Part shown: piece after piece, positions 1 to 64,000 of the stretch
Layout of the letters: every line of letters starts with the position of its first letter
Position numbering within the stretch: position 1 is the first letter of the stretch
Assembly: GCA_016706595.1 (NCBI GenBank)
Contig: JADJJH010000007.1
Location: 140,856-204,855 of the forward strand
Reading direction: 5' to 3'
Length of the DNA: 64,000 nt
Origin: Bacteroidota bacterium
GTDB taxonomy: Bacteria > Bacteroidota > Bacteroidia > Chitinophagales > Chitinophagaceae
The notes under the pieces: generated by a model
Database searches by the model: none
What the model was told of the DNA's origin: nothing
Seen by the model: the letters and a program-made list of their open reading frames with translations, nothing else
Translations under genes and position numbers: made by a program

Positions 1-7155: not shown

Positions 7156-10112
7156 GTGGTTACACGGAAAAAAACTTAGAAGAACATATTGAGAGAAGCT
7201 TACACGAAGTAGGTTACAAATCTCTTCTTCATACTGAGTATGATAGAGTGAATTGTATTGTTCAATCTGACCTCATTGAATTCATCAAAGACACTCAGAA
7301 AGATGTATATGATAAACTGGTAGAACAATATGGTCCCGAAACAGACACCAAACTCATTTTAAGACTGACCAATGAGATTTCAGGACGTGGGGTGATAGAT
7401 TGTCTAAGAAAGGGAATAAAAGACCGTGGCTGTCATTTTTCATTAGTTTATTTTGAACCCAAAAGCGGACTGAATCCTGAACATCAGGAACTCTATCAAA
7501 AGAACCGATTCACAGCCATCAGACAACTTCATTATTCTTCAAAAAATAATAACTCATTGGACATGGCTCTTTTCATAAATGGAATATTTATTGTAACCAT
7601 GGAGTTGAAAAATCAATTGACAGGGCAAACCATTATTGATAGTGAAAAACAATACCGATATGACAGAGACCCGAATGAACCTCTCTTTCAATTCAAAAGA
7701 GTGATAGTTCATTTTTGTTGTGATAATGACAAGGTTTCAATGACGACACGATTAATGGGAGGGAAGACAAAATTTCTTCCATATAACAAAGGGATAATCA
7801 ATCCGATTAATCTTACAGGATTAAAAACATCATATCTCTGGAAGGAGATATTGACAAAAGAAAGTATGTTGGATATACTTGAAAACTTTGTTCATGTTTC
7901 CATTGAGACTGATAAAGATTTTGACCCGAAACTGGGTAAGGTTATTGAGAAGAAAAAAGAACTTTTAGTTTTCCCTCGTTATCATCAGTTAGATGTAATC
8001 AGAAAACTCAGAACATCAGTGAGAACTGAAGGCGTTGGAAATAACTATCTGATTCAACATACAACAGGGTCCGGAAAAAGTTATTCAATTGGATGGTTAT
8101 CACATTTGCTGACCTCAATTTACAGAACCAAGGATGATAACAACCGAATGTTCGACAGTATCATAGTGATTACAGACCGTAAAGTTTTAGATAGGCAATT
8201 ACAAAACACTATCAAGCAACTGGAACAAACAACCGGGGTTGTGAATCCCGTTGATGAAAACTCATCTCAGTTAAAAAAACATTTAGAAAGTGGTAAGGAT
8301 ATCATCATTACGACCATTCAAAAATTCCCCCGTATTTCTGAAACAATTTCTCAATTACAAAGTAAAACATTTGGAATTATTATTGATGAAGTTCATTCTT
8401 CTCAAAGTGGTGAAGGGGCAAAACATTTGAAACAGTCACTTTCAAAAGGTGTGGAATATGATTATGAAGAGAATGAAGAGATTAGTGATATAGATGATTT
8501 CATTAGAGAAGAAATAAGAAGTAGAGGCAAACAAAAACATATTTCCTTTTTTGGGTTCAGTGGGACACCCAAAAATAAAACTTTGGAATTATTTGGTAGA
8601 AAAGATGATGAAGGACACTTTATTCCGTTTCATACATACACAATGAAGCAAAGTATTACTGAAGGTTTTACATTGGATGTATTAGAGACTTATACGACCT
8701 ATCAACAATGGTTTAAACTGAATAAGCGAGTAGAAGAAGATAAGGAGTTACCGAAGATGAAAGTAATGAAGCGGTTGATAAATTTTGTTGACGACCAGTC
8801 TCATACTATCACTCAGAAAGTAAAAATCATTTTAGACCATTTTATAAATCACACTTCAAAGAAATTGGGCGGTAAAGGAAGAGGAATGATTGTTGTTCGG
8901 TCCCGGCTTCATTGTGTGAGGTATAAAATGGAAATGGATAAACAAATGAAAGAGTTGGGACTTCCATATAGTAGTTTGGTTGCATTCAGTGGAAGTGTAT
9001 TTGATTTTGACACCTCAAATGAATACACTGAAAATTCGATGAATAAACTCTCACAAGGAGTTTCAATTCCTGATAGTTTCAAGGACCCGAAATATAGGCT
9101 TCTGATAGTTTCAAATAAATTTCAAACTGGGTATGATGAACCTTTACTTCATTCAATGTATGTAGATAAAACTCTGAGAGGATTACAATGTGTTCAAACT
9201 CTAAGTAGGTTAAACAGAACGACCACCGGAAAGACTGACACTTTTGTTTTGGATTTTGTAAATACCAGTGATGAAATTTTTGAAAGCTTTCAACCATACT
9301 ATCAAAAAACTATTCTGACAGGAGAAACCGACCCGAATAGACTTTATACAATTGAAACCGACATAAAGAAATTCAATCTATTCACCGAATATGAGATACA
9401 AGAATTTTGTGATGTCTTTTATGATAAGAACCAAGCGCAGGAACTTCTTCAACCAATATTGAATAGAGTGGTCCATAATTGGAGTCGAATTGAAGATGAA
9501 AATGAAAGGGAAAACTTTCGTTCTCTGATTCAATCCTATCTCAGACTATACGGATATATTTCACAGATAGTAACCTTTGAAGATATTGACTTAGAAAAAC
9601 TTTATGTTTTTCTAAGATACTTAAACAAGAAATTGCCAAGGAGAGAGAAAGAGAATATTGAAGACATTACTTCCTTAGTGGATTTAGATAGTTTCAGATT
9701 GGAAGAAACATTTAAAGGAAAAATTGCACTGGAAGAAAAAGACGGGGAATTTGAACCTCTTGGAAGTGGAGTCTCAAAAGTATTTGTTGAAGATGAACTT
9801 GATTCACTTACTCAAATTATTCTTAGAATAAATGAAATTTATGGTGACCAAATAACCGATGAAGACAAACTGGATTTAGAGAATATGAAGAAGAGAGTAA
9901 TGACAAACGAAGAACTTCAAAAAGTGATGACTGGTGATAACTCAGAAACCAATAAGCGACATAAATTTGAAGAAGTGATGACTACAATTCTTTTAAGTTA
10001 TGTAAATAACAGACTGGACTTTTATAATAAAATGGATGACCCGAAAATAAAGAACTTCATTGGTGATATTCTTTACTCAGAATTAAAAAATCAAAATCAA
10101 ATAAACCCTTAA
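7152..10112 (+). CDS. hsdR: Type I restriction endonuclease subunit HsdR
   Basis: 986 aa. N-terminal PD-(D/E)XK motif (DMALFINGIFIVTMELKN), SF2 helicase motif I (QHTTGSGKS) and motif II (IIIDEVHSSQ), and later helicase motifs (FQTGYDEP). Confidence 0.92.
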   Translation: MSGYTEKNLEEHIERSLHEVGYKSLLHTEYDRVNCIVQSDLIEFIKDTQKDVYDKLVEQYGPETDTKLILRLTNEISGRGVIDCLRKGIKDRGCHFSLVYFEPKSGLNPEHQELYQKNRFTAIRQLHYSSKNNNSLDMALFINGIFIVTMELKNQLTGQTIIDSEKQYRYDRDPNEPLFQFKRVIVHFCCDNDKVSMTTRLMGGKTKFLPYNKGIINPINLTGLKTSYLWKEILTKESMLDILENFVHVSIETDKDFDPKLGKVIEKKKELLVFPRYHQLDVIRKLRTSVRTEGVGNNYLIQHTTGSGKSYSIGWLSHLLTSIYRTKDDNNRMFDSIIVITDRKVLDRQLQNTIKQLEQTTGVVNPVDENSSQLKKHLESGKDIIITTIQKFPRISETISQLQSKTFGIIIDEVHSSQSGEGAKHLKQSLSKGVEYDYEENEEISDIDDFIREEIRSRGKQKHISFFGFSGTPKNKTLELFGRKDDEGHFIPFHTYTMKQSITEGFTLDVLETYTTYQQWFKLNKRVEEDKELPKMKVMKRLINFVDDQSHTITQKVKIILDHFINHTSKKLGGKGRGMIVVRSRLHCVRYKMEMDKQMKELGLPYSSLVAFSGSVFDFDTSNEYTENSMNKLSQGVSIPDSFKDPKYRLLIVSNKFQTGYDEPLLHSMYVDKTLRGLQCVQTLSRLNRTTTGKTDTFVLDFVNTSDEIFESFQPYYQKTILTGETDPNRLYTIETDIKKFNLFTEYEIQEFCDVFYDKNQAQELLQPILNRVVHNWSRIEDENERENFRSLIQSYLRLYGYISQIVTFEDIDLEKLYVFLRYLNKKLPRREKENIEDITSLVDLDSFRLEETFKGKIALEEKDGEFEPLGSGVSKVFVEDELDSLTQIILRINEIYGDQITDEDKLDLENMKKRVMTNEELQKVMTGDNSETNKRHKFEEVMTTILLSYVNNRLDFYNKMDDPKIKNFIGDILYSELKNQNQINP

Positions 10113-10122
10113 AATAAAAATC

Positions 10123-10647
10123 ATGGCAACAGAAAATACAACATGGAAAGAAAAATCAACTTGGGATAAATCAAAAGAGATACTTGGTATAATTGGCAAT
10201 TTGGCTTTTATCACAATGTTAATATTGAATTTGATAGCTTTAAAGAATCTTATGAAATCCAATAACTACAATAATGAAGTTGTTGGGAATTGTATGACTA
10301 AATATTCAAAAATCGCTTCAAATATCAGAGCGTATAATAATCATAAGGATTCTACAATTGACATAGTGAATACTATGTATGACTATTTCGACTTGACTAA
10401 TGAAGAATTATTTTACATCAGAAACGGTGTTGTTAATCCTGAAGTTAGTGGTGATTGGATAACTGGGATGATAAAGCAAATTAAGATTTTCAAAGAGGAT
10501 AAAAATTATAACACAGTAATTGAAAATTATCCTCGAATAAAGAAAACATTTCTTATTGAATGGTCAGAAATAAAACCTGATATGATAAGCAAGCAGGTAA
10601 TTCAAAATTGTATGAGAAATCTTAATGAATATAATTTGAATCAATAA
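10123..10647 (+). CDS. Hypothetical single-pass membrane protein (174 aa)
   Basis: Starts 10 nt after the hsdR stop. One clear TM helix (ILGIIGNLAFITMLILNLIAL). No recognisable catalytic motif. Confidence 0.5.
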   Translation: MATENTTWKEKSTWDKSKEILGIIGNLAFITMLILNLIALKNLMKSNNYNNEVVGNCMTKYSKIASNIRAYNNHKDSTIDIVNTMYDYFDLTNEELFYIRNGVVNPEVSGDWITGMIKQIKIFKEDKNYNTVIENYPRIKKTFLIEWSEIKPDMISKQVIQNCMRNLNEYNLNQ

Positions 10648-10668
10648 TAAAAATTATTTTGAATATAA

Positions 10669-11271
10669 ATGGAAGTCTATCATCAGTTTCATAATACAAA
10701 CAAATTTTATCCAACTTGGGAGGTGGATTATATCTTTTTGGGAACATTCAATCCAGTTTGTGGAGAGCAGTTAGATTATTATTATAGGCGAAAGAGTAAT
10801 GGATTTTGGAATATTTTAAAGGCTTATTTTGATCCCAATAATGAGTATAATATATTAACCTATATAGAACTTGAATCTTTTGTGAAGGCTAAGAAGATAG
10901 GTTGTATTGATGTCATAAAAAAGGTGACGTTCCCAGATGATATGAGAGACAAGATATGTGGTAAAGGTTATTCCGACCAAACACTTTTCACAGTGACTAA
11001 CTTTAAAAGAGAATACACCTTTGAAGAAATTAAAGAGTTTCTTATTAAAAGAAAAGTAGAAAAGGTTTTTTCAACATGGGGTAAAAGGGATAGCCCAAGT
11101 GAGTTTTTGAATGAAGTAAATAATTTTGTTACCTTTTGTGATGAAAATTCAATTTGCTTCACCCCTCTTCCTTCACCAAGTGGGAGATGTTACCGAGGAG
11201 TAAATATTCCTATTATTACCAATGAGTGGGGCAACAGGATTACAAATGATTTTTGTAAAAAACCACTCTAA
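10669..11271 (+). CDS. UDG-superfamily DNA glycosylase-like protein (MUG/TDG- or hypoxanthine-DNA-glycosylase-like)
   Basis: 200 aa. Motif 1 with Asn reads IFLGTFNPV (compare GINPG of MUG/TDG). It is followed by YYY....NGFWNIL (compare the HP.N.FW pattern). The C-terminal motif 2 reads PLPSPSGRC (compare LPNPSGLS). Assignment is by motif pattern only. Confidence 0.55.
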   Translation: MEVYHQFHNTNKFYPTWEVDYIFLGTFNPVCGEQLDYYYRRKSNGFWNILKAYFDPNNEYNILTYIELESFVKAKKIGCIDVIKKVTFPDDMRDKICGKGYSDQTLFTVTNFKREYTFEEIKEFLIKRKVEKVFSTWGKRDSPSEFLNEVNNFVTFCDENSICFTPLPSPSGRCYRGVNIPIITNEWGNRITNDFCKKPL

Positions 11272-11316
11272 ATACATCAAAAAACCAAAATTGAAATTAT
11301 CCTAAAAATAAAGAAT

Positions 11317-11637
11317 ATGAACCCAATTGAAATTGTCCAATTTCTAAAAAACAATTCTCTAACATTTTGGAATCTACTGAGTGAAATAGATGATGAAATA
11401 GTTTCTTCAATGAGTGAAAATGATAAGGATATTATGGAAAGAATTGGCGAGGTAGAAGAAGTTGAATCATCATTGGTGAATGGAGAAATAATAGTTCATT
11501 TCAAAAATTATGACTTTTATATTAAGGAAGATGAATTTGATGACGGGAATGGAGAGGACCCTTTTTATAAATATAGTTTAGTACATCAGACAGGTGAAAA
11601 GGTAATTCCTATTTTTGGAGTACAACAGAAATTGTAA
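11317..11637 (+). CDS. Small acidic protein (106 aa), paralogue of 12961..13308
   Basis: Rich in D/E. Shares ordered blocks with the 115-aa ORF: P.E/D-I/L..F...TFW/Y; RIGEVEEVE vs KIGEYKTLEE; IIVHFKNYDFYIKE vs TIIHFETLGFYIEE; VIPIFGVQQKL vs KIVFGNHQKL. Confidence 0.5.
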   Translation: MNPIEIVQFLKNNSLTFWNLLSEIDDEIVSSMSENDKDIMERIGEVEEVESSLVNGEIIVHFKNYDFYIKEDEFDDGNGEDPFYKYSLVHQTGEKVIPIFGVQQKL

Positions 11638-11658
11638 TAATCAAACACGGCAATAAGA

Positions 11659-12390
11659 GTGAACTTGCTTAAAATTGGAACAATCAATATTGACTGGCTA
11701 AGAAGGAAAAACAAAATTCTACAGATGCTTATTGATGAAATCAACAGGCAAGAATTCGATTTTTTAATAGTTACTGAGAATGTTGCCTCATTCCAGTTCA
11801 ATGAAAAATATTTTGTATCCAACACAATCCCCATTCCTGTAGACACGGAATTTCAACATTTAGACTATGGTAGTTATTTGAAAGGTGAAACGCCAATAAG
11901 ATGCTCCATTTTTAGTAAATATGAACCAATTGAAATACTCTCTGTAATAGACTCTTATACTTGTATCGCCAGAAAGTATTTAGTTGAAAATATAGAGCTA
12001 ATTATTTACGCCTCTATTATTGGGACCTATGGCATAAGCCATCAAATGGAAATTGCCAAGCCAGAACTTTGCAATTTCAAAACTGATATTGCAAACATAT
12101 TAATTCAAAATAAAAATTTAATTATTGCAGGAGATTTAAACACATCATTTTTTACCGAGGAGAGAAAACAGTTGACACAAATTCAAAGCAGATTCGAATT
12201 AATAAATTTTACAAACAAATACCACATCAACCGAGCTACAGAAAAAATGAAAGATTGCATTGATCATATCTTTTTTTCGGAGAAATTAAATGAGGGCGCA
12301 ATCCTTAGCACAGACACATTTTTCTCGAACAATCAACTAAAAGATGAACCACATAAAGGAATTATTGTAACCATAAATAATTACATTTGA
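11659..12390 (+). CDS. Endonuclease/exonuclease/phosphatase (EEP; ExoIII/DNase I-like) family protein
   Basis: 243 aa with a GTG start in the track. EEP motifs appear in order: KIGTINIDW, DFLIVTEN (catalytic Glu), IIAGDLNTSF (GDxN) and CIDHIFFS (IDHI). Confidence 0.65.
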   Translation: MNLLKIGTINIDWLRRKNKILQMLIDEINRQEFDFLIVTENVASFQFNEKYFVSNTIPIPVDTEFQHLDYGSYLKGETPIRCSIFSKYEPIEILSVIDSYTCIARKYLVENIELIIYASIIGTYGISHQMEIAKPELCNFKTDIANILIQNKNLIIAGDLNTSFFTEERKQLTQIQSRFELINFTNKYHINRATEKMKDCIDHIFFSEKLNEGAILSTDTFFSNNQLKDEPHKGIIVTINNYI

Positions 12391-12393
12391 TGT

Positions 12394-12885
12394 ATGGAGA
12401 GGTATCAAAAAATATTAGATGAAATAATTATTTCAGTAAAAGATTTCAATTTGTATTTAAAAGAGGACAATCAAATTGAATTGCCTTTTGAAAATTTACT
12501 AAATAACCCTTACTATTATTTAGAACTTAAAAACATTCCCTTTAAAGGTTTCCAAATTCCCAGGGCTTGCGAGTATGGAGGCGTTTATTTTTATTTCGGG
12601 TTCAATAAAAATGATATTTCCGAATTACATATTTATGTCGGAAAGGCTTCTCAAAATAGTACTATGGGGAAAAGGTTATATTCACATTTCTACCAAAGAT
12701 TTTCACAAACAAATTTTGAGGGGCATAATTATTATTTTAACAATGATATTCTAATTGAAGGAATGTTATTATTACCAATTGAAAATAATGAACATAAATT
12801 TCTTGCACCGTCAATGGAAGAATTTATTATCACCGACATGAAAGAGAAAAATTATTTACTGATAAATAAAGTGGGTAATTCTTAA
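12394..12885 (+). CDS. GIY-YIG-like nuclease domain protein
   Basis: 163 aa, starting 3 nt after the EEP stop. Reads GGVYFYFG-x10-HIYVGKAS...GKRLYSH (GIY...YIG...R), with a later acidic SMEEFII and NKVGN. The pattern is consistent with a GIY-YIG core. Motif-level call only. Confidence 0.5.
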   Translation: MERYQKILDEIIISVKDFNLYLKEDNQIELPFENLLNNPYYYLELKNIPFKGFQIPRACEYGGVYFYFGFNKNDISELHIYVGKASQNSTMGKRLYSHFYQRFSQTNFEGHNYYFNNDILIEGMLLLPIENNEHKFLAPSMEEFIITDMKEKNYLLINKVGNS

Positions 12886-12960
12886 AAGAGGTCTTCGTAA
12901 AAGGGAATCAAAAACAACAATAAAGGACTTGTAAGAAAAGAGTATTCTAATTTTAAAAAA

Positions 12961-13308
12961 ATGAAAACACCACAGGATTTAATGAATTTTATGACAAAGT
13001 ATAAATATACTTTTTATGATTTTGAAAATGATATTGACTGGAAATTAGAAGAAAGCGGAGATGTTGATACTGAAGGGAATGAATTATATCATAAAATTGG
13101 AGAGTATAAGACTTTAGAAGAGTATGAATTAAATGAGGTGCATGGTTGTTCAATAAAGCATACAATAATTCATTTTGAAACATTAGGATTTTATATTGAA
13201 GAACGACTCCATATAGAAAATGAAGATGTTCAAAAAAAGGAATATTTTATAGTTGAGCCAGTACAAAAGATTGTTTTCGGAAATCATCAGAAATTGAGTG
13301 TCAATTAA
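12961..13308 (+). CDS. Small acidic protein (115 aa), paralogue of 11317..11637
   Basis: See 11317..11637: same block order, roughly 30% identity by eye. Confidence 0.5.
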   Translation: MKTPQDLMNFMTKYKYTFYDFENDIDWKLEESGDVDTEGNELYHKIGEYKTLEEYELNEVHGCSIKHTIIHFETLGFYIEERLHIENEDVQKKEYFIVEPVQKIVFGNHQKLSVN

Positions 13309-13392
13309 ATGCTTGTGTCTCAGAGTGTCTATCACAGGGTCTTTGTCAGGTTATTGAATGAAGAATTCTCCATCTATGGAAGTATCATTAAG

Positions 13393-13589
13393 TTAGAATA
13401 AGGCTCTGACTACATTCTAAAAAAACTTAAAAAATATTTTTTGATTTCATTGACTTTGAATATTTCCAAATTTGTTTTTAAAGTCTTCTGATTTATATTT
13501 GTATAACAAAAGAGATAAGAGTTCAGATGACACCGAACCACCTTATTCTAAAGAAATTAGAAAGGTCAGAGTTAAATAGGTTAGAATAA
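13393..13589. promoter_or_regulatory. Cluster of four TTAGAAT half-sites forming two palindromes plus an 11-bp inverted repeat pair
   Basis: TTAGAATAAGG at 13393-13403 and its exact reverse complement CCTTATTCTAA at 13541-13551 lie 137 bp apart. ATTCTAA at 13414-13420 pairs with the first copy. TTAGAATAA at 13581-13589 pairs with 13543-13551. Confidence 0.5.
13471..13501 (+). promoter_or_regulatory. Bacteroidota-type promoter (TTTG -33 / TAnnTTTG -7)
   Basis: TTTG at 13471-13474, a 19-nt spacer, then TATATTTG at 13494-13501. It points toward the 13767 ORF. The region is AT-rich, so a chance occurrence is possible. Confidence 0.35.
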
Positions 13590-13766
13590 AATCGCCTATT
13601 CACTATCTCAAAAAGATAGTTGTCAATTATCAATAATTATATTGTTTCAGGTTATTTCTGAAATCCATGTTTGACTTTAAATCGAATTCTGATTTTATCA
13701 GTGGTAAGAATTATGGAGCAAACTGAATATTTGATGAATTATGTAATACACTAAAAATTAAAATAT

Positions 13767-14057
13767 ATGAACGAACAATTAGAAAAATTTATTGATTTCT
13801 TGGCGAAATTATCGGATGACGAACTAAGTAAGCTTATGTATATAATTTCCCGGTCAGGGCGGTTAATAATTCCAAACTATTATTTTAAAGACCACGTAGA
13901 AGAATTTGTAGAAGATAAAATTTCTATTCAAGAAATGTGTTGGATTCAAAAAAGTATTGAAAATTATGATTACTATTTTGATAGCGACATTATACAACTA
14001 CATACAGAATATAAGCCGCAAAGAAGAGCGGATATACTCGAAGACTTAAGGTTATAG
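13767..14057 (+). CDS. Hypothetical small acidic protein (96 aa)
   Basis: ATG ORF in a co-directional series. No recognisable motif. Confidence 0.4.
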   Translation: MNEQLEKFIDFLAKLSDDELSKLMYIISRSGRLIIPNYYFKDHVEEFVEDKISIQEMCWIQKSIENYDYYFDSDIIQLHTEYKPQRRADILEDLRL

Positions 14058-14098
14058 CAGAAAGGACAAAGTATTATTAAAAAATAAAATAAATAACT

Positions 14099-14593
14099 AT
14101 GAGAAAAACACGATTGAGCCCTTTTTATCAGGGACCAGAATGGTTGAATGGAACATCTTCTATCAACCTATTAAAAAACAGGATTGGGAAATCTGTCAAT
14201 GGATTTCAAACCTTAAAAACAGGAGTCATTTCAACTAAAAGAGCAACCCGTTATAACGGAGTTTCTTTGAAACTACAAGTAGTGAATGACCTTGTTTATT
14301 TGAAGGTTGGGAAATCACTTTCAGATCCATACTGGAAGATTGATAACATTGTTAAGATGTTATCATTCAAGAACGCTTCAAAGACGATTCTTAAACAGGA
14401 TGTTAGAAAGTGGATTGAGGATGGAAAACTGGTTGTCAGTTTTAATGTTCTCAAAAAAGACCACGGAACGAAGTGGAAATTAATTGACAAGGACACTTTA
14501 TTCAAATCCGCAGAACTCAAACCAAGGGTTAAGTGGGAAAGAACCAAAAAGGAGGTTCTTTTGGATGAGGACGATTTCTTTAGTGACCTGTAA
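14099..14593 (+). CDS. Hypothetical basic protein (164 aa)
   Basis: ATG ORF, K/R-rich, followed by a strong terminator hairpin. Confidence 0.45.
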   Translation: MRKTRLSPFYQGPEWLNGTSSINLLKNRIGKSVNGFQTLKTGVISTKRATRYNGVSLKLQVVNDLVYLKVGKSLSDPYWKIDNIVKMLSFKNASKTILKQDVRKWIEDGKLVVSFNVLKKDHGTKWKLIDKDTLFKSAELKPRVKWERTKKEVLLDEDDFFSDL

Positions 14594-14602
14594 TCAGGCA
14601 TT

Positions 14603-14636
14603 ATTAGCCTCTGAATTTATCAGGGGCTAATTTTTC
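14603..14636 (+). terminator. Rho-independent terminator
   Basis: 12-bp stem (ATTAGCCTCTGA / TCAGGGGCTAAT, one G:U pair), 5-nt loop, then TTTTT. Confidence 0.6.
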
Positions 14637-14740
14637 TTAAAAAGTGTATCATTTCAAAAATGTATCAAAATAATTAGGAAAACATTAGGTTGATACACGA
14701 TTTAATGTATCTTTGTAATGTAAAAGATTAAAACGATACA

Positions 14741-14995
14741 ATGAAAGACTATTTAAGACGATTATTAGATGAAAAGGGAATATCACAGGATTATGTATTC
14801 ACACTTGATACGAATGATTACTGGGGGCATCATATCATTCCCATAGAAGTTCTGATCGAGTTTATAGATAATATGAACCCACAAACTCAGACACAGATAA
14901 AACAGAAATTAGTGGTCATTGATTTTAAGAATGGTGATATTCTTCACTTTTTAGAATTCATCACCCGTAAAATGATAGAAGTTCAAGTCAATTAA
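14741..14995 (+). CDS. Hypothetical protein (84 aa)
   Basis: ATG ORF ending 10 nt before the recombinase start. No recognisable motif. Confidence 0.4.
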   Translation: MKDYLRRLLDEKGISQDYVFTLDTNDYWGHHIIPIEVLIEFIDNMNPQTQTQIKQKLVVIDFKNGDILHFLEFITRKMIEVQVN

Positions 14996-15005
14996 AATAC
15001 ACATT

Positions 15006-15631
15006 ATGAAAGTTGTAATTTTTCCCGCGTGTCCACTATGTCGCAAGACTATCAAAGACAAACAGTAGAATTAAAAGAATATTCTCAGAAGATGGGTTTT
15101 GAAGTTGTCAAAACCTTTGAAGAAAAGATTTCAGGCGGTAAGAACAATGAAGACCGACCAAAATTGATGGAAATGATAAATTTCATCAAGTCAAATCAGA
15201 TTGACAAAGTTCTATGTTGGGAATTAAGCAGAATTGGAAGGAATACTATTGAGGTTCTGAAAACAATCAAGCTTCTGAATGATAATTGTATATCACTATT
15301 CATCAAGAACTACAACATAGAGACCTTGAATGATAAATGTGAGATAAACCCCTTATCTCAGTTTATGATTCAAATTTTGACCTCTGTAAGTGAGATGGAG
15401 AAGACAACTATCAGACAGAGGGTAAAGTCGGGTTATGATAATTTCAGAAAGAACGGTGGCAAGGTTGGAAGAAAAGAAGGATTCAGAAAAGACGATGAAA
15501 CTATACTTAATGAAAACAAGGATGTTTCAAAACTTCTAAAACAAGGCTACTCAGTAAGAAAGGTTATGAAATTGACCGATAAAAGTAGTGGGACCATTCA
15601 GAAAGTAAAGAAATTAATCAATGACAAATAA
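15006..15631 (+). CDS. Small serine recombinase (resolvase/invertase family); first 7 codons are out of frame
   Basis: Contains RVSTMSQDYQRQ (catalytic Ser motif), ISGG...DRPKL, ELSRIGRN, and a C-terminal HTH (GYSVRKVMKLTDKSSGTIQKVKK). ATG at 15006 encodes MKVVIF in another frame. One extra T in the T5 run 15019-15023 would give MKVVIFSRVSTMSQ. The track ORF is 15029..15631 (GTG). Confidence 0.8.
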
Positions 15632-16021
15632 GAAAATGACAATTACTATTCAACATCAAGCAGAAAAGACCTTTCACACTTTCAAAGTAAAAGATTCGGA
15701 TAACCTTACTTACTTAGAGGTAAGAACTATCTGTAATAAAATGAATTTCATTGGGCTTCTCGTGAATGGGAAATATTATAAATTTAAATAAGCTGAATTA
15801 TGGACTTAAAAACGAAATACGATACTAAGAGCAAGGAGATTGAACAAAAACTCTCAAAAATGAAAGTAATAAACAAGAAGCACAAACAACACTTTGAGAA
15901 GAACTCCACTAACTGGTGATCCTTGATGGAAGTTCATTCAAATTAATACTTTTTTGATTTGCCATCAAAAACCAAAGTTGAATAAAATAATATTATTACC
16001 TTCATAATAAAATCTAACCCC

Positions 16022-16474
16022 ATGAAACAATTATTGACATTGATCTTTATATTTACTTTAATCTCAGTTATATTTATAAAATGCAAAAAGAATGAATCTG
16101 GGAATAAGAGTTATTCAAACCTTACTGGAACTTATCAAGGCAGTTTGATTTGGTCTAAAGGATTATTACAAGGAACTGACAACAATGCAAAAGTTACAAT
16201 TTCTTCAGGAATCAATGGTAGTATAAATGTCAATATATCTACTTCAGCTTCAGTTCCTAAAAGTTATGATATACCTCTTATGCTAAAAATTGAAAATTCT
16301 GGAAGTAGAGTCCGGTCGTATGGTTATGAATACAATAATTCAACTTTTACCAAAGGAATTGGTGCTACAATAAATATTTACAATGATGGTAATCCCTCAG
16401 ACCTTGAAATAAATTATGAGGACATTGATATTAATCCAATTGTACAGTATAATTTTTCCGGAAGTATTAAATGA
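16022..16474 (+). CDS. Putative lipoprotein (150 aa)
   Basis: Signal peptide with a Cys after the hydrophobic core (LISVIFIKC). S/N/G-rich mature part. Confidence 0.5.
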   Translation: MKQLLTLIFIFTLISVIFIKCKKNESGNKSYSNLTGTYQGSLIWSKGLLQGTDNNAKVTISSGINGSINVNISTSASVPKSYDIPLMLKIENSGSRVRSYGYEYNNSTFTKGIGATINIYNDGNPSDLEINYEDIDINPIVQYNFSGSIK

Positions 16475-16526
16475 AGAACAATATGAAGAAATTCTAAAAT
16501 ATTTGTGTACGTTAAAGTAACTTCCG

Positions 16527-16583
16527 GACCTAATCTATTTAGAAGACAAACTGGATGAAATGATAAATTTCACGGGGATGTAA
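16527..16583 (+). repeat. Gene 3'-end remnant, copy 1 (DLIYLEDKLDEMINFTGM*)
   Basis: 57 nt, homologous to 18412-18468. An in-frame stop lies just upstream (16518-16520), so no intact gene is attached. Confidence 0.7.
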
Positions 16584-17009
16584 TTAAGTAAGAATTCGTT
16601 TCATAAATACAGAAACATCACCATAAACCCCATTTATAATTGAAAAAATTGAATGACTTACGTCAAACTCCTTTCCCAATTTACTTGTCCAAATACCATT
16701 TAATAATTGCCTAGCAGCGTGAGTAGGAGCCCCATTTTTTGAAAAAATTGCAATTTTTTCATATCCTTCTTCTAGTTCTCCATTTTCACATACTTCATAA
16801 TTTATAGTACTAAAAAGCTGAATAAAATTTTCAACTTTTTCAGATCTCGGAATATGTTCCGGCCAATAGTACGAATTACTGCTATCAGGCCAAAACCATT
16901 TTGAGTCGTCACCATAAGCCCATGCAATACAATTATAGAACGGAGTAGGCGGACTTGTAATAATGAATGGTTCTTTTGCAGAGTTGGGGAAAATATTATG
17001 AAAATGCAT
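16584..17009 (-). CDS. Hypothetical protein with papain-like Cys/His signature (141 aa)
   Basis: FYNCIAWAY (Cys in an N-C-x-x-W context, as in CHAP/NlpC-type folds) and a later GAPTHAARQLLNGIWTSKLG (His). Last gene of a tightly packed three-gene unit. Confidence 0.45.
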   Translation of the reverse strand: MHFHNIFPNSAKEPFIITSPPTPFYNCIAWAYGDDSKWFWPDSSNSYYWPEHIPRSEKVENFIQLFSTINYEVCENGELEEGYEKIAIFSKNGAPTHAARQLLNGIWTSKLGKEFDVSHSIFSIINGVYGDVSVFMKRILT

Positions 17010-17015
17010 TCTTCA

Positions 17016-17444
17016 TTATTTCAGATTATCATTTGCCCATTCAAGCCAATCAGCTTTCATTAATTTGAAATCTCCTCGATGGTCAGGCTTAATGGGATTC
17101 TTACCAGTAAGCGCTTCAAGGGCATAAAACCAGTGTGAATCAGATTTTTCTAAATCCTGAAGAATAAATGGCAACACATCTTGACCTAAATGGACAATTG
17201 AACGGTAAGCACCATTATTTGTTATTTCTGAAACACTAGATGAGAACATAGTTTCAGATTGCCAAATGCTTTTGTATATTTCAAATTTCTTCTTCACTTG
17301 GTATTTGAACATTTCCTTTATAAAAATACTTTGACCGATAAAGGAATGCCGACTTTCTTCATTGTTTCTTTGTACAAAAATTGCTTCAGTTGAAACAGCA
17401 TTTGTTCTTAAATTTTCTTGAACTCTTGGGAATAAGTAATTCAT
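17016..17444 (-). CDS. Hypothetical protein (~142 aa)
   Basis: The likely start is the ATG at 17444, which overlaps the upstream stop (ATGA). Ends 6 nt before the next ATG. No recognisable motif. Confidence 0.45.
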   Translation of the reverse strand: MNYLFPRVQENLRTNAVSTEAIFVQRNNEESRHSFIGQSIFIKEMFKYQVKKKFEIYKSIWQSETMFSSSVSEITNNGAYRSIVHLGQDVLPFILQDLEKSDSHWFYALEALTGKNPIKPDHRGDFKLMKADWLEWANDNLK

Positions 17445-18172
17445 TTTAAAAATAAATCTTTTGTTTTTTGAGTGATACAACTTTCGAAAATTTTATCTTT
17501 TGTAGTTCTAATTTCATTAAAATTAGAAGTTATTTCATCAATTGTAGAACCAATGTTGGTGTTTTGTGATACATCAATATCAAGAATGAATGGAATTTTC
17601 GAATCTTGAATCGGTTCAATTGCTTCAGAAATTACCGCATTCTGTCCATTCTCATCACATGGGACTTGAATTTGCATAAAGAATGTAGAATAAATTTGAG
17701 GGAGACAAGATGGAATCGGGGGCATAATAGTTATATAATCTTGGAAACTAGTTAAAGTGATTGGAAGTTCAATTCTATTAATAAAACGTGCCGCAATCCT
17801 GTTAGCCGTTGAAGGAGCAAATAAGTCCTTATAATGAGACCACAATTTCATAAAAAATGTAAAATGTTCTTCCCAACTGTTATAAGGTTTTAAAATATTT
17901 AATGTTAGCCCTTCAAATCCAACTTGAATTTGTCTAGAGGCATCATCACTCGAATAGATATGTCCCAAGACATCACTTGTCCCTTTACTTGCGACTTCTT
18001 TGTCGGGTTGAAATTCAAACAGCCCAGTAAATCTATGTTGTGTTTTCTGATTAGGAAACTCCCCAATTATCAACTCTTTAAACGCATTCAATTCTTCTAT
18101 CTGAGTAACAGCTAACGGCTCAACTCTGATATCGAATACTGCTTCGCGAATGGGATTGTTCGTGTAGTTCAT
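17441..18172 (-). CDS. TIGR04255-like uncharacterised protein (~243 aa)
   Basis: The N-terminus MNYTNNPIREAVFDIRVEP matches, from memory, the characteristic start of the TIGR04255 family. The track start at 18190 is TTG; the ATG at 18172 is preferred. Confidence 0.45.
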   Translation of the reverse strand: MNYTNNPIREAVFDIRVEPLAVTQIEELNAFKELIIGEFPNQKTQHRFTGLFEFQPDKEVASKGTSDVLGHIYSSDDASRQIQVGFEGLTLNILKPYNSWEEHFTFFMKLWSHYKDLFAPSTANRIAARFINRIELPITLTSFQDYITIMPPIPSCLPQIYSTFFMQIQVPCDENGQNAVISEAIEPIQDSKIPFILDIDVSQNTNIGSTIDEITSNFNEIRTTKDKIFESCITQKTKDLFLK

Positions 18173-18411
18173 TATTTTTAAAAAGGGCAAGAAAAGTATA
18201 ACCTTATTATGTTGTCCTTGGACAAATCTACATAAAGTTTTTAATCTTCATAATTTCAATGGATTGAAAAGGTTTTATTTCACATTCAATCCTTCAGTAA
18301 AGGCAATATTTAAAAGAATTTAAAATCACCTTTATATATGATAGAATAGAAATAATTTCAAAAAACATACAGTACTTAGATAGAACTCTATTTATTATCG
18401 GTTATCTAGTA

Positions 18412-18468
18412 GATTTCATCAACTTGGAAAACAAACTGGACGAAATGATAAATTTTACCGGGATGTAG
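18412..18468 (+). repeat. Gene 3'-end remnant, copy 2 (DFINLENKLDEMINFTGM*)
   Basis: Over the last 42 nt there are 5 mismatches to copy 1. Three are silent third-position changes, one swaps the stop codon (TAA/TAG) and one causes the D/N replacement. Open upstream only to 18301, with no ATG. Confidence 0.7.
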
Positions 18469-18556
18469 TAAAATGTTTCACACATTTGTTTTACACCCTA
18501 CAAAGAAAAAGACTCGCAATTCATTGATAATCAATGTTTTGCGAGTCTTTTATCTG

Positions 18557-18629
18557 TGGTGTGGGAGGGAATTGAACCCCCGACACAAGGATTTTCAGTC
18601 CTTTGCTCTACCAACTGAGCTACCGCACC
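18557..18629 (-). tRNA. tRNA-Phe (anticodon GAA)
   Basis: The reverse complement folds as a cloverleaf: GGTGCGG-TA-GCTC-AGTTGGTA-GAGC-A-AAGGA-CTGAAAA-TCCTT-GTGTC-GGGGG-TTCAATT-CCCTC-CCACACC-A. 73 nt, CCA not encoded. One C5:A68 mismatch in the acceptor stem. Confidence 0.85.
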
Positions 18630-18722
18630 TTATCTAAAAGCACATTCGTTAATTAAACGATGGGGTGCAAAAATAAACATATATCTCAAAAAGCCAACTA
18701 TTTTTTTAAGGGGTCATATTGC

Positions 18723-20951
18723 TTAGTTGGCATACTCACTCATAAACTTAATTCTTACCAATTGTAGCTGCTCAAGTGTAATGTTATTTTCTTTCAAATC
18801 TTCAAAAGCCTCATCTAAATTTCCGCGATCACTGGTTTGAAAATATTCGTAAATGTCGTCTTGGTCATATTCATCAACGTAATCGTTAATGCAATAATCT
18901 AAATTCAGTTTTGTTCCGCTAGATACGATGGTTTCCATCTCATGCAATAAATCAGGCATATTTAATTCCTTCATTTTCGCAATGGTTTCCAATGGAATTT
19001 TTTTGTCGATGTTTTGAATGATAAATACTTTGATACCACTTTTATTCATCACGCTCTTCATCACAAAATCACTAGTTTTGGCGATATCATTTTCTTCTAC
19101 ATACTTAGCAATCAGCTCCACAAACTTCTTACCATATTTAATGGCCTTCCCTTTACTAACACCTTGGATGTTTTCCATCTCTGCTAATGTAGTTGGGTAA
19201 TTAGTAGCCATATCTTCCAAAGAGTTCTCAAGAAATACTACAAACGGCGGTACATTGTGTTGCTTGCCCACTTGCTTGCGTAAATCTTTTAGCATTTCAA
19301 GCAAGGTTGGATCCAAGGCACCACCGCCCGAACCGCCGCCGGCTGAATTGTCTTCATCATCACCTTCGGCATCTTCGAACTTATGATTGAGTGATAATTG
19401 AATTGAGTAAGGTTTCTTTAAAAAGGCTTTTCCTTTATCGGTTAACTTCAATAAACCATATTCTTCAATATCTTTTCGTATCAAATCTTCAACCATCATC
19501 TGACGAAGTAAAGAAAACCAAAAATGATCGTCCATCTGAAAATGCGCACCCATGCTAAAGCATTTCAATTTATCATGCTTAAATGATTGTATTTGCGTAT
19601 TCAGTCGACCGAGTATCACATTGATTACATAATCGATACCAAACATTTCTTTTAATTGACGAATGGTTTCAAGGGCAGTAAATACCGTATCTTTTACATC
19701 AATTTTTTCTTTTGGATGATTGCAATTATCGCACATGCATTTGCATTTGCTTTCATCATACGCTTCACCAAAATAATGCAACAATACTTTTCTTCTACAA
19801 ATTGCACTCTCGGCGTAAGCAACGGTTTCGCCTATTAATTGGGCGCCCATTTCTCGCTCAGTAAGCGGCTTATCGCGCATCAAATGCTCAAGCTTTTGAA
19901 CATCTTTATATGAGAAGTACAATAAACATTTTCCTTCTAATCCATCTCTTCCTGCTCTTCCGGTTTCTTGGTAATAATTTTCAATTGATTTAGGAATATT
20001 ATAATGCATCACGAAACGGATATCAGGTTTATCGATTCCCATTCCAAAGGCGATGGTAGCTACAATGACATCTACATCTTCCATCAAAAATTGATCCTGC
20101 CGATCGGCACGAGTTTTACTATCTAGTCCGGCATGATAAGCCACCGCACTAATTCCATTGGCTACTAATAACTGGGCAAGATCTTCGGTGGTTTTACGAT
20201 TTAATGTATAAATGATTCCACTTTTGCCGCGGTTCTGTTGAATGAACTTTACGATATGTTTTACCGTTTGATCCTTCTTAGCCTTAGGTACTATTTCGTA
20301 ATAAAGGTTGGGGCGATTGAACGAAGAGATAAACACATTCGGTGTTTTAAGCACCAAGTTCTTTTTTATATCATCTTGAACTTTAGGTGTGGCCGTTGCA
20401 GTCAACGCTATGATATGCAATTTCGGATTGATGTCGTTAATGATTTCTCGAATCTTACGATATTCCGGTCTAAAATCATGACCCCACTCTGAAATACAGT
20501 GGGCTTCATCTACCGCTATAAAACTAATTTTTAATTGCTTCAGAAATTCAACATTTTCTTCTTTGGTTAATGTCTCGGGTGCTACATACAACATTTTTGT
20601 ACCGCCGGTCATTAAATCTTCTTTTACTTTTTTTATCTGTCCTTTATTTAAAGAAGAGTTCATGAAGTGGGCCACGTTTTCGATATCGCTATAGCTACGC
20701 AATAAATCAACTTGATTTTTCATGAGGGCGATTAAGGGCGAAACAATAATCGCAATACCTTCACTCAGTAAAGCAGGCAATTGATAGCACAGCGATTTTC
20801 CTCCGCCGGTAGGCATAATCACAAAGGTGTCTTTGCCATCTAAAACGCTTTCAATAATTTCTTGTTGTTCATCTTTGAATTTATCAAATCCGAAATGTTC
20901 CTGTAATGATTTTTTAAGATCGTATTTGTCGACCTTCTTTGACTTTGCCAT
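18723..20951 (-). CDS. recQ: ATP-dependent DNA helicase RecQ
   Basis: 742 aa. Contains PTGGGKSLCYQLPA, DEAHCISEWGHDFRPEY, a zinc-binding Cys cluster, and a C-terminal HRDC-like region. Confidence 0.95.
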   Translation of the reverse strand: MAKSKKVDKYDLKKSLQEHFGFDKFKDEQQEIIESVLDGKDTFVIMPTGGGKSLCYQLPALLSEGIAIIVSPLIALMKNQVDLLRSYSDIENVAHFMNSSLNKGQIKKVKEDLMTGGTKMLYVAPETLTKEENVEFLKQLKISFIAVDEAHCISEWGHDFRPEYRKIREIINDINPKLHIIALTATATPKVQDDIKKNLVLKTPNVFISSFNRPNLYYEIVPKAKKDQTVKHIVKFIQQNRGKSGIIYTLNRKTTEDLAQLLVANGISAVAYHAGLDSKTRADRQDQFLMEDVDVIVATIAFGMGIDKPDIRFVMHYNIPKSIENYYQETGRAGRDGLEGKCLLYFSYKDVQKLEHLMRDKPLTEREMGAQLIGETVAYAESAICRRKVLLHYFGEAYDESKCKCMCDNCNHPKEKIDVKDTVFTALETIRQLKEMFGIDYVINVILGRLNTQIQSFKHDKLKCFSMGAHFQMDDHFWFSLLRQMMVEDLIRKDIEEYGLLKLTDKGKAFLKKPYSIQLSLNHKFEDAEGDDEDNSAGGGSGGGALDPTLLEMLKDLRKQVGKQHNVPPFVVFLENSLEDMATNYPTTLAEMENIQGVSKGKAIKYGKKFVELIAKYVEENDIAKTSDFVMKSVMNKSGIKVFIIQNIDKKIPLETIAKMKELNMPDLLHEMETIVSSGTKLNLDYCINDYVDEYDQDDIYEYFQTSDRGNLDEAFEDLKENNITLEQLQLVRIKFMSEYAN

Positions 20952-21376
20952 AAAATTAATTTTCCCCCCTTCAAGAATAACGTTTCGGTGAAGTATTCGC
21001 CAAATTACAAATTCCTTTTTTGATTTGCAAGCAAAATTTTGAAGATTGCTTCGAAGGTGAACGAAGGTAGCCGAAGCAGACTAACTTACAATCTAATAAT
21101 AAGTTAAATCCTGCCTTATTTTTTCGATAAATTTCATTAGATTTTTTTATCGTAATTCGCTGTAAGCCTTATTCTGTAAGCCTTTTAGTGATAGCCTGTA
21201 TAATTTGTAAAATTCATTGCAGAGCCTGACCTTTCAAAACACAAGTGTTTTTGTGATAGGGTCTGAATTATTTTCGGATATTTGGGCTCGTGAAATGAGG
21301 CATGACAAAATTTGTTACCTAGATGAACTGTTTAAGCCGAATTCCATGTGACAATTAAAGCAATAGATTTAAACAC

Positions 21377-23215
21377 ATGAAAAAATGCCTTCTTATATTT
21401 TGTTTATTAATTGGCTCTGAAAGGGTTTTTGCGCAGGAACAACTTTTGCAAGTAGCAAAACAGTATTTACTTAGCGGCAATTATGAAAAATCGGCGGCTA
21501 CTTATAAACAGCTCCTCGAATATAACCCACGCGATAAAGAACTTCAGAAAGCCTATATGCAAAGTTTAATGGGTTTGAAGGATTATAAAACAGCCGAAAA
21601 AGCATTAAAACCTTTAATTAAAGCCGAACCGAAAAATGCGAATTACAACTATCAATTAGTAAAAGTGTATAAAGCATTAAATGAAGAAAAAAAGGCGAAT
21701 AAGCTCATCGAAAAAATAATCGACAATACCCAAGATAATGATGAAGAAGTTAGAGCAATTGCCGCTTTGTTTGAAAGCGATTTCGATCATCAGCATGCCA
21801 TTGCGGTATATGAAAAAGGAAAATCATTTCATAAAGAATATCCTTATTTATTTGCCGAAGAATTAGCCTTATTGTACGATAAACAAGGTAATCGTGATAA
21901 AGCCATAGAAAGCCTACTCGATTTTTATGTATCCACTTACGAAAAAGCCGAGGAGATAAAAGCTACTTTCATGCGTATGATGGCTAAGCCGGCTGAATTG
22001 AAGGATTTACAAAGTCGTGTTGAAAAAAGGATGAGTAAAGAGCCTGAAGTGCAAGCCTATCCCGATTTATTAGCATGGATGTATATTCAACAAAAAGATT
22101 ACGAAAAGGCCTTTGCTCAAATTAAATCGATAGACATAAAATTAAATGAAGGCGGCCGACGCATGTTGGGATTTGCCCGAGTTTGCTTACGCGAATGGCA
22201 ATTTAAAGCAGCCATTATTGCTTATGATGCCGTAGCGGCTTTGGGTAAAGAACAACCTTATTACGAATTGGCCCGTAGCGAAAAATTAACCTGTATGAAA
22301 CAGGCCCTAAAAAGTAATCCGGCTTATACCCAAACCGAAGTACAAACTTTGGCAAAAGCTTACGATGAATTTCTTACCGAGTTCCCACACTTTTTGCAAC
22401 GCGAAACTTTACGTGAATATGCCGAATTAGAAGCTCGCTATGCACATGATATTCCAAAAGCGATTGAGTTATTAAATAATGTGGTGAAAGCCAATAATGT
22501 ACCGGCTGCTTTAAAAGGTAGGTGCAAACTTGAAATGGGTGATTATGAATTGGTGAGAGATGATATCTGGGAAAGCACACTATTATATTCACAAGTGGAT
22601 AAGGAATTTAAGCAAGATATGTTGGGCGAAGAAGCGAGATTCAGAAATGCAAAACTATCCTATTATACAGGGGATTTTGCTTGGGCCCAAGGTCAATTGG
22701 ATGTCTTAAAAGCATCTACTTCTGAATTGATTGCCAATGATGCATTAAACCTCTCGGTTCTTATTACCGAAAATAATCCACCGGCCGATAGTAATACCGT
22801 TCCTCTTGAAATGTATGCTAAAGCAGACTTATTAGAATTTCAAAATAAAGACCAAGAGGCTTTGGCAATGTTAGATAGTATCACTTCTCAATTTCCGAAA
22901 CATCCGCTTACCGATGATATTTATATGGAGCGTGCAAGAATTGCCATAAAAAAACAAGACTTTAGCGAGGCCGCCATGTTGTATCAGAAAGTAGTAAGTG
23001 AACATGCCGAAGACATTTTAGCCGACGATGCCTTGTTTAGCTTAGCCGGAATCAATGAATCTGTTTTTAAAAATGCCGAAGAAGCTAAACGTTTATACGA
23101 ACAGTTAATTTTAAAATATCCTGGTAGCACATTTGTAAGCGAAGCCCGTAAAAATTTCAGACGTCTACGCGGCGATAAGGCTGATGTGGAAGATGGGGTA
23201 GGAAGTAATTTTTAG
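21377..23215 (+). CDS. Secreted TPR-repeat protein
   Basis: 612 aa with an N-terminal signal peptide (LIGSERVFAQ) and repeated TPR-like helical pairs. Confidence 0.65.
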   Translation: MKKCLLIFCLLIGSERVFAQEQLLQVAKQYLLSGNYEKSAATYKQLLEYNPRDKELQKAYMQSLMGLKDYKTAEKALKPLIKAEPKNANYNYQLVKVYKALNEEKKANKLIEKIIDNTQDNDEEVRAIAALFESDFDHQHAIAVYEKGKSFHKEYPYLFAEELALLYDKQGNRDKAIESLLDFYVSTYEKAEEIKATFMRMMAKPAELKDLQSRVEKRMSKEPEVQAYPDLLAWMYIQQKDYEKAFAQIKSIDIKLNEGGRRMLGFARVCLREWQFKAAIIAYDAVAALGKEQPYYELARSEKLTCMKQALKSNPAYTQTEVQTLAKAYDEFLTEFPHFLQRETLREYAELEARYAHDIPKAIELLNNVVKANNVPAALKGRCKLEMGDYELVRDDIWESTLLYSQVDKEFKQDMLGEEARFRNAKLSYYTGDFAWAQGQLDVLKASTSELIANDALNLSVLITENNPPADSNTVPLEMYAKADLLEFQNKDQEALAMLDSITSQFPKHPLTDDIYMERARIAIKKQDFSEAAMLYQKVVSEHAEDILADDALFSLAGINESVFKNAEEAKRLYEQLILKYPGSTFVSEARKNFRRLRGDKADVEDGVGSNF

Positions 23216-23224
23216 ATCAATTAT

Positions 23225-23272
23225 CAATCAATCTTCAATTATCATTAGCTGAATGAAGATTGAAATTTGAAG
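23225..23272. repeat. CAATCTTCAAT palindromic repeat, copy A (also a bidirectional terminator-like hairpin)
   Basis: CAATCAATCTTCAATT ... GAATGAAGATTGAAATTTGAAG, between the convergent TPR gene and serS. Confidence 0.7.
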
Positions 23273-23273
23273 T

Positions 23274-24545
23274 TTAATTGATTATTTCAAATCCTGCATA
23301 TTTCACCAATACTTCAGGTAATACAATACCCGCTTCGGTTTGACAATTTTCGAGAAGGCAGGCAACAATACGTGGTAAGGCTAATGATGAGCCGTTTAAT
23401 GAATGAACCAATTGCGTTTTACCATTTTCATCTTTGTATCTAATTTTTGCACGATTGGTTTGAAAGGTTTCGAAATTCGATACCGAGCTTACTTCAAGCC
23501 AACGTTGTTGTGCTGTGCTATATACTTCAAAATCGTAAGTAAGTGCCGAGGCAAAACTCATATCACCGCCACATAAACGTAAAATTCTGTACGGCAAATT
23601 CATACTTTGAATCAATTTCTCAACATGCATCACCATCTCATCTAAAGTATCATACGAATTTGATGGATGCGAAAACTGTACAATCTCCACTTTATCAAAC
23701 TGATGTAAACGATTAAGTCCTCTTACATCTTTACCATAACTTCCGGCTTCTCTTCTAAAACAAGGTGTGTAGGCAGTGAGTTTAAGTGGCAATTCTTCTT
23801 CTTTTACAATTTCATTTCTATAAATATTGGTAACCGGCACTTCGGCAGTGGGTATCAAATAAAAATCATCTTCGGTAGCATGATACATTTGTCCTTCCTT
23901 ATCGGGTAATTGTCCGGTACCATAGGCCGAATCAGTATTTACCATATGCGGAACTTGATGTTCGATATAACCAGCGGCCGTATTAAAATCTAAAAAATAA
24001 TTAATCAAAGCTCTTTGTAATCTTGCGCCTTTATTGATATACACCGGAAAGCCTGCACCGGTAATTTTATTGCCTAATTCAAAATCAATTAAATTATATT
24101 TTTTGGCCAAATCCCAATGCGGAACGGCACCTTCATACAATGTTGGAATTTCATTTCCCATGCGAACCACTTCATTATCTTCGGCATGCTTACCTTTTGG
24201 CACCGATGTATGTGGTAAATTAGGTAAGGTTACTAAAAGATCGTGTTGTTGTTTTTCTAACTCGGCTAACTTATCGCTTAATAATTTTGAACTTTCTTTA
24301 TAAGAGGCAACGGCTAACTTTACATTTTCGGCATCTTCTTTTTGTCCTGCCGCCATAAACTTCCCAACTTCTTTAGAAGCCAAATTGATTTTTGCTAAAA
24401 ATTCATCGTTTTCGGTTTGCACTTTTCTACGTTCTTCGTCAATGGCAAGCACACTATCAACTACCGAAAGATCTGCCACATTTTTTATGGCTAGTCGCTC
24501 TAATACATATTCACGCTGTGTTCTTAAGGTTTGTAGGGTTAGCAT
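23274..24545 (-). CDS. serS: Serine--tRNA ligase
   Basis: 423 aa with an N-terminal coiled-coil arm and class II aaRS motifs (FRREAGSYGKDVRGLNRLHQFDKVE; GSSLALPR). Confidence 0.95.
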   Translation of the reverse strand: MLTLQTLRTQREYVLERLAIKNVADLSVVDSVLAIDEERRKVQTENDEFLAKINLASKEVGKFMAAGQKEDAENVKLAVASYKESSKLLSDKLAELEKQQHDLLVTLPNLPHTSVPKGKHAEDNEVVRMGNEIPTLYEGAVPHWDLAKKYNLIDFELGNKITGAGFPVYINKGARLQRALINYFLDFNTAAGYIEHQVPHMVNTDSAYGTGQLPDKEGQMYHATEDDFYLIPTAEVPVTNIYRNEIVKEEELPLKLTAYTPCFRREAGSYGKDVRGLNRLHQFDKVEIVQFSHPSNSYDTLDEMVMHVEKLIQSMNLPYRILRLCGGDMSFASALTYDFEVYSTAQQRWLEVSSVSNFETFQTNRAKIRYKDENGKTQLVHSLNGSSLALPRIVACLLENCQTEAGIVLPEVLVKYAGFEIIN

Positions 24546-24636
24546 AATGGATATTTGTTAGGGCGCAAAAGTAATCAATGAGAATTATTATCGTAGGTAT
24601 GCTTCGAATAATTTTGATATCAAACAAACTAAAAAA

Positions 24637-25362
24637 ATGTATTTTGCGCGAAAATTATACTTTATGCGATCTATTCTACTTTCCTTATGCTGCATTTGTC
24701 TTTTACAAACTCAAAGCAATGCACAAACCGCAGGTGACGAGTCAACCAAGAAAAAAAAGTTTGTTGCAACTACCATGGTTGAAACCAGCCTAATTCAATT
24801 TGCCAACAGTGCATTTGCCAACGATAGCTTAAAAACTATCCCTCGTTTTTCGTACTTTTTTAATATGGGTGTCGATTTTAATTATCAAGCAAGCAAAAGA
24901 TTTAAGCCATTTTTTGGATTGAATTTGAAAAACATTGGATTGATTACCAAGAAAGAGGATTCAGTTAATACCTATAAAGAAAAACATCGTGTTTACACGG
25001 TGGGTGTTCCGATAGGTGTGAAATTGTATTTCATGAAAAAAAACAAATTGATGTTTAAAGCCGGTGCCGATTTTAGTTATGCATTTAATTACAGACTTAA
25101 ATCATTTGTGAATAAAGACAAGAAAAAATCGAATGAATTTTTTAGTGATCAAACCAATAATTTTATGCCTTCGGTATTTTTTGGTGCGGCATACAGCGGC
25201 GTAACGGCATCAGTTAATTATTATCTCACTAATTTCTTCAACGAAGTTAAAAAACCCGGTATGGAGGTTAACCTCATTACCTTAGGTTTAGGTATCAATT
25301 TTGATCAAGGAAGTATGAAGAAAAAAGAAATTAGGAAGACTTCTAATTCGCAAAGTTTGTAA
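24637..25362 (+). CDS. Putative outer-membrane beta-barrel protein
   Basis: Signal peptide (LLSLCCICLLQTQSNAQ), alternating beta-strand pattern and aromatic-rich strands. The start may be the ATG at 24664. Confidence 0.45.
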   Translation: MYFARKLYFMRSILLSLCCICLLQTQSNAQTAGDESTKKKKFVATTMVETSLIQFANSAFANDSLKTIPRFSYFFNMGVDFNYQASKRFKPFFGLNLKNIGLITKKEDSVNTYKEKHRVYTVGVPIGVKLYFMKKNKLMFKAGADFSYAFNYRLKSFVNKDKKKSNEFFSDQTNNFMPSVFFGAAYSGVTASVNYYLTNFFNEVKKPGMEVNLITLGLGINFDQGSMKKKEIRKTSNSQSL

Positions 25363-25363
25363 G

Positions 25364-26149
25364 ATGAATTTATCGCTGCACGAAAAAAATGCCCTTGTAT
25401 GTGGTAGCACCCAGGGTATTGGTTTTGCTATTGCTAAAGAACTTGCCTTGTTAGGTGCTAATTGTATTTTAATGGCACGTAATAAAGAAAGTTTACAAAC
25501 TGCATTGGCTCAATTGCATCAAGAAGGAACACAAAAACATGAGATACTTTGCGCCGATTTTTCAGATACCAATGCTGTAAAAACCATTGTGAATGAATTG
25601 GCGAGTAATAAAACTATTCATATTTTAATCAATAATACAGGTGGTCCGCCGGCCGGTAAAATTACGGATGCGAAGGATAGTGATTTTTTATCGGCACTCA
25701 ATTTGCATCTTATCAATAATCACAATTTGGCAACTGCCGTATTAGAAGGCATGAAGCAATCCAATTACGGACGAATTGTGAATATAGTTTCTACATCCGT
25801 AAAAATACCCTTACCAAATTTAGGTGTAAGTAATACCACGCGTGCGGCGGTTGCTGCTTGGGCTAAGACTTTAGCTAACGAAGTAGCCGTGAATGGCATT
25901 ACCGTAAATAATGTTTTACCTGGGGCAACGTCAACGGTTCGATTATCTTCTATCATCGAAAATAAATCCAATAAAACCGGTGCCGAAATTAAAACAGTTG
26001 AAGCCGAAATGCTACATGAAATTCCTATGCGCCGATTTGGATTAGCCGAAGAGATTGCCGCCATGGCCGCCTTTTTAACAACACCAGCTGCCGCTTATAT
26101 TACCGGTCAAAGCATTTGTGTGGATGGAGGTAGAACGGGATCAATATAG
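25364..26149 (+). CDS. SDR-family oxidoreductase
   Basis: 261 aa with the Rossmann motif GSTQGIGFAIA, NNTGG, and an SDR-like C-terminal core. Confidence 0.85.
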   Translation: MNLSLHEKNALVCGSTQGIGFAIAKELALLGANCILMARNKESLQTALAQLHQEGTQKHEILCADFSDTNAVKTIVNELASNKTIHILINNTGGPPAGKITDAKDSDFLSALNLHLINNHNLATAVLEGMKQSNYGRIVNIVSTSVKIPLPNLGVSNTTRAAVAAWAKTLANEVAVNGITVNNVLPGATSTVRLSSIIENKSNKTGAEIKTVEAEMLHEIPMRRFGLAEEIAAMAAFLTTPAAAYITGQSICVDGGRTGSI

Positions 26150-26153
26150 TGAA

Positions 26154-26274
26154 GGGCATCTTAAAAATTCTCTGATGCTTCGTTACTCGAATTTTGCAAA
26201 GCCCTTATTTACCTTAGTAAACGCGGTCTGTGCAAAATCCGAATGCCTCGCCTGAGAGGATTTTAAAGATACCC
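26154..26274. repeat. GCTTCGTTAYTCGAA-type palindromic intergenic element, full copy
   Basis: 121-bp imperfect palindrome: GGGCATCTTAAAAATTCTC...GATGCTTCGTTACTCGAATTTTGCA ... TGCAAAATCCGAATGCCTCGCC...GAGAGGATTTTAAAGATACCC. Confidence 0.65.
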
Positions 26275-26291
26275 TAAATCCTATTTAATTT

Positions 26292-26879
26292 ATGAAGCAA
26301 TTGTATTCATTTCTGTACTTAAAAATTGCAGCACTCTTCATACTTTTTTTTCAGATGAGTTGTTCGAATTTTAGCGAAACTGTAAAAGGTTTTGTTGACG
26401 AAGGCGTGCAAAGTGCCCGAACCGAATTAGCAAAAAAGGGAGAAGCTGCTCATGATGAATTTCAGAAAACTTATCATAGTTATAGTAAAACCTTAGCCGA
26501 TAGTATCCAGAAAAGTAAGTTAAATGAATTTTATTATTCTATTAAAGGCACTACATCGTTACTGGATAGTTTGATTGGCAGTATGGATAAATTGGATTAT
26601 CAAAACCCTGAAAATGTAGCGGTAGTAAAAGATATTTTTATTACTAAAGGTTGGGGGGATAGTGTTTTTATTTCAGTTCATAAATGCAATGGGTTGGCCA
26701 AGCAATTCGCACGAAATGATATGAAAGATTCGAAACTGAATAAGGTGTTTAAGAATTACACAAAGGAAAACAATCAGCAAATGTTTGCATTGAATAGTCC
26801 ACTTGGTGTAAGCCTTTTATTGTCGAATACAAAAATTGAGATGTTAGAGGGAGCCACTGAGTGTATGAATTATGAATGA
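26292..26879 (+). CDS. Hypothetical lipoprotein (195 aa)
   Basis: Signal peptide ending in FFQMSC (lipobox-like). Confidence 0.5.
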   Translation: MKQLYSFLYLKIAALFILFFQMSCSNFSETVKGFVDEGVQSARTELAKKGEAAHDEFQKTYHSYSKTLADSIQKSKLNEFYYSIKGTTSLLDSLIGSMDKLDYQNPENVAVVKDIFITKGWGDSVFISVHKCNGLAKQFARNDMKDSKLNKVFKNYTKENNQQMFALNSPLGVSLLLSNTKIEMLEGATECMNYE

Positions 26880-26989
26880 CTTAGATACTCTTCCGCATTG
26901 TCATCAACTTTTCATTTTTTAGATGTGAAACCTTTATTTGATATACTTTTCATACAGATTGAAATATCTTCACATGCAAATCTATCAGC

Positions 26990-29533
26990 ATGAAAACTAT
27001 ATTATACCAGAGTCCATTTTTTATTTTTCTGTGCTTCGCGATATTTTCAAATCAAACTATTAAATCTCAATCACCAACTTCGTGGAATTATAGTGGCATT
27101 GGTGGAGGCGGTGCATTATTTTCTCCATCTATCAATCCGCTAAATAGTAGCGAATTGTATGTGTCATGTGATATGGGTGGTTTATATCATACTACCAATA
27201 GTGCCGATACTTGGCAACTCATACCTCATACACAAATGCGTGGTGGTTGGCGAAGCAAAATAAATTTTACCAACAATGCATCCATACGTTATTCATTAAG
27301 TTACAAGGCTAATGGAATTCAAGATCAAATTACGCCTTGTAAATCCATGGATGGTGGTATTACTTGGAATAAATTGGTAGGCAACCCCGATGATAACGAA
27401 GAATTATTTGCTTTATATGCGAACTACGATAATCCGAATCAGGTAATAATTAGTCAGTGGAGAGATATTTATTTTTCGAATGATGGCGGCACAACTTTTA
27501 GTTTAGTGTATACCGGATTAAGTAGTGGAGCTGGTTGTAAACTAAGTGGTGTTTGTTGGGATGGAAGCAATATTTATTTAGGTACCAATGATGGCATTAT
27601 TAGAAGTACGAATAGCGGTGCAAGCTTTAGTTTGTTTACAACCGGAGGTATCATTAGCTCGCAAGTAATTAGTTCATTTGCCGCGGCGAGAGAAGGCGGT
27701 GTTTTACGATTTTATGCCCTCACAAGTAATGCAGCTGATGTATATAATGGAGATGAATTTGATTTTTATCAATACATGCAAGGCGTTTATAAAATGGATA
27801 ATGCCAGTGGCGTTTGGAATACGGTTTGGAATGGATTGGATGCAACAACGCAATATGGCAAGCGAATTACAATGGCAAGTAATGATATTGATATCGTTTA
27901 CATTTCGGGTGAAACAAGTGGCGGTTATCCGATGGTATTAAAGACAACTAATTCAGGTACTATATGGAACCCTATTTTTACTACTACAAACAATCAAAAT
28001 ATTTATACAGGTTGGTGTGGCACAGGTGGTGATGTAGGTTGGACATGGGCCGAACTATTATTTGGTATGGAGGTGAGTGCCCTCGATGCAAATAAATTAG
28101 CCATTAGCGATTATGGTTTTGTACATACTTCAACAGATGGTGGATTAAATTGGCATCAAGCCTATACAAGAACATCTTATGAAAATCCTTCTGCTGTTTC
28201 AACACCCACAAAAAAAGCATACCAAAGTGCCGGTGACTTAAATCAAGTGAGTGTTTGGCAAGTATATTGGATGGATAGTTTACGAATGTGGAGTTGTGCA
28301 TCGGATATCAAAGGCACAAGAAGTAATGATAAAGGAAATACCTGGAGTTTTAATTATACCGGACATACAGAAAACACATCGTATCGTATTATTCGCAATA
28401 TAAACAACGATAATATTTTGTATGTGGCTACAGCTAGTGTACACGATATTTATCAGAGTGCTCGTTTAGCCGATGGGCAATTAGATGCAAGCGGTAATAC
28501 CGGTTCAATTAAGTTTAGTAGTGATAAAGGGCAAACTTGGCAAGTGATGCACGACTTTAGCGATATAGTTTGTTGGGTAGCCACCGACCCAAATGATGCC
28601 AATATATTATACGCATCGGTAGTTAATAGTAGTAATGGGAATGGGGGCATTTGGAAATGTGCAAACGCATCTGCAGGAGCAAGTTCAGCCTGGACCAAGC
28701 TTTCCAACCCACCACGAACCGAAGGACATCCATATAATATTGTTGTGCTTAATGATGGTAAGGTATTGGTAAGTTATAGCGGCCATCGTGATCCCGGATT
28801 TACCGCAAGCAGTGGTGTTTTTTTATACGATCCAATTAGCATGAGCTGGCAAGATAAAAGTGATGCGGGTATGTTTTACTGGACGCAAGATGTGATCGTT
28901 GACCCGCATGATGCCACTCAAAATATTTGGTATGCTTGCGTGTATGAAGGATGGGGAAGTGCTGCTACGCAAGGTGTTGGCGGGATTTATAAAACCATGA
29001 ATCGGGGTACAAGTTGGACAAGAATTTGGAATAATGAACGTTGTCATTCAGTTACAATTTCCCCCGTTTGGGCTAACGAAATATATGTCAGTACCGAGTA
29101 TCATGGTTTATTGTATTGTAATAATCTTACCTCAGCAAGTCCCACTTTTTCGCCAACTAATTATCCTTTTCGCAATGCGTTACGTACTTTTTTTAATCCG
29201 TATACCAACGAATTATGGGCTTGCGGTTTTGGTGGCGGAATGATGAAAGGAAGTTTTATAAATAGTGGTATTCGTGAAATTGAAAATCATTTTCAGGTAA
29301 GCTTATATCCTAATCCTGTACATGATGAAATTACAATCACAGGCACCAATCAATTAGCTAGTATCCGTTTATTAAATCTACAAGGTGATTGTATATTTTA
29401 TCACAAAGTTTCTGAACCAATTGGATTAACTGTTACTATCAATTTGCCACAAAGTATAAGCAAAGGCATTTACATGTTGGAAGTTGAAAGTAAGCTAGGG
29501 GACAAAGAGACAAGGAAAATTATTGTTGAATAA
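26990..29533 (+). CDS. Secreted BNR/Asp-box repeat beta-propeller protein with T9SS type A C-terminal sorting domain
   Basis: 847 aa with a signal peptide and at least 9 Asp-box motifs (SxDxGxTW type, e.g. SMDGGITWN, STDGGLNWH, SSDKGQTWQ). The C-terminus reads LYPNPVHDEITITG...GIYMLEVES...KIIVE. Confidence 0.65.
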   Translation: MKTILYQSPFFIFLCFAIFSNQTIKSQSPTSWNYSGIGGGGALFSPSINPLNSSELYVSCDMGGLYHTTNSADTWQLIPHTQMRGGWRSKINFTNNASIRYSLSYKANGIQDQITPCKSMDGGITWNKLVGNPDDNEELFALYANYDNPNQVIISQWRDIYFSNDGGTTFSLVYTGLSSGAGCKLSGVCWDGSNIYLGTNDGIIRSTNSGASFSLFTTGGIISSQVISSFAAAREGGVLRFYALTSNAADVYNGDEFDFYQYMQGVYKMDNASGVWNTVWNGLDATTQYGKRITMASNDIDIVYISGETSGGYPMVLKTTNSGTIWNPIFTTTNNQNIYTGWCGTGGDVGWTWAELLFGMEVSALDANKLAISDYGFVHTSTDGGLNWHQAYTRTSYENPSAVSTPTKKAYQSAGDLNQVSVWQVYWMDSLRMWSCASDIKGTRSNDKGNTWSFNYTGHTENTSYRIIRNINNDNILYVATASVHDIYQSARLADGQLDASGNTGSIKFSSDKGQTWQVMHDFSDIVCWVATDPNDANILYASVVNSSNGNGGIWKCANASAGASSAWTKLSNPPRTEGHPYNIVVLNDGKVLVSYSGHRDPGFTASSGVFLYDPISMSWQDKSDAGMFYWTQDVIVDPHDATQNIWYACVYEGWGSAATQGVGGIYKTMNRGTSWTRIWNNERCHSVTISPVWANEIYVSTEYHGLLYCNNLTSASPTFSPTNYPFRNALRTFFNPYTNELWACGFGGGMMKGSFINSGIREIENHFQVSLYPNPVHDEITITGTNQLASIRLLNLQGDCIFYHKVSEPIGLTVTINLPQSISKGIYMLEVESKLGDKETRKIIVE

Positions 29534-29614
29534 ATTGATGTGAGTGAAATGGTACTATTTGAAGAACGATGTAAGAACTAAATTATTCTTACTTTTGGAG
29601 TTCACTACTAGCAT

Positions 29615-31090
29615 ATGAATCTCAGTAATTATCAATACATACAAAACTATATCGGCGGCGAATTAATTGAACCACTTAGTAAAGTTTATCTCGATAATAT
29701 TAATCCGGCAACGGGCGAAAAATTCGGACAAATTCCTAATAGTAATTCAGATGATGTAGATCGTGCAGTAAGTGCAGCAAAAAAAGCTTTTCCATCATGG
29801 AGTACCACAACGCCAGAATTTCGATTTAAAATATTGAATCGAATTGCAGAATTAATAGATGATAATTTACATGCCTTAGCCTTAGCCGAAACCACAGATA
29901 ATGGGAAACCTTTGTGGTTAAGCAAACGAGTTGATATTCCTCGTGCCTCAAGTAATTTTAGATTTTTTGCCACCGCTATCATGCATTTCGCATCTGAAAG
30001 TCATAGCATGGAAAACGAAGCCATCAATTATACATTGCGTCAGCCGGTTGGTATTGTGGGTTGTATATCGCCATGGAATTTGCCTTTGTATTTATTTACT
30101 TGGAAGATAGCGCCCGCCTTGGCGGCTGGAAATTGTGTAATTGCAAAACCCAGTGAAGTAACTCCTTTAAGTTCATTTTTATTAAGTAAAATTTGTATCG
30201 AAGCAGGATTGCCTGAAGGGGTATTAAATATTTTGCACGGCGATGGACCAAGTTGTGGTTCATCGATTGTGGCGCATCCTGAAATTAAAGCGATATCATT
30301 TACCGGTAGTACCAGAGCGGGAAAAAATATTGCAGAGATTGCTGCCCCGATGTTTAAGAAATTGTCATTAGAATTAGGGGGCAAAAACCCAAACGTTATT
30401 TTTGCTGATTGTGATTGGGACAAGATGATAAAAACCACTTTACAATCATCGTTTTCAAATCAAGGACAAATTTGTTTATGCGGAAGTAGAATCATTATTG
30501 AAAAAAGCATCTACGAAAAATTTAAAATTGATTTTCTGGCAGGGGTAAAAAAACTAAAAGTCGGTGATCCGATGGATGATGCTTCGAAGCAAGGAGCGGT
30601 AGTAAGTAAATTGCATTTTGATAAAGTGATAGGATGTATTGAACAAGCTAAACAAGAAGGAGGCACGATATTAATAGGAGGTAATGCGGTGCAACCTGAA
30701 GGCCGTTGCGCCAATGGATACTTTATTGAACCAACAGTGATTGAAGGTTTAGGCGCGCATTGTAAAACCAATATGGAAGAAATTTTTGGACCTGTGGTTA
30801 CCTTACAAACGTTTGAAACCGAGGAGGAGGCGTTAACCCTTGCCAATTGCAGTGATTATGGATTAGCATCCACACTTTGGACACAAGATATTTCGCGCGC
30901 AAATCGTATGGCACAAAAAATTAATGCCGGTATAATATGGGTAAATTGTTGGTTGCTTCGCGATTTACGAACACCTTTTGGTGGTGTAAAAAATAGTGGT
31001 GTGGGTCGTGAAGGTGGATGGGATGCGATGCGATTTTTTACAGAGGCAAAAAATGTTTGTGTGCATTTTGGAAGCGATGCTCATCGATAA
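29615..31090 (+). CDS. NAD(P)-dependent aldehyde dehydrogenase
   Basis: 491 aa. Contains ELGGKNP and FSNQGQICLCGSR (catalytic Cys), plus EEIFGPV. Confidence 0.9.
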   Translation: MNLSNYQYIQNYIGGELIEPLSKVYLDNINPATGEKFGQIPNSNSDDVDRAVSAAKKAFPSWSTTTPEFRFKILNRIAELIDDNLHALALAETTDNGKPLWLSKRVDIPRASSNFRFFATAIMHFASESHSMENEAINYTLRQPVGIVGCISPWNLPLYLFTWKIAPALAAGNCVIAKPSEVTPLSSFLLSKICIEAGLPEGVLNILHGDGPSCGSSIVAHPEIKAISFTGSTRAGKNIAEIAAPMFKKLSLELGGKNPNVIFADCDWDKMIKTTLQSSFSNQGQICLCGSRIIIEKSIYEKFKIDFLAGVKKLKVGDPMDDASKQGAVVSKLHFDKVIGCIEQAKQEGGTILIGGNAVQPEGRCANGYFIEPTVIEGLGAHCKTNMEEIFGPVVTLQTFETEEEALTLANCSDYGLASTLWTQDISRANRMAQKINAGIIWVNCWLLRDLRTPFGGVKNSGVGREGGWDAMRFFTEAKNVCVHFGSDAHR

Positions 31091-31183
31091 GGATTGGATT
31101 TATTGGTATCAGGAGTTCGTAATTCGGGGTTTGGGGTTCGCAACACCTTAACCACATAACTCACAAACACACTAACACTTTCC

Positions 31184-33829
31184 TCAATCCAATATCGGTC
31201 GCAACCATTTAGTTGCTTCTTCAGTGGTCATAGCTTTTCGAGCAGCATAATCTTGTAATTGGTCGGCCTCAATTTTTCCTACCCCAAAATATTTACTTTC
31301 AGCATTAGCAAAATACCAACCACAAACCGAGGATGCAGGATACATAGCTAAAGATTCGGTAAGATCGATACCTATTTGATTTTTTACATCTAATAATTCA
31401 AATAGTTTTAGTTTTTCGGTATGGTCCGGACAAGCTGGGTAACCCGGTGCCGGTCGAATACCTTGATAGCTTTCTTTAATGAGGGCATCATTATCTAAAC
31501 TTTCATTTTGTGTATAGCCCCAATAATCCGTTCTTACTTTTTTGTGTAAACACTCAGCTAAGGCTTCGGCTAATCTATCAGCTAATGATTGCAGCATAAT
31601 TTTATGGTAATCATCATGTTCTGTTTCAAACTTGGCTAAATGTGGTTCAATACCTTTTATGGTAACGGCAAATGCGCCTAAATAATCTTTTCCTACAGGA
31701 GAAACAAAATCGGCTAAACATACATTAGGTTGGCCGGCTGCTTTTTGAATTTGTTGTCGAAGAAAATGAAGGGTTTGGGTTTTATTATCTTCATTATCTA
31801 AAGTAATCACCACATCATCACCTTCACTTTTCGCTGCCCAAATACCCAATACGGCTTCAGGCTGTAGCCAATTCTCTGCAACAATTTTCGTTAGTAAGGC
31901 ATTGGCATCATGGTATAATTTTGTAGCTTCGGTGCCAACTTTTTCATCTTGCAAAATACCCGGAAATTTTCCATGCATTTCCCAAGTAATAAAAAACGGT
32001 GTCCAATCGATATACTCAACTAATTCAGCAATCGAAATATCATGTATCACTTTTACGCCTTTTAGTTTTGGCTCAAAAGGGGTAAAGGTTTTCCAATCGA
32101 TGGCGAATTTATTTTCACGCGCTTTTTCAATCGTCAAATAATTTTTAACCAATTTTCGTTGGGTAAAATCTTCCCGCAGTTTTACATATTCATCTTTGGT
32201 TTTTTGAAGCAGTGCAGTTTTGTTTTCATTTAATAAATCACTAACCACGGTTACACTTCGCGAAGCATCCAAAACATGCAACACACCTTCATCGTAATGT
32301 TCAGCAATTTTTACTGCGGTATGCATACGCGAAGTAGTAGCGCCACCAATCAATAAAGGGATATTCATTTTTCTTCGTTTCATTTCATGTGCGATATGCA
32401 CCATTTCATCTAATGAGGGTGTAATCAATCCACTTAAACCGATAATATCGGCTTTCAAGCGAATGGCCTCATCTAAAATTTTATCTGCAGGAACCATCAC
32501 ACCTAAGTCGATGATTTTATAACCATTACATCCTAGTACCACACCTACAATATTTTTACCGATATCATGCACATCGCCTTTTACAGTAGCCATTAAAACA
32601 GTGCCGGCACCATGTGTTTCGCTAGCCGGGGGCATAAAGGGTTCTAAGTAAGCAACACTTTTTTTCATTACCCTAGCACTTTTTACTACTTGAGGTAAAA
32701 ACATTTTTCCGCTGCCAAATAAATCGCCAACAACATTCATCCCTTTCATTAGTGGGCCTTCGATTACATCTAATGGCTTTGCATAAAACTGTCGTGCTGC
32801 TTCGGTGTCTTCATCAATAAATTCGGTAATACCATGCACAAGGGCATGCACCAATCTATCCTCAACATTTTTTTCGCGCCAGCTATTATCTGCCCCTAAG
32901 GCCGTAGTTCCTTTTTTATCTTTTAAGTTTTCGGCAAAGCGAATTAAATTATCGGTTGCATCGGCATGCTTATTAAAAAGCACGTCTTCGATTAAGTTTT
33001 TAAGTTCAGGTAGAATATCATCATACAAAGGCAAGGCACCTGCATTAATTATACCCATGCCCATACCGGCTTGTATGGCATGATATAAAAAAATACTATG
33101 CATGGCTTCGCGTACATAATTATTTCCGCGGAATGAAAAAGAAAGATTGCTAACACCGCCACTGATGGTTGTACCCGGAAAGCGTTTTTTTAATTCACGT
33201 GTGGCTTCAATAAAATCGAGGGCATAGGTAAGATGTTCTTCGAGTCCGGTGGCAATAGCAAAAATATTAGGATCGAATATAATATCCGAAGGAACGAAAT
33301 GTAATTGTTGTGTAAGAATTTGATAGGCACGGTCGCACACTTCTAATCTTCTTGCCAAGGTGTCGGCTTGGCCTTTTTCGTCAAATGCCATAACAACAAC
33401 CGCGGCACCAAACATTTTACAAATTTCGGCCTGACGAATGAAAGCTTCTTCGCCTTCTTTCAACGAAATGGAATTTACTACACATTTCCCTTGCACACAT
33501 TTTAGTCCGGCTTCAATAATTTTAAACTTACTACTATCAATCATGATAGGCACTTTTGCGATAGAGGGTTCGGCTTGAAGCAAATTAAGGTAGGTTACCA
33601 TTGCTTTTTCGCCATCTAGTAAAGCATCGTCCATGTTGATATCGATAATTTGCGCACCATTATCTACTTGCTGTAATGCTACGGTAAGGGCTTCTTCGTA
33701 TTTATCGTTGCGAATCAATTCGGCAAATTTTTTCGAGCCGGTAACATTGGTTCGTTCGCCCACATTGATAAAATTGCTTCCTTCAAAAATGGGTAAGGGT
33801 TCTAAGCCTGCTATATGTAGTGTATTCAT
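31184..33829 (-). CDS. metH: Methionine synthase, pterin-binding + B12-binding + AdoMet-activation domains (lacks the Hcy domain)
   Basis: Starts [15 protein letters not shown] (the ATG at 33829 is preferred over the TTG at 33862). B12 motif [10 protein letters not shown]...[10 protein letters not shown]. The C-terminal activation domain contains [12 protein letters not shown]. Confidence 0.9.
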
Positions 33830-33859
33830 TGTAAATGTATGTTGGCAAATATATTCATA

Positions 33860-34006
33860 CAATCTTCAATCTTCAATTTACAATCTTCAATTGTCAAATA
33901 TCAATCTTCAATTTTCAGTTATCAATTCTCGCATATTCAGAATTAACTCAATAGCACAGATTATTGACCGAAGACTGTAAATTGAAGATTGTAGATTGAA
34001 GACTGA
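33860..34006. repeat. CAATCTTCAAT palindromic repeat, copy B
   Basis: Four forward units (CAATCTTCAATCTTCAATTTACAATCTTCAATTGTCAAATATCAATCTTCAATTTTCAG), a ~50-nt spacer, then inverted units (GAAGACTGTAAATTGAAGATTGTAGATTGAAGACTG). Lies between divergent metH and lpxH. Confidence 0.8.
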
Positions 34007-34036
34007 TAATTGTAGTTTGAACTCTATCTTTGTCGC

Positions 34037-34798
34037 ATGCCCACTCGTGTTGATTTATTTCCTGGTAAAAAAATTTATTTTGCTTCAGACTTTCATTTTG
34101 GGATACCGGATTATAAAGCTACACGGGAACGCGAAGTAAGAGTTTGTAATTGGTTGGATGAAATAAAATCCGATGCGCAACAAATTTATCTTTTGGGCGA
34201 TTTATTCGATTCGTGGATGGAATATAAAAGAGTAGTTCCTAAAGGTTCGGTTCGATTTTTTGGGAAGTTAGCCGAATTGTCGGATGCCGGTATTGACTTG
34301 ATTATTTTTACGGGTAACCACGATTTATGGGTGACCGATTATTTTGAAACGGAACTAAATGCTAGGGTTTATCACGATCCGATTACTTGTGAACTAGGCG
34401 GAAAACGTTTTCATTTGGCACATGGTGATGGTTTAGTAAAGCAAGAGGGGATTTATAGAATGATGAAGGCAGTTTTTCGTCACCCACTTAGTAGGTTCAT
34501 TTACAGGCAGTTACATCCGGATCTAGGGTTACGTCTTGCTGATTTTTTTAGCAGGCTTGGACCCAAACATAAATCCGAAGAACAACAGATGCTACCTGCC
34601 GAGCAAGAGTATCAACTTATTTATGCAAATGAGTTACTGAAAACTTCACACTACGATTATTTTATTTTTGGTCATCGCCATGTGCCATGTACGCTGAAGC
34701 TTAGTGATAGCAGTACTTTCATAAATTTAGGTGATTGGATAAGCTTTGACACCTATGCCGTATTTGATGGTATAGAAACCCGCTTATTAAAATATTGA
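34037..34798 (+). CDS. lpxH: UDP-2,3-diacylglucosamine diphosphatase (calcineurin-like metallophosphoesterase)
   Basis: 253 aa. Contains FASDFHFG, LLGDLFD, GNHD, HGD and GHRH. Confidence 0.8.
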   Translation: MPTRVDLFPGKKIYFASDFHFGIPDYKATREREVRVCNWLDEIKSDAQQIYLLGDLFDSWMEYKRVVPKGSVRFFGKLAELSDAGIDLIIFTGNHDLWVTDYFETELNARVYHDPITCELGGKRFHLAHGDGLVKQEGIYRMMKAVFRHPLSRFIYRQLHPDLGLRLADFFSRLGPKHKSEEQQMLPAEQEYQLIYANELLKTSHYDYFIFGHRHVPCTLKLSDSSTFINLGDWISFDTYAVFDGIETRLLKY

Positions 34799-34902
34799 AA
34801 TAACATGACAAAAAAAGTTTGTGCTGCAGGGCTTTTCACATTACTTTAGCCTTTTGAATACAAAAAATAACATTTCGTTGTTCATACAGTAATACATTTA
34901 TT

Positions 34903-37900
34903 ATGAAAAGAATTTTTACCTCGCTTGTAGTCTTATTCGCATTTTTTTATCAAGGACAAGCCCAGTTGCTTCCGGCTAATCAATGCGAAAGTCAAACCCC
35001 ATGTAATGCAAAACCCCTTTGTGGAACGGTAATTAACAGTACTTTTTCGTATTCTACTACGCCGGCTTTCAATCCGGTAGGGACTTGTGCTAGTTCGACA
35101 GGTACTTTTTCGTATACCTCAAATTGGATGTATTATAAATTCACTTGCTACACAACCGGCACATTCAATTTTCGATTAAATGCAAATGATAGCGCATCGG
35201 ATATGGATTGGGCTATTTGGGATATTACCTCTTCGGGATGTGGCGCCATTTCTGGTGCGAATTTGATTGAATGTAATGCCGCAGGAAATGGTCCAACAGG
35301 AATTCAAACCGGTGGTATACCGGCAGCTAATTTCGAACCCAATCTTACCATCACTGCAGGTTCAACGTATATCTTAGGAATTAGTAATCCAAGTGGTTTA
35401 AATACTAGCGGTTTCAACATGCAGTTTGCTGGAACGACCGCAAATATCTTGGATAATAGAAAACCATATATGGCTTCTATGTTACCTTTCGATCCATGTA
35501 ATCCTATCAATTCAGTTCGTATTAAACTTTCGGAGCAAGTTCGATGTTCTCAATTAGGTGTAGGTGTTGATTTTACGATTTCGCCTGCAACACCTGCATT
35601 TACTGTAACACCAGGTGCTAATTGCCCGGGTTGTGTAAACGCTGCACCCAATGCTGCACCCACTTTTGCCAATGCTACAGATACGGCTACTTTAACTTTT
35701 GTAACCAATCTTGCCCCTGGCACTTATACCATCACAGCCGTTGCGAATGCCTTTTTCGATTTATGTGGTAATTCCGATTCGGTACCTAAAACCCTTGTGT
35801 TTACTGTGCCCGGAACCTTTCAAGCCCAAGTACATACCGGTTTTGATTGTGTAAATATTAAATATGTAGATACCGTTTGTGGTGTTTTTGGTACTTCACC
35901 CTATCAATATAAAGCGGTTGGTGGAAGTTTGCCTGCATCGGCAGGAACCTATGGTGCTGCTACCGCAGGATGTGCAATTTATTCAGTATCAGGCGGTTCG
36001 CCAGTAACGTATACAATTAAAGATGCGGCAGGTTGCGAGCAAGATACTACCATCACACGTGCTTCGGTATTAGCTTTAGGTGCACCCAACTTAAGTTTAA
36101 GTGCCGGCCCGCCATGCCACGATCAATTTAGTTTAGATTCACTATATGTATCATCTGTTTCGGGTGGTACACCACCTTATACATTTTCGGTAGCGCCTGC
36201 TTTGGCTGGTATGACCAACCCTGCTCCCGGTTTATGGAAGAACTTGATATTTTCGGCTGGGGTATCATTCACTGTAACAGTTACCGATGCCAATGGTTGT
36301 ACCAAAACCGGTGTAAGAAATTTGATTAATCCAACCTTATTGAATTTACCGCTTCCAACAATTACCAATCCAATTTGTGCCGGTGATAGTAATGGTAAGC
36401 TATGTTTTTCAGCTACAGGAGGAACCCCCAATTATAGTTATTTAATCAATCCCACTTATCCTTCGGTAACTTTAACTACCGGTCCGAATTGCTTTAACGC
36501 TTTACCGGCAGGTATTTACACTATCACAGTGGCTGATGCAAATGCTTGTACTGCCACAGCATCACGAACTTTAAATTCACCACCAATTATAAATATTATT
36601 ACGTCGGCGGTTACTCTGCAACAACCTACTTGCCCTAACCCATGTTTAGGTAAGTATACCCCGGTAGCAACCGGTGGTACCGGCTCAAAAAAATTCTATT
36701 TATACCCACAAGTCACGGCAACAACTTGGACCGATTCGGTAATTGTTTCGGGCGGTGCTTTTGACACCCTTTGCCAAGGTACTTATACCGTAATGTGTAA
36801 AGACGTTTTAGGTTGTACAAATACGGCCACATTTACACTTGCCTTACCACCCATTCCGGTTATTAATGTAACAACTATTAATCCGGTGCCATGTTTTGGA
36901 GGTACAGGAAGTATATTAGTAAATATTACTACACCAACTACTCCTTATACCAGTGCATCGTATACTTATAGTCCGGCGCCAATTACGGGTGTAACTATTA
37001 CAACTTCAGGCGCAGGCGGAATTAATGCAACCTATGCAGGCTTACCGGCAGGCACTTACGATTTAATGATTACCAATGCCAACGGATGTAAGGACACAGT
37101 TTTTGGTGTGGTCATGCCTGAACCATCTGCACCTGTAACGTATTCTTCGGTGGTTGTTGATAGTGTTTTATGCTTTGGAACCGCAACCGGAACCATAACC
37201 GCACAAGCAACTGGTGGTACTTTAGGTGCAAATACTTATCAATATGCTATTAAATTTGGAGCAGGAGCATTCTCTGCTTTTTCGGCGCCCACGCTTGCCC
37301 CTTTTAGTTTTACGAATAAAGCAGCAGGCACTTATACCATAAGAGTGCGAGATCATAATCTATGTATCAAAGATTCGGTAGTAACTATTTATCAGCCTAC
37401 AAAACTTAATTTATTGCTCGATGATATTGATGCAACTTGTTTTGGAACTTCAGATGGTGAAATTTGTGTAGTAGATACAGGCGGTACGCCAGGTTATCAA
37501 TACAAATTAGGTGTTGCAGGAATTTATAGTGCGGCACAACCTGCTGGTTTGCCTTATTGCTTTGGTAGTTTGGCAGCAGGAACTTATTCTATATTTACCA
37601 TAGATGCTAAAGGATGTTTAGATACTTTAGTGAGTACGGTATTACCGATTGCTTTACCGATAGTTTCATTTACTGCAACTCCAAACGATACGGTTTGTAA
37701 TGGAACAGCCATTACACTATGTGGAACCGGCACAGATAGCTATAGTTGGTCCGGTTCAATATCAGATTGTAGTGCTTTTGTGCCTTCATTGGGAGCATCA
37801 AGTTATACCGTAATTGGTACTGATGTTACCACAGGTTGTACAAACACAGCTGTTGCTAATGTTTTAGTAAATCCAATTCCGGTAATGGTGCAACCTGCAA

Positions 37901-40900
37901 ACCAACAACTTTGTAATGGTGCATTAACCGCTGCTGTGAATTTTGCAAGTTCAGTAGGTGGTTCAACATTTAGCTGGACGAACAACGATGTTTCAATAGG
38001 TTTAGGTGCAAGTGGTACAGGAAATATCACACCATTTATAGCAACCAATACGGGCTCAACACCTGTTACAGCAACCATAACGGTTACACCAACCGGTCCA
38101 TCATCTACATTTTGTGTAGGTGCATCAATTACATTTACTATCACCGTTGACCCAACACCTAATGTGACACCTATCAGTGATCAAACCTTATGTGCAGGCG
38201 ACTTTACGAACATCGTAAACTTTGGAAGTAATGTAACTGGAACAACTTTTAACTGGAGTAACTCAAATCCAGCAATTGGTATTGCGGGACCTCCACCGGT
38301 TTCAAACGTACCCTCGTTTTTAGCTACTAATGCAGGTGCAACAGCAATTACCGGTTTATTTACCGTAACATCAACTGGACCTTTACCAACTTCATGTATC
38401 GGTACCAATACAACTTTCAATATTACGGTTGATCCGATTCCGGTTTTAACCGATCCTGCCAATCAGGTGGTTTGTAACGGAGCTTCAACAACCGCTGTAA
38501 ATTTTGTTTCAACCGTTTTTGGTACTTCTTTTTCTTGGACGAATTCAGATCCTAGTATTGGATTAGCAGCTTCTGGTTCTGGAAATATTGCTGCGTTTAC
38601 TGCAATCAATACATCAAATGTACCTGTTGTAGCAACTATAACGATTATCCCAACTGGTCCGGCACCAACATCTTGTGTTGGTAATACCCAAAGCTTTACC
38701 ATCACTGTTAATCCAACACCAATATTGTCGTCAATCACAGATGAACAACTTTGTGCAGGCGATGCAACCACAGCCGTTGTCTTTAATAGCAGCGTTGCGG
38801 GTACAACTTTCAACTGGACGAATACAAATATATTAATTGGCTTAGGTGCTTCAGGTGGACCGGCTTTAGGTATTCCAAGTTTTACCGCAACCAATTCAGG
38901 TAATGTGCCAATTACAGGAGATATAACCATCATTCCAACCGCATCGCTTTGTATAGGTTCATCAGTAACTTATTCTGTTACCGTTGATCCACTTCCGGTT
39001 TTAACCGATCCTGATAATCAAACATTATGTGAATCGGCAAATACCACAGCAGTTACTTTTGTAAGTAATGTAATTGGTACCACATTTAACTGGACAAACG
39101 ATCAGCCAGGTATTGGTTTATTAGCTAGTGGTTCAGGAGATATTCCTTCATTTACAGCCATCAATAATGGTAGCACCTCTATTGTGGCCACCATAACGGT
39201 TACGCCATACGGACCTAACCCAACAACTTGTATGGGTGCAGCACAAACGTTTACCATTACAGTTTTACCACGACAAAATCCTTCATTTACCTATCCAGCA
39301 TCAACGTATTGTCAAACCGGTACTAATCCGGCTCCTGTGTTTGGTGCAGGTGCAACACCGGGAGGTACATTCACTTCAACACCGGTAGGTCTATCAATTA
39401 ATCCAACAACAGGTATTATAAACTTAGTTGCCAGTATTGCTCCTGTTACCTATACTGTAAAATATGTAACCCCTGGGCCTTGTCCAGATTCATCAACTTT
39501 TAATGTTACGATTACGAATGCACAAGATGCAAGCTTTGGATATGGTGCAGCCAGCTATTGTCAAAATGGATCTACCTCTCCAACTTTCCCATCTGGTGCT
39601 AGTGCAGGTTTATTTAGTGCAACACCTGCAGGTTTAACATTTATAAATGTAAACACCGGTGAAATTGATTTAACCAATAGCAATGCCGGTACTTATACCG
39701 TTAAAAACTTATTAGTGGCTTCAGGCGGATGTGCTGCAGATTCAGCAACCACCATCGTTACCATTGATTCAACCACCGTACTAAATGCAATTTCTAATGT
39801 AAGTGTTTGTAATAATGTAGCGAGCTTACCTATTAACTTTAGTAGTTCGGTTGCAGGTACAACTTATGCATGGACAAATAGTAATACAGCTATTGGTTTA
39901 GGCGGAAGTGGCACTGGAAGTGTACCATCATTTGTTCCAATTAATACAGGTACTACATCTATCACAGCAACCATCACGGTAACATCAACCGGTCCGGCAC
40001 CGAATTTCTGCGTTGGCTTAGACCAAACTTTTATTATCACTGTAAATCCTACACCAGTAATCACCGACCCTTCAGATGTTGTGGTTTGTGCTGGTGACAT
40101 CACTAATTTAATTTCATTTGTAAGTAATGTAACAGGTTCAACGTTTACATGGACAAATACGAATACCGCTATTGGTTTGCCTGCTGGCCCTTTAACAGGC
40201 GATATCAATCCATTCTTAGCAACCAATCCGGGATCAACGGCGATTTTTGGAATTATTAATGTGGCGCCAATTGCTAATGGTTGTCAGGGTGCATTTTCAA
40301 ACTTTTTAATTTCTGTAGAACCATTACCGGTTATGACAGATCCAACAGATCAGGTAGTTTGTACAGGACAAGCTACTGCACCGGTTAATTTTGTAAGCAC
40401 CGTGAGTGGAACTATTTATAGTTGGACAAATAATGAACCGGGTATTGGATTACTTGGTTCAGGTTCTGGAAATATTCCATCTTTTGTTGCAGTAAATACC
40501 GGTACAACGCCAATTGTAGCAACCATCACGGTAACTACTACCGGACCGGCAACTACATTCTGCGTAGGTAACACACAAACCTTTACGATTACTGTATTAC
40601 CATTACAAGATCCTTCATTTACATATGCTTCTTCAACATATTGTCAAACGGGTACTAATCCTTCTCCAATTTTTGGTGGAAGCACTGCCTTAGGTGGAAC
40701 CTTTAGTGCAACACCTGCAGGTTTATCCATTAATCCGGCTTCAGGGTTAATTAATTTAGCGGCAAGTTTAACTAACACTTATACAGTTCAATATGTAACC
40801 CCTGGTCCTTGTCCTGATTCAACAACTTATTTAGTAACAATAACAAATGCACAAGATGCAAGCTTTAGTTATAGCGCGGCAAGTTATTGTCAAACCGGCA

Positions 40901-43900
40901 CTACCTTGCCAAGTTTCCCTACAGGTGCAAGTGCAGGTATTTTTAGTGCAACACCTGCAGGTATGAGTTTTGTGAATGTGAATACAGGCGAAATTAATTT
41001 AGCCGGAAGTAATGCAGGAACCTATACCGTGAAGAACTTATTAGTGGCTTCGGGTGGATGTGCTGCCGATTCATTTACTACGGTAGTAACCATAGATTCT
41101 ACAACGGTATTAACTGATCCAAATGATCAAACTGTTTGTAATGGAACGGGTACAGCACTAGTAAACTTTATCACTTCGGTGGCAGGGTCAACAGTAGCTT
41201 GGACAAATAACACAACATCTATTGGTTTAGGTGGAAGTGGTACAGGAAATATACCAGCGTTTACAGCCGTAAATAATGGCACTAACCCGGTAACTGCAAC
41301 CATTACGGTTACACCAACCGGACCAGGACCAAATTTCTGTGTAGGTCAATCACAAGTATTTACCATTACCGTAAATCCAACACCGGTGCTTACCGATCCT
41401 GCAGATCAAACCGTTTGTGTTGGAACTAATACAACAGCAGTTAACTTTAATAGTAATGTTGCCGGTAGTACATTTAGTTGGACTAACAGCAATATAAATA
41501 TCGGAATCGGTGCTGGTCCAACACCTGGTAACCTTCCTAGCTTCTTAGCAACTAATCCAGGTTCAACACCAATTACAGGTATTTTTACAGTAACCCCATC
41601 TGGTCCGGCGCCAACTTCATGTGTGGGTGCTAACCAAACATTTAGTATCACTGTTGATCCTAATGCAACGCTTACACTTACTTCTGCAGCAGGTACTAAT
41701 GCACAAACTGTTTGTATTAATTCACCAATAACTAATATTACTTATTTGGTTGGCGCAACAGGAAATAATGCAACAGTGGCTGGTTTGCCAACAAATCTTA
41801 CTTCTAATTATAATCCAGGCACTCAAGTTTTCACAATCAGTGGAACGCCAAATGTGAGTGGTTTGTATACTTATACAGTTACGGCAACAGGCTCATGCGG
41901 ACCGGTTACGGCAACTGGAACAATTAATGTAACCCCAATTCAAAATGCAGGATTCTCATATCCTCAATCTACTTATTGTCAATCGGCTGCACCAGCAGTT
42001 GCAACTATCACAGGTGTTTCGGGAGGAAGCTTTAGTGCAAGTCCTGCAGGTTTAGTATGGGCTTTAGCACCGGCTGCACCCGGAACAATTAATGTTTCTG
42101 GAAGTGCAGTAGGTACTTATACAGTAACTTATACAACACCAGGGCCTTGTCCGGGAAGCAGCACATTTGTAGTCAATATTGTTACCTTACCTGTGGCAAC
42201 CTTCTCGTATGCTTCAAGTAGCTATTGCCAGTCTGCTACAAATCCTTCACCAATTTATCCATTAGGTGCAAGTGCAGGAACCTTTACAGTTACACCAGCA
42301 GGTATTACTTGGATGCCATCACCTGCAGCACCTGGAACTATCAATTTATTAGGAAGTTCTGCGGGTACGTATACAGTAACCAATTCAATAGCTGCGTCAG
42401 GCGCTTGTCCGGCGGTATCGGCTACCTTTGTAGTAACCATTACTTCTAAACCAACATTGTCTTTAGTTTCATCAACTGCAGCATCATGTGCTCCGGGTTG
42501 TGATGGAACAGCAACAACAAGTGTTACCGGTGGTGCACCAGCATTTGCTTATTCAATCGCAGCTCCTCCAGGAACAGGTTGTCCAGCAGCAATTAATGCA
42601 GCAGGTGTTGCTACAGGTTTAAAATCAGGTACTGTGTACACAATTACAGTTATCGATGCCAACTCATGTTCGGGTACACTTACTGTGAGTGTAGGTACAA
42701 CGCCTTCTCCAATTATCACATTAAGTGGTCAAACAAATACTACAACACCAACGAACTGTGATGGTACTGCATTAGTTTCAACAATTAGTGGAACACCAGC
42801 TTATGCTTATACAATTAGTGGACCTGCCGGGTCGCCAATTATTAATGCATTAGGCCAAGCTTCTGCTTTATGTGATACATGTTATTTAATTACGGTTACA
42901 GATATTAAAGGTTGTACCGATACGGTTACAACTTGTATTCAATCGCCTGGTGCTTTACTAGTTACAGTACCTGCAGCTAGTATTGTAAATGTGAGTTGTA
43001 ATGGAGGTTCAAATGGTTCGTTTGATGCCAACTCATCAGGCGGAACTGCACCGATTACTTTCAGTATTGCACCTTCAGGAACTATTAACCCAACTACCGG
43101 TATTGCAACAGGTTTACCTTTTGGAACGTATACGGTTACGGCTACCGATTCAAATGGTATTATCGCGAACGCCGTTGTCAATATTTCGCAACCTGCTATC
43201 ATTACTTTTAATGCACCATCAATTACTTCACCAACTTGTGTTCCGGGTTGCGATGGAATTATATCTATTGTGGCCATTGGCGGTACCGGTCCTAAAACAT
43301 ATCAAATTCAAGTGCCGGTTGGTTCACTTTGTGGTACACCAACTCAAAATACACCAGGCGTATTTGGTGGTTTAGGAACAGGTACTTATACCATAACCGC
43401 TACCGATTCTTTACTTTGTGTTGGAACTACTACTGTGGTGGTAAATCCTTCCGTAGGACCAACATTTGTAAGTGTTACACCAACAGACCCTTCATGTAAT
43501 AACCAGTGTAATGGTAGTATTAATGTAATAACTAATGGTGGTACATCACCTATCAACTATTCAATTATAAGTCCGGTTGGTTCAAGTTGTACACCAACAC
43601 AATCGGCCCCAACTTCGGGTAACTTCACCACATTGGGTTCGGGTACTTATACCATTGTTGTAAGCGATGCAAATAGTTGCACTATTTCAACAACGGTAAC
43701 TTTAATTAATCCTCCTTTATTGGTATTAAATTCACCAAGTAGCACTAATCCAATGTGTAATGCCATGTGTAATGGTACGATTACTTTAACTGCTTCTGGT
43801 GGAACGGGTACTTTAACGTATACAGTAAATCCAGGCGCATTAAGTAATACTACCGGTTTATTCAATACACTTTGTGCAGGAACTTACACAGTAGTTGTTA

Positions 43901-45657
43901 CTGATACTAAAGGATGTAGTGCAAGTAATACGGTGAGTTTAGTTGATCCTTCGGTTTTGAGTTGGACAACGGCTACGCATACCGATATATTATGTAATGG
44001 ACAAACAAATGGTACGATAACCACCTTAGCAAGCGGCGGTACAGGAACTAAAGAATACTCAAAAGATGGGGCTATTTATTTCCCTACTGGAAACTTCACC
44101 GGTTTAGCAGCAGGTAGTTATACCATTACGGCAAAAGATGCAAATGGTTGTACTATTACTACTTCATTTACCATTGTTGAACCACCTGCATTATCATTAA
44201 GTAATCCTCTGGTACAAAATGTTTTATGTAATGGCACCAATACGGGCTCAATTAATATCAGTGCCATTGGCGGTACGCCTGGTTATTCCTTTACCCTAAC
44301 ACCGGGTGGAACTACCAATACAACAGGTGTATTTAATAATTTACCTGCAGGCACTTATGCAGTTACTGTTACAGATGCTTCAGGATGTCAAAGTAATGTA
44401 AGTGGTATTTTACTAACCCAACCTGCGGTGTTACAATTCACTTTAGCGAATCACCAAAATGTGGCATGCTTTGGCGATGCAACCGGTTCAATAACTACAA
44501 CAACATCAGGCGGAACACCGACTGTTGTATTTAATTTATTGCCAAATATTGGCATACAAGGTCCAGCCGGATTCTTCGCAAACTTAACAGCTGGAACCTA
44601 TACGGTTATTGCAAGCGATGCTAATAATTGTATTATAAGTACGGTAATTACAATTACGCAAGGACCAGAAATCATCATTTCAAATACAACCATGGTTGAG
44701 CCAATTTGTAATGGCGATGCAAATGGAAGTATTTCTATCACAGCAAGCGGAGGAACAGGTCAATTGAAATACCAATTGAACGGAGGAACTTTACAAACAG
44801 ATACTGTTTTCAATAATCTTACAGCCGGTATGTATGTAATTAACGTTGTGGATGCATTAGGATGTTCGGTGAGTACTGTAGTCATTGTTAAAGAACCAGA
44901 GCCGGTTGGTGCTACTATCAACTTAATGGATGCGAATTGCGTAGATTCTGAAGACGGCAAAGCATTTATTATTGGTACCGGCGGTCGAGGTGGATACAAG
45001 TATTATATAACTCCTGGATTACATATCAATAAATCAGGCATTTTTGTTGGCTTAGCAGCAGGAACTTATACCCTTAAAGTGCAGGATACCGTGGGTTGCG
45101 AATATGTAACTACGATCATCATCAATCCACCTTCAAACCCATTAAACAATACCATCACTAAGCAAGATTTAGCATGTCATGGCGTAGGTAACGAGGGAAG
45201 TGCAACAGCAAATGTATCAGGCGGAACACCTCCATATACTTATTTATGGAGTACGAAACCGGTACAAACAGGCAATAAAGCAACGACCTTGTATTTTGGA
45301 TATTATGATGTAATTGTGAATGACGCTAATGGTTGTACCATACGTGATACAGTGTATATCGAAGAAGGTCCTTGCTGCGATGTAGCCTTTATTCCAAATG
45401 CCTTCTCACCAAATGGTGACCAAAATAACGACGAATTTAGAGTACTTACAACCGCAGGTGTAGAGTTAATTCAACTAGAAATATATAGTCGTTGGGGTAA
45501 ACGCGTTTGGTCAACCATCGATTATCGTAAAGGTTGGGATGGTATGATTGAAGGTAAGGAAGCCGCAATTGATACCTACTATTATATTCTTCGCTATAAA
45601 TGTACACGCGACAATAGTACCTATACCCGCAAAGGTGATGTATTATTGGTAAGATAA
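34903..45657 (+). CDS. Giant SprB-like cell-surface repeat protein with T9SS type B (gliding-motility) C-terminal domain
   Basis: 3584 aa with a signal peptide. Carries many SprB-type repeats (CxGxxNG...GGTxPYxY) and 10 copies of a ~95-aa module marked by xWTN...IG(L/I). The C-terminus reads FIPNAFSPNGDQNNDEF...KGDVLLVR. Confidence 0.85.
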   Translation: MKRIFTSLVVLFAFFYQGQAQLLPANQCESQTPCNAKPLCGTVINSTFSYSTTPAFNPVGTCASSTGTFSYTSNWMYYKFTCYTTGTFNFRLNANDSASDMDWAIWDITSSGCGAISGANLIECNAAGNGPTGIQTGGIPAANFEPNLTITAGSTYILGISNPSGLNTSGFNMQFAGTTANILDNRKPYMASMLPFDPCNPINSVRIKLSEQVRCSQLGVGVDFTISPATPAFTVTPGANCPGCVNAAPNAAPTFANATDTATLTFVTNLAPGTYTITAVANAFFDLCGNSDSVPKTLVFTVPGTFQAQVHTGFDCVNIKYVDTVCGVFGTSPYQYKAVGGSLPASAGTYGAATAGCAIYSVSGGSPVTYTIKDAAGCEQDTTITRASVLALGAPNLSLSAGPPCHDQFSLDSLYVSSVSGGTPPYTFSVAPALAGMTNPAPGLWKNLIFSAGVSFTVTVTDANGCTKTGVRNLINPTLLNLPLPTITNPICAGDSNGKLCFSATGGTPNYSYLINPTYPSVTLTTGPNCFNALPAGIYTITVADANACTATASRTLNSPPIINIITSAVTLQQPTCPNPCLGKYTPVATGGTGSKKFYLYPQVTATTWTDSVIVSGGAFDTLCQGTYTVMCKDVLGCTNTATFTLALPPIPVINVTTINPVPCFGGTGSILVNITTPTTPYTSASYTYSPAPITGVTITTSGAGGINATYAGLPAGTYDLMITNANGCKDTVFGVVMPEPSAPVTYSSVVVDSVLCFGTATGTITAQATGGTLGANTYQYAIKFGAGAFSAFSAPTLAPFSFTNKAAGTYTIRVRDHNLCIKDSVVTIYQPTKLNLLLDDIDATCFGTSDGEICVVDTGGTPGYQYKLGVAGIYSAAQPAGLPYCFGSLAAGTYSIFTIDAKGCLDTLVSTVLPIALPIVSFTATPNDTVCNGTAITLCGTGTDSYSWSGSISDCSAFVPSLGASSYTVIGTDVTTGCTNTAVANVLVNPIPVMVQPANQQLCNGALTAAVNFASSVGGSTFSWTNNDVSIGLGASGTGNITPFIATNTGSTPVTATITVTPTGPSSTFCVGASITFTITVDPTPNVTPISDQTLCAGDFTNIVNFGSNVTGTTFNWSNSNPAIGIAGPPPVSNVPSFLATNAGATAITGLFTVTSTGPLPTSCIGTNTTFNITVDPIPVLTDPANQVVCNGASTTAVNFVSTVFGTSFSWTNSDPSIGLAASGSGNIAAFTAINTSNVPVVATITIIPTGPAPTSCVGNTQSFTITVNPTPILSSITDEQLCAGDATTAVVFNSSVAGTTFNWTNTNILIGLGASGGPALGIPSFTATNSGNVPITGDITIIPTASLCIGSSVTYSVTVDPLPVLTDPDNQTLCESANTTAVTFVSNVIGTTFNWTNDQPGIGLLASGSGDIPSFTAINNGSTSIVATITVTPYGPNPTTCMGAAQTFTITVLPRQNPSFTYPASTYCQTGTNPAPVFGAGATPGGTFTSTPVGLSINPTTGIINLVASIAPVTYTVKYVTPGPCPDSSTFNVTITNAQDASFGYGAASYCQNGSTSPTFPSGASAGLFSATPAGLTFINVNTGEIDLTNSNAGTYTVKNLLVASGGCAADSATTIVTIDSTTVLNAISNVSVCNNVASLPINFSSSVAGTTYAWTNSNTAIGLGGSGTGSVPSFVPINTGTTSITATITVTSTGPAPNFCVGLDQTFIITVNPTPVITDPSDVVVCAGDITNLISFVSNVTGSTFTWTNTNTAIGLPAGPLTGDINPFLATNPGSTAIFGIINVAPIANGCQGAFSNFLISVEPLPVMTDPTDQVVCTGQATAPVNFVSTVSGTIYSWTNNEPGIGLLGSGSGNIPSFVAVNTGTTPIVATITVTTTGPATTFCVGNTQTFTITVLPLQDPSFTYASSTYCQTGTNPSPIFGGSTALGGTFSATPAGLSINPASGLINLAASLTNTYTVQYVTPGPCPDSTTYLVTITNAQDASFSYSAASYCQTGTTLPSFPTGASAGIFSATPAGMSFVNVNTGEINLAGSNAGTYTVKNLLVASGGCAADSFTTVVTIDSTTVLTDPNDQTVCNGTGTALVNFITSVAGSTVAWTNNTTSIGLGGSGTGNIPAFTAVNNGTNPVTATITVTPTGPGPNFCVGQSQVFTITVNPTPVLTDPADQTVCVGTNTTAVNFNSNVAGSTFSWTNSNINIGIGAGPTPGNLPSFLATNPGSTPITGIFTVTPSGPAPTSCVGANQTFSITVDPNATLTLTSAAGTNAQTVCINSPITNITYLVGATGNNATVAGLPTNLTSNYNPGTQVFTISGTPNVSGLYTYTVTATGSCGPVTATGTINVTPIQNAGFSYPQSTYCQSAAPAVATITGVSGGSFSASPAGLVWALAPAAPGTINVSGSAVGTYTVTYTTPGPCPGSSTFVVNIVTLPVATFSYASSSYCQSATNPSPIYPLGASAGTFTVTPAGITWMPSPAAPGTINLLGSSAGTYTVTNSIAASGACPAVSATFVVTITSKPTLSLVSSTAASCAPGCDGTATTSVTGGAPAFAYSIAAPPGTGCPAAINAAGVATGLKSGTVYTITVIDANSCSGTLTVSVGTTPSPIITLSGQTNTTTPTNCDGTALVSTISGTPAYAYTISGPAGSPIINALGQASALCDTCYLITVTDIKGCTDTVTTCIQSPGALLVTVPAASIVNVSCNGGSNGSFDANSSGGTAPITFSIAPSGTINPTTGIATGLPFGTYTVTATDSNGIIANAVVNISQPAIITFNAPSITSPTCVPGCDGIISIVAIGGTGPKTYQIQVPVGSLCGTPTQNTPGVFGGLGTGTYTITATDSLLCVGTTTVVVNPSVGPTFVSVTPTDPSCNNQCNGSINVITNGGTSPINYSIISPVGSSCTPTQSAPTSGNFTTLGSGTYTIVVSDANSCTISTTVTLINPPLLVLNSPSSTNPMCNAMCNGTITLTASGGTGTLTYTVNPGALSNTTGLFNTLCAGTYTVVVTDTKGCSASNTVSLVDPSVLSWTTATHTDILCNGQTNGTITTLASGGTGTKEYSKDGAIYFPTGNFTGLAAGSYTITAKDANGCTITTSFTIVEPPALSLSNPLVQNVLCNGTNTGSINISAIGGTPGYSFTLTPGGTTNTTGVFNNLPAGTYAVTVTDASGCQSNVSGILLTQPAVLQFTLANHQNVACFGDATGSITTTTSGGTPTVVFNLLPNIGIQGPAGFFANLTAGTYTVIASDANNCIISTVITITQGPEIIISNTTMVEPICNGDANGSISITASGGTGQLKYQLNGGTLQTDTVFNNLTAGMYVINVVDALGCSVSTVVIVKEPEPVGATINLMDANCVDSEDGKAFIIGTGGRGGYKYYITPGLHINKSGIFVGLAAGTYTLKVQDTVGCEYVTTIIINPPSNPLNNTITKQDLACHGVGNEGSATANVSGGTPPYTYLWSTKPVQTGNKATTLYFGYYDVIVNDANGCTIRDTVYIEEGPCCDVAFIPNAFSPNGDQNNDEFRVLTTAGVELIQLEIYSRWGKRVWSTIDYRKGWDGMIEGKEAAIDTYYYILRYKCTRDNSTYTRKGDVLLVR

Positions 45658-45713
45658 TTTCAATGATAGCTGAACTGATAAACAGCTTACTTTATATTGA
45701 ACACTACTAAATT

Positions 45714-45742
45714 AAATCCCGCTAATTAGGCGGGATTTTTTT
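45714..45742 (+). terminator. Rho-independent terminator of the giant gene
   Basis: 9-bp stem AAATCCCGC / GCGGGATTT, 7-nt loop, then a T-run. Confidence 0.75.
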
Positions 45743-45965
45743 CTGCATATACTGAATACAGGATATAATAAGACCGTTACAACACCCTTACATAAGTTGC
45801 AGGAAATCAATTGGCTTCAAAATTCTTCGTTACTCAGTGCCGAAAGCTTTCGGGTTATCCATTCATTATCAATCAGAACTCATGTTAAAAATTTCTTGAA
45901 AGCCTCGAACATTTTTGCCAATTGATTTTTGCAACGGCCTTATATTTGCCGCTCAATTCAAAATT

Positions 45966-47249
45966 ATGGTAGACGCATTATTAGGCCTTCAATGGGGCGA
46001 TGAAGGGAAAGGTAAAATCGTGGATTTCTTAGCTCATGATTATCAAATTATCGCTCGTTTTCAAGGAGGGCCTAATGCAGGACATACCTTATATATAAAA
46101 GACAAAAAGGTAGTTTTGCATACCATACCATCAGGTGTTTTTCATCCAGGGTTAATGAATGTAATTGGCAATGGGGTAGTAATAGATCCGGTTTCGTTTG
46201 AGCAAGAGTGTAATGAAATTGAAGCACATGGAATCGATCTTAAAAAAGTGTTAGTCATAAGTGAAAGAGCGCACTTAATTTTACCCACACATAAAGCACT
46301 TGATAAAGCAAGCGAATTAAACAAAGGGGTTAATAAAATTGGAAGCACTTTGAAGGGTATTGGCCCTACGTATATGGATAAAACCGGAAGGAATGGATTA
46401 CGTGTGGGAGATATTTTACGACCCGATTTTCAGCAACGTTATGAAGTTTTAAGAGGGAAGCATTTAGATTTGTTAGGGCAAATGAAATTCGATGAAGATA
46501 TCAGTGAATGGGAAAATGCATTTTTTGCATCGGTAGAAGCATTACGAAAGCATACTATCATCTCGGCCGAATATTATTTAAATGATGCCATTCGTCAAGG
46601 TAAAAAAATATTAGCCGAAGGGGCACAAGGAACGATGCTGGATATTGATTTTGGCACCTATCCATTTGTTACTTCAAGCAATACAGTTACCGCAGGATTG
46701 TGTACCGGTTTAGGAATTGCTCCGCAGCATGTAGGCAAAGTGTATGGTATCAGTAAGGCGTATTGCACTCGTGTTGGTAGCGGTCCGTTTCCAAGCGAAT
46801 TATTGGATGCAACGGGTGATACCTTACGTGCCAATGGAAATGAATTTGGTTCAACTACGGGTCGCCCTCGACGTTGTGGATGGATAGATTTAGTAGCTTT
46901 ACGATATGCTTGTTTAATAAATGGTGTAAGTGATTTAATTATTACGAAATCAGATGTATTAGATGGTATGGAACAAGTTGGCGTATGCACATCGTATGTG
47001 ATGGATGGCAAAGAGACTACACAATTTCCTTACGATATCAATGAAAAGGAAATAGAAGCTAAGTTTGACTATATACCTGCATGGGATAAGAATTTATCTG
47101 ATTGTGAAAGCAAGGATGATATGCCAAGAAATTTTATGCGATTATTGGAAATGATTGAAAAACATACACAAGTTAATATTGCTTATGTTAGCAATGGGGT
47201 AGGTCGGGATCAATTGATTAGCATGAAGGGAAACTCTACAAAGCCCTAA
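45966..47249 (+). CDS. purA: Adenylosuccinate synthase
   Basis: MVDALLGLQWGDEGKGK from the ATG at 45966 (the track ORF starts upstream at 45915). Contains GPTYMDK and TTGRPRRCGW. Confidence 0.95.
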   Translation: MVDALLGLQWGDEGKGKIVDFLAHDYQIIARFQGGPNAGHTLYIKDKKVVLHTIPSGVFHPGLMNVIGNGVVIDPVSFEQECNEIEAHGIDLKKVLVISERAHLILPTHKALDKASELNKGVNKIGSTLKGIGPTYMDKTGRNGLRVGDILRPDFQQRYEVLRGKHLDLLGQMKFDEDISEWENAFFASVEALRKHTIISAEYYLNDAIRQGKKILAEGAQGTMLDIDFGTYPFVTSSNTVTAGLCTGLGIAPQHVGKVYGISKAYCTRVGSGPFPSELLDATGDTLRANGNEFGSTTGRPRRCGWIDLVALRYACLINGVSDLIITKSDVLDGMEQVGVCTSYVMDGKETTQFPYDINEKEIEAKFDYIPAWDKNLSDCESKDDMPRNFMRLLEMIEKHTQVNIAYVSNGVGRDQLISMKGNSTKP

Positions 47250-47350
47250 TGCTTCGTTCTTCGAATGCCGAACGCACGGCACCTTTTTTACAATAGTAAA
47301 CCCTTCAGATAGCTATCGAAATTGCAAAATGCGAAATCCTTGCCTAGGGG
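47248..47350. repeat. GCTTCGTTAYTCGAA-type element, diverged copy
   Basis: AATGCTTCGTTCTTCGAATGCCG...TAGTAAAC...TGCAAAATGCGAAATCC shares ordered blocks with 26154-26274. Confidence 0.5.
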
Positions 47351-47458
47351 GTTCTTAGTGATGGCCTGAAATATTTTTTTTCAATTTTAAAATTTTCGAA
47401 AAAAAATTTTTCTGTTTGGAAAATATGATAAAAATTTACACTCGAAACAGAATAGAAC

Positions 47459-47872
47459 ATGAAAGCAAAACCTGAAAAGAAAGTAATTGCAAAAAAAGCG
47501 GCTCCTGCAAAAAGTGCAGTAGCAAAAAAAGCTGCATCGAAGAGAAAAGTGGATGATGATGACGATGATGATTTAGAAGATGATGAGGAAGTAACACCCA
47601 AAACAAAAGCAGCTAAGTCATCGAGTAAAAAATCTAATATTGATGATGACGATGATGATGATGATTTGGATGATGATGATTTGGATGATGTAAGTAATGA
47701 TGATGATGAGTTTGCTGATGAATTTGAAGAGTTTGACATGCCTGCATCAAAAAGCAAAACAAAGAAACCAGGCAAAAGCATGGATGATGATGATGATGAT
47801 TTTAAAATTAGTGATGATTTAGGGTTGGATTTATTTGATGAGAAGTTTGATGATGATGATGATGATTTTTAA
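47459..47872 (+). CDS. Low-complexity protein: Lys/Ala-rich basic N-terminus plus poly-Asp tracts
   Basis: 137 aa. Starts KKVIAKKAAPAKSAVAKKAASKRK, followed by four runs of 5-8 Asp encoded by (GAT)n. A strong hairpin terminator follows. Confidence 0.55.
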   Translation: MKAKPEKKVIAKKAAPAKSAVAKKAASKRKVDDDDDDDLEDDEEVTPKTKAAKSSSKKSNIDDDDDDDDLDDDDLDDVSNDDDEFADEFEEFDMPASKSKTKKPGKSMDDDDDDFKISDDLGLDLFDEKFDDDDDDF

Positions 47873-47893
47873 ACGCTATGAGTTTGATAAAAG

Positions 47894-47920
47894 AAGGCAG
47901 TTCAATGAACTGCCTTTTAT
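47894..47920. terminator. Hairpin terminator between convergent genes
   Basis: 10-bp stem AAGGCAGTTC / GAACTGCCTT, 3-nt loop, then TTTT. Confidence 0.7.
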
Positions 47921-47922
47921 AT

Positions 47923-48271
47923 TTACTTCAATGTGAAAATTAATTCAACTACTATTGGCAAAATACCAAGAACCATGGCAAAGTAGTTTTGTAGCATCTT
48001 GATTCTATATTTTTCAAGTTGATTTCTGAAAACATATATAGTCCAAGCAAAAAATATTGAGCAGTAGACCAACCTGAAAAGTAAAACCAAGAAAATCAAA
48101 CCTGCAAACATGGTATGTGATGTTGAGTTGATTAAATTTATCATTGATAAACCTTAAGGCAATAGCATGAATCCAAAGAAGTACAAAAGGGCATAATACT
48201 GAAAAATAGTTGGTAAATTCCGTTGTAATTGTTGGTATCAAAGGGTTTGCAGTAAGTTTGATGAAACGCAT
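47923..48271 (-). CDS. Small membrane protein, possibly frameshifted (two overlapping ORFs)
   Basis: ORFs 48271..48014 and 48144..47923 overlap in different frames. The second has clear TM segments (MFAGLIFLVLLF..., MVLGILPIVVELIF). It is uncertain whether this is one gene or two. Confidence 0.3.
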
Positions 48272-48479
48272 TTCATCAAACTTTTTCTATGTCAAAATCA
48301 ATTAAAAAAAAATGCTGGGCGGGGTTTTGGACGGGGCAATCAACAAGGCAAGATGCGGGAATTGAAAAATCGCAAGAAAACAAGAATCGATTTGTTTGGT
48401 TTAGAAGTGGATTATAGAAAGACAGACTTTTAAAACCCTTACACGTGATAGTGGCTATTCAAAGGACACTTTACAACGT

Positions 48480-49200
48480 ACATTTTATAAGTTGTTGGAT
48501 ATTTGCCCCCCGGGGGGAATTAATACAAAGAGAAGGCGTGAATTTAAGAATGGACGCCACCTATTTTAGCAATTTTGTTTAGTGGCCTACCAAGATAATA
48601 CAGATGGATACACTCAACTTATCCGCTTTACTGATGGTGAGCAAAACAAAGAAGATTTACTCAATTTAATCAAGCTGGCATTCAAATTGAGAGTATTACC
48701 ACTGATGGTCACAAAAGTATATTGAAAGCCATAAAAGCTTCTTTGCCTGAAGTAAAAACACAACGCTGTCTTGTTCATATCCAGCGTATGTGCCTACCTG
48801 CTTACTCAATACCCAAAGCACATGCAGGGCAAGAACTTCGAAAACATGTTCTTTTGCTATTAAAATCCGTACGGATAATGACAAAATCTATTGGATTAAT
48901 GAGTTCAAATCCTGGTATGCAAGGCATAAAGACTACGTTAATGAAAGACCTTTGACCTGAATCAAATCGATTTTGGTACACCAAATTCTAAGACGATCGT
49001 ATCAAACAATTAATAGAGCCTTGCCATAGTTTCATTATTTGATGAATAGTAAAATCCCTAAAACTACAAATGGCATTGAAGGGTATTTTAGCCATCTTAA
49101 AAATCATTTAGACTTACACAGAGGATTAACAATGAAAACCGTATCAATTTCATTAAGTGGTACATCTATTTTCAAACAAAGGTGAGTTTTCTTAGCCATA
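48480..49200 (+). pseudogene. Decayed DDE transposase (IS256/Mutator-like), multiple stops and frameshifts
   Basis: Fragments appear across frames: LRMDATYFS (first D), ITTDGHKSILKAIKASLPEVKTQRCLVHIQRM (second D plus the QRC.VH signature), and IPKTTNGIEGYFSHLKNHLDLHRGL (E region). Confidence 0.45.
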
Positions 49201-49450
49201 TTGCTTACCAGAAACATTAAAAAGGTGCCCGAAAGACACTTTTCTGTATAAGCATTAATCTTATTGCTAGTAAGTTGATCTCCACCAGAGCTTACGTCCT
49301 CTTCAGATTAACGACCAAGTATAATCTATCTTTTGAAAATTTCCACCAACTATTTTTCAGTACATTACCTACAAAAGAAATTTCCCCATGATATCATGTG
49401 TCTTTTTTCTATTCATTTGTTTACACGCTATACTGTAATTCGATAGCGCG

Positions 49451-49521
49451 AGAATCAATCTTTGAAATTGAAATTAGTTTTATACAATACTCAATTGAAG
49501 ATTGAAGATCGAAGATTGATT
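49451..49521. repeat. CAATCTTCAAT palindromic repeat, copy C (overlaps the 3' end of the Hcy-domain gene)
   Basis: GAATCAATCTTTGAAATTGAAATT ... CTCAATTGAAGATTGAAGATCGAAGATTGATT. The last ~9 codons and the stop of 49491..50516 are encoded by the repeat. Confidence 0.7.
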
Positions 49522-50516
49522 ACTCTCGGTTTCACACCTTTTAATGCATCAGCAATTGCCTTGATATGATCAGGCGTTGTTCCGCAACATCCACCTACGA
49601 TATTTACTAAACCATCTTCGGCCCATTCACGAATAATTCCGGCTGTAATCTTTGGCGTTTCATCATACTCACCCATGGTATTTGGCAAGCCGGCATTTGG
49701 GTAAGCACTTACATAACAAGTTGCAATTTGCGACAAGGCTTCAATAAACGGTCGCATTTGTCGACCACCTAAAGCACAATTCAATCCAACACTTACCGGA
49801 TTGGCATGTTCTATGGAATAGTAAAATGCTTCAAGGGTTTGTCCGCTTAAAGTACGCCCCGACGAATCAGTAATCGTACCGGATATCATTACCGGTAATT
49901 CAATTTGAAAATCTTTAAAATACTTTTTCGTGGCATAAATGGCTGCTTTTGCATTGAGGGTATCAAAAATAGTTTCAATTAAAATAATATCTACACCACC
50001 ATCTATCAATCCTTTAATTTGTTCGTAATAGGCATCCGCTACTTCATCAAATGTTACTGCACGATAACCAGGATTATTAACATCAGGTGATAGGGAAAGT
50101 GTACGGTTAGTTGGACCAATAGCACCGGCTACAAAATAATGAGTTGGGTTTACTTGCGGATGATTTGAAAGGAATTGTTTTATGGCTTTTCGAGCGCATT
50201 GAGCCGATGCAAAATTAAGTTCATAACTCAGTTCTTGCATCTGATAATCTGCCATCGAAATACGCTGGGCACTAAAGGTATTGGTTTCTATAATATTCGA
50301 TCCTGCTTCAAGATATTGTAGATGAATTTCTTGTATTATATCGGGTCGAGTTATGGATAATAAGTCATTATTGCCTTTTACATCGCATGGCCATTGGGCA
50401 AAACGCTCACCTCTAAAATCGCTTTCCTGTAATGTATAACGTTGTATCATGGTACCCATAGCACCATCAATTATTACAATTTGTTGTTGAAGTAAGTCTT
50501 GTAAAGCATTCATCAT
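49491..50516 (-). CDS. Homocysteine S-methyltransferase domain protein (stand-alone N-terminal module of MetH)
   Basis: 341 aa. Contains [11 protein letters not shown], the Zn-ligand contexts GLNCALG and [11 protein letters not shown], and ends at the position of the Hcy/pterin linker. Confidence 0.9.
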
Positions 50517-50764
50517 TTTTCATTTTTAAACCTCACAAATAACGTAAGCGAATAAACCTGATGAATGTTCAGCAAACGAATATTAGTTCAGTTGGTACAA
50601 CAGGCCGAACAATAGTCAAATCTGCCTGCAACACAAAAGTAAATGCTTTCTATGAATTATCTGATTATTTTTGGCGTTGAAAAGTGGAATTAATTTTTAT
50701 TTCGACGATACAGATCGCATAGATTTTTTCCAACATTGAAAATCATGTATACATCAACTCAAGA

Positions 50765-51721
50765 ATGAAATTTACCATAGCCTATACCCTTTTATTTATG
50801 TATGTAATTGCCGCGATTGTTTTTTGGGGTTATAGTTTAAATAAGCAAAACCGATTAGTGTATGCTTTAGAGATGGAGAAACTTGAACTAAGCAAAAACA
50901 ACCCAACTATCAATTTTGCGGTAGAATTACAACGAATCAACGACAATAAGGTTCGTCGAACAAAACAATACGCAGGCGAGGGATCTACTTTTATATTAAT
51001 TATTTTGCTTACCGCCGGTATTGTATATTATGCCTATTATCGACAAAGAGCATTGGCACGATTACAACAGAATTTTATGCTCAGCATTACGCATGAATTA
51101 AAAACCCCTATTGCCGGGATTAAACTCAATTTGCAAACACTTCATAAGCGGAAGTTAGATGATGAAACACAAAAAAAATTATTGAATTCATCGGTTGTTG
51201 AAACTGATAGATTGAATGATTTATGTAATAATATTTTGGTATCAACACAGTTAGAAAGTGCGCGACAAGCCATTTATAATGAGGTGTTACAATTAAATGA
51301 ATTACTTAATCAGGCCGTAATGGATATGCAAGGCCGATATCCGAGTTATCATTTCTCTACATCAATTATGGAAGATCCGGTTGAAATAAAAGGCGATACA
51401 TCGTTTTGGAAATTGGTGATTAGTAATTTACTCGAAAATGCGCGAAAATACTCGGCGCCTGAAGATGGTATCGTGGCTGGCTTGCAAAAGCGAAATGGAA
51501 GGGTGATTCTCAGTATTGCTGATTTTGGTATTGGCATTGCCGATGAAGAGAAGGATAAAATATTTGATAAATTCTATCGAATTGGTAATGAAAATATACG
51601 GTCATCAAAAGGTACCGGTTTGGGCTTATATATCGTGAAAAAAATTATATCATTATATAAATATGACATTGCCGTGAAAAACAATACGCCGAAAGGCTCT
51701 ATTTTTGAAATTACATTGTGA
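50765..51721 (+). CDS. Sensor histidine kinase
   Basis: 318 aa with two TM segments, the HisKA box SITHELKTPIAGI, and the HATPase_c motifs NLLENARKY and GTGLGLYIVKKI. Confidence 0.85.
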   Translation: MKFTIAYTLLFMYVIAAIVFWGYSLNKQNRLVYALEMEKLELSKNNPTINFAVELQRINDNKVRRTKQYAGEGSTFILIILLTAGIVYYAYYRQRALARLQQNFMLSITHELKTPIAGIKLNLQTLHKRKLDDETQKKLLNSSVVETDRLNDLCNNILVSTQLESARQAIYNEVLQLNELLNQAVMDMQGRYPSYHFSTSIMEDPVEIKGDTSFWKLVISNLLENARKYSAPEDGIVAGLQKRNGRVILSIADFGIGIADEEKDKIFDKFYRIGNENIRSSKGTGLGLYIVKKIISLYKYDIAVKNNTPKGSIFEITL

Positions 51722-51745
51722 GGCATTCTGAATGAATAGATATCC

Positions 51746-52456
51746 ATGAAACAAAAGAATTACAAAGGCAGTATTTTATTGGTTGAAGATGAAGAGAGTT
51801 TACGTGAAGCGCTGAAACTCAATTTGGAATTAGAAGACTATGAAGTAACCACGGCCTCAAACGGAAAATTGGCGATTAAGGCATTTCATGAAGAATATTT
51901 TGATTGCATTATTTTAGATATTATGATGCCTGAAGTAGATGGATTGATGGTTTGCGAAAGTATTAGATTGTCGAATGAAAAGGTGCCAATCTTATTTTTA
52001 AGTGCTAAAAGTAGCGGAGCAGATAGAGTATTAGGATTAAAAAAAGGGGGCGATGATTACCTAACGAAACCTTTTAATTTAGAAGAACTTTTATTGCGTG
52101 TTGATAAACTGATTCAAAAGAATAATAAAATCGAACACCAAGACAAAGGCTTGACAGTTTATGAAATTGGCAAATGCTCGATTGATTTTCATGCACAAGA
52201 ATGTACTGATATACTTGGAGAAAAACATGCCCTCACAAAAAAAGAAATTCAATTTTTAAAACTATTAATAGAGAATAAAAATGAAGTGATTTCACGCGAG
52301 TATATATTAAAAATGGTGTGGGGATTTAATGTATTTCCAACTACACGTACCATCGATAATTTTATCATGAATTACCGTAAATACTTCGAAGAAAATCCGC
52401 GAAATCCAAAGCATTTTATAAGTATTCGAGGTATTGGATATAAGTTTACGAATTAG
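51746..52456 (+). CDS. OmpR-family response regulator
   Basis: 236 aa with a receiver domain (LLVEDEE, DCIILDIMMPEVDG, TKPF) and a winged-helix output domain (RGIGYKF). Confidence 0.9.
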   Translation: MKQKNYKGSILLVEDEESLREALKLNLELEDYEVTTASNGKLAIKAFHEEYFDCIILDIMMPEVDGLMVCESIRLSNEKVPILFLSAKSSGADRVLGLKKGGDDYLTKPFNLEELLLRVDKLIQKNNKIEHQDKGLTVYEIGKCSIDFHAQECTDILGEKHALTKKEIQFLKLLIENKNEVISREYILKMVWGFNVFPTTRTIDNFIMNYRKYFEENPRNPKHFISIRGIGYKFTN

Positions 52457-52516
52457 GGCATATTAATAATTCTGATGCTTCGTTATTCGAATTTTCGTTA
52501 CGGCAATTTTTACAGG
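52456..52516. repeat. GCTTCGTTAYTCGAA-type element, half copy
   Basis: GGGCATATTAATAATTCTGATGCTTCGTTATTCGAATTTTCG aligns with the left arm of 26154-26274. Confidence 0.6.
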
Positions 52517-52518
52517 TA

Positions 52519-53817
52519 CTAGATGTGTTCTGTTTTATTTACAGTAGCATCAAGTGTAGTTTTTTGATAATAGAACAAGCATAAAAAGAAAACAAAAAAT
52601 ACAATTCCTGCTTGTATTTCAAGCATGTCATCGGTAAGTAAGTTTAAAACCATTAAAACAATAAGCCAAATACCTAATGTATTCTTTAGTTTGACAAAAT
52701 GATAGGCACTGCTTACCCAAATTAATATGATGAATACGATACCCAGGAATCCAATATCTAGCCAAGTATGGAATAGTTGATTATGTGTATGCATATTATC
52801 ATTCGCTAAATTAGTATAGCCTTCATCTAATAATTTTTGTTTGAGCTGCGCATTCGCCGAACCCGTGCCATAGCCCCACATGGTTTTCTCTTGAATCAAT
52901 TTCCACGAATTTTGCCAAGCGGTAATTCTACTGCCGGTTGAGTTCATTATACTTACCTCTTTACTAATTGTACCTGTATCTCGTTGCGTTTCATGAATAC
53001 GATATTTGATGGAAGGAATCTGAATTGCCAAGAATATAATAAAGCTTAACGCTAACATATAAGCTAACATTCTAGCTACGATGTTTTTAATTCTATCTAA
53101 AAATTTCCATAGCAAAAACAAAAAGAAAATGCCAATAAATAAGATGGCTGTTTTTGAAATGAGTAACAGAAGAGCCAATGATAACATCAAAAAAATACCA
53201 CCAAGCCAAAGCAATTGATAGTTACTTTTCGTTCGATAATTACTTACTTCATAACCGCACCAAACCATGGCCAAAGCAAAGTAATTCGAATAGTAACCGG
53301 GATGCATAATGGCTTCGGAAATTTGCATCCGATTTAAGTAAACAATTTTCCCTTTATCGAAATTGAGTAAAAGGTCGAGGCCTAATGTATACATAAATGA
53401 AACACAAAGTGAAATAGAAAAAGCATACATCAGTGATTGTTTGCTTTTATTATTGAAATAGTTTTCGGTTGAAAGTAGAAAAGGGATTACTAATAAGCTA
53501 AGTTTTACCATAATTGTTTGCATTGCAAAATCTGGATAATGTGTCCATATGCAAGCCACGATGTGTAGTAAAAAAAATAACCAACAAGTTGCAATAAATG
53601 GCTTTAGCTTAAAACTTCGAATCTTGTCGAGTAATTGTTTATCGAGTAGCCAATGTATAGATAAAAAAATGATACCCACTGAACTCAAGCGCTCGCTCCA
53701 TGTAAATGAAAGTGCAATAAAAAAAACGATGGCAAGCCAGAAATTTTCTCGGTGTAGTTTGAGATTAGGGTTCATCAATTGACGAAGATAATTAAGCGTT
53801 AGATTATATTTGTGCAA
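52519..53817 (-). CDS. O-antigen ligase (Wzy_C) family membrane protein
   Basis: 432 aa, polytopic, with a periplasmic loop followed by HTHNQLFHTWLDIGFLG. The true start is uncertain. Confidence 0.65.
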   Translation of the reverse strand: MHKYNLTLNYLRQLMNPNLKLHRENFWLAIVFFIALSFTWSERLSSVGIIFLSIHWLLDKQLLDKIRSFKLKPFIATCWLFFLLHIVACIWTHYPDFAMQTIMVKLSLLVIPFLLSTENYFNNKSKQSLMYAFSISLCVSFMYTLGLDLLLNFDKGKIVYLNRMQISEAIMHPGYYSNYFALAMVWCGYEVSNYRTKSNYQLLWLGGIFLMLSLALLLLISKTAILFIGIFFLFLLWKFLDRIKNIVARMLAYMLALSFIIFLAIQIPSIKYRIHETQRDTGTISKEVSIMNSTGSRITAWQNSWKLIQEKTMWGYGTGSANAQLKQKLLDEGYTNLANDNMHTHNQLFHTWLDIGFLGIVFIILIWVSSAYHFVKLKNTLGIWLIVLMVLNLLTDDMLEIQAGIVFFVFFLCLFYYQKTTLDATVNKTEHI

Positions 53818-54425
53818 TGTTATTACAAATACATCCCAAGAATCCCGATCAAAGAAAAATTAAGCAAGTATTGGATTGTTTACGAAGTGGAGGCATTATT
53901 ATTTATCCAACCGATACAATTTATGGATTAGGTTGTAGTATCGAGCATCCATCGGCCATTGAACGAATTTGTAGAATTAAACATATACAACCCGACAAAG
54001 CCTTACTCTCATTTATTTGTGCCGATTTGAGTCATTTAAGCGAATACACCAAATCAATTGATACCCCCATGTATCGTTTTTTAAAACAGTATACTCCCGG
54101 GGCCTTCACATTTATTTTACCCTCCAGTAAAAAATCGCCTAAAATACTCCGCACTAAAAAAGATACAGTGGGTATTCGTGTGCCTGATAATCAAATTTGC
54201 AGAACCTTGCTCCATGAACTTGGGCACCCTATATTAAGTACTTCATTACCCTATACCGAGGATGAAATTCCGTATACAGATCCTGAAATTATGGAAGAAG
54301 TTTTTGGTTCACAAGTTGATATCGTAATTGATGGCGGAATGGGCAATATTACTGCATCTACAATAGTTGATTGTACTAAAGAGCCTATAGAAATTATTAG
54401 ACAAGGCGAGGGGATTATTGACTAA
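53817..54425 (+). CDS. tsaC: L-threonylcarbamoyladenylate synthase (YrdC/TsaC family)
   Basis: 202 aa. Contains IIIYPTDTIYGLGC, KPLSF-like LLSFIC, and VGIRVPD. Confidence 0.85.
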   Translation: MLLQIHPKNPDQRKIKQVLDCLRSGGIIIYPTDTIYGLGCSIEHPSAIERICRIKHIQPDKALLSFICADLSHLSEYTKSIDTPMYRFLKQYTPGAFTFILPSSKKSPKILRTKKDTVGIRVPDNQICRTLLHELGHPILSTSLPYTEDEIPYTDPEIMEEVFGSQVDIVIDGGMGNITASTIVDCTKEPIEIIRQGEGIID

Positions 54426-54484
54426 AGACCATTACGTATACATTGTATTATCCATTACTACAAGTCATCTTTTAAGCAGGGATT

Positions 54485-54567
54485 CAGTGGCAACGATTGA
54501 GCGATTACCCCGCATCCCGAACGCTTCGGAAGGGAGAGGAGTAGTAGCGAAAGCGTGTTTGCCACCC
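54485..54567 (+). other. GC-rich structured element (candidate small RNA or leader) upstream of prfA
   Basis: Outer stem GTGGCAA (54487-54493) with TTGCCAC (54559-54565). Inner hairpin CCGAA-CGC-TTCGG and a GC-GAAA-GC tetraloop hairpin. Local GC is far above the surrounding intergenic DNA. No RNA family could be assigned. Confidence 0.25.
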
Positions 54568-54676
54568 AAACTGCCTTCATCATTCATACAAAGTATAACT
54601 ATTTGTGTTCTTAGTTGTAAAAGCATGTCAACTCAAAATTGCCTGAACCACAATTTCTATTATCTTCGCGCCCGTT

Positions 54677-55750
54677 ATGCTCGATAAGTTAGAAGCCATC
54701 AAAGGCCGTTTCGATAATATTGCCGTTTCGCTTACCAACCCTGAAGTAGTGAGCGACCAAAAAAGATTTTCTCAATTGAGTAAAGAGTACCGAAAACTTG
54801 AGAAGATTGTTGATGTATATAAGCAATATCGCAATTGTTTGGATAGCATTAGTTTTGGAAAAGAAGTTTTACAAACTGAAAGTGATGAAGAACTTCGAGA
54901 TATGGCAAAGGAAGATTTAGCCAATTCGGAAGTTCAAAAGGAAAATTTAGAGGAAGCTATTCGCCAGCTATTATTACCGAAAGATCCGCAAGATGAGAAG
55001 AATGTAGTGATGGAAATTAGAGCGGGCACTGGAGGCGATGAAGCGAGTTTGTTTGCCGGCGATTTGATGCGCATGTATATGCGATATGCCGAGAACAAAG
55101 GGTGGAAAGTGGCTTTGGTTGATGAAAATGAAGGAACGGCAGGAGGATATAAGGAAGTTATTCTAGAAATTATTGGAGAGGATGTATACGGTACCTTGAA
55201 ATATGAAAGTGGTGTACATCGCGTACAACGTGTACCGGATACTGAAGCCAGCGGAAGGGTACATACGTCTGCTGCTACTGTAGCTGTAATGCCTGAAGCA
55301 GAAGAAATCGACTTTGAATTGAAAGATTCAGACTTGAAAATGGAAACAGCCAGAAGTGGTGGTGCTGGCGGACAAAACGTGAACAAGGTTGAAACAAAGG
55401 TGATACTTACACACGTTCCTACCGGGACGGTGATTACTTGTCAAACTGAACGTACCCAGCTAGGAAACCGAGATAAGGCAACAACCATGATGCGGACTAA
55501 ATTATACGAAGAGCAAGTTCGTAAACACGAAGAGGCGATTGCGAATAGCCGTAAAACACTGGTAAGTAGTGGCGATAGGTCAGCAAAAATTCGTACGTAT
55601 AATTGGCCTCAAGGTCGAATTACCGATCATCGAATTAATAAAACCATTTATTCGTTAGATAGTTTTGTGAATGGTGATATACAAGAAATGCTTGATTCGT
55701 TACAAGTGGCTGAAAATGCAGAGAAAATGAAGGCCGGGGAAACAGTGTAG
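54677..55750 (+). CDS. prfA: Peptide chain release factor 1
   Basis: 357 aa with the GGQ motif ([16 protein letters not shown]) and an RF1-type tripeptide region ([18 protein letters not shown]). Confidence 0.95.
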
Positions 55751-55751
55751 A

Positions 55752-55869
55752 CAATCTTCAATCTTCAATTTTCAGTCTTCACGCCAATGGAAATAATTTC
55801 CTTACATGCTAATAGTTGACTAAGAATACGTTGAAGGCATCCTTTGAAGATTGCAGACTGAAGATTGAT
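55752..55869. repeat. CAATCTTCAAT palindromic repeat, copy D
   Basis: CAATCTTCAATCTTCAATTTTCAGTCTTCA, a ~62-nt spacer, then TTTGAAGATTGCAGACTGAAGATTGATC. Confidence 0.8.
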
Positions 55870-56063
55870 CCAATAGCCATCGTATTGAAATTGATAATTG
55901 AATTCGTCCGTTCAACCTCTTTACTTCAAAAAATCAGGAATCCATATTACTTTCGCCACATGAAATGAAGCAAAACAATGCTTGATAGCTGAATGAAATG
56001 TCCCAATGGCTATCAGGGTGGCCTAATTCCATGTCAAAAATAAAAAACAATAAATACGAATAC

Positions 56064-57245
56064 ATGAAAAAAATACTTTCCCTCTTACTTATTTCTGGTA
56101 TGGCAGTAATCACAACCCATGCACAGGATAATTTAGTAAATTCATTAAAGTCGAATCAAAGCGATAGCGCAAAAGCAAAATTTCAATTCACAACCGTATT
56201 GAACCTTGAATGTTCGCCCGTTAAAAATCAAGGGAGTTCTGGAACTTGCTGGAGTTACTCTGGCAACTCATTTCTTGAATCTGAAATGATGCACGACGGA
56301 AAATCATTTGTTGATATTTCTGAAATCTATACAGCACGATGTGCGTATATCGAACGAGCCAAAAATTATGTTCGCTTACACGGTAATATTGGCTGGGGCG
56401 ATGGAGCCGAATTGCACGATGTAGTTTCGACTTATAAAAAGTATGGTGCAGTACCTTACGATGTGTATACGGGTTTAAATTATGGAACCAGCAAAAATAA
56501 GTTTGGCGAAATGCAAGCTGCACTCGAAGGCATGTTAAAAGGTATTATTGCTAATAAAAATGGGAAGCTTACCAAAAATTGGTTACCGGCATTTACAGCA
56601 GTATTAGATGCTTACTTAGGTAAAGTGCCTGAGGAATTTCGTTACAACGGAAAAACCTATACGCCACAAAGTTTTGCAAAGGAAGTAGTGGGCATACAAC
56701 CCGAAAAATATATTGAATTGGGATCAGTAACCTATACCCCTTATTATGAAGCGAGTATGCTAATGGTACCTGATAATTGGAGTTTGCAAAGTGTATATAA
56801 TGTGCCTTTAAACGATTTAACTACCATTGCCGATAATGCTTTAAAAAATGGTTACACAGTAGCTTGGGCTACCGATGTGAGCGAAAAATATTTCAGTTGG
56901 AAGAATGGTGTAGCCATAGTGCCCGAAAAAGAAGTTGAAGATATGGAAGCTGATGAAGTGAAGAAAATGTTTGATGGCCCGCAAAACGAAAGAGAAATTA
57001 CCGCTGAACTTCGCGAAGAAGCTTTTGATAATTATACCACTACCGATGATCATGGAATGCATATTGTAGGCTTGGCAAAAGATCAAAATGGCAAAGAGTA
57101 TTATATGGTTAAAAATAGCTGGGGCGATAAAAATGATTACAAAGGATATTTATATGTAAGTAAGGCTTTTTTTAATTACAAAACCGTGGCTATTTTAGTG
57201 AATGAAGCAGCCATACCTAGTGGTATTTTACGTAAGCTGAAATAG
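56064..57245 (+). CDS. C1-family cysteine peptidase (aminopeptidase C / bleomycin hydrolase-like), secreted
   Basis: Signal peptide starts from the ATG at 56064 (MKKILSLLLISGMAVITTHAQ). Active-site motif NQGSSGTCWSYSG, later HGMHIVG and NSWG. Confidence 0.8.
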   Translation: MKKILSLLLISGMAVITTHAQDNLVNSLKSNQSDSAKAKFQFTTVLNLECSPVKNQGSSGTCWSYSGNSFLESEMMHDGKSFVDISEIYTARCAYIERAKNYVRLHGNIGWGDGAELHDVVSTYKKYGAVPYDVYTGLNYGTSKNKFGEMQAALEGMLKGIIANKNGKLTKNWLPAFTAVLDAYLGKVPEEFRYNGKTYTPQSFAKEVVGIQPEKYIELGSVTYTPYYEASMLMVPDNWSLQSVYNVPLNDLTTIADNALKNGYTVAWATDVSEKYFSWKNGVAIVPEKEVEDMEADEVKKMFDGPQNEREITAELREEAFDNYTTTDDHGMHIVGLAKDQNGKEYYMVKNSWGDKNDYKGYLYVSKAFFNYKTVAILVNEAAIPSGILRKLK

Positions 57246-57340
57246 TGAGTGTTATGAGTTGTAACTGAAATAATGTACATTGTTTTAATGTTTGGAAAAC
57301 AAATCAATCAATCGTCTTCAAACATTCATAAATAGTGATT

Positions 57341-59185
57341 ATGAAGATACCGGAACGTATGAAAAATATTGTCATTCTTGTATTATGTCTTTGCTTAGGT
57401 ATCTTGTCAAAAGCCCAAGATTTGAATCGAGCTAAGCTTGATTCTTTAATTGCCATAGCTAATAACAGCCATTCGGATTCGGAACATATTACTGCATTAA
57501 ATCAAATCACCACCTCATATTGGTATGTAGGAAGCCCGGTGGTTAAAGATTCATTTCTTTATTATGCTAAACTTGCCGTAGGGGAGGCAAAAAAATCCAC
57601 CTATAAATTAGGTTATGCAGAGGCATTATTTAACTATGGTAGATATCATGTTTCGGCAAGTAATCGCATGGTTGAAGCCACCCCAAGTTTTTTAGAAAGC
57701 TTAGCGGTGTTTGAAGAACTGAATGATAGTACAGGTATTTCACGTTGTTATGTTCAATTAGGGGTCGTAAATTTTTCGATGCAGAATTATGAGGTGGCTA
57801 TTGAAAAACATAAATTAGCCTTACGATATAAAGATAATATCACCTCAAAATATTTATTGGCAATTTGCTATAGTGAGCTGGATAGTGTTAAACAAGCAAA
57901 AACGTATTTTCAATTGGCAATTCAAGATTATACAAAACAAAATAATCACGATCGTTTAATTGAATGTTTTATGTATTTGGGGCGAATGTTTATTAAAACC
58001 AATCAACTTGATTCTGGTTTCTACTATCTTAATAAAAGTGTTGCACTTCTTAAAACAAGTGATGATGCTTTAAAACGTCGCAGACCCTATGCATTTTTAG
58101 CCACCGCCTATCTTAAAAGTAATGATCTTAAAAATGCTATGTTCTATGCCCATAAGAGTTATGTCGATGGGAAAAATAATTTGGATGAGATTACAGTGGC
58201 CGAATCTTTGCATGTTCTTGCGCAGGCATCTGCATTGCAAGGCAATTACAAAAATGCATTTCAATATTTGAATGAATTGTATGATTTAAAAAACAATTCA
58301 TTAAGTGGAAGTATTAAACAAAAAATTGCCGACATGCAAAGTCAATTTACTTATGTTAAAGAAATGAATGAGCAAAAAATCAGACAGGAAAAGGATCGAG
58401 AGTTTGCACAACAACAAATCAATCAGCAAAAAAATCTACGAAACGCTTTTATTATAAGTGCTGTTTTGCTTTTGCTCTCGCTTGCTTTATTATATAGTCG
58501 TTTTCAATTAAAGCGAAATGCAAATCTTGAATTGGAAGTTAAGAATGAAATGATTTCGAATGAAAAAGATCGATCTGATAAATTGTTGCTAAATATTTTG
58601 CCTACTGAAATTGCCGATGAATTAAAACGAACCGGCGAATCGGCTGCCCGACAGTATGAACATGTGACGGTTTTATTTACTGATTTTGTAAACTTTACAG
58701 GCATTAGTGAAAAAATGAAACCTACCGATTTGGTGCAAGTAGTTCATAAATATTTTACTGCATTTGATGCAATTATGGATAAGTACGGACTCGAAAAAAT
58801 AAAAACAATTGGTGACGCTTATCTTGCAGTTTGTGGTTTACCCTTGGAAGTCGAAGATCATGCCATAAGAGTTGCCAAGGCTGCTTTGGAAATTCAACAA
58901 TTAACTTTGCAAAAAGATTCACAATTTCAGATTCGAATTGGTATACATTCCGGTCCGGTAGTTGCCGGCATTGTAGGTGTAAAAAAATATGCTTATGATA
59001 TTTGGGGTGATACCGTTAATACTGCTGCTCGCATGGAGCAACATAGCGAAACCTCAAAAATTAATATGAGTGGTGCCACTTTCGAACTTGTGAAAGATGC
59101 ATTTCATTGCGCTTATCGTGGTAAAATTGAAGCAAAAAATAAAGGACAAATTGATATGTATTTTTTGGACTCTGTTAAGGTGTAA
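57341..59185 (+). CDS. TPR-repeat, membrane-anchored class III adenylate/guanylate cyclase
   Basis: Signal/TM segment, TPR-like region, a second TM segment (AFIISAVLLLLSLALLY), and a cyclase domain (VTVLFTDFVNFT, KTIGDAYLAVCGLP, IGIHSGPVVAGIVG, YDIWGDTVNTAARME). Confidence 0.85.
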   Translation: MKIPERMKNIVILVLCLCLGILSKAQDLNRAKLDSLIAIANNSHSDSEHITALNQITTSYWYVGSPVVKDSFLYYAKLAVGEAKKSTYKLGYAEALFNYGRYHVSASNRMVEATPSFLESLAVFEELNDSTGISRCYVQLGVVNFSMQNYEVAIEKHKLALRYKDNITSKYLLAICYSELDSVKQAKTYFQLAIQDYTKQNNHDRLIECFMYLGRMFIKTNQLDSGFYYLNKSVALLKTSDDALKRRRPYAFLATAYLKSNDLKNAMFYAHKSYVDGKNNLDEITVAESLHVLAQASALQGNYKNAFQYLNELYDLKNNSLSGSIKQKIADMQSQFTYVKEMNEQKIRQEKDREFAQQQINQQKNLRNAFIISAVLLLLSLALLYSRFQLKRNANLELEVKNEMISNEKDRSDKLLLNILPTEIADELKRTGESAARQYEHVTVLFTDFVNFTGISEKMKPTDLVQVVHKYFTAFDAIMDKYGLEKIKTIGDAYLAVCGLPLEVEDHAIRVAKAALEIQQLTLQKDSQFQIRIGIHSGPVVAGIVGVKKYAYDIWGDTVNTAARMEQHSETSKINMSGATFELVKDAFHCAYRGKIEAKNKGQIDMYFLDSVKV

Positions 59186-59239
59186 GCCCTATTCTCCTAT
59201 CCATTTCAATGGTATCTTCGTCTCTCAACAAAGAAGGGT

Positions 59240-59986
59240 ATGAAAAAGCAATCTGTTTTTATGTTGATGATTTGTTTGTCACCAATAATAGCTTTTTCAC
59301 AAAAGCATGCAGTTAGTATAAACATGTATTCGTTTAGTAGCTACCAAAGATTGTTTACTAATTTACAATCCGATGATGAACAAAATGTAGATGGTATACA
59401 ACTCGCACCGGCAGTTGAATACGCACATGAGCTAAAAAATAAATTGATGTATACGATTCAATATAATTATGCAAGTCAAAAAAGTATCAGTAGTTCTTCC
59501 TTTTCATCTGGCGATAGCAGTAATTCTTCGAGCAATGAAAATGTTTATAAAACACAAACTCATGGACTTCGTTTCGGCTTAGGAAAAAATACGAAACTTG
59601 GAAAGTATCTTTTGTATTCAGGCATTTCTGTTCCTATTCAATATAGCGTGAATCGGAACTATACAATGCGTAATCAAGTTTATAATTTTCAAGGTCAACA
59701 AATAGCTCATGCTTACTCGAATGAAAAGAGGCCGAATCAAATTTCGTTGGGTACATTTCTTACACAATCATTTTATTACCCGGTTTGCAAGCAACTTTAT
59801 GTAGGGGTTGAATTAAATTTAGGATTCAATTATACTTACAGTAAAGGCATACGAACCGAAGTTGGGGAAAATGTTGATAGTTGGGGGTCGATTCATGTGA
59901 TAGATGAACGAACTACTTATCAAGAAAGATATAGCAATATGCAGTTTTTAACTGCTCTTTCTGTTCGGTATACTTGGGGTAAGTGA
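59240..59986 (+). CDS. Putative outer-membrane beta-barrel protein
   Basis: Signal peptide (IIAFSQ), alternating strand pattern, and an aromatic C-terminus (VRYTWGK). Confidence 0.45.
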   Translation: MKKQSVFMLMICLSPIIAFSQKHAVSINMYSFSSYQRLFTNLQSDDEQNVDGIQLAPAVEYAHELKNKLMYTIQYNYASQKSISSSSFSSGDSSNSSSNENVYKTQTHGLRFGLGKNTKLGKYLLYSGISVPIQYSVNRNYTMRNQVYNFQGQQIAHAYSNEKRPNQISLGTFLTQSFYYPVCKQLYVGVELNLGFNYTYSKGIRTEVGENVDSWGSIHVIDERTTYQERYSNMQFLTALSVRYTWGK

Positions 59987-60145
59987 TCATTACATTCATT
60001 TTTTAAGTAACACAAGCCTACTATACATTCCCTAAGTGTTTATTTAATATCTGTTCGCAATACCAACATACACTACTACACTTGAACCCTACCACATGTA
60101 AGCATTTTCACATGAATGTATTATATTTGATTACAAATTTTTTAC

Positions 60146-62947
60146 ATGTCGAGTCAAGTTCAAGAACCTTTATTAAAAAGTGTACATGGCAGTAATGGTC
60201 AAACTATTGCACCCGTTGAAATTAAATTGGCTTTTATCGACGACATCCCATACGAACTTCATCCCGGCGAAACTATTTTGTCATTTATTCGCCGGCATAA
60301 AGGTCAAAAAGAAGTGCCTACTTTATGCGATGCGCCTAACCTCGAACCTTTTGGTAGTTGCCGTATTTGCAGCGTAGATGTTGCCCTTGTTCAAAATGGA
60401 AATTGTAAGGCTATGGCTTCTTGTCATACCCCTGTAATGCCAAACTCATATATCTATACCAATAATGAACGAATTCAAAAGCTTCGAAAAAATATTATTG
60501 AATTGGTTCTCACCGATCACCCGCTCGATTGTCTTACTTGTGAAGTAAATAATAATTGCGAATTACAAGAGGTGGCTGCACGAGTAGGTATACGCGATGT
60601 AAGATATCCCGAAGGTAAAAATCATTTAGATAGAAAAAAAGATTTAAGTCACCCTTACATGACCTCCGACTTAAGCAAGTGTATCAATTGCTTTCGTTGT
60701 GTACGCGCCTGCGACGAAGTGCAAGGTCAGTTTGTATTAAGTATGGCAGGCCGTGGTTTTGATACTAAAATTATTAAAGGCTCAGACGTAAGTTTTATGG
60801 AAAGCGATTGTGTAAGCTGCGGTGCTTGCGCACAGGCTTGTCCTACCAGTGCTATTAGCGATGTGTTTGAAAGTAAAAGCATAGTTGCTGATACCAAAAC
60901 ACGAACCATTTGTACGTATTGCGGCGTGGGTTGTAATTTGGAAGTGTCGACCGTAAACGGAAAAATAAAAAGTATACAAGCCCCTTATGATGCTGAAGTA
61001 AATAGCGGACATACTTGTTTGAAAGGTCGATATGCATTTAGTTTTTATAATCACAAAGAAAGATTGCGCACACCCTTGATTCGAAAAAATGGGGTATTAG
61101 AACCGGCAACTTGGGATGAGGCTTACGATTATATTGCCAACAAATTAATTGAAATCAAAAATAAATATGGCGCCGATGCCATTGGCGGAATTTCTTCGGC
61201 ACGATGCACCAACGAAGAAAATTATTTGATGCAGAAATTTATTCGTGTCGTAATAGGCACTAATAATATTGATAGTTGCGCAAGGGTTTGTCATTCACCA
61301 ACTGCCTTAGGTATGCAACGAACTTTTGGCACCGGAGCTGCCACCAATTCTGTTGTTGATTTAAAATATACCGATGCGATTATGGTTACCGGCGCTAATC
61401 CAACAGAAGGTCATCCAGTTACCGGAGCAAAAATGAAACAGTTTGCTTTCAGCGGAAAAACTACTATTGTGATTGATCCTCGTCGAACTGAATTAGCAAA
61501 ATATGCAACCTATCATTTGCCTACCAAACCCGGTACCAATGTGGCGATATTGAACATGATGTTGTATTATATTATGCAAGCCGGCTTAGAAGATAAACAG
61601 TTTATTGAAAACCGAACTGAAGGTTACGAAGAGTTCAAGCAACATGTATTAGGCATGAATATGGATGAGCTTGAACAAGTTACCGGAGTAAAAAAAGAAT
61701 TGGTTCAACAAGCCGCCATCGCCTATGCAAGTGCGCCTAATGCAATGAGCTTTCATGGCTTAGGCGTAACCGAACATTCGCAAGGAACGTATACGGTGAT
61801 GCTTATTGCCGACTTAGCTATGATAACCGGAAATATTGGACGAAGAGGCGTAGGGGTAAATCCGTTACGCGGACAAAACAATGTGCAAGGAGCAGCCGAT
61901 ATGGGATGTCAACCACACCAAGGTGCCGGATATTTAGATGTTACCGATCCAATCTACCATAAAAAGTATGAAGAATTTTATGGGGTGCAATTACCAAATT
62001 ATATCGGACTAAAAATTCCACAAATGTATGATGCAGCCATCGCCGGAAAATTTAAAGCTTTGTGGTTGATGGGTGAAGACAATGTTCAAACCGACCCAAA
62101 TACAAATAAGGTAAGAGAAGCGATGAGTAATCTTGAACTCTTAGTAGTACAAGAACTTTTTGAAACCGAAACTTCACGTATGGCCCATGTGGTTTTACCA
62201 GCAGCATCCTTTCTCGAAAAAAGTGGAACCTTTACCAATGGAGAACGACGTATTCAAAAAGTACAAAGGGTGGTTGAACCTATTGAGGGTACAAAAACTG
62301 ATGGACAAATTATAGTGGACATCATGAATAAAATGGGTTGTAAGCAGGAAGATTATAATCCGAAAACTTTGTTGCAAGAGATTGCTCAAATCGTTCCGTT
62401 TTTTGCCGGTGTGAAATGGGATGAACTTGGAGAAAATGGTAAGCAATGGCCGGTTTTACCCGATGGAAGCGATACGGAGATTTTACATACCGAAACCTTT
62501 AAGCGAGGCAGAGGGAAATTTATGCAAGCCACTTGGAAGGAATCGACAGAGCTTACAGATAACAAAAAAGATTTTCCATTTATACTTACTACCAACCGCG
62601 AACTCGAACATTATAATTGCGGATCGATGACACGCCGAACAGGTAATGCCGAAATTTTACCGATTGATACTTTATTGATACATCCGCTGGACGCTGCAGA
62701 ACATTTTATAAGTGAAGGCGATATGGTTTGTATTGAAAGTGCACGCGGAAAAATTGATGTCAAAGCACGAATTAGCGACGAAGTGAAACAAGGTATTTTA
62801 TCATCTACTTTTCATTATCCCGAAGTGAGTATGAATATTTTAACCAGCTCGGTAAGCGATAGTGATGCACTTTGTCCGGAGTATAAAGTTTGCGCAGTGC
62901 GCATTCGAAAAAGTAAAGGGAAGTATAAATTAGATGGTGTGAAATAA
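60146..62947 (+). CDS. Formate dehydrogenase alpha subunit-like molybdopterin oxidoreductase with N-terminal 2Fe-2S/4Fe-4S domains
   Basis: 933 aa. Contains the Cys clusters CRICSV, CINCFRCVRAC and CVSCGACAQACP, plus the MopB 4Fe-4S motif (CTYCGVGCN). Cys (not Sec) occupies the active-site position (SCARVCHSPT). Confidence 0.9.
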   Translation: MSSQVQEPLLKSVHGSNGQTIAPVEIKLAFIDDIPYELHPGETILSFIRRHKGQKEVPTLCDAPNLEPFGSCRICSVDVALVQNGNCKAMASCHTPVMPNSYIYTNNERIQKLRKNIIELVLTDHPLDCLTCEVNNNCELQEVAARVGIRDVRYPEGKNHLDRKKDLSHPYMTSDLSKCINCFRCVRACDEVQGQFVLSMAGRGFDTKIIKGSDVSFMESDCVSCGACAQACPTSAISDVFESKSIVADTKTRTICTYCGVGCNLEVSTVNGKIKSIQAPYDAEVNSGHTCLKGRYAFSFYNHKERLRTPLIRKNGVLEPATWDEAYDYIANKLIEIKNKYGADAIGGISSARCTNEENYLMQKFIRVVIGTNNIDSCARVCHSPTALGMQRTFGTGAATNSVVDLKYTDAIMVTGANPTEGHPVTGAKMKQFAFSGKTTIVIDPRRTELAKYATYHLPTKPGTNVAILNMMLYYIMQAGLEDKQFIENRTEGYEEFKQHVLGMNMDELEQVTGVKKELVQQAAIAYASAPNAMSFHGLGVTEHSQGTYTVMLIADLAMITGNIGRRGVGVNPLRGQNNVQGAADMGCQPHQGAGYLDVTDPIYHKKYEEFYGVQLPNYIGLKIPQMYDAAIAGKFKALWLMGEDNVQTDPNTNKVREAMSNLELLVVQELFETETSRMAHVVLPAASFLEKSGTFTNGERRIQKVQRVVEPIEGTKTDGQIIVDIMNKMGCKQEDYNPKTLLQEIAQIVPFFAGVKWDELGENGKQWPVLPDGSDTEILHTETFKRGRGKFMQATWKESTELTDNKKDFPFILTTNRELEHYNCGSMTRRTGNAEILPIDTLLIHPLDAAEHFISEGDMVCIESARGKIDVKARISDEVKQGILSSTFHYPEVSMNILTSSVSDSDALCPEYKVCAVRIRKSKGKYKLDGVK

Positions 62948-62968
62948 ATCACAAGAAACCACCCATAA

Positions 62969-63709
62969 TTGAATAAGAAAGGAAAGATTTTATTGCTATG
63001 TTTTTTAGCGCTGCTAACAACAGCCGTCATTGCCTTTACAAAAAATCAAAACCCGACAAATAATAAAATTGTTTCTTATATAGTTGACACCAAAACACAG
63101 GATTTACAACTTTACTGGAAAAACGATAAGGGCGAAATACTAAAAAGTATTCAAAACTTAAAGAGCTATGTTGAACAAAAAAACTTGACGCTAAGCTTTG
63201 CAATGAATGGGGGAATGTTCAAGAAAGACTTCTCGCCGCAAGGTCTTTTTATTCAGGATAAAAAAGTTTTGATGGCTGTAGACACAATGAACGGGATAGG
63301 AAATTTTTATTTACAACCCAATGGCGTTTTTTATGTAACCACTAATGGTATTGCTTTTGTTTGCAAAACCGCCGACTTTATAGACAATGGACAAATTACA
63401 TACGCAACCCAATCGGGACCAATGTTGGTCATTGATGGACAAATTCATACAGCATTTAAAGAAGGTTCAACAAATCTTAATATCAGAAATGGGGTTGGTA
63501 TTCTGCCTAATAACCAAGTGGTTTTCGCTATATCAAAATCAGAAATTAATTTTTATGACTTTGCTAAATACTTTCAAAGTTTAGGGTGTAAAAATGCATT
63601 GTATCTCGACGGGTTTGTTTCTAAGGCATATATACCTGAAAAAAATTGGATACAAACCGACGGCAATTTTGCTGTAATGATTGGCATCACAAAGCAAACT
63701 ATTAAATGA
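62969..63709 (+). CDS. Phosphodiester glycosidase (DUF2233) family protein
   Basis: 246 aa with a TTG start in the track and a signal/TM segment. Contains FAMNGGMF, QSGPMLVIDG, RNGVGI and ALYLDGF. Confidence 0.7.
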   Translation: MNKKGKILLLCFLALLTTAVIAFTKNQNPTNNKIVSYIVDTKTQDLQLYWKNDKGEILKSIQNLKSYVEQKNLTLSFAMNGGMFKKDFSPQGLFIQDKKVLMAVDTMNGIGNFYLQPNGVFYVTTNGIAFVCKTADFIDNGQITYATQSGPMLVIDGQIHTAFKEGSTNLNIRNGVGILPNNQVVFAISKSEINFYDFAKYFQSLGCKNALYLDGFVSKAYIPEKNWIQTDGNFAVMIGITKQTIK

Positions 63710-63878
63710 GAGTAAATTGTACTACATCTAAATGTCTATAAGCAAGCCACAATTATTGCGACGAATGAAGCAATGCTATATGTAAGACTTTACTTTATGA
63801 TCTACAATAGGTTATCATTGTTCGTCATGTTATAGTTACCTTGTACAAATAGTATTCAACGCAATTCAAATCATAAGC

Positions 63879-64000
63879 ATGAAGCCAATAAAAATGTATC
63901 GTTTTATTTCTTGTATACTTGCTTTTGCTTTTAATCTCCCAAACAATAAATGGGCAAAATTCATTAGTAGGCGATGGATTTGGTGGTCGATTATGGTATA
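63879..64000 (+). CDS. 5' end of a secreted protein (partial; frame ambiguous)
   Basis: The ATG at 63879 gives MKPIK.... A better signal peptide plus mature start (KCIVLFLVYLLLLLISQTINGQNSLVGDGFGG) lies in the +1 frame after the A5 run 63890-63894. Both frames stay open to the window end. Confidence 0.3.
   Translation, partial: MKPIKMYRFISCILAFAFNLPNNKWAKFISRRWIWWSIMV

Follow-up and report, generated by a model that had tools for sequence, protein, structure and literature searches.

The window, by which the whole 64,000-nucleotide stretch of DNA analysed here is meant, contains a low-GC island of about 18.5 kb or more that is integrated beside a tRNA-Phe gene in a Bacteroidota MAG. The tRNA gene (18556..18629, minus strand, located by ARAGORN) forms the right-hand end of the island, with a GC content of 0.313 to its left versus 0.377 to its right and with housekeeping genes (RecQ, SerRS and others) starting directly past it. 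A serine recombinase (resolvase) gene within the island (15029..15631, plus strand; Pfam Resolvase, E 8e-30) serves as a mobile-element marker. The island also carries a type I restriction-modification (R-M) locus in which the methylase gene is disrupted. The N-terminal part of hsdM (1847..3040, plus strand) comprises HsdM_N (Pfam, E 1e-23) and the first ~230 positions of N6_Mtase (E 5e-52, the match spanning just positions 4-229 of 311) and is truncated by an insertion. The gene is split by a decayed IS110-family transposase (3090..4080, minus strand), which survives as ORF fragments of 142, 129 and 54 aa; Pfam Transposase_20 and DEDD_Tnp_IS110 fall on separate fragments, and an intact 325-aa transposase (locus L014) matches the remnant in three pieces by tblastn. 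A probable C-terminal remnant of hsdM (4430..4891, plus strand) gives no match in Pfam and was assigned by translation, position and length, the two pieces of 397 and 153 aa standing against 568 aa for the intact HsdM on the P0006 contig. Further along the plus strand lie hsdS, the type I specificity subunit (5785..7155; Pfam Methylase_S in two stretches, E 4e-27), and hsdR, the 986-aa restriction subunit (7152..10112; Pfam HSDR_N, ResIII, SWI2_SNF2 and T1R_D3-like). The R-M setting described in an earlier note on this DNA is real, and the low GC content, the resolvase, the IS110 remnants and the tRNA-Phe boundary bear out a mobile island.

The variable cargo of the island is the region 10123-13308, where six co-directional ORFs follow on the plus strand 3' of hsdR, with gaps of 10, 21, 45, 21, 3 and 75 nt that match those given earlier exactly. 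An intrinsic-terminator-like site was looked for inside 10123-13308 and none was found, while promoter-like matches in the same region stay at chance level. As no internal terminator is present, co-transcription is possible, and the six ORFs would then share one transcript with hsdR. The statement that the gene combination belongs to no named defence system agrees with PADLOC-DB, which gave no match to it apart from a weak one in the GIY-YIG region (E 0.005).

ORF2 (10669..11271, plus strand, 200 aa) is a candidate DNA glycosylase of a divergent UDG-superfamily type with a MUG-like fold, as judged by AlphaFold, Foldseek and sequence motifs. The top three PDB matches of its AlphaFold model (pLDDT 87, pTM 0.86) are all E. 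coli MUG (Foldseek E 5e-4, probability 1.0, TM 0.50/0.61). The motifs GTFNP, NxFW and SPSGR are invariant in the ORF2 family, and ORF2, which is full-length with every family-invariant catalytic residue, retains both the Asn-Pro of motif 1 and the Ser-Pro-Ser-Gly of motif 2. The UDG-superfamily fold proposed earlier holds as an assignment from a predicted structure with moderate TM to E. coli MUG (0.5-0.6) and from motifs. Within the superfamily the clade is small and sequence-divergent, with 17 clusters in a very patchy distribution and no Pfam UDG match among 16 family members. Profile comparison of ORF2 with MUG by hhalign gives a probability of 1%, which is not significant, and with Brig1 one of 0.1%, a value at which no sequence relationship is detectable. 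Weak matches exist to TIGR04274, the hypoxanthine-DNA glycosylase profile (E 9e-4, 19 bits, where the cutoff is 80), and to PDB 2l3f (E 0.039). With MUG/TDG (UDG family 2) and the family-6 hypoxanthine-DNA glycosylases, ORF2 shares the motif 1 Asn-Pro after strand 1, the “N-x-F-W” helix and the “P-S-G” motif 2 after the last strand. It differs from MUG by being about 35 residues longer and by additional Cys, Gly and Asp residues that are invariant (ICGxGYxD), and from both groups by being patchy and island-borne rather than a core repair gene.

The genomic contexts of the ORF2 family are mixed. Its genes are often the last in co-directional strings within integrase, R-M or STAND-NTPase islands, and R-M linkage is seen in two of nine contexts. 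One member (P0006) lies 11 nt 3' of hsdR in an integrase-hsdM-hsdS-hsdR locus, another (P0002) shares its island with integrase, methyltransferase and resolvase genes, a third (P0014) has a 1454-aa AAA_16 protein on one side and an integrase on the other, and a fourth (P0004) adjoins a TacA/GNAT pair. Two contexts resemble housekeeping neighbourhoods, one of them near a UvrA paralogue, which makes a repair role for ORF2 possible. No EEP, GIY-YIG, TM or acidic neighbour was found beside the ORF2 homologues in the 8 other contexts, and ORF2 is probably a stand-alone module.

ORF4 (11659..12390, plus strand, 243 aa, GTG start) is an EEP-superfamily metal-dependent phosphoesterase according to Pfam PF03372 and its catalytic residues. 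Its own match to Exo_endo_phos (PF03372) lies close to the cutoff (E 5e-5, 23.6 bits against 24.5); PF03372 is found in most of the at least 91 homologous clusters of the family, and N10, E40, D159, N161, D202 and H203 are invariant, so that the catalytic set is intact. The EEP fold named in the earlier note is therefore upheld by family-wide PF03372 matches together with complete catalytic residues, which is not the case for the more specific placement in the ExoIII/AP-endonuclease branch. ORF4 shows the full invariant signature (N, E, D-x-N, D-H) of a superfamily that includes ExoIII/APE1, DNase I, CdtB, sphingomyelinases, inositol phosphatases and others, but it is not assignable to the AP-endonuclease subfamily or to a DNA substrate, nor can its family be assigned to ExoIII/APE1. 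Searches of the family against solved EEP structures gave no sequence-level match at E <= 1, and TIGR00195 (exodeoxyribonuclease III) is matched weakly by 2 of 25 EEP members (E 0.008).

ORF5 (12394..12885, plus strand, 163 aa) is a GIY-YIG nuclease-domain protein, its catalytic domain forming the C-terminal two thirds after a family-specific region of ~55 residues. Alone, the window protein falls below Pfam significance; the GIY-YIG call rests on its family (98 representatives in an exhaustive search), 25 of 69 members of which match Pfam GIY-YIG, on the UvrC GIY-YIG domain as the sole meaningful match of the family profile in the PDB, and on the conserved residues Y65, Y81, G83, K84, R94, H98, E142 and N158, and it stands on these grounds. 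The pattern GVY...YVGKA...R...H...E...N is that of GIY-YIG nucleases (the UvrC N-terminal domain, I-TevI-type homing endonucleases and small Slx1/YhbQ-like proteins), with a spacing similar to that given by the published residue numbering of I-TevI. By contrast with these nucleases, the catalytic domain is preceded by the family-specific region, a longer spacer of 16 residues separates the two Tyr, and no DNA-binding domain is recognisable.

The sole gene pair that recurs is ORF4-ORF5; its single recurrence takes the form of a 1.2-kb cassette with sharp boundaries. Positions 11666-12887 of the window align with positions 6002-7223 of L005 at 71% nucleotide identity (blastn), and the homology is confined precisely to the stretch from the ORF4 start to the ORF5 stop. 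In this second element (L005/L006) a 74% identical EEP gene is directly followed by a 47% identical ORF5 homologue, while the flanking genes are entirely different from those in the window. The pairing is known from these two independent elements only, and elsewhere each family is usually solitary. Among 42 EEP-family loci, ORF5 is present in L005/L006 alone and ORF1, ORF2, ORF3 and ORF6 are absent from all; among 40 ORF5-family loci no consistent neighbour was found, and an EEP gene lies beside an ORF5 relative on the L005/L006 contig alone.

The remaining three genes are lineage-restricted orphans within the phages, plasmids, viral contigs and 849 kb of related loci searched, a status defined by singleton 90% clusters and by these negative searches. 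ORF1 (10123..10647, plus strand, 174 aa) is, as stated earlier, a predicted single-pass TM protein with one strongly hydrophobic N-terminal segment (residues 20-38, mean Kyte-Doolittle 2.32). It has no family match in Pfam, NCBIfam, PHROGs or PADLOC, forms a singleton cluster and has no relatives in 92 loci and viral contigs. ORF3 (11317..11637, plus strand, 106 aa, pI 4.2) and ORF6 (12961..13308, plus strand, 115 aa, pI 4.8) are true acidic paralogues, as had been suspected, with end-to-end homology at 31% identity (BLASTP E 2e-6) and a shuffle test with z = 9 in which 0 of 2000 shuffles reached the observed score; they probably stem from local duplication. The AlphaFold model of ORF3 (pLDDT 72, four helices and a five-stranded sheet) has no significant counterpart among PDB or viral folds, and for ORF6 neither phages nor viral contigs nor the 92 loci yielded a relative.

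The earlier note read all six genes as one candidate undescribed defence system. Spelled out in full, such a system would have the glycosylase excise a base that it recognises as modified and the EEP and/or GIY-YIG proteins break the strand at the abasic site, with sensing, regulation or inhibition left to the TM and acidic proteins. The tight co-directional spacing, the absence of an internal terminator, the three confirmed enzyme folds and the place of the island beside an R-M operon, with no named system matching, would all fit this reading. This reading fails the note's own synteny test, however, as none of the five companion genes ever accompanies the glycosylase in 8 + 42 + 40 related contexts; ORF4-ORF5 has sharp boundaries of its own, placement of the EEP family among the ExoIII/APE1 AP endonucleases is not possible, and known defence glycosylases need no dedicated nuclease (PMC11078745). 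A single system is therefore very unlikely. With no synteny, and no ORF2-EEP linkage in the 42 EEP loci, the logic of a glycosylase that makes AP sites and an EEP protein that cuts them is left without comparative support. As the six genes do not co-occur elsewhere, a patchwork of separate mobile-island genes is indicated instead, and 10123-13308, at the 3' end of an IS-disrupted type I R-M locus, is probably a row of cargo genes that were acquired independently. The six genes may still be a functional combination assembled locally, because genes so closely spaced, with no terminator among them, could be transcribed together.

Three further readings were weighed. An accessory base-excision-repair module, with ORF2 as a back-up glycosylase that removes deaminated bases (uracil, hypoxanthine or xanthine, as for MUG and family-6 HDG), the EEP protein as AP endonuclease and the island as mere carrier, would be in line with repair enzymes being the nearest ORF2 relatives by fold and profile, with the two housekeeping-like contexts and with the weak TIGR00195 matches; it is nevertheless unlikely given a small and very patchy family, a low-GC mobile region, unlinked glycosylase and EEP genes and repair-family matches that all lie far under cutoff. 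Less probable than this is a set of toxin-immunity or toxin-antitoxin modules with ORF2 and ORF4/ORF5 as toxins and ORF3 and ORF6 as DNA-mimic-like inhibitors or immunity proteins, much as Ugi or SAUGI inhibits UDG. Each enzyme block is indeed followed by an acidic paralogue, acidic DNA-mimic UDG inhibitors such as SAUGI exist (PMC3902945), and one ORF2 homologue adjoins the TacA/GNAT toxin-antitoxin pair. Yet the homologues of ORF2, ORF4 and ORF5 occur elsewhere without an ORF3/ORF6-like partner, so the enzymes are not obligately toxic; furthermore, no inhibitor or immunity protein of known fold is matched by the model of ORF3, and Pfam finds no secretion or toxin-delivery domains in the enzymes. 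The least probable reading sees functionless hitch-hikers in a decaying island, the downstream ORFs being drifting remnants or selfish genes, for instance ORF5 as a free-standing homing-type GIY-YIG endonuclease. The hsdM gene split by IS110, the three orphans and the inconsistent neighbours of ORF5, as expected of free-standing mobile genes, speak for it, but ORF2, ORF4 and ORF5 are full-length with all family-invariant catalytic residues kept, and the ORF4-ORF5 pair is intact despite just 71% nucleotide identity.

Any defence role of these genes, and any substrate of theirs, is an inference. Glycosylase attack on modified phage bases has been described since 2024 with Brig1 (PMC11078745), Brig2 (bioRxiv 10.1101/2025.10.29.685425) and Brig3 (PMC13160076), single-gene UDG-superfamily glycosylases directed against modified-base phages and located in defence islands, mobile elements and A/T-rich regions. 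It is reasonable to suppose that this idea fits ORF2 alone, which could plausibly be a single-gene anti-phage glycosylase of this recently described kind. ORF2 resembles the Brig proteins in being small, single-domain, of UDG-superfamily fold and annotated as “hypothetical”, in lying in A/T-rich mobile/defence islands beside R-M, integrase and toxin-antitoxin genes, and in being a self-sufficient single gene in most contexts. It differs in that it is not a homologue of Brig1, the one of the three included in the sequence comparison, and in that its closest solved fold is E. coli MUG rather than the Sulfolobus tokodaii uracil DNA glycosylase that is reported as the closest structural match of Brig1 (PMC11078745). 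Most likely, ORF2 would act like these anti-phage glycosylases by flipping a non-canonical base, modified or deaminated, out of invading DNA and excising it; the abasic sites left behind would block replication or be cut by host AP endonucleases. ORF4-ORF5 is a discrete two-gene cassette of EEP phosphoesterase and GIY-YIG nuclease that has moved as a unit at least once and may function as a nuclease effector pair.

Type I R-M operons are known to carry accessory genes, nested or appended, for example those of the PrrC type. The extra genes of the window resemble them in being co-directional with hsdR and a few nucleotides away from it, as does the second ORF2-family gene 11 nt past another hsdR; they differ in that most ORF2-family contexts are not R-M-linked and in that the R-M methylase gene of the window is disrupted.

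Beyond hsdR (7152-10112, forward strand), six genes follow in the same direction with gaps of 10, 21, 45, 21, 3 and 75 nt, exactly as the earlier note had described them. These are, all on the forward strand, the predicted membrane protein ORF1 (10123-10647), the glycosylase-like ORF2 (10669-11271), the acidic protein ORF3 (11317-11637), the EEP protein ORF4 (11659-12390; GTG start, 243 aa), the GIY-YIG protein ORF5 (12394-12885; 163 aa) and the second acidic protein ORF6 (12961-13308). In the source Bacteroidota MAG the genes carry the locus tags IPI46_12335-12360, and all six products except ORF4 are annotated as hypothetical. The NCBI record of this MAG places two of the starts too late, which leaves 221 aa for ORF4 and 144 aa for ORF5; homologue alignments back the longer proteins assumed before, and the short call of ORF4 loses the invariant catalytic Asn10. 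A scan of the block (10123-13308) found no terminator-like sites, and sigma-70-like promoter matches in it occur at chance level in a scan that did not include Bacteroidota promoters. An Rfam scan of 9800-16100 gave no match.

The proposal that these genes form one undescribed defence system is not supported. No named defence system contains the six-gene set, as had been stated, and the component HMMs of PADLOC-DB v2 (2023) match none of ORF1-4 or ORF6, with ORF5 matched by PDC-S14 only (E 0.005, over the GIY-YIG motif). The loci of the ORF2, ORF4 and ORF5 families show, however, that the component genes are not syntenic in other genomes. The conserved co-occurrence expected of a multi-gene system was not found: ORF4 and ORF5 alone recur together, in one other element. 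To treat the six genes as a single system is therefore to choose a misdirected unit; the proper units are ORF2 alone and ORF4-ORF5 alone. The main practical lesson is a negative one: close spacing and suggestive domain logic, seen in a single genome, were no guide to a conserved system.

The first of these units, ORF2, is probably a divergent UDG-superfamily glycosylase with a MUG-like fold that lies outside the curated families by sequence profile. Its AlphaFold model, built on the family alignment, is confident (pLDDT 87, pTM 0.86) and shows the alpha/beta architecture with a central parallel sheet of the UDG superfamily, together with a match to a solved structure. A Foldseek search of the PDB puts E. 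coli MUG in each of the first three ranks (E 5e-4 to 3e-3, prob 1.0, TM 0.50/0.61), and the matches that follow are unrelated and have E values above 1e-2; no Brig-like entries are among the PDB fold matches. In the UDG superfamily, motif 1 consists of a water-activating Asn or Asp followed by Pro directly after strand 1, and motif 2 is a P-S-x-x sequence after the last strand. The corresponding elements of ORF2 stand in the expected places, with GTFNP following the strand at residues 21-25 and SPSGR following that at residues 163-166. In the family alignment G25-T-F-N28-P29, N44-x-F46-W47 and S169-P-S-G-R173 are invariant, and a catalytic role of the motif residues is presumed from this pattern. 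The UDG/MUG-like fold that had been read from motifs is thus upheld by the model, its three best structural matches and the positions of the motifs.

Sequence profiles place ORF2 at a distance from the described families. ORF2 has no match in Pfam, and the Pfam UDG models (PF03167) match none of 16 family members at E ≤ 0.1. The hypoxanthine-DNA glycosylase model TIGR04274 of NCBIfam (UDG family 6) is matched weakly and over the N-terminal half only (E 9e-4), the score of 19.4 bits falling short of the cutoff of 80 for membership, and PDB entry 2l3f, a hypoxanthine-DNA glycosylase of the same family, is matched with an E value of 0.039. With hhalign, the family profile aligned to E. coli MUG with a probability of 1% and only across the NxFW helix (the MUG query was checked against PDB 1mtl_A, E 4e-112), and to Brig1 with a probability of 0.1%, where the Brig1 sequence was machine-read from the PDF supplement of the paper and may contain small errors. 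The family is small. Clustering at 90% identity gives 17 clusters, none of them characterised, and JGI labels one as a G:T/U glycosylase. A scan of viral contigs for the family gave no match, and a look-up of contigs by the exact ORF2 sequence returned none, even though an identical protein is present in the collection.

Eight genomic contexts of ORF2 homologues were examined besides the window. One is a 12.2-kb contig of JGI sample 3300059473 (homologue P0006), on which a gene with 55% identity lies 11 nt downstream of hsdR in an intact integrase-hsdM-hsdS-hsdR locus, the same position after hsdR that ORF2 has in the window but without ORF1. Other homologues are located in an island that also encodes an integrase, a methyltransferase and a resolvase (P0002), between a 1454-aa AAA_16 protein and an integrase (P0014), after a TacA/GNAT pair amid housekeeping genes of Mucilaginibacter (P0004), in housekeeping surroundings with a UvrA paralogue nearby (P0008), beside RNase Y and ZapA (P0012), and on two short contigs with uncharacterised neighbours (P0009 and P0010). 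With the window included there are nine contexts, of which four have a clear link to mobile elements or defence and a fifth adjoins a toxin-antitoxin pair. Genes of the family repeatedly come last in a run of same-direction genes within integrase, R-M or STAND islands. Relatives of the other window ORFs were not found near ORF2 homologues by tblastn in the contexts other than P0006 and P0009, and in these two no called neighbour has an EEP or GIY-YIG domain. Members of this glycosylase family may land repeatedly at the tail of type I R-M operons. In locus L087 (590-7612), and also in L088, a 1454-aa AAA_16 (STAND-like) protein and four small uncharacterised ORFs open a string of same-direction genes that ends with an ORF2 homologue of 44% identity; an HTH_17 gene and a tyrosine integrase adjoin. 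None of the genes of this string or adjacent to it has a PADLOC match, and the region may be an uncharacterised defence island.

The second unit is made up of ORF4 and ORF5. ORF4 matches the Pfam family Exo_endo_phos (PF03372) with an E value of 5e-5 and 23.6 bits, just under the gathering cutoff of 24.5, and has at least 91 homologous clusters, most of which carry PF03372. Across 25 sequences of the family the EEP catalytic set N10, E40, D159, N161, D202 and H203 is invariant, so that the earlier assignment to the EEP fold is confirmed by the Pfam match together with the conserved catalytic Asn, Glu, Asp-x-Asn and Asp-His. The family profile has no match among PDB sequences at E ≤ 1, and the ExoIII model TIGR00195 is touched by two of the 25 members at a marginal E value (0.008). 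Judged by its sequence, ORF4 is an EEP protein, and at most a putative AP endonuclease of the ExoIII/APE1 type.

For ORF5, a word-indexed homologue search returned only ORF5 itself, whereas an exhaustive search returned 98 representatives, mostly full length at about 160 aa. The protein alone has no match in Pfam; at the family level, however, GIY-YIG (PF01541) matches 25 of 69 members with a best E value of 2.8e-5, and GIY_YIG_2 matches four. The only meaningful PDB profile match of the family is the N-terminal GIY-YIG domain of UvrC (E 0.046, over GVY...YIGKA...RL). Conserved residues in the family are Y65, Y81, G83, K84, R94, H98, E142 and N158, the spacing of which resembles the published spacing of the I-TevI catalytic set. 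The motifs, the PF01541 matches and the UvrC profile match allow the GIY-YIG claim to be accepted for the family.

The association of the two genes rests on one other element, which was seen in two samples (loci L005 and L006). Here an EEP gene with 74% identity to ORF4 is followed after 9 nt by an ORF5 homologue of equal length with 47% identity, and window positions 11666-12887 align to L005 positions 6002-7223 with 71% DNA identity. This homology breaks off precisely where ORF4 begins and where ORF5 stops, which shows that the pair is a discrete two-gene cassette in otherwise unrelated surroundings. By sequence it is a putative nuclease-type cassette, and it constitutes an undescribed two-nuclease pair. 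Among 42 ORF4-family loci (37 from a genome-wide scan and five from contig look-ups), a relative of ORF5 is present only in this element, and relatives of ORF1, ORF2, ORF3 and ORF6 are never present. Likewise, among 40 metagenomic loci of the ORF5 family an EEP neighbour is found only on the L005 contig, and no other gene is consistently adjacent. Members of either family mostly occur without the other, so there is no strict dependence between the two enzymes. Scans of viral contigs for both families gave no match.

Two genes recur beside the closest relatives of ORF4 (>50% identity): a DUF6943 gene, some 950 bp upstream (L005, 5041-5463; L007, another locus with an EEP relative, 5055-5486; also L010, L016 and L019), and an uncharacterised gene of 249-267 aa downstream on the opposite strand (L005, 8438-9241; L007, 6798-7547; also L011 and L016). 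The idea that these two genes also occur in the window, for instance as the 249-aa ORF at 17441-18190, was rejected, as neither is present. In L007, the EEP gene and these two companions come after another type I hsdR at a distance of about 4.5 kb, and that hsdR is itself followed by a HATPase_c/DUF4325 pair. The Chitinophagaceae MAG chromosome OY970254.1 has two EEP-family paralogues far apart (L012 and L014), with 54% and 54% identity to ORF4, and one of these copies (the same as L009) has in its vicinity a DUF6443 protein of over 2500 aa, presumably of the RHS type. More distant ORF4 relatives occupy a conserved chromosomal neighbourhood in Chryseobacterium.

The remaining three genes, all singleton clusters, are provisionally classified as orphans from sequence searches. 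ORF1, ORF3 and ORF6, like ORF5, have no match in Pfam, NCBIfam or PHROGs, and no relatives of the three were found in phage genomes, plasmids, viral contigs or 849 kb of related loci; this includes tblastn searches of phages and plasmids for ORF3 and ORF6 and viral-contig scans for the ORF1 and ORF3/6 families. ORF1 has one strongly hydrophobic segment (residues 20-38), which fits its description as a single-pass membrane protein. The paralogy of the acidic proteins ORF3 (pI 4.2) and ORF6 (pI 4.8) holds, with 31% identity end to end and a shuffle z of 9 (none of 2000 shuffles reached the observed score). An AlphaFold model of ORF3 of moderate confidence (pLDDT 72) consists of four short helices followed by a five-stranded sheet and has no significant match in the PDB or BFVD; Ugi- or SAUGI-like DNA mimics and known immunity folds were rejected on this basis. 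A short stretch of ORF3 (residues 57-72, EIIVHFKNYDFYIKED, window 11485-11532) resembles residues 10-25 of ORF5 (IIISVKDFNLYLKEDN, window 12421-12468), a similarity that is probably due to chance given a whole-protein shuffle z of 2.9.

The favoured reading of ORF2 is that of an accessory glycosylase that stands alone, which is supported but not proven. It follows from the intact MUG-type active-site pattern, the small and patchy family and the repeated terminal-gene location in islands. The same traits match the described behaviour of the single-gene anti-phage Brig glycosylases. Brig1 removes alpha-glucosyl-hmC, which leaves abasic sites, and works without a partner nuclease (PMC11078745), Brig3 excises 5hmC (PMC13160076), and Brig2 targets modified thymidines, its homologues, including those of Bacteroidota, being found near mobile elements in A/T-rich regions (bioRxiv 10.1101/2025.10.29.685425). 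ORF2 is probably a new, sequence-distinct member of this already known class of UDG-superfamily island glycosylases. A role as a back-up repair glycosylase for deaminated bases is possible, because the nearest fold and profile relatives of ORF2 are repair enzymes; the island locations of the family are among the traits that point to an accessory glycosylase. If the family is truly anti-phage, the Brig-type defence glycosylases, themselves a recent discovery, would gain a clade that is distinct in sequence and restricted to Bacteroidota, and the family would then also offer a candidate for a new modified-base specificity, of use where modified bases are to be mapped or edited. The recurrence of the family right after hsdR hints that the type I R-M tail is a landing pad for add-ons of this kind.

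A more elaborate explanation would keep the genes together as a young, locally combined base-excision restriction module behind hsdR, consisting of a new-clade Brig-like glycosylase, the EEP/GIY-YIG cassette and duplicated acidic regulators or inhibitors. The glycosylase would mark modified phage DNA that evades type I restriction, the nucleases of the cassette would turn the abasic sites into breaks, and the acidic paralogues would restrain each enzyme block until infection, with the whole being too young or too rare for synteny to appear in current databases. This is very improbable. An inhibitor or immunity function of the acidic paralogues is conceivable but unsupported, because homologues of the enzymes occur elsewhere without such partners.

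ORF2 and the ORF4-ORF5 cassette lie within a genomic island. The GC content is 0.31 (0.313) in the first ~18.5 kb of the window versus 0.38 (0.377) in the rest, and a tRNA-Phe gene (18556-18629, reverse strand) lies exactly at the end of the low-GC stretch, beyond which housekeeping genes (RecQ, SerRS and others) begin. This coincidence indicates an island of at least 18.5 kb integrated at the 3' end of the tRNA gene. A second copy of the tRNA-Phe 3' end was not found in the window, which places the other boundary outside it. Within the island, hsdM is split into an N-terminal part (1847-3040) and a probable C-terminal part (4430-4891) by decayed fragments of an IS110-family transposase (3090-4080, reverse strand), so the R-M system is probably inactive. 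By position the six genes do adjoin the end of a type I R-M operon, as had been described, but the island is a rearranged mosaic.

At the left edge of the island within the window, directly upstream of hsdM, is a 561-aa Cas4-like PD-(D/E)XK ORF (100-1785; PADLOC Cas4 models E 4e-6, Pfam PDDEXK_1 E 0.01). Further cargo comprises a serine recombinase (15029-15631), a putative lipoprotein (16022-16474), a DUF7689 protein (16584-17009, reverse strand) and small uncharacterised ORFs of 96, 164 and 84 aa within 13767-17009, the last of which matches phrog_6004 (E 5e-17). Between ORF6 and these genes lies a 458-nt non-coding stretch (13309-13766) without an Rfam match, which has several short direct repeats and a perfect inverted repeat of 11 nt, TTAGAATAAGG, with its arms at 13393-13403 and 13541-13551. 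Possibly this stretch is a recombinase site or the place where cargo modules meet.

Follow-up and report, generated by a model that had tools for sequence, protein, structure and literature searches.

The open reading frame at 10669-11271 of the window (the whole 64,000-nucleotide stretch of Bacteroidota DNA analysed here) encodes a protein of 200 residues, for which sequence and predicted structure together support a UDG fold and a place in the UDG superfamily. Its clade, named here after its GTFNP motif, is unannotated, stands apart both from the models of the six canonical families and from Brig1, and has a motif signature of its own. The gene is a presence/absence polymorphism between kept flanks, which either a gain or a loss could have produced, and it lies in the tail of a type I R-M operon; a restriction or mobile neighbourhood is recurrent in the clade. 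By analogy, the protein could serve in defence as a glycosylase that works alone and removes a non-canonical base, possibly a purine, a reading that we tentatively favour while stopping short of calling it probable.

The gene and its conserved motifs

The frame, taken from the list of open reading frames and their translations, is open on the plus strand from an ATG start (product P0001). The GC content of the gene itself is 32.3%, and the predicted pI of the protein is 7.5, not strongly basic. Close relatives are few, with only 17 clusters of 43-66% identity found among 5.8 billion. When 1.84 billion proteins were searched with a profile built from them, 286 representative clusters matched at E <= 1e-3, and 115 full-length members, 20-66% identical, make up the alignment (A2) on which the following counts of conservation are based.

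10669 to 11271, plus strand: predicted UDG-superfamily ORF of the GTFNP clade, 200 aa (translation, homologues, AF2 model, Foldseek)
10681 to 10683, plus strand: His5, in an H-x-F motif near the N-terminus, present in 113 of 115 members
10741 to 10755, plus strand: motif 1, G-T-F-N-P, residues 25-29, with N28 in 107 of 115 members
10777 to 10809, plus strand: Y-Y-Y-R-R-K-S-N-G-F-W, residues 37-47, with Y39, R41 and N44 at least 90% conserved and W47 invariant
10909 to 10977, plus strand: Asp81 to Asp103, D81 in 113 and D103 in 114 of 115 members
11167 to 11187, plus strand: motif 2, L-P-S-P-S-G-R, residues 167-173, with S169, P170, S171, G172 and R173 invariant in close homologues

The positions conserved in at least 90% of the alignment are H5, L22, G25, F27, N28, P29, Y39, R41, N44, D81, I83, D103, T136 and P170, and W47 is invariant throughout (n = 115). 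The original prediction had named GTFNP, YYY...NGFW and LPSPSG as an ordered signature, and all three lie where it placed them; they go beyond chance because they are conserved over 115 homologues down to 20% identity. Within motif 2, [ST]-P-[SA] is kept across the wide family of the 115-sequence alignment. Between D81 and D103 sits a clade-specific insertion of about 10-12 residues, F-P-D…I-C-G-x-G-Y, in which I96, C97, G98 and G100 are invariant among close homologues. The AF2 model places GTFNP after the strand of residues 21-25 and LPSPSG after the strand of residues 163-166, as befits motifs 1 and 2 of the superfamily. Neither the family 1 motif-2 His nor the family 1 motif-1 Asp is present, and the conserved polar positions H5, N28, N44, D81 and D103 constitute the candidate catalytic residues. 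Asn28 is replaced by H, S, K, L or I in 8 of the 115 members and therefore may not be essential.

Fold and family placement

Searches with the single sequence are largely silent. Pfam (at E <= 0.1), PADLOC and PHROGs returned no match for the protein; PF03167 (UDG) did not match it and gave weak matches in just 4 of its 115 relatives, phmmer against the PDB yielded only noise such as RNase III, and BFVD yielded no structural relative from viruses. NCBIfam gave one weak match, to TIGR04274 (19.4 bits, E 8.8e-4, against an equivalog cut-off of 80 bits). The same model is matched by 81 of the 115 members, the best at E 4.6e-10 and still under the cut-off. With the A2 profile, hmmsearch matched PDB entry 2L3F at E 7e-9, placing a gap opposite N28; the entry is labelled only 'uncharacterized protein' in the search output, and we take it to be a family 6-type protein of Methanosarcina.

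The AF2 model predicted from the 115-sequence alignment has a pLDDT of 96.3 and a pTM of 0.92, and its structural matches agree with the α/β fold around a four-stranded parallel β-sheet that UDG families have in common. Foldseek against the PDB placed E. coli MUG first (1mtl_B, E 5e-4, TMt 0.59; also 1mug and 1mtl_A), followed by human TDG (3uob) and Geobacter SMUG1 (5h93); the MUG entries were the sole matches at E <= 1e-3, and an earlier, shallower model gave identical top matches. TM-scores to the solved UDGs lie between 0.45 and 0.6, so distant is the protein from every solved member. The Foldseek matches to MUG, TDG and SMUG1, the profile match to 2L3F and the spread of TIGR04274 over the clade all bear out the superfamily assignment that had been made from the letters, and its 'family 2/6' label is a fair description of a protein that is nearest to MUG by structure and to family 6 by sequence.

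Less settled is the assertion that an Asn occupies the MUG/TDG catalytic position. In an hhalign alignment, N28-P29 falls opposite the catalytic N18-P19 of MUG (probability 29%, E 5.8e-4, in a single comparison that covers motif 1 only), whereas MAFFT moves the pairing by one residue. The pairing thus has one alignment on its side and one a residue off, and judged from sequence the equivalence of Asn28 to the MUG/TDG catalytic Asn is plausible. A FastTree phylogeny of A2 together with 33 matches from Bacteroidota genomes separates 28 HDG-like Bacteroidota sequences from the GTFNP clade with a support of 0.97, and the clade does not group with the HDG-like proteins.

Likeness to known glycosylases

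By sequence, the nearest relative is family 6, represented by TIGR04274 and PDB 2L3F. The nearest characterised relatives, those of family 6, are hypoxanthine-DNA glycosylases (HDG; PMC8438529), for example the Methanosarcina barkeri enzyme (TIGR04274). Shared with HDG-like proteins are H-x-F, L-x-L-G-[ST]-F, YY…N-x-F-W, I-[AG]-x-x-D (with D81), the S-x-D-x-N-L or S-x-D-x-x-L block (with D103), F-T-S (with T136) and L-x-S-P-S. An equivalent of His5 occurs in 9 of the 12 HDG-like Bacteroidota proteins seen at full length (5 aligned by MAFFT, the others judged from unaligned N-termini). In contrast to these proteins, the GTFNP clade has an additional Asn in motif 1 (GTFNP versus G[ST]FP) and the insertion holding I-C-G-x-G-Y. 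It is also rare and cassette-like where HDG is widespread, and the protein itself falls under the equivalog cut-off and within the separate clade.

With family 2 (MUG/TDG), the protein shares an Asn-Pro in motif 1, which in MUG reads GINPG, the N-x-F-W start of a helix and a motif 2 of the form L-P-x-P-S-G that lacks the catalytic His, the L-P-N-P-S-G-L-S of MUG aligning with it. The YY…N-x-F-W block is thus common to HDG-like proteins and to MUG, in which it reads NRFW. However, identity to MUG and TDG is just 11-13%; compared with MUG, one more residue separates the conserved Gly from the Asn, an N-terminal β-strand carries a conserved His, and two conserved Asp residues appear that MUG is missing.

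Brig1, Brig2 and Brig3 are UDG-superfamily glycosylases that defend against phages with modified bases (PMC11078745; bioRxiv 10.1101/2025.10.29.685425; 10.64898/2026.02.25.707755). They offer a proposed functional analogy, in which a phage-specific modified base is cut out and an abasic site is left behind. Like the present protein, they are small members of the same superfamily whose genes lie in defence islands or mobile regions; Brig1 works as a single gene. A Brig1-type kinship had been suggested, and at the sequence level it falls away: compared with the Brig1 sequence from the supplement of PMC11078745, the protein gave no detectable homology (hhalign probability 0.2%). Family 4 UDG (4ZBY) is named as the close structural homologue of Brig1 (PMC11078745), whereas the relatives of the present protein are families 6 and 2.

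The host locus and its neighbours

Positions 1-18555 of the window form an island of 31.3% GC, compared with 37.7% in the rest of the window and 36.1% in the genome, which agrees with the AT-rich setting originally described; the island ends at a tRNA-Phe gene (18556-18629). The gene has the same direction as the type I R-M operon in whose tail it lies, among the following features.

5785 to 10112, plus strand: type I R-M genes hsdS (5785-7155) and hsdR (7152-10112), with Pfam, NCBIfam and PADLOC matches
10123 to 10647, plus strand: 174-aa ORF, left flank, with 76% aa identity in the UDG-less contigs L075-L078
10659 to 11287, no strand: extent of the single-gene cassette, present here and missing in L075-L078, from segment comparison with L075
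11317 to 11637, plus strand: acidic 106-aa ORF (pI 4.2), right flank, with an 89% aa-identical copy in L075-L078
11659 to 12885, plus strand: EEP-family ORF (11659-12390) and 163-aa partner (12394-12885), a separate two-gene module

Spacing is tight, with 10 nt between hsdR and the 174-aa ORF and 21 nt between the latter and the UDG-like gene, downstream of which no plus-strand terminator-like site occurs before 14603. The hsdM gene is interrupted by an IS110-family element; with no intact hsdM, the island may therefore be decaying. The gene had been described as lying between a restriction subunit and nucleases, which is accurate for hsdR upstream (with the 174-aa ORF between) and for the EEP ORF downstream, whose homologues carry PF03372 and which itself has no PDB match by phmmer. 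The second supposed nuclease, the 163-aa ORF, has no Pfam or PDB support for a GIY-YIG nature and resembles that family in the appearance of its motifs. A paralogue of the 106-aa ORF follows the next enzyme pair in the window.

Outside the window, the EEP and 163-aa pair is kept without a UDG-like gene in contigs L071 and L072 (73% and 47% aa identity), and L073 has an EEP homologue close to hsdR, again with no UDG-like gene. The niche shared by the UDG-like and EEP genes may be the R-M operon itself.

Rarity and cassette behaviour

The clearest view of the gene as a cassette comes from Logan contigs L075-L078, which hold the 3' end of hsdR, the 174-aa ORF and, directly after it, the 106-aa ORF, without the UDG-like gene. 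L075 23-2028 corresponds to window 8653-10658 at 92.7% nt identity, and L075 2048-2406 to window 11288-11646 at 87.5%. The gap between the two matched segments is 19 bp in L075 versus about 630 bp in the window, where it holds exactly ORF 10669-11271; no flanking repeats were seen around the cassette.

The distribution of the gene is patchy on every scale sampled. Matches at E < 1e-30 occur in 4 of 401 sampled Bacteroidota genomes, about 1%, the source genome included, and only 6 loci were found with the narrow alignment among 185,579 species genomes. The A2 profile was searched against 61 genomes, 27 of them beyond the genus or at family or order level; among the 34 other genomes of the genus it matches in 6, and two of the copies are split by frameshifts. 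By tblastn, no UDG-like gene was found in 50,697 phage records nor in 72,556 plasmid records, and the gene is therefore not evidently phage- or plasmid-borne. Another contig of the same genome encodes a canonical family 1 UNG, with GQDPYH and HPSPLS motifs and 337 bits to NF003589. This separate UNG, the patchy distribution and the absence from a near-identical locus uphold the view that the protein is not a housekeeping enzyme.

Neighbourhoods of other clade members

When neighbours were clustered across 14, and later about 19, UDG-like loci, no conserved partner gene common to the clade emerged. Neighbours differ between subclades (a PAD_porph gene, a coiled-coil protein or a Fib_succ_major protein), a distant subclade pairs its UDG-like gene with an agmatine-deiminase-like enzyme, and close homologues are followed by unrelated genes or by none. 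The acidic 106-aa ORF has no homologue beside any other UDG-like homologue examined. Since each of the two genes is found without the other, the functional link once suggested between them is contradicted.

Restriction systems nevertheless recur as hosts. In L063, from a different Bacteroidota family of the same class, a member about 30% identical lies on one strand in the order hsdM-hsdS-orf-orf-UDG-like-orf-GmrSD-GmrSD-hsdR-YgjP-EEP, the only repeat of the UDG-like and EEP co-occurrence among about 15-20 other loci, a number that varies with the treatment of near-duplicates. A second, distant paralogue of a more HDG-like kind is found in the genome of the window at L025 9695-10414 and matches A2 with an hhalign probability of 97.5%; it overlaps a GmrSD gene at the latter's 3' end and lies ahead of type III mod and res. 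These two loci extend, independently, the restriction setting noted at the outset. Mobility and defence genes are common elsewhere: a DNA methylase, integrase and resolvase near the member in L001, tyrosine integrases within a few kb in L005, L009, L022 and L023/L024, and adjoining TA modules in L003 and L010. Housekeeping genes, for instance those of tRNA synthetases, HSP70 and ribosomal proteins, surround several other UDG-like loci.

Two members are fusions. In P0020 the UDG-like domain is joined to a sacsin-like GHKL ATPase. In P0154, whose gene is followed by one for REase-ARP/PDDEXK_13, it is joined to a C-terminal region with motifs that resemble GIY-YIG. This region has no significant similarity to the 163-aa ORF of the window (E 0.12), and a 'Rosetta stone' link between the two was rejected on that value.

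Proposed function and alternative explanations

Here we infer catalytic activity, substrate and antiviral role by analogy. The protein would be a monofunctional DNA glycosylase from a rare, uncharacterised clade of the superfamily, possibly the sister group of family 6 in which the Asn-Pro pair of motif 1 was regained. Its gene would travel by itself in a cassette of about 0.6 kb, which here would have inserted among the co-transcribed genes at the end of a type I R-M operon, within an AT-rich island beside tRNA-Phe. The enzyme would scan DNA, flip out a base that is absent from host DNA and hydrolyse its N-glycosidic bond, and the abasic sites so made could block replication of the invader or be cut by host AP endonucleases. 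The target would most likely be a phage-type modified base, and possibly a modified purine because the nearest characterised relatives excise hypoxanthine; descent from a hypoxanthine-specific family would have provided a purine-sized pocket.

Several observations sit uneasily with a defence role. The protein matches no PADLOC model and has no sequence similarity to Brig1. The contexts of the clade are heterogeneous, with some loci amid housekeeping genes. Asn28 is swapped in the 8 members noted above, two congener copies are frameshifted, the pI is 7.5 and hsdM is broken by IS110 at this locus.

The same family ties could also describe an accessory repair glycosylase carried on mobile elements, with no phage role, that removes hypoxanthine, xanthine or uracil arising, for example, from deaminase toxins or stress damage. 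Its nearest characterised sequence relatives are the family 6 hypoxanthine-DNA glycosylases (PMC8438529), H5, D81, D103 and T136 are common to HDG-like proteins frequent in Bacteroidota, and some loci do lie amid housekeeping genes. However, the clade is set apart from the HDG-like proteins by its own motif 1 and by an insertion near the presumed pocket, the gene is very rare, patchy and cassette-like, it turns up repeatedly inside R-M and GmrSD operons, and the genome already has both UNG and an HDG-like paralogue. We consider this alternative unlikely. The superfamily fold might also serve no glycosylase at all, the protein being catalytically inactive, a lesion binder, or an enzyme acting on a substrate other than DNA. 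TM-scores of just 0.45-0.6 to solved UDGs and the absence of both family 1 residues leave room for this, as does the other chemistry that the agmatine-deiminase-like pairing in the distant subclade would allow. MUG and TDG are active without the family 1 catalytic residues, and H5, N28, N44, D81 and D103 occupy loops and strand ends, as active-site residues of UDGs typically do, which argues against this reading and makes it quite unlikely.

The locus itself invites two further accounts in which the glycosylase would not act alone. It could belong to a multi-gene system in the hsdR tail, making abasic sites that the EEP protein, as an AP-endonuclease-like enzyme, and the 163-aa nuclease would break, while the small acidic proteins would serve as inhibitors. 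In favour of this, the ORFs share one direction and follow each other closely, no terminator-like site occurs before 14603, ExoIII/APE1-type AP endonucleases have the EEP fold, L063 combines a GTFNP member with an EEP of the family found in the window at a second type I R-M locus, and P0154 is a fusion with GIY-YIG-like motifs. Against this, the UDG-like gene is missing between kept flanks in L075-L078, L071 and L072 have the EEP and 163-aa pair but not this gene, L073 likewise has an EEP homologue near hsdR without it, and besides L063 no EEP, 163-aa or acidic homologue was found at about 15-20 other UDG-like loci. The P0154 C-terminus, moreover, does not significantly match the 163-aa ORF. 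Such a system appears distinctly improbable. A toxin of a TA or abortive-infection pair, in which host DNA would be the target of the glycosylase and the 106-aa acidic protein would restrain it as a Ugi-like DNA mimic, is still more improbable. Acidic DNA mimics that inhibit UDGs are known, and a small acidic ORF (pI 4.2) does follow the gene, with a paralogue after the next enzyme pair. However, its 89%-identical copy occupies the same place in relatives that have no glycosylase, it is missing beside all other glycosylase homologues, and the close homologues have unrelated or no downstream genes. Adjacency of the two genes is therefore not conserved, and their distribution largely refutes the pair.

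The stand-alone defence glycosylase could be taken one step further, to the clade as a whole. GTFNP proteins would then be a further, independently evolved set of single-gene antiviral glycosylases, descended from the purine-specific family 6 branch rather than from the family 4-like Brig1 branch. Their target would be a modified purine, with 7-deazaguanine derivatives as one example, and their gene would spread in the form of a 0.6-kb cassette without a promoter, entering the tails or interiors of R-M operons. This extension is possible and, at present, doubtful.

Significance

A UDG-superfamily defence glycosylase is a known kind of system, and the GTFNP clade itself is unannotated. Glycosylases that attack phage-specific bases (Brig1-3, Dag1/2) constitute a newly recognised arm of bacterial immunity, and every new glycosylase lineage so far has brought a new base specificity together with a potential tool for mapping modified bases. 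The protein is a cheap and well-defined candidate for testing because a high-confidence model, candidate catalytic residues and a natural pair of loci with and without the gene are all at hand. Moreover, the locus illustrates how the tails of type I R-M operons gather independent single-gene cassettes. Should the protein turn out to do no more than accessory repair, a new subfamily of the UDG superfamily would nonetheless have been defined.

Type I restriction-modification context

The hsdM gene of the type I restriction-modification (R-M) system in the window is present in two pieces spanning 1847-4891, between which lie the two ORFs of an IS110-family transposase, and a working methylase is probably missing from this system.

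Features of the window hsdM region
1847-3040, hsdM first piece, residues ~4-401
3090-3518 and 3524-3913, minus strand, IS110-family transposase, two ORFs
4430-4891, hsdM second piece, residues ~563-660

A type I R-M operon from another Bacteroidota family (locus L063, 789-15193) holds, in its hsdS-hsdR interval, one gene of the GTFNP clade to which the window UDG-like gene belongs, along with two GmrSD-like genes; hsdR is followed by genes for a YgjP-like peptidase and for an EEP that shares its family with window 11659-12390. The genome containing the window also possesses another defence cluster (L025 7842-14882; contig C2, ~1115800-1122900), where, downstream of RmuC, the 3' end of GmrSD (N and C domains) is overlapped by an HDG-like UDG paralogue of 239 aa, after which come type III mod and res.

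Downstream module, acidic ORFs and island end

The EEP ORF and the 163-aa ORF constitute a two-gene module that is conserved in other metagenomic contigs, with 73% and 47% amino acid identity.

Sites of the EEP and 163-aa module
window 11659-12885
L071 6001-7221; adjacent: HATPase_c_3 protein, ResIII helicase
L072 2026-3246

In a further locus, L073, the EEP neighbourhood comprises hsdR, HATPase and DUF4325. The window additionally carries two small acidic ORFs, which are weak paralogues of each other (28% identity, E 2e-6).

Small acidic ORFs of the window
11317-11637, pI 4.2, 106 aa; one close homologue cluster only in a 5.8-billion-cluster database
12961-13308, pI 4.8

When L075 2406-2873, from a Logan contig devoid of the UDG-like gene, was compared with window 11647-18558, just ~380 bp (a 92-aa ORF) followed the 106-aa ORF before a 77% match to window 18472-18558, the stretch adjoining tRNA-Phe. 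Given so short an interval, ~6.8 kb of the island, consisting of the EEP, the 163-aa ORF, the second acidic ORF, a resolvase and the DUF7689 cassette, seems to be absent or replaced in L075.

Domain fusions and the distant subclade

The UDG-like domain is found in two fusion proteins.

Fusions of the UDG-like domain
L027 8001-10907, P0020, 968 aa, N-terminal sacsin/Hsp90-like GHKL ATPase; two co-directional unknown genes lie 3'
L028 26-1168, P0154, 380 aa, GIY-YIG-looking motifs in the C-terminal region; a REase-ARP/PDDEXK_13 gene follows

In a distant subclade, which includes congeners of the source genome, a PAD_porph (agmatine-deiminase-like) gene stands downstream of the UDG-like gene.

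UDG-like/PAD_porph sites
L022 10231-11076, the two genes overlapping
L023 8287-9063
L024 8400-9266
L026 8817-9677

Two congeneric genes of this subclade, at L024 and L026 (G031:C1:685079-685731 and G002:C10:256093-256628), are each broken over two reading frames; probably both are pseudogenes that arose by frameshift. By analogy with Brig3-BapA, and purely as speculation, the PAD_porph product might be a candidate base-modifying helper for an amidino- or guanidino-bearing base.

Follow-up and report, generated by a model that had tools for sequence, protein, structure and literature searches.

Two small genes of a Bacteroidota bacterium, ORF1 and ORF2, very probably belong to an accessory gene family of one type I restriction-modification (R-M) clade and are not partners of the glycosylase-like, EEP-like and 163-aa genes beside them. 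They lie in a stretch of DNA of 64,000 nucleotides, called the window here. Judging from their sequences, they are true, distant paralogues in a very rare and unnamed family of acidic alpha+beta proteins of about 110 aa, which we call X (X1 for ORF1, X2 for ORF2). It is the R-M operon that carries the gene, and the phage and plasmid collections searched held no copy. As to its role, the best explanation overall, to which we would give about even chances, is that X is an accessory protein of this R-M clade without catalytic activity of its own, most plausibly one that binds an R-M enzyme co-expressed with it.

Two paralogues in one genome

Both ORFs lie exactly where an earlier note on this DNA had placed them, with the lengths it gave (table 1). 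Its proposal that they are paralogous was borne out by a pairwise BLASTP comparison, in which they share 28% identity over 79 aa (E = 2e-6), and the match reaches full length once relatives join the multiple alignment. The shared blocks that it had quoted also align in the multiple alignments of the family, as hIhHF..h.FYIxE and a C-terminal FG..QKL. A family HMM built only from five relatives outside the window was used to search the complete set of 11,183 six-frame ORFs of 60 aa or more in this genome; it retrieved ORF2 (E = 1e-39), ORF1 (E = 3e-9) and nothing else. Neither this HMM nor our other searches of the genome found any further family copy.

The two proteins had also been described as strongly acidic, and they are: among the 90-130-aa ORFs of this genome, ORF1 falls in the most acidic 0.3% and ORF2 in the most acidic 1.4%. 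A net charge of -5 to -16 was found in all 14 family members and is kept at about 30% identity.

Table 1. Features of the window in and around the R-M operon
Feature	Position	Strand	Remarks
hsdM, in two pieces	1847..4891 (1847..3040 and about 4334..4891)	+	Pfam; each piece aligns with the intact HsdM of L015 and of G059
Decayed IS110 element splitting hsdM	transposase fragments 3090..3913	-	Pfam
hsdS, specificity subunit	5785..7155	+	Pfam Methylase_S
hsdR	7152..10112	+	Pfam HSDR_N, SWI2_SNF2, ResIII, T1R_D3-like
Gene for 174-aa protein with hydrophobic segment	10123..10647	+	After hsdR; 76% aa identity to L007
200-aa glycosylase-like gene	10669..11271	+	TIGR04274 (deoxyinosine glycosylase model), E = 9e-4 only
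ORF1 (X1)	11317..11637	+	106 aa, pI 4.2, net charge -15; acidic family member
243-aa EEP-like gene	11659..12390	+	PF03372 Exo_endo_phos, E = 5e-5, just under gathering cutoff
163-aa gene, earlier called GIY-YIG	12394..12885	+	No family match
ORF2 (X2)	12961..13308	+	115 aa, pI 4.8, net charge -12; acidic paralogue, last gene of co-directional block
Full Bacteroidota-type promoter consensus	13471..13501	+	Only one in the window; just after ORF2, at the block end

Rarity and distribution of the family

About 16 sequences of the family are known among roughly 15 billion proteins. Almost all come from metagenomes, and they are called hypothetical protein wherever the sources give any name. A word-indexed search of 5.8 billion clusters returned one close relative of ORF1 (P0002, 89% identity) and three of ORF2 (61-65%); P0004 is 61% identical to ORF2. 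When 1.84 billion representatives were searched exhaustively with a HMMER profile, only ten proteins came up at E <= 1e-3, all of them stand-alone and 94-117 aa long, with zero fusions. A wider profile added only two extra members.

No homologue outside this genome turned up among some 800 genomes from its own family or phylum, and pattern scans of 185,579 species genomes gave none apart from this genome. A weak match in G140 was rejected as a homologue, since it belongs to an unrelated tandem membrane-protein array. Searches of 50,697 phage GenBank records, of IMG/VR and of 72,556 PLSDB plasmids were likewise without a homologue. Pfam, NCBIfam, PHROGs and PADLOC gave no assignment for either ORF or for any of the 14 members, a Pfam hmmscan of all 14 at E <= 1 listed neither ArdA (PF07275) nor Ocr (PF08684), and a profile search of the PDB gave no match for the family. 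In the literature on small genes between hsdS and hsdR, we found no precedent for it.

Predicted structure and motifs

The AlphaFold2 models of ORF1 (pLDDT 77, pTM 0.64) and ORF2 (pLDDT 82.6, pTM 0.74) are confident and agree in topology: the N-terminal part forms four short helices, and an antiparallel sheet of five strands comes after them. Foldseek searches of both models against the PDB gave no match at E <= 0.001, and ArdA, Ocr and Ugi were absent from the top 50. Against BFVD nothing significant was found, the best viral match being an unnamed 107-aa siphovirus protein (E = 0.16). Entries of the NTF2-like and cystatin-like kind recur weakly (E 0.5-4, TM 0.2-0.4). The topology predicted for X is similar to that of these alpha+beta cone proteins, in which N-terminal helices are followed by a curved antiparallel sheet, but every match has E > 0.5 and TM < 0.4 and serves as a lead only.

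F, G, F and E are the residues that never vary in the family alignment, and the near-invariant ones are mostly hydrophobic. Because the invariant residues are mostly hydrophobic, with one Gly and one Glu besides, no catalytic motif can be recognised, and X is likely to be a non-catalytic protein that acts by binding.

The family at the hsdS-hsdR junction of type I R-M operons

Beyond the window, X was found repeatedly between the genes for the specificity and restriction subunits. The order is hsdM-hsdS-X-hsdR for P0004, on a contig of 8.6 kb, and for P0008 (L015); it is hsdS-X-hsdR for P0007 (L016/L017) and P0011 (L020/L021), and P0016 (L026) lies directly upstream of hsdR. X thus recurs at this junction in five independent lineages. 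Packing with the flanking subunit genes is tight: ATGA overlaps of 4 nt join X to hsdR in L016 and L015, and hsdS to X in L020. The flanks of X at these loci consist of hsd genes only, with no conserved second gene of another kind. Four further lineages (P0005, P0009, P0010 and P0012) are represented by contigs of at most 1.2 kb with no hsd gene in view, and neither support nor refute the link.

The HsdR adjoining X elsewhere is always 69-86% identical to the window HsdR at the amino acid level, indicating that the family belongs to one narrow type I R-M clade; the conserved C-terminus of HsdS matches too. The other type I systems of this genome are distant, with 23-28% identity.

This distribution bears on the alternative, also raised in the earlier note, that X is an anti-restriction protein of a mobile element, of the ArdA or Ocr type, which would shield incoming DNA from the type I enzymes of the recipient. 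Like ArdA (Tn916) and Ocr (T7), X is small, acidic and, as far as its motifs suggest, non-enzymatic, and it is linked to type I R-M enzymes; in the window it also shares an accessory island with a serine recombinase and an IS element. However, the genes for ArdA and Ocr come in with the invading element, whereas X is encoded within the R-M operon, where it is coupled to hsdR, and is absent from the phage, IMG/VR and plasmid collections. Neither Pfam nor Foldseek shows a likeness of X to ArdA, Ocr or Ugi or to any other solved fold, the fold predicted for X being made of helices and a five-stranded sheet. We therefore regard a role of this kind as highly improbable.

The space between hsdS and hsdR acts as a hotspot at which facultative cargo settles. 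In genomes of the same family with a more distant HsdR (40-54% identity), several loci have about 1-1.3 kb between hsdS and hsdR, occupied by Abi_2 (L042/L043), by RhuM and Fic (L048) or by an uncharacterised acidic protein of 332-384 aa (L040/L041). In G059, which carries the closest genome-borne system (67-69%), the slot is empty. Such a hotspot agrees with what is described in the literature for PrrC (PMC12707154) and for TgvAB and other embedded defences (PMC11411939). Since the slot is a general hotspot, its occupation by X is in itself no proof that X acts on the R-M enzyme.

The window operon and its closest relative

Type I enzymes need HsdM for methylation as well as for restriction. 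In the window hsdM is split by the IS110 element, and the R-M system is therefore probably inactive. Here hsdS and hsdR overlap directly, leaving the family slot empty, and ORF1 and ORF2 stand further downstream. The genes of the block that runs from hsdS to ORF2 all point the same way and are separated by gaps of 4-76 nt. These short gaps, together with the position of the sole promoter consensus after ORF2, suggest that both ORFs belong to an extended hsd operon and stand in its variable tail, downstream of hsdR. Inspection of the junctions around them revealed no obvious cassette boundary repeats.

The closest relative of this operon is L007, whose HsdR is 98.6% identical to that of the window at the amino acid level. 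Its order is hsdR, the 174-aa gene and a homologue of ORF1, with 60 nt between the last two, so that the ORF1 lineage is found downstream of hsdR in both loci. According to the BLASTN breakpoints, window positions 10659..11287, which hold the glycosylase-like gene, correspond to only 19 nt in L007. This gene was inserted relative to L007 and is thus not a conserved partner of ORF1. Further on, window positions 11647..18471, with the EEP-like gene, the 163-aa gene, ORF2 and the recombinase, are replaced in L007 by about 380 bp.

Neighbouring enzymes as candidate partners

The earlier note had pointed out that each ORF follows a DNA-acting enzyme and had proposed that X1 and X2 may be cognate inhibitors, antitoxin-like or DNA-mimic, of a glycosylase and of a pair formed by an EEP and a GIY-YIG protein. 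The presence of two copies next to two enzyme modules, the short co-directional spacing and the acidic and apparently non-catalytic nature of X would all suit such a pairing. The enzyme assignments are themselves weak, and the placement of each ORF after a DNA-acting enzyme is borne out only in part: the EEP-like gene matches PF03372 just below the cutoff, the glycosylase rests on a marginal TIGR04274 match, and the GIY-YIG label of the 163-aa gene was not borne out in Pfam, NCBIfam or the PDB.

The neighbourhoods of the homologues had been set beforehand as a refuting test of this pairing, and in none of the homologue-bearing loci did we find an ORF resembling the glycosylase-like, EEP-like or 163-aa proteins. 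L007 keeps the homologue of X1 without the glycosylase-like gene beside it. Conversely, two EEP homologues (43-44% identity) stand in G071 with no family member nearby; neither has a 163-aa homologue beside it, and one of them follows an HsdR-like helicase. The link with a nuclease that had been suspected is strong, but it is a link to the type I HsdR and does not extend to the glycosylase-like, EEP-like and 163-aa genes. Cognate inhibition of these neighbours by X1 and X2 is thus most improbable.

A type II antitoxin was considered separately and rejected, there being no conserved non-hsd partner across loci and no match to an antitoxin family.

Selection and evolutionary rate

The ratio dN/dS is 0.12 between ORF1 and its orthologue in L007 and 0.20 between ORF2 and L011, from which it follows that both ORFs are genuine coding genes under purifying selection. 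At the same time the family diverges fast. X proteins are 27-44% identical between loci whose HsdR are 73-87% identical, and the dN of X exceeds that of HsdR by a factor of 2.5-12. Such a rate fits a protein for which fold and charge are the main constraints, or one that interacts with a partner which itself varies. The co-divergence of X and HsdR showed weak congruence, on fragments too short to judge.

These data also concern the notion that X is a mere hitch-hiker with no role in R-M or defence, kept only by co-transcription. Such a gene might well be extremely rare, as X is, and dispensable for its R-M clade, as the empty slot of G059 suggests for X. The low dN/dS of both ORFs, the conservation of fold and charge at 30% identity and the recurrence of the gene at the same junction in five lineages all argue against it, and we consider it very unlikely.

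Possible roles of X

If X binds the R-M enzyme co-expressed with it, its conserved negative charge may take up a surface with which HsdR or the M2S core binds DNA. By doing so X would temper restriction, for instance after DNA damage, or in the period in which an operon new to the cell is still setting up methylation. That X is an acidic, possibly DNA-mimic-like brake on HsdR or M2S is a tentative reading, possible but doubtful. It is favoured by the translational coupling of X just upstream of hsdR, which recalls the antitoxin-before-toxin order, and by the fact that X stays with one HsdR clade, has no partner but hsd genes and has kept its negative charge. A fuller scheme, in which an operon-encoded DNA-mimic-like brake is made just before HsdR by translational coupling and keeps HsdR or the DNA groove of M2S inactive until the genome has been methylated, or when DNA is damaged, seems distinctly unlikely.

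The two diverged copies of the window could then be leftovers, or brakes re-targeted to other DNA enzymes of the operon tail. The possession of two 28%-identical copies by a single R-M system of this clade is odd, and we counted it against a brake. The same was done with the G059 system, which belongs to this R-M clade and seems to work without X in its slot, and with the acidity of X, which is moderate compared with that of Ocr or ArdA.

The main rival to a brake is that X is embedded cargo, that is, a stand-alone defence or guard protein independent of R-M catalysis, which could be a sensor or decoy for phage proteins or half of a module with a locus-specific partner. Abi_2, RhuM with Fic and the acidic 332-384-aa protein, found in the same slot in same-family genomes, show what such cargo may look like, and PrrC (PMC12707154) and TgvAB (PMC11411939) are published precedents. 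Two diverged copies in one operon would suit different specificities, and both the fast evolution of X relative to its neighbours and the persistence of purifying selection outside the slot are in line with cargo. Yet X has neither an effector domain nor a catalytic motif, no PADLOC match and no conserved second gene, the slot flanks being hsd genes only. It is also confined to one HsdR clade and does not travel among systems. On balance, we hold the cargo reading to be rather unlikely.

Comparison with known systems

PrrC, with about 400 aa, is an anticodon nuclease that also has an ATPase domain. In EcoprrI, where the gene order is hsdM-hsdS-prrC-hsdR, it occupies the same hsdS-hsdR slot as X, which by its position would likewise be co-expressed with the restriction subunits (PMC12707154). 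The resemblance does not extend to the proteins: PrrC and RloC combine an N-terminal ABC-ATPase domain with a C-terminal nuclease domain, whereas X, with its 94-117 aa, matches no domain and has no likeness to PrrC in sequence or fold. TgvAB (Vibrio cholerae VPI-2), Abi_2 and Fic/RhuM share the hotspot with X and are, like it, facultative and variable between related operons (PMC11411939), but they carry recognisable effector domains, which X lacks, and X keeps to a single HsdR clade.

Only for a few E. coli families is it known how a naive cell survives the arrival of a type I R-M operon, the mechanisms being ClpXP proteolysis and, in type IC, a tuned assembly of the enzyme (PMC12707154). If true, a brake such as the one considered above would build into the R-M operon, at the level of protein, a counterpart to C-protein timing and to restriction alleviation by ClpXP.

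Significance

For the annotation of this genome, our data correct an attractive but unsupported reading of the locus as enzymes accompanied by their inhibitors. A protein brake on restriction that is intrinsic to the operon would be notable if true. The value of the finding is tempered by the rarity of the family (about 16 sequences). X is a new, unannotated family that occupies a slot known to hide defence genes, and a small acidic protein encoded between hsdS and hsdR would be a candidate, and a compact one, for a controller or guard that the R-M system brings with it.

Interruption of hsdM and occupants of the hsdS-hsdR slot

The hsdM gene of the window is interrupted by a decayed IS110 element, and both of its pieces are matched by the intact HsdM of L015, a locus carrying a member of the small acidic family between hsdS and hsdR, and of G059, the genome with the closest genome-borne restriction-modification system. 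The IS110 transposase is itself broken into minus-strand ORFs of 142 and 129 aa.

In two other genomes of the same taxonomic family (L040 and L041), the hsdS-hsdR slot holds an acidic protein (net charges of -17 and -27, respectively) for which a Pfam search returned no match. Elsewhere in this taxonomic family the slot holds Abi_2 (L042/L043) or RhuM and Fic (L048).

A weak match to the small acidic family profile at L014 (G140:C80) was rejected as spurious: it came from a tandem array in which at least four paralogous membrane proteins, each about 250 aa long, share the N-terminal sequence MEVHxHxHTxRKKWTHY.

Features of the window and of related loci
Feature	Location	Strand	Remarks
hsdM	window 1847..4891		two pieces, alignable in frame
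174-aa protein	window 10123..10647		hydrophobic segment; after hsdR in window and L007, 76% identity between them
84-aa ORF	window 14741..14995		phage family phrog_6004, E = 5e-17
Serine recombinase/invertase	window 15029..15631		Resolvase, E = 8e-30
tRNA-Phe	window 18556..18629	minus	
EEP-like homologue	L060 (G071:C9) 5014..5760	minus	44% identical
Acidic slot protein	L040 479..1477		332-384 aa, unannotated
Acidic slot protein	L041 2390..3544	minus	332-384 aa, unannotated

Rearrangement of the operon tail

Between the window and L007, the closest relative locus, synonymous divergence (7152..11637) is 0.17 within hsdR and then jumps, reaching 0.5-0.6 in both ORF1 and the 174-aa gene; this step points to a recombination breakpoint close to where hsdR ends. 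Further along, window 10659..11287, with the glycosylase-like gene, faces only 19 nt in L007; relative to that locus, the gene is a clean, cassette-like insertion. A further ~6.8 kb (window 11647..18471), comprising the EEP-like gene, the 163-aa gene, ORF2, small ORFs, the serine recombinase and a minus-strand cassette, are replaced in L007 by ~380 bp (2407..2789) with a 92-aa ORF. Similarity restarts at window 18472..18558, immediately left of tRNA-Phe. The phrog_6004-matching ORF directly adjoins the recombinase gene on its upstream side, and in G059 a serine recombinase likewise lies downstream of the homologous operon.

In L007 the 174-aa gene directly precedes the ORF1 homologue, which makes its product a possible partner for proteins of the ORF1 lineage. 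The EEP-like homologue in L060 is located just downstream of two genes, one encoding an HsdR-like helicase of 1070 aa and the other a 239-aa product; genes for EEP-like proteins may themselves recur in the tails of restriction systems.
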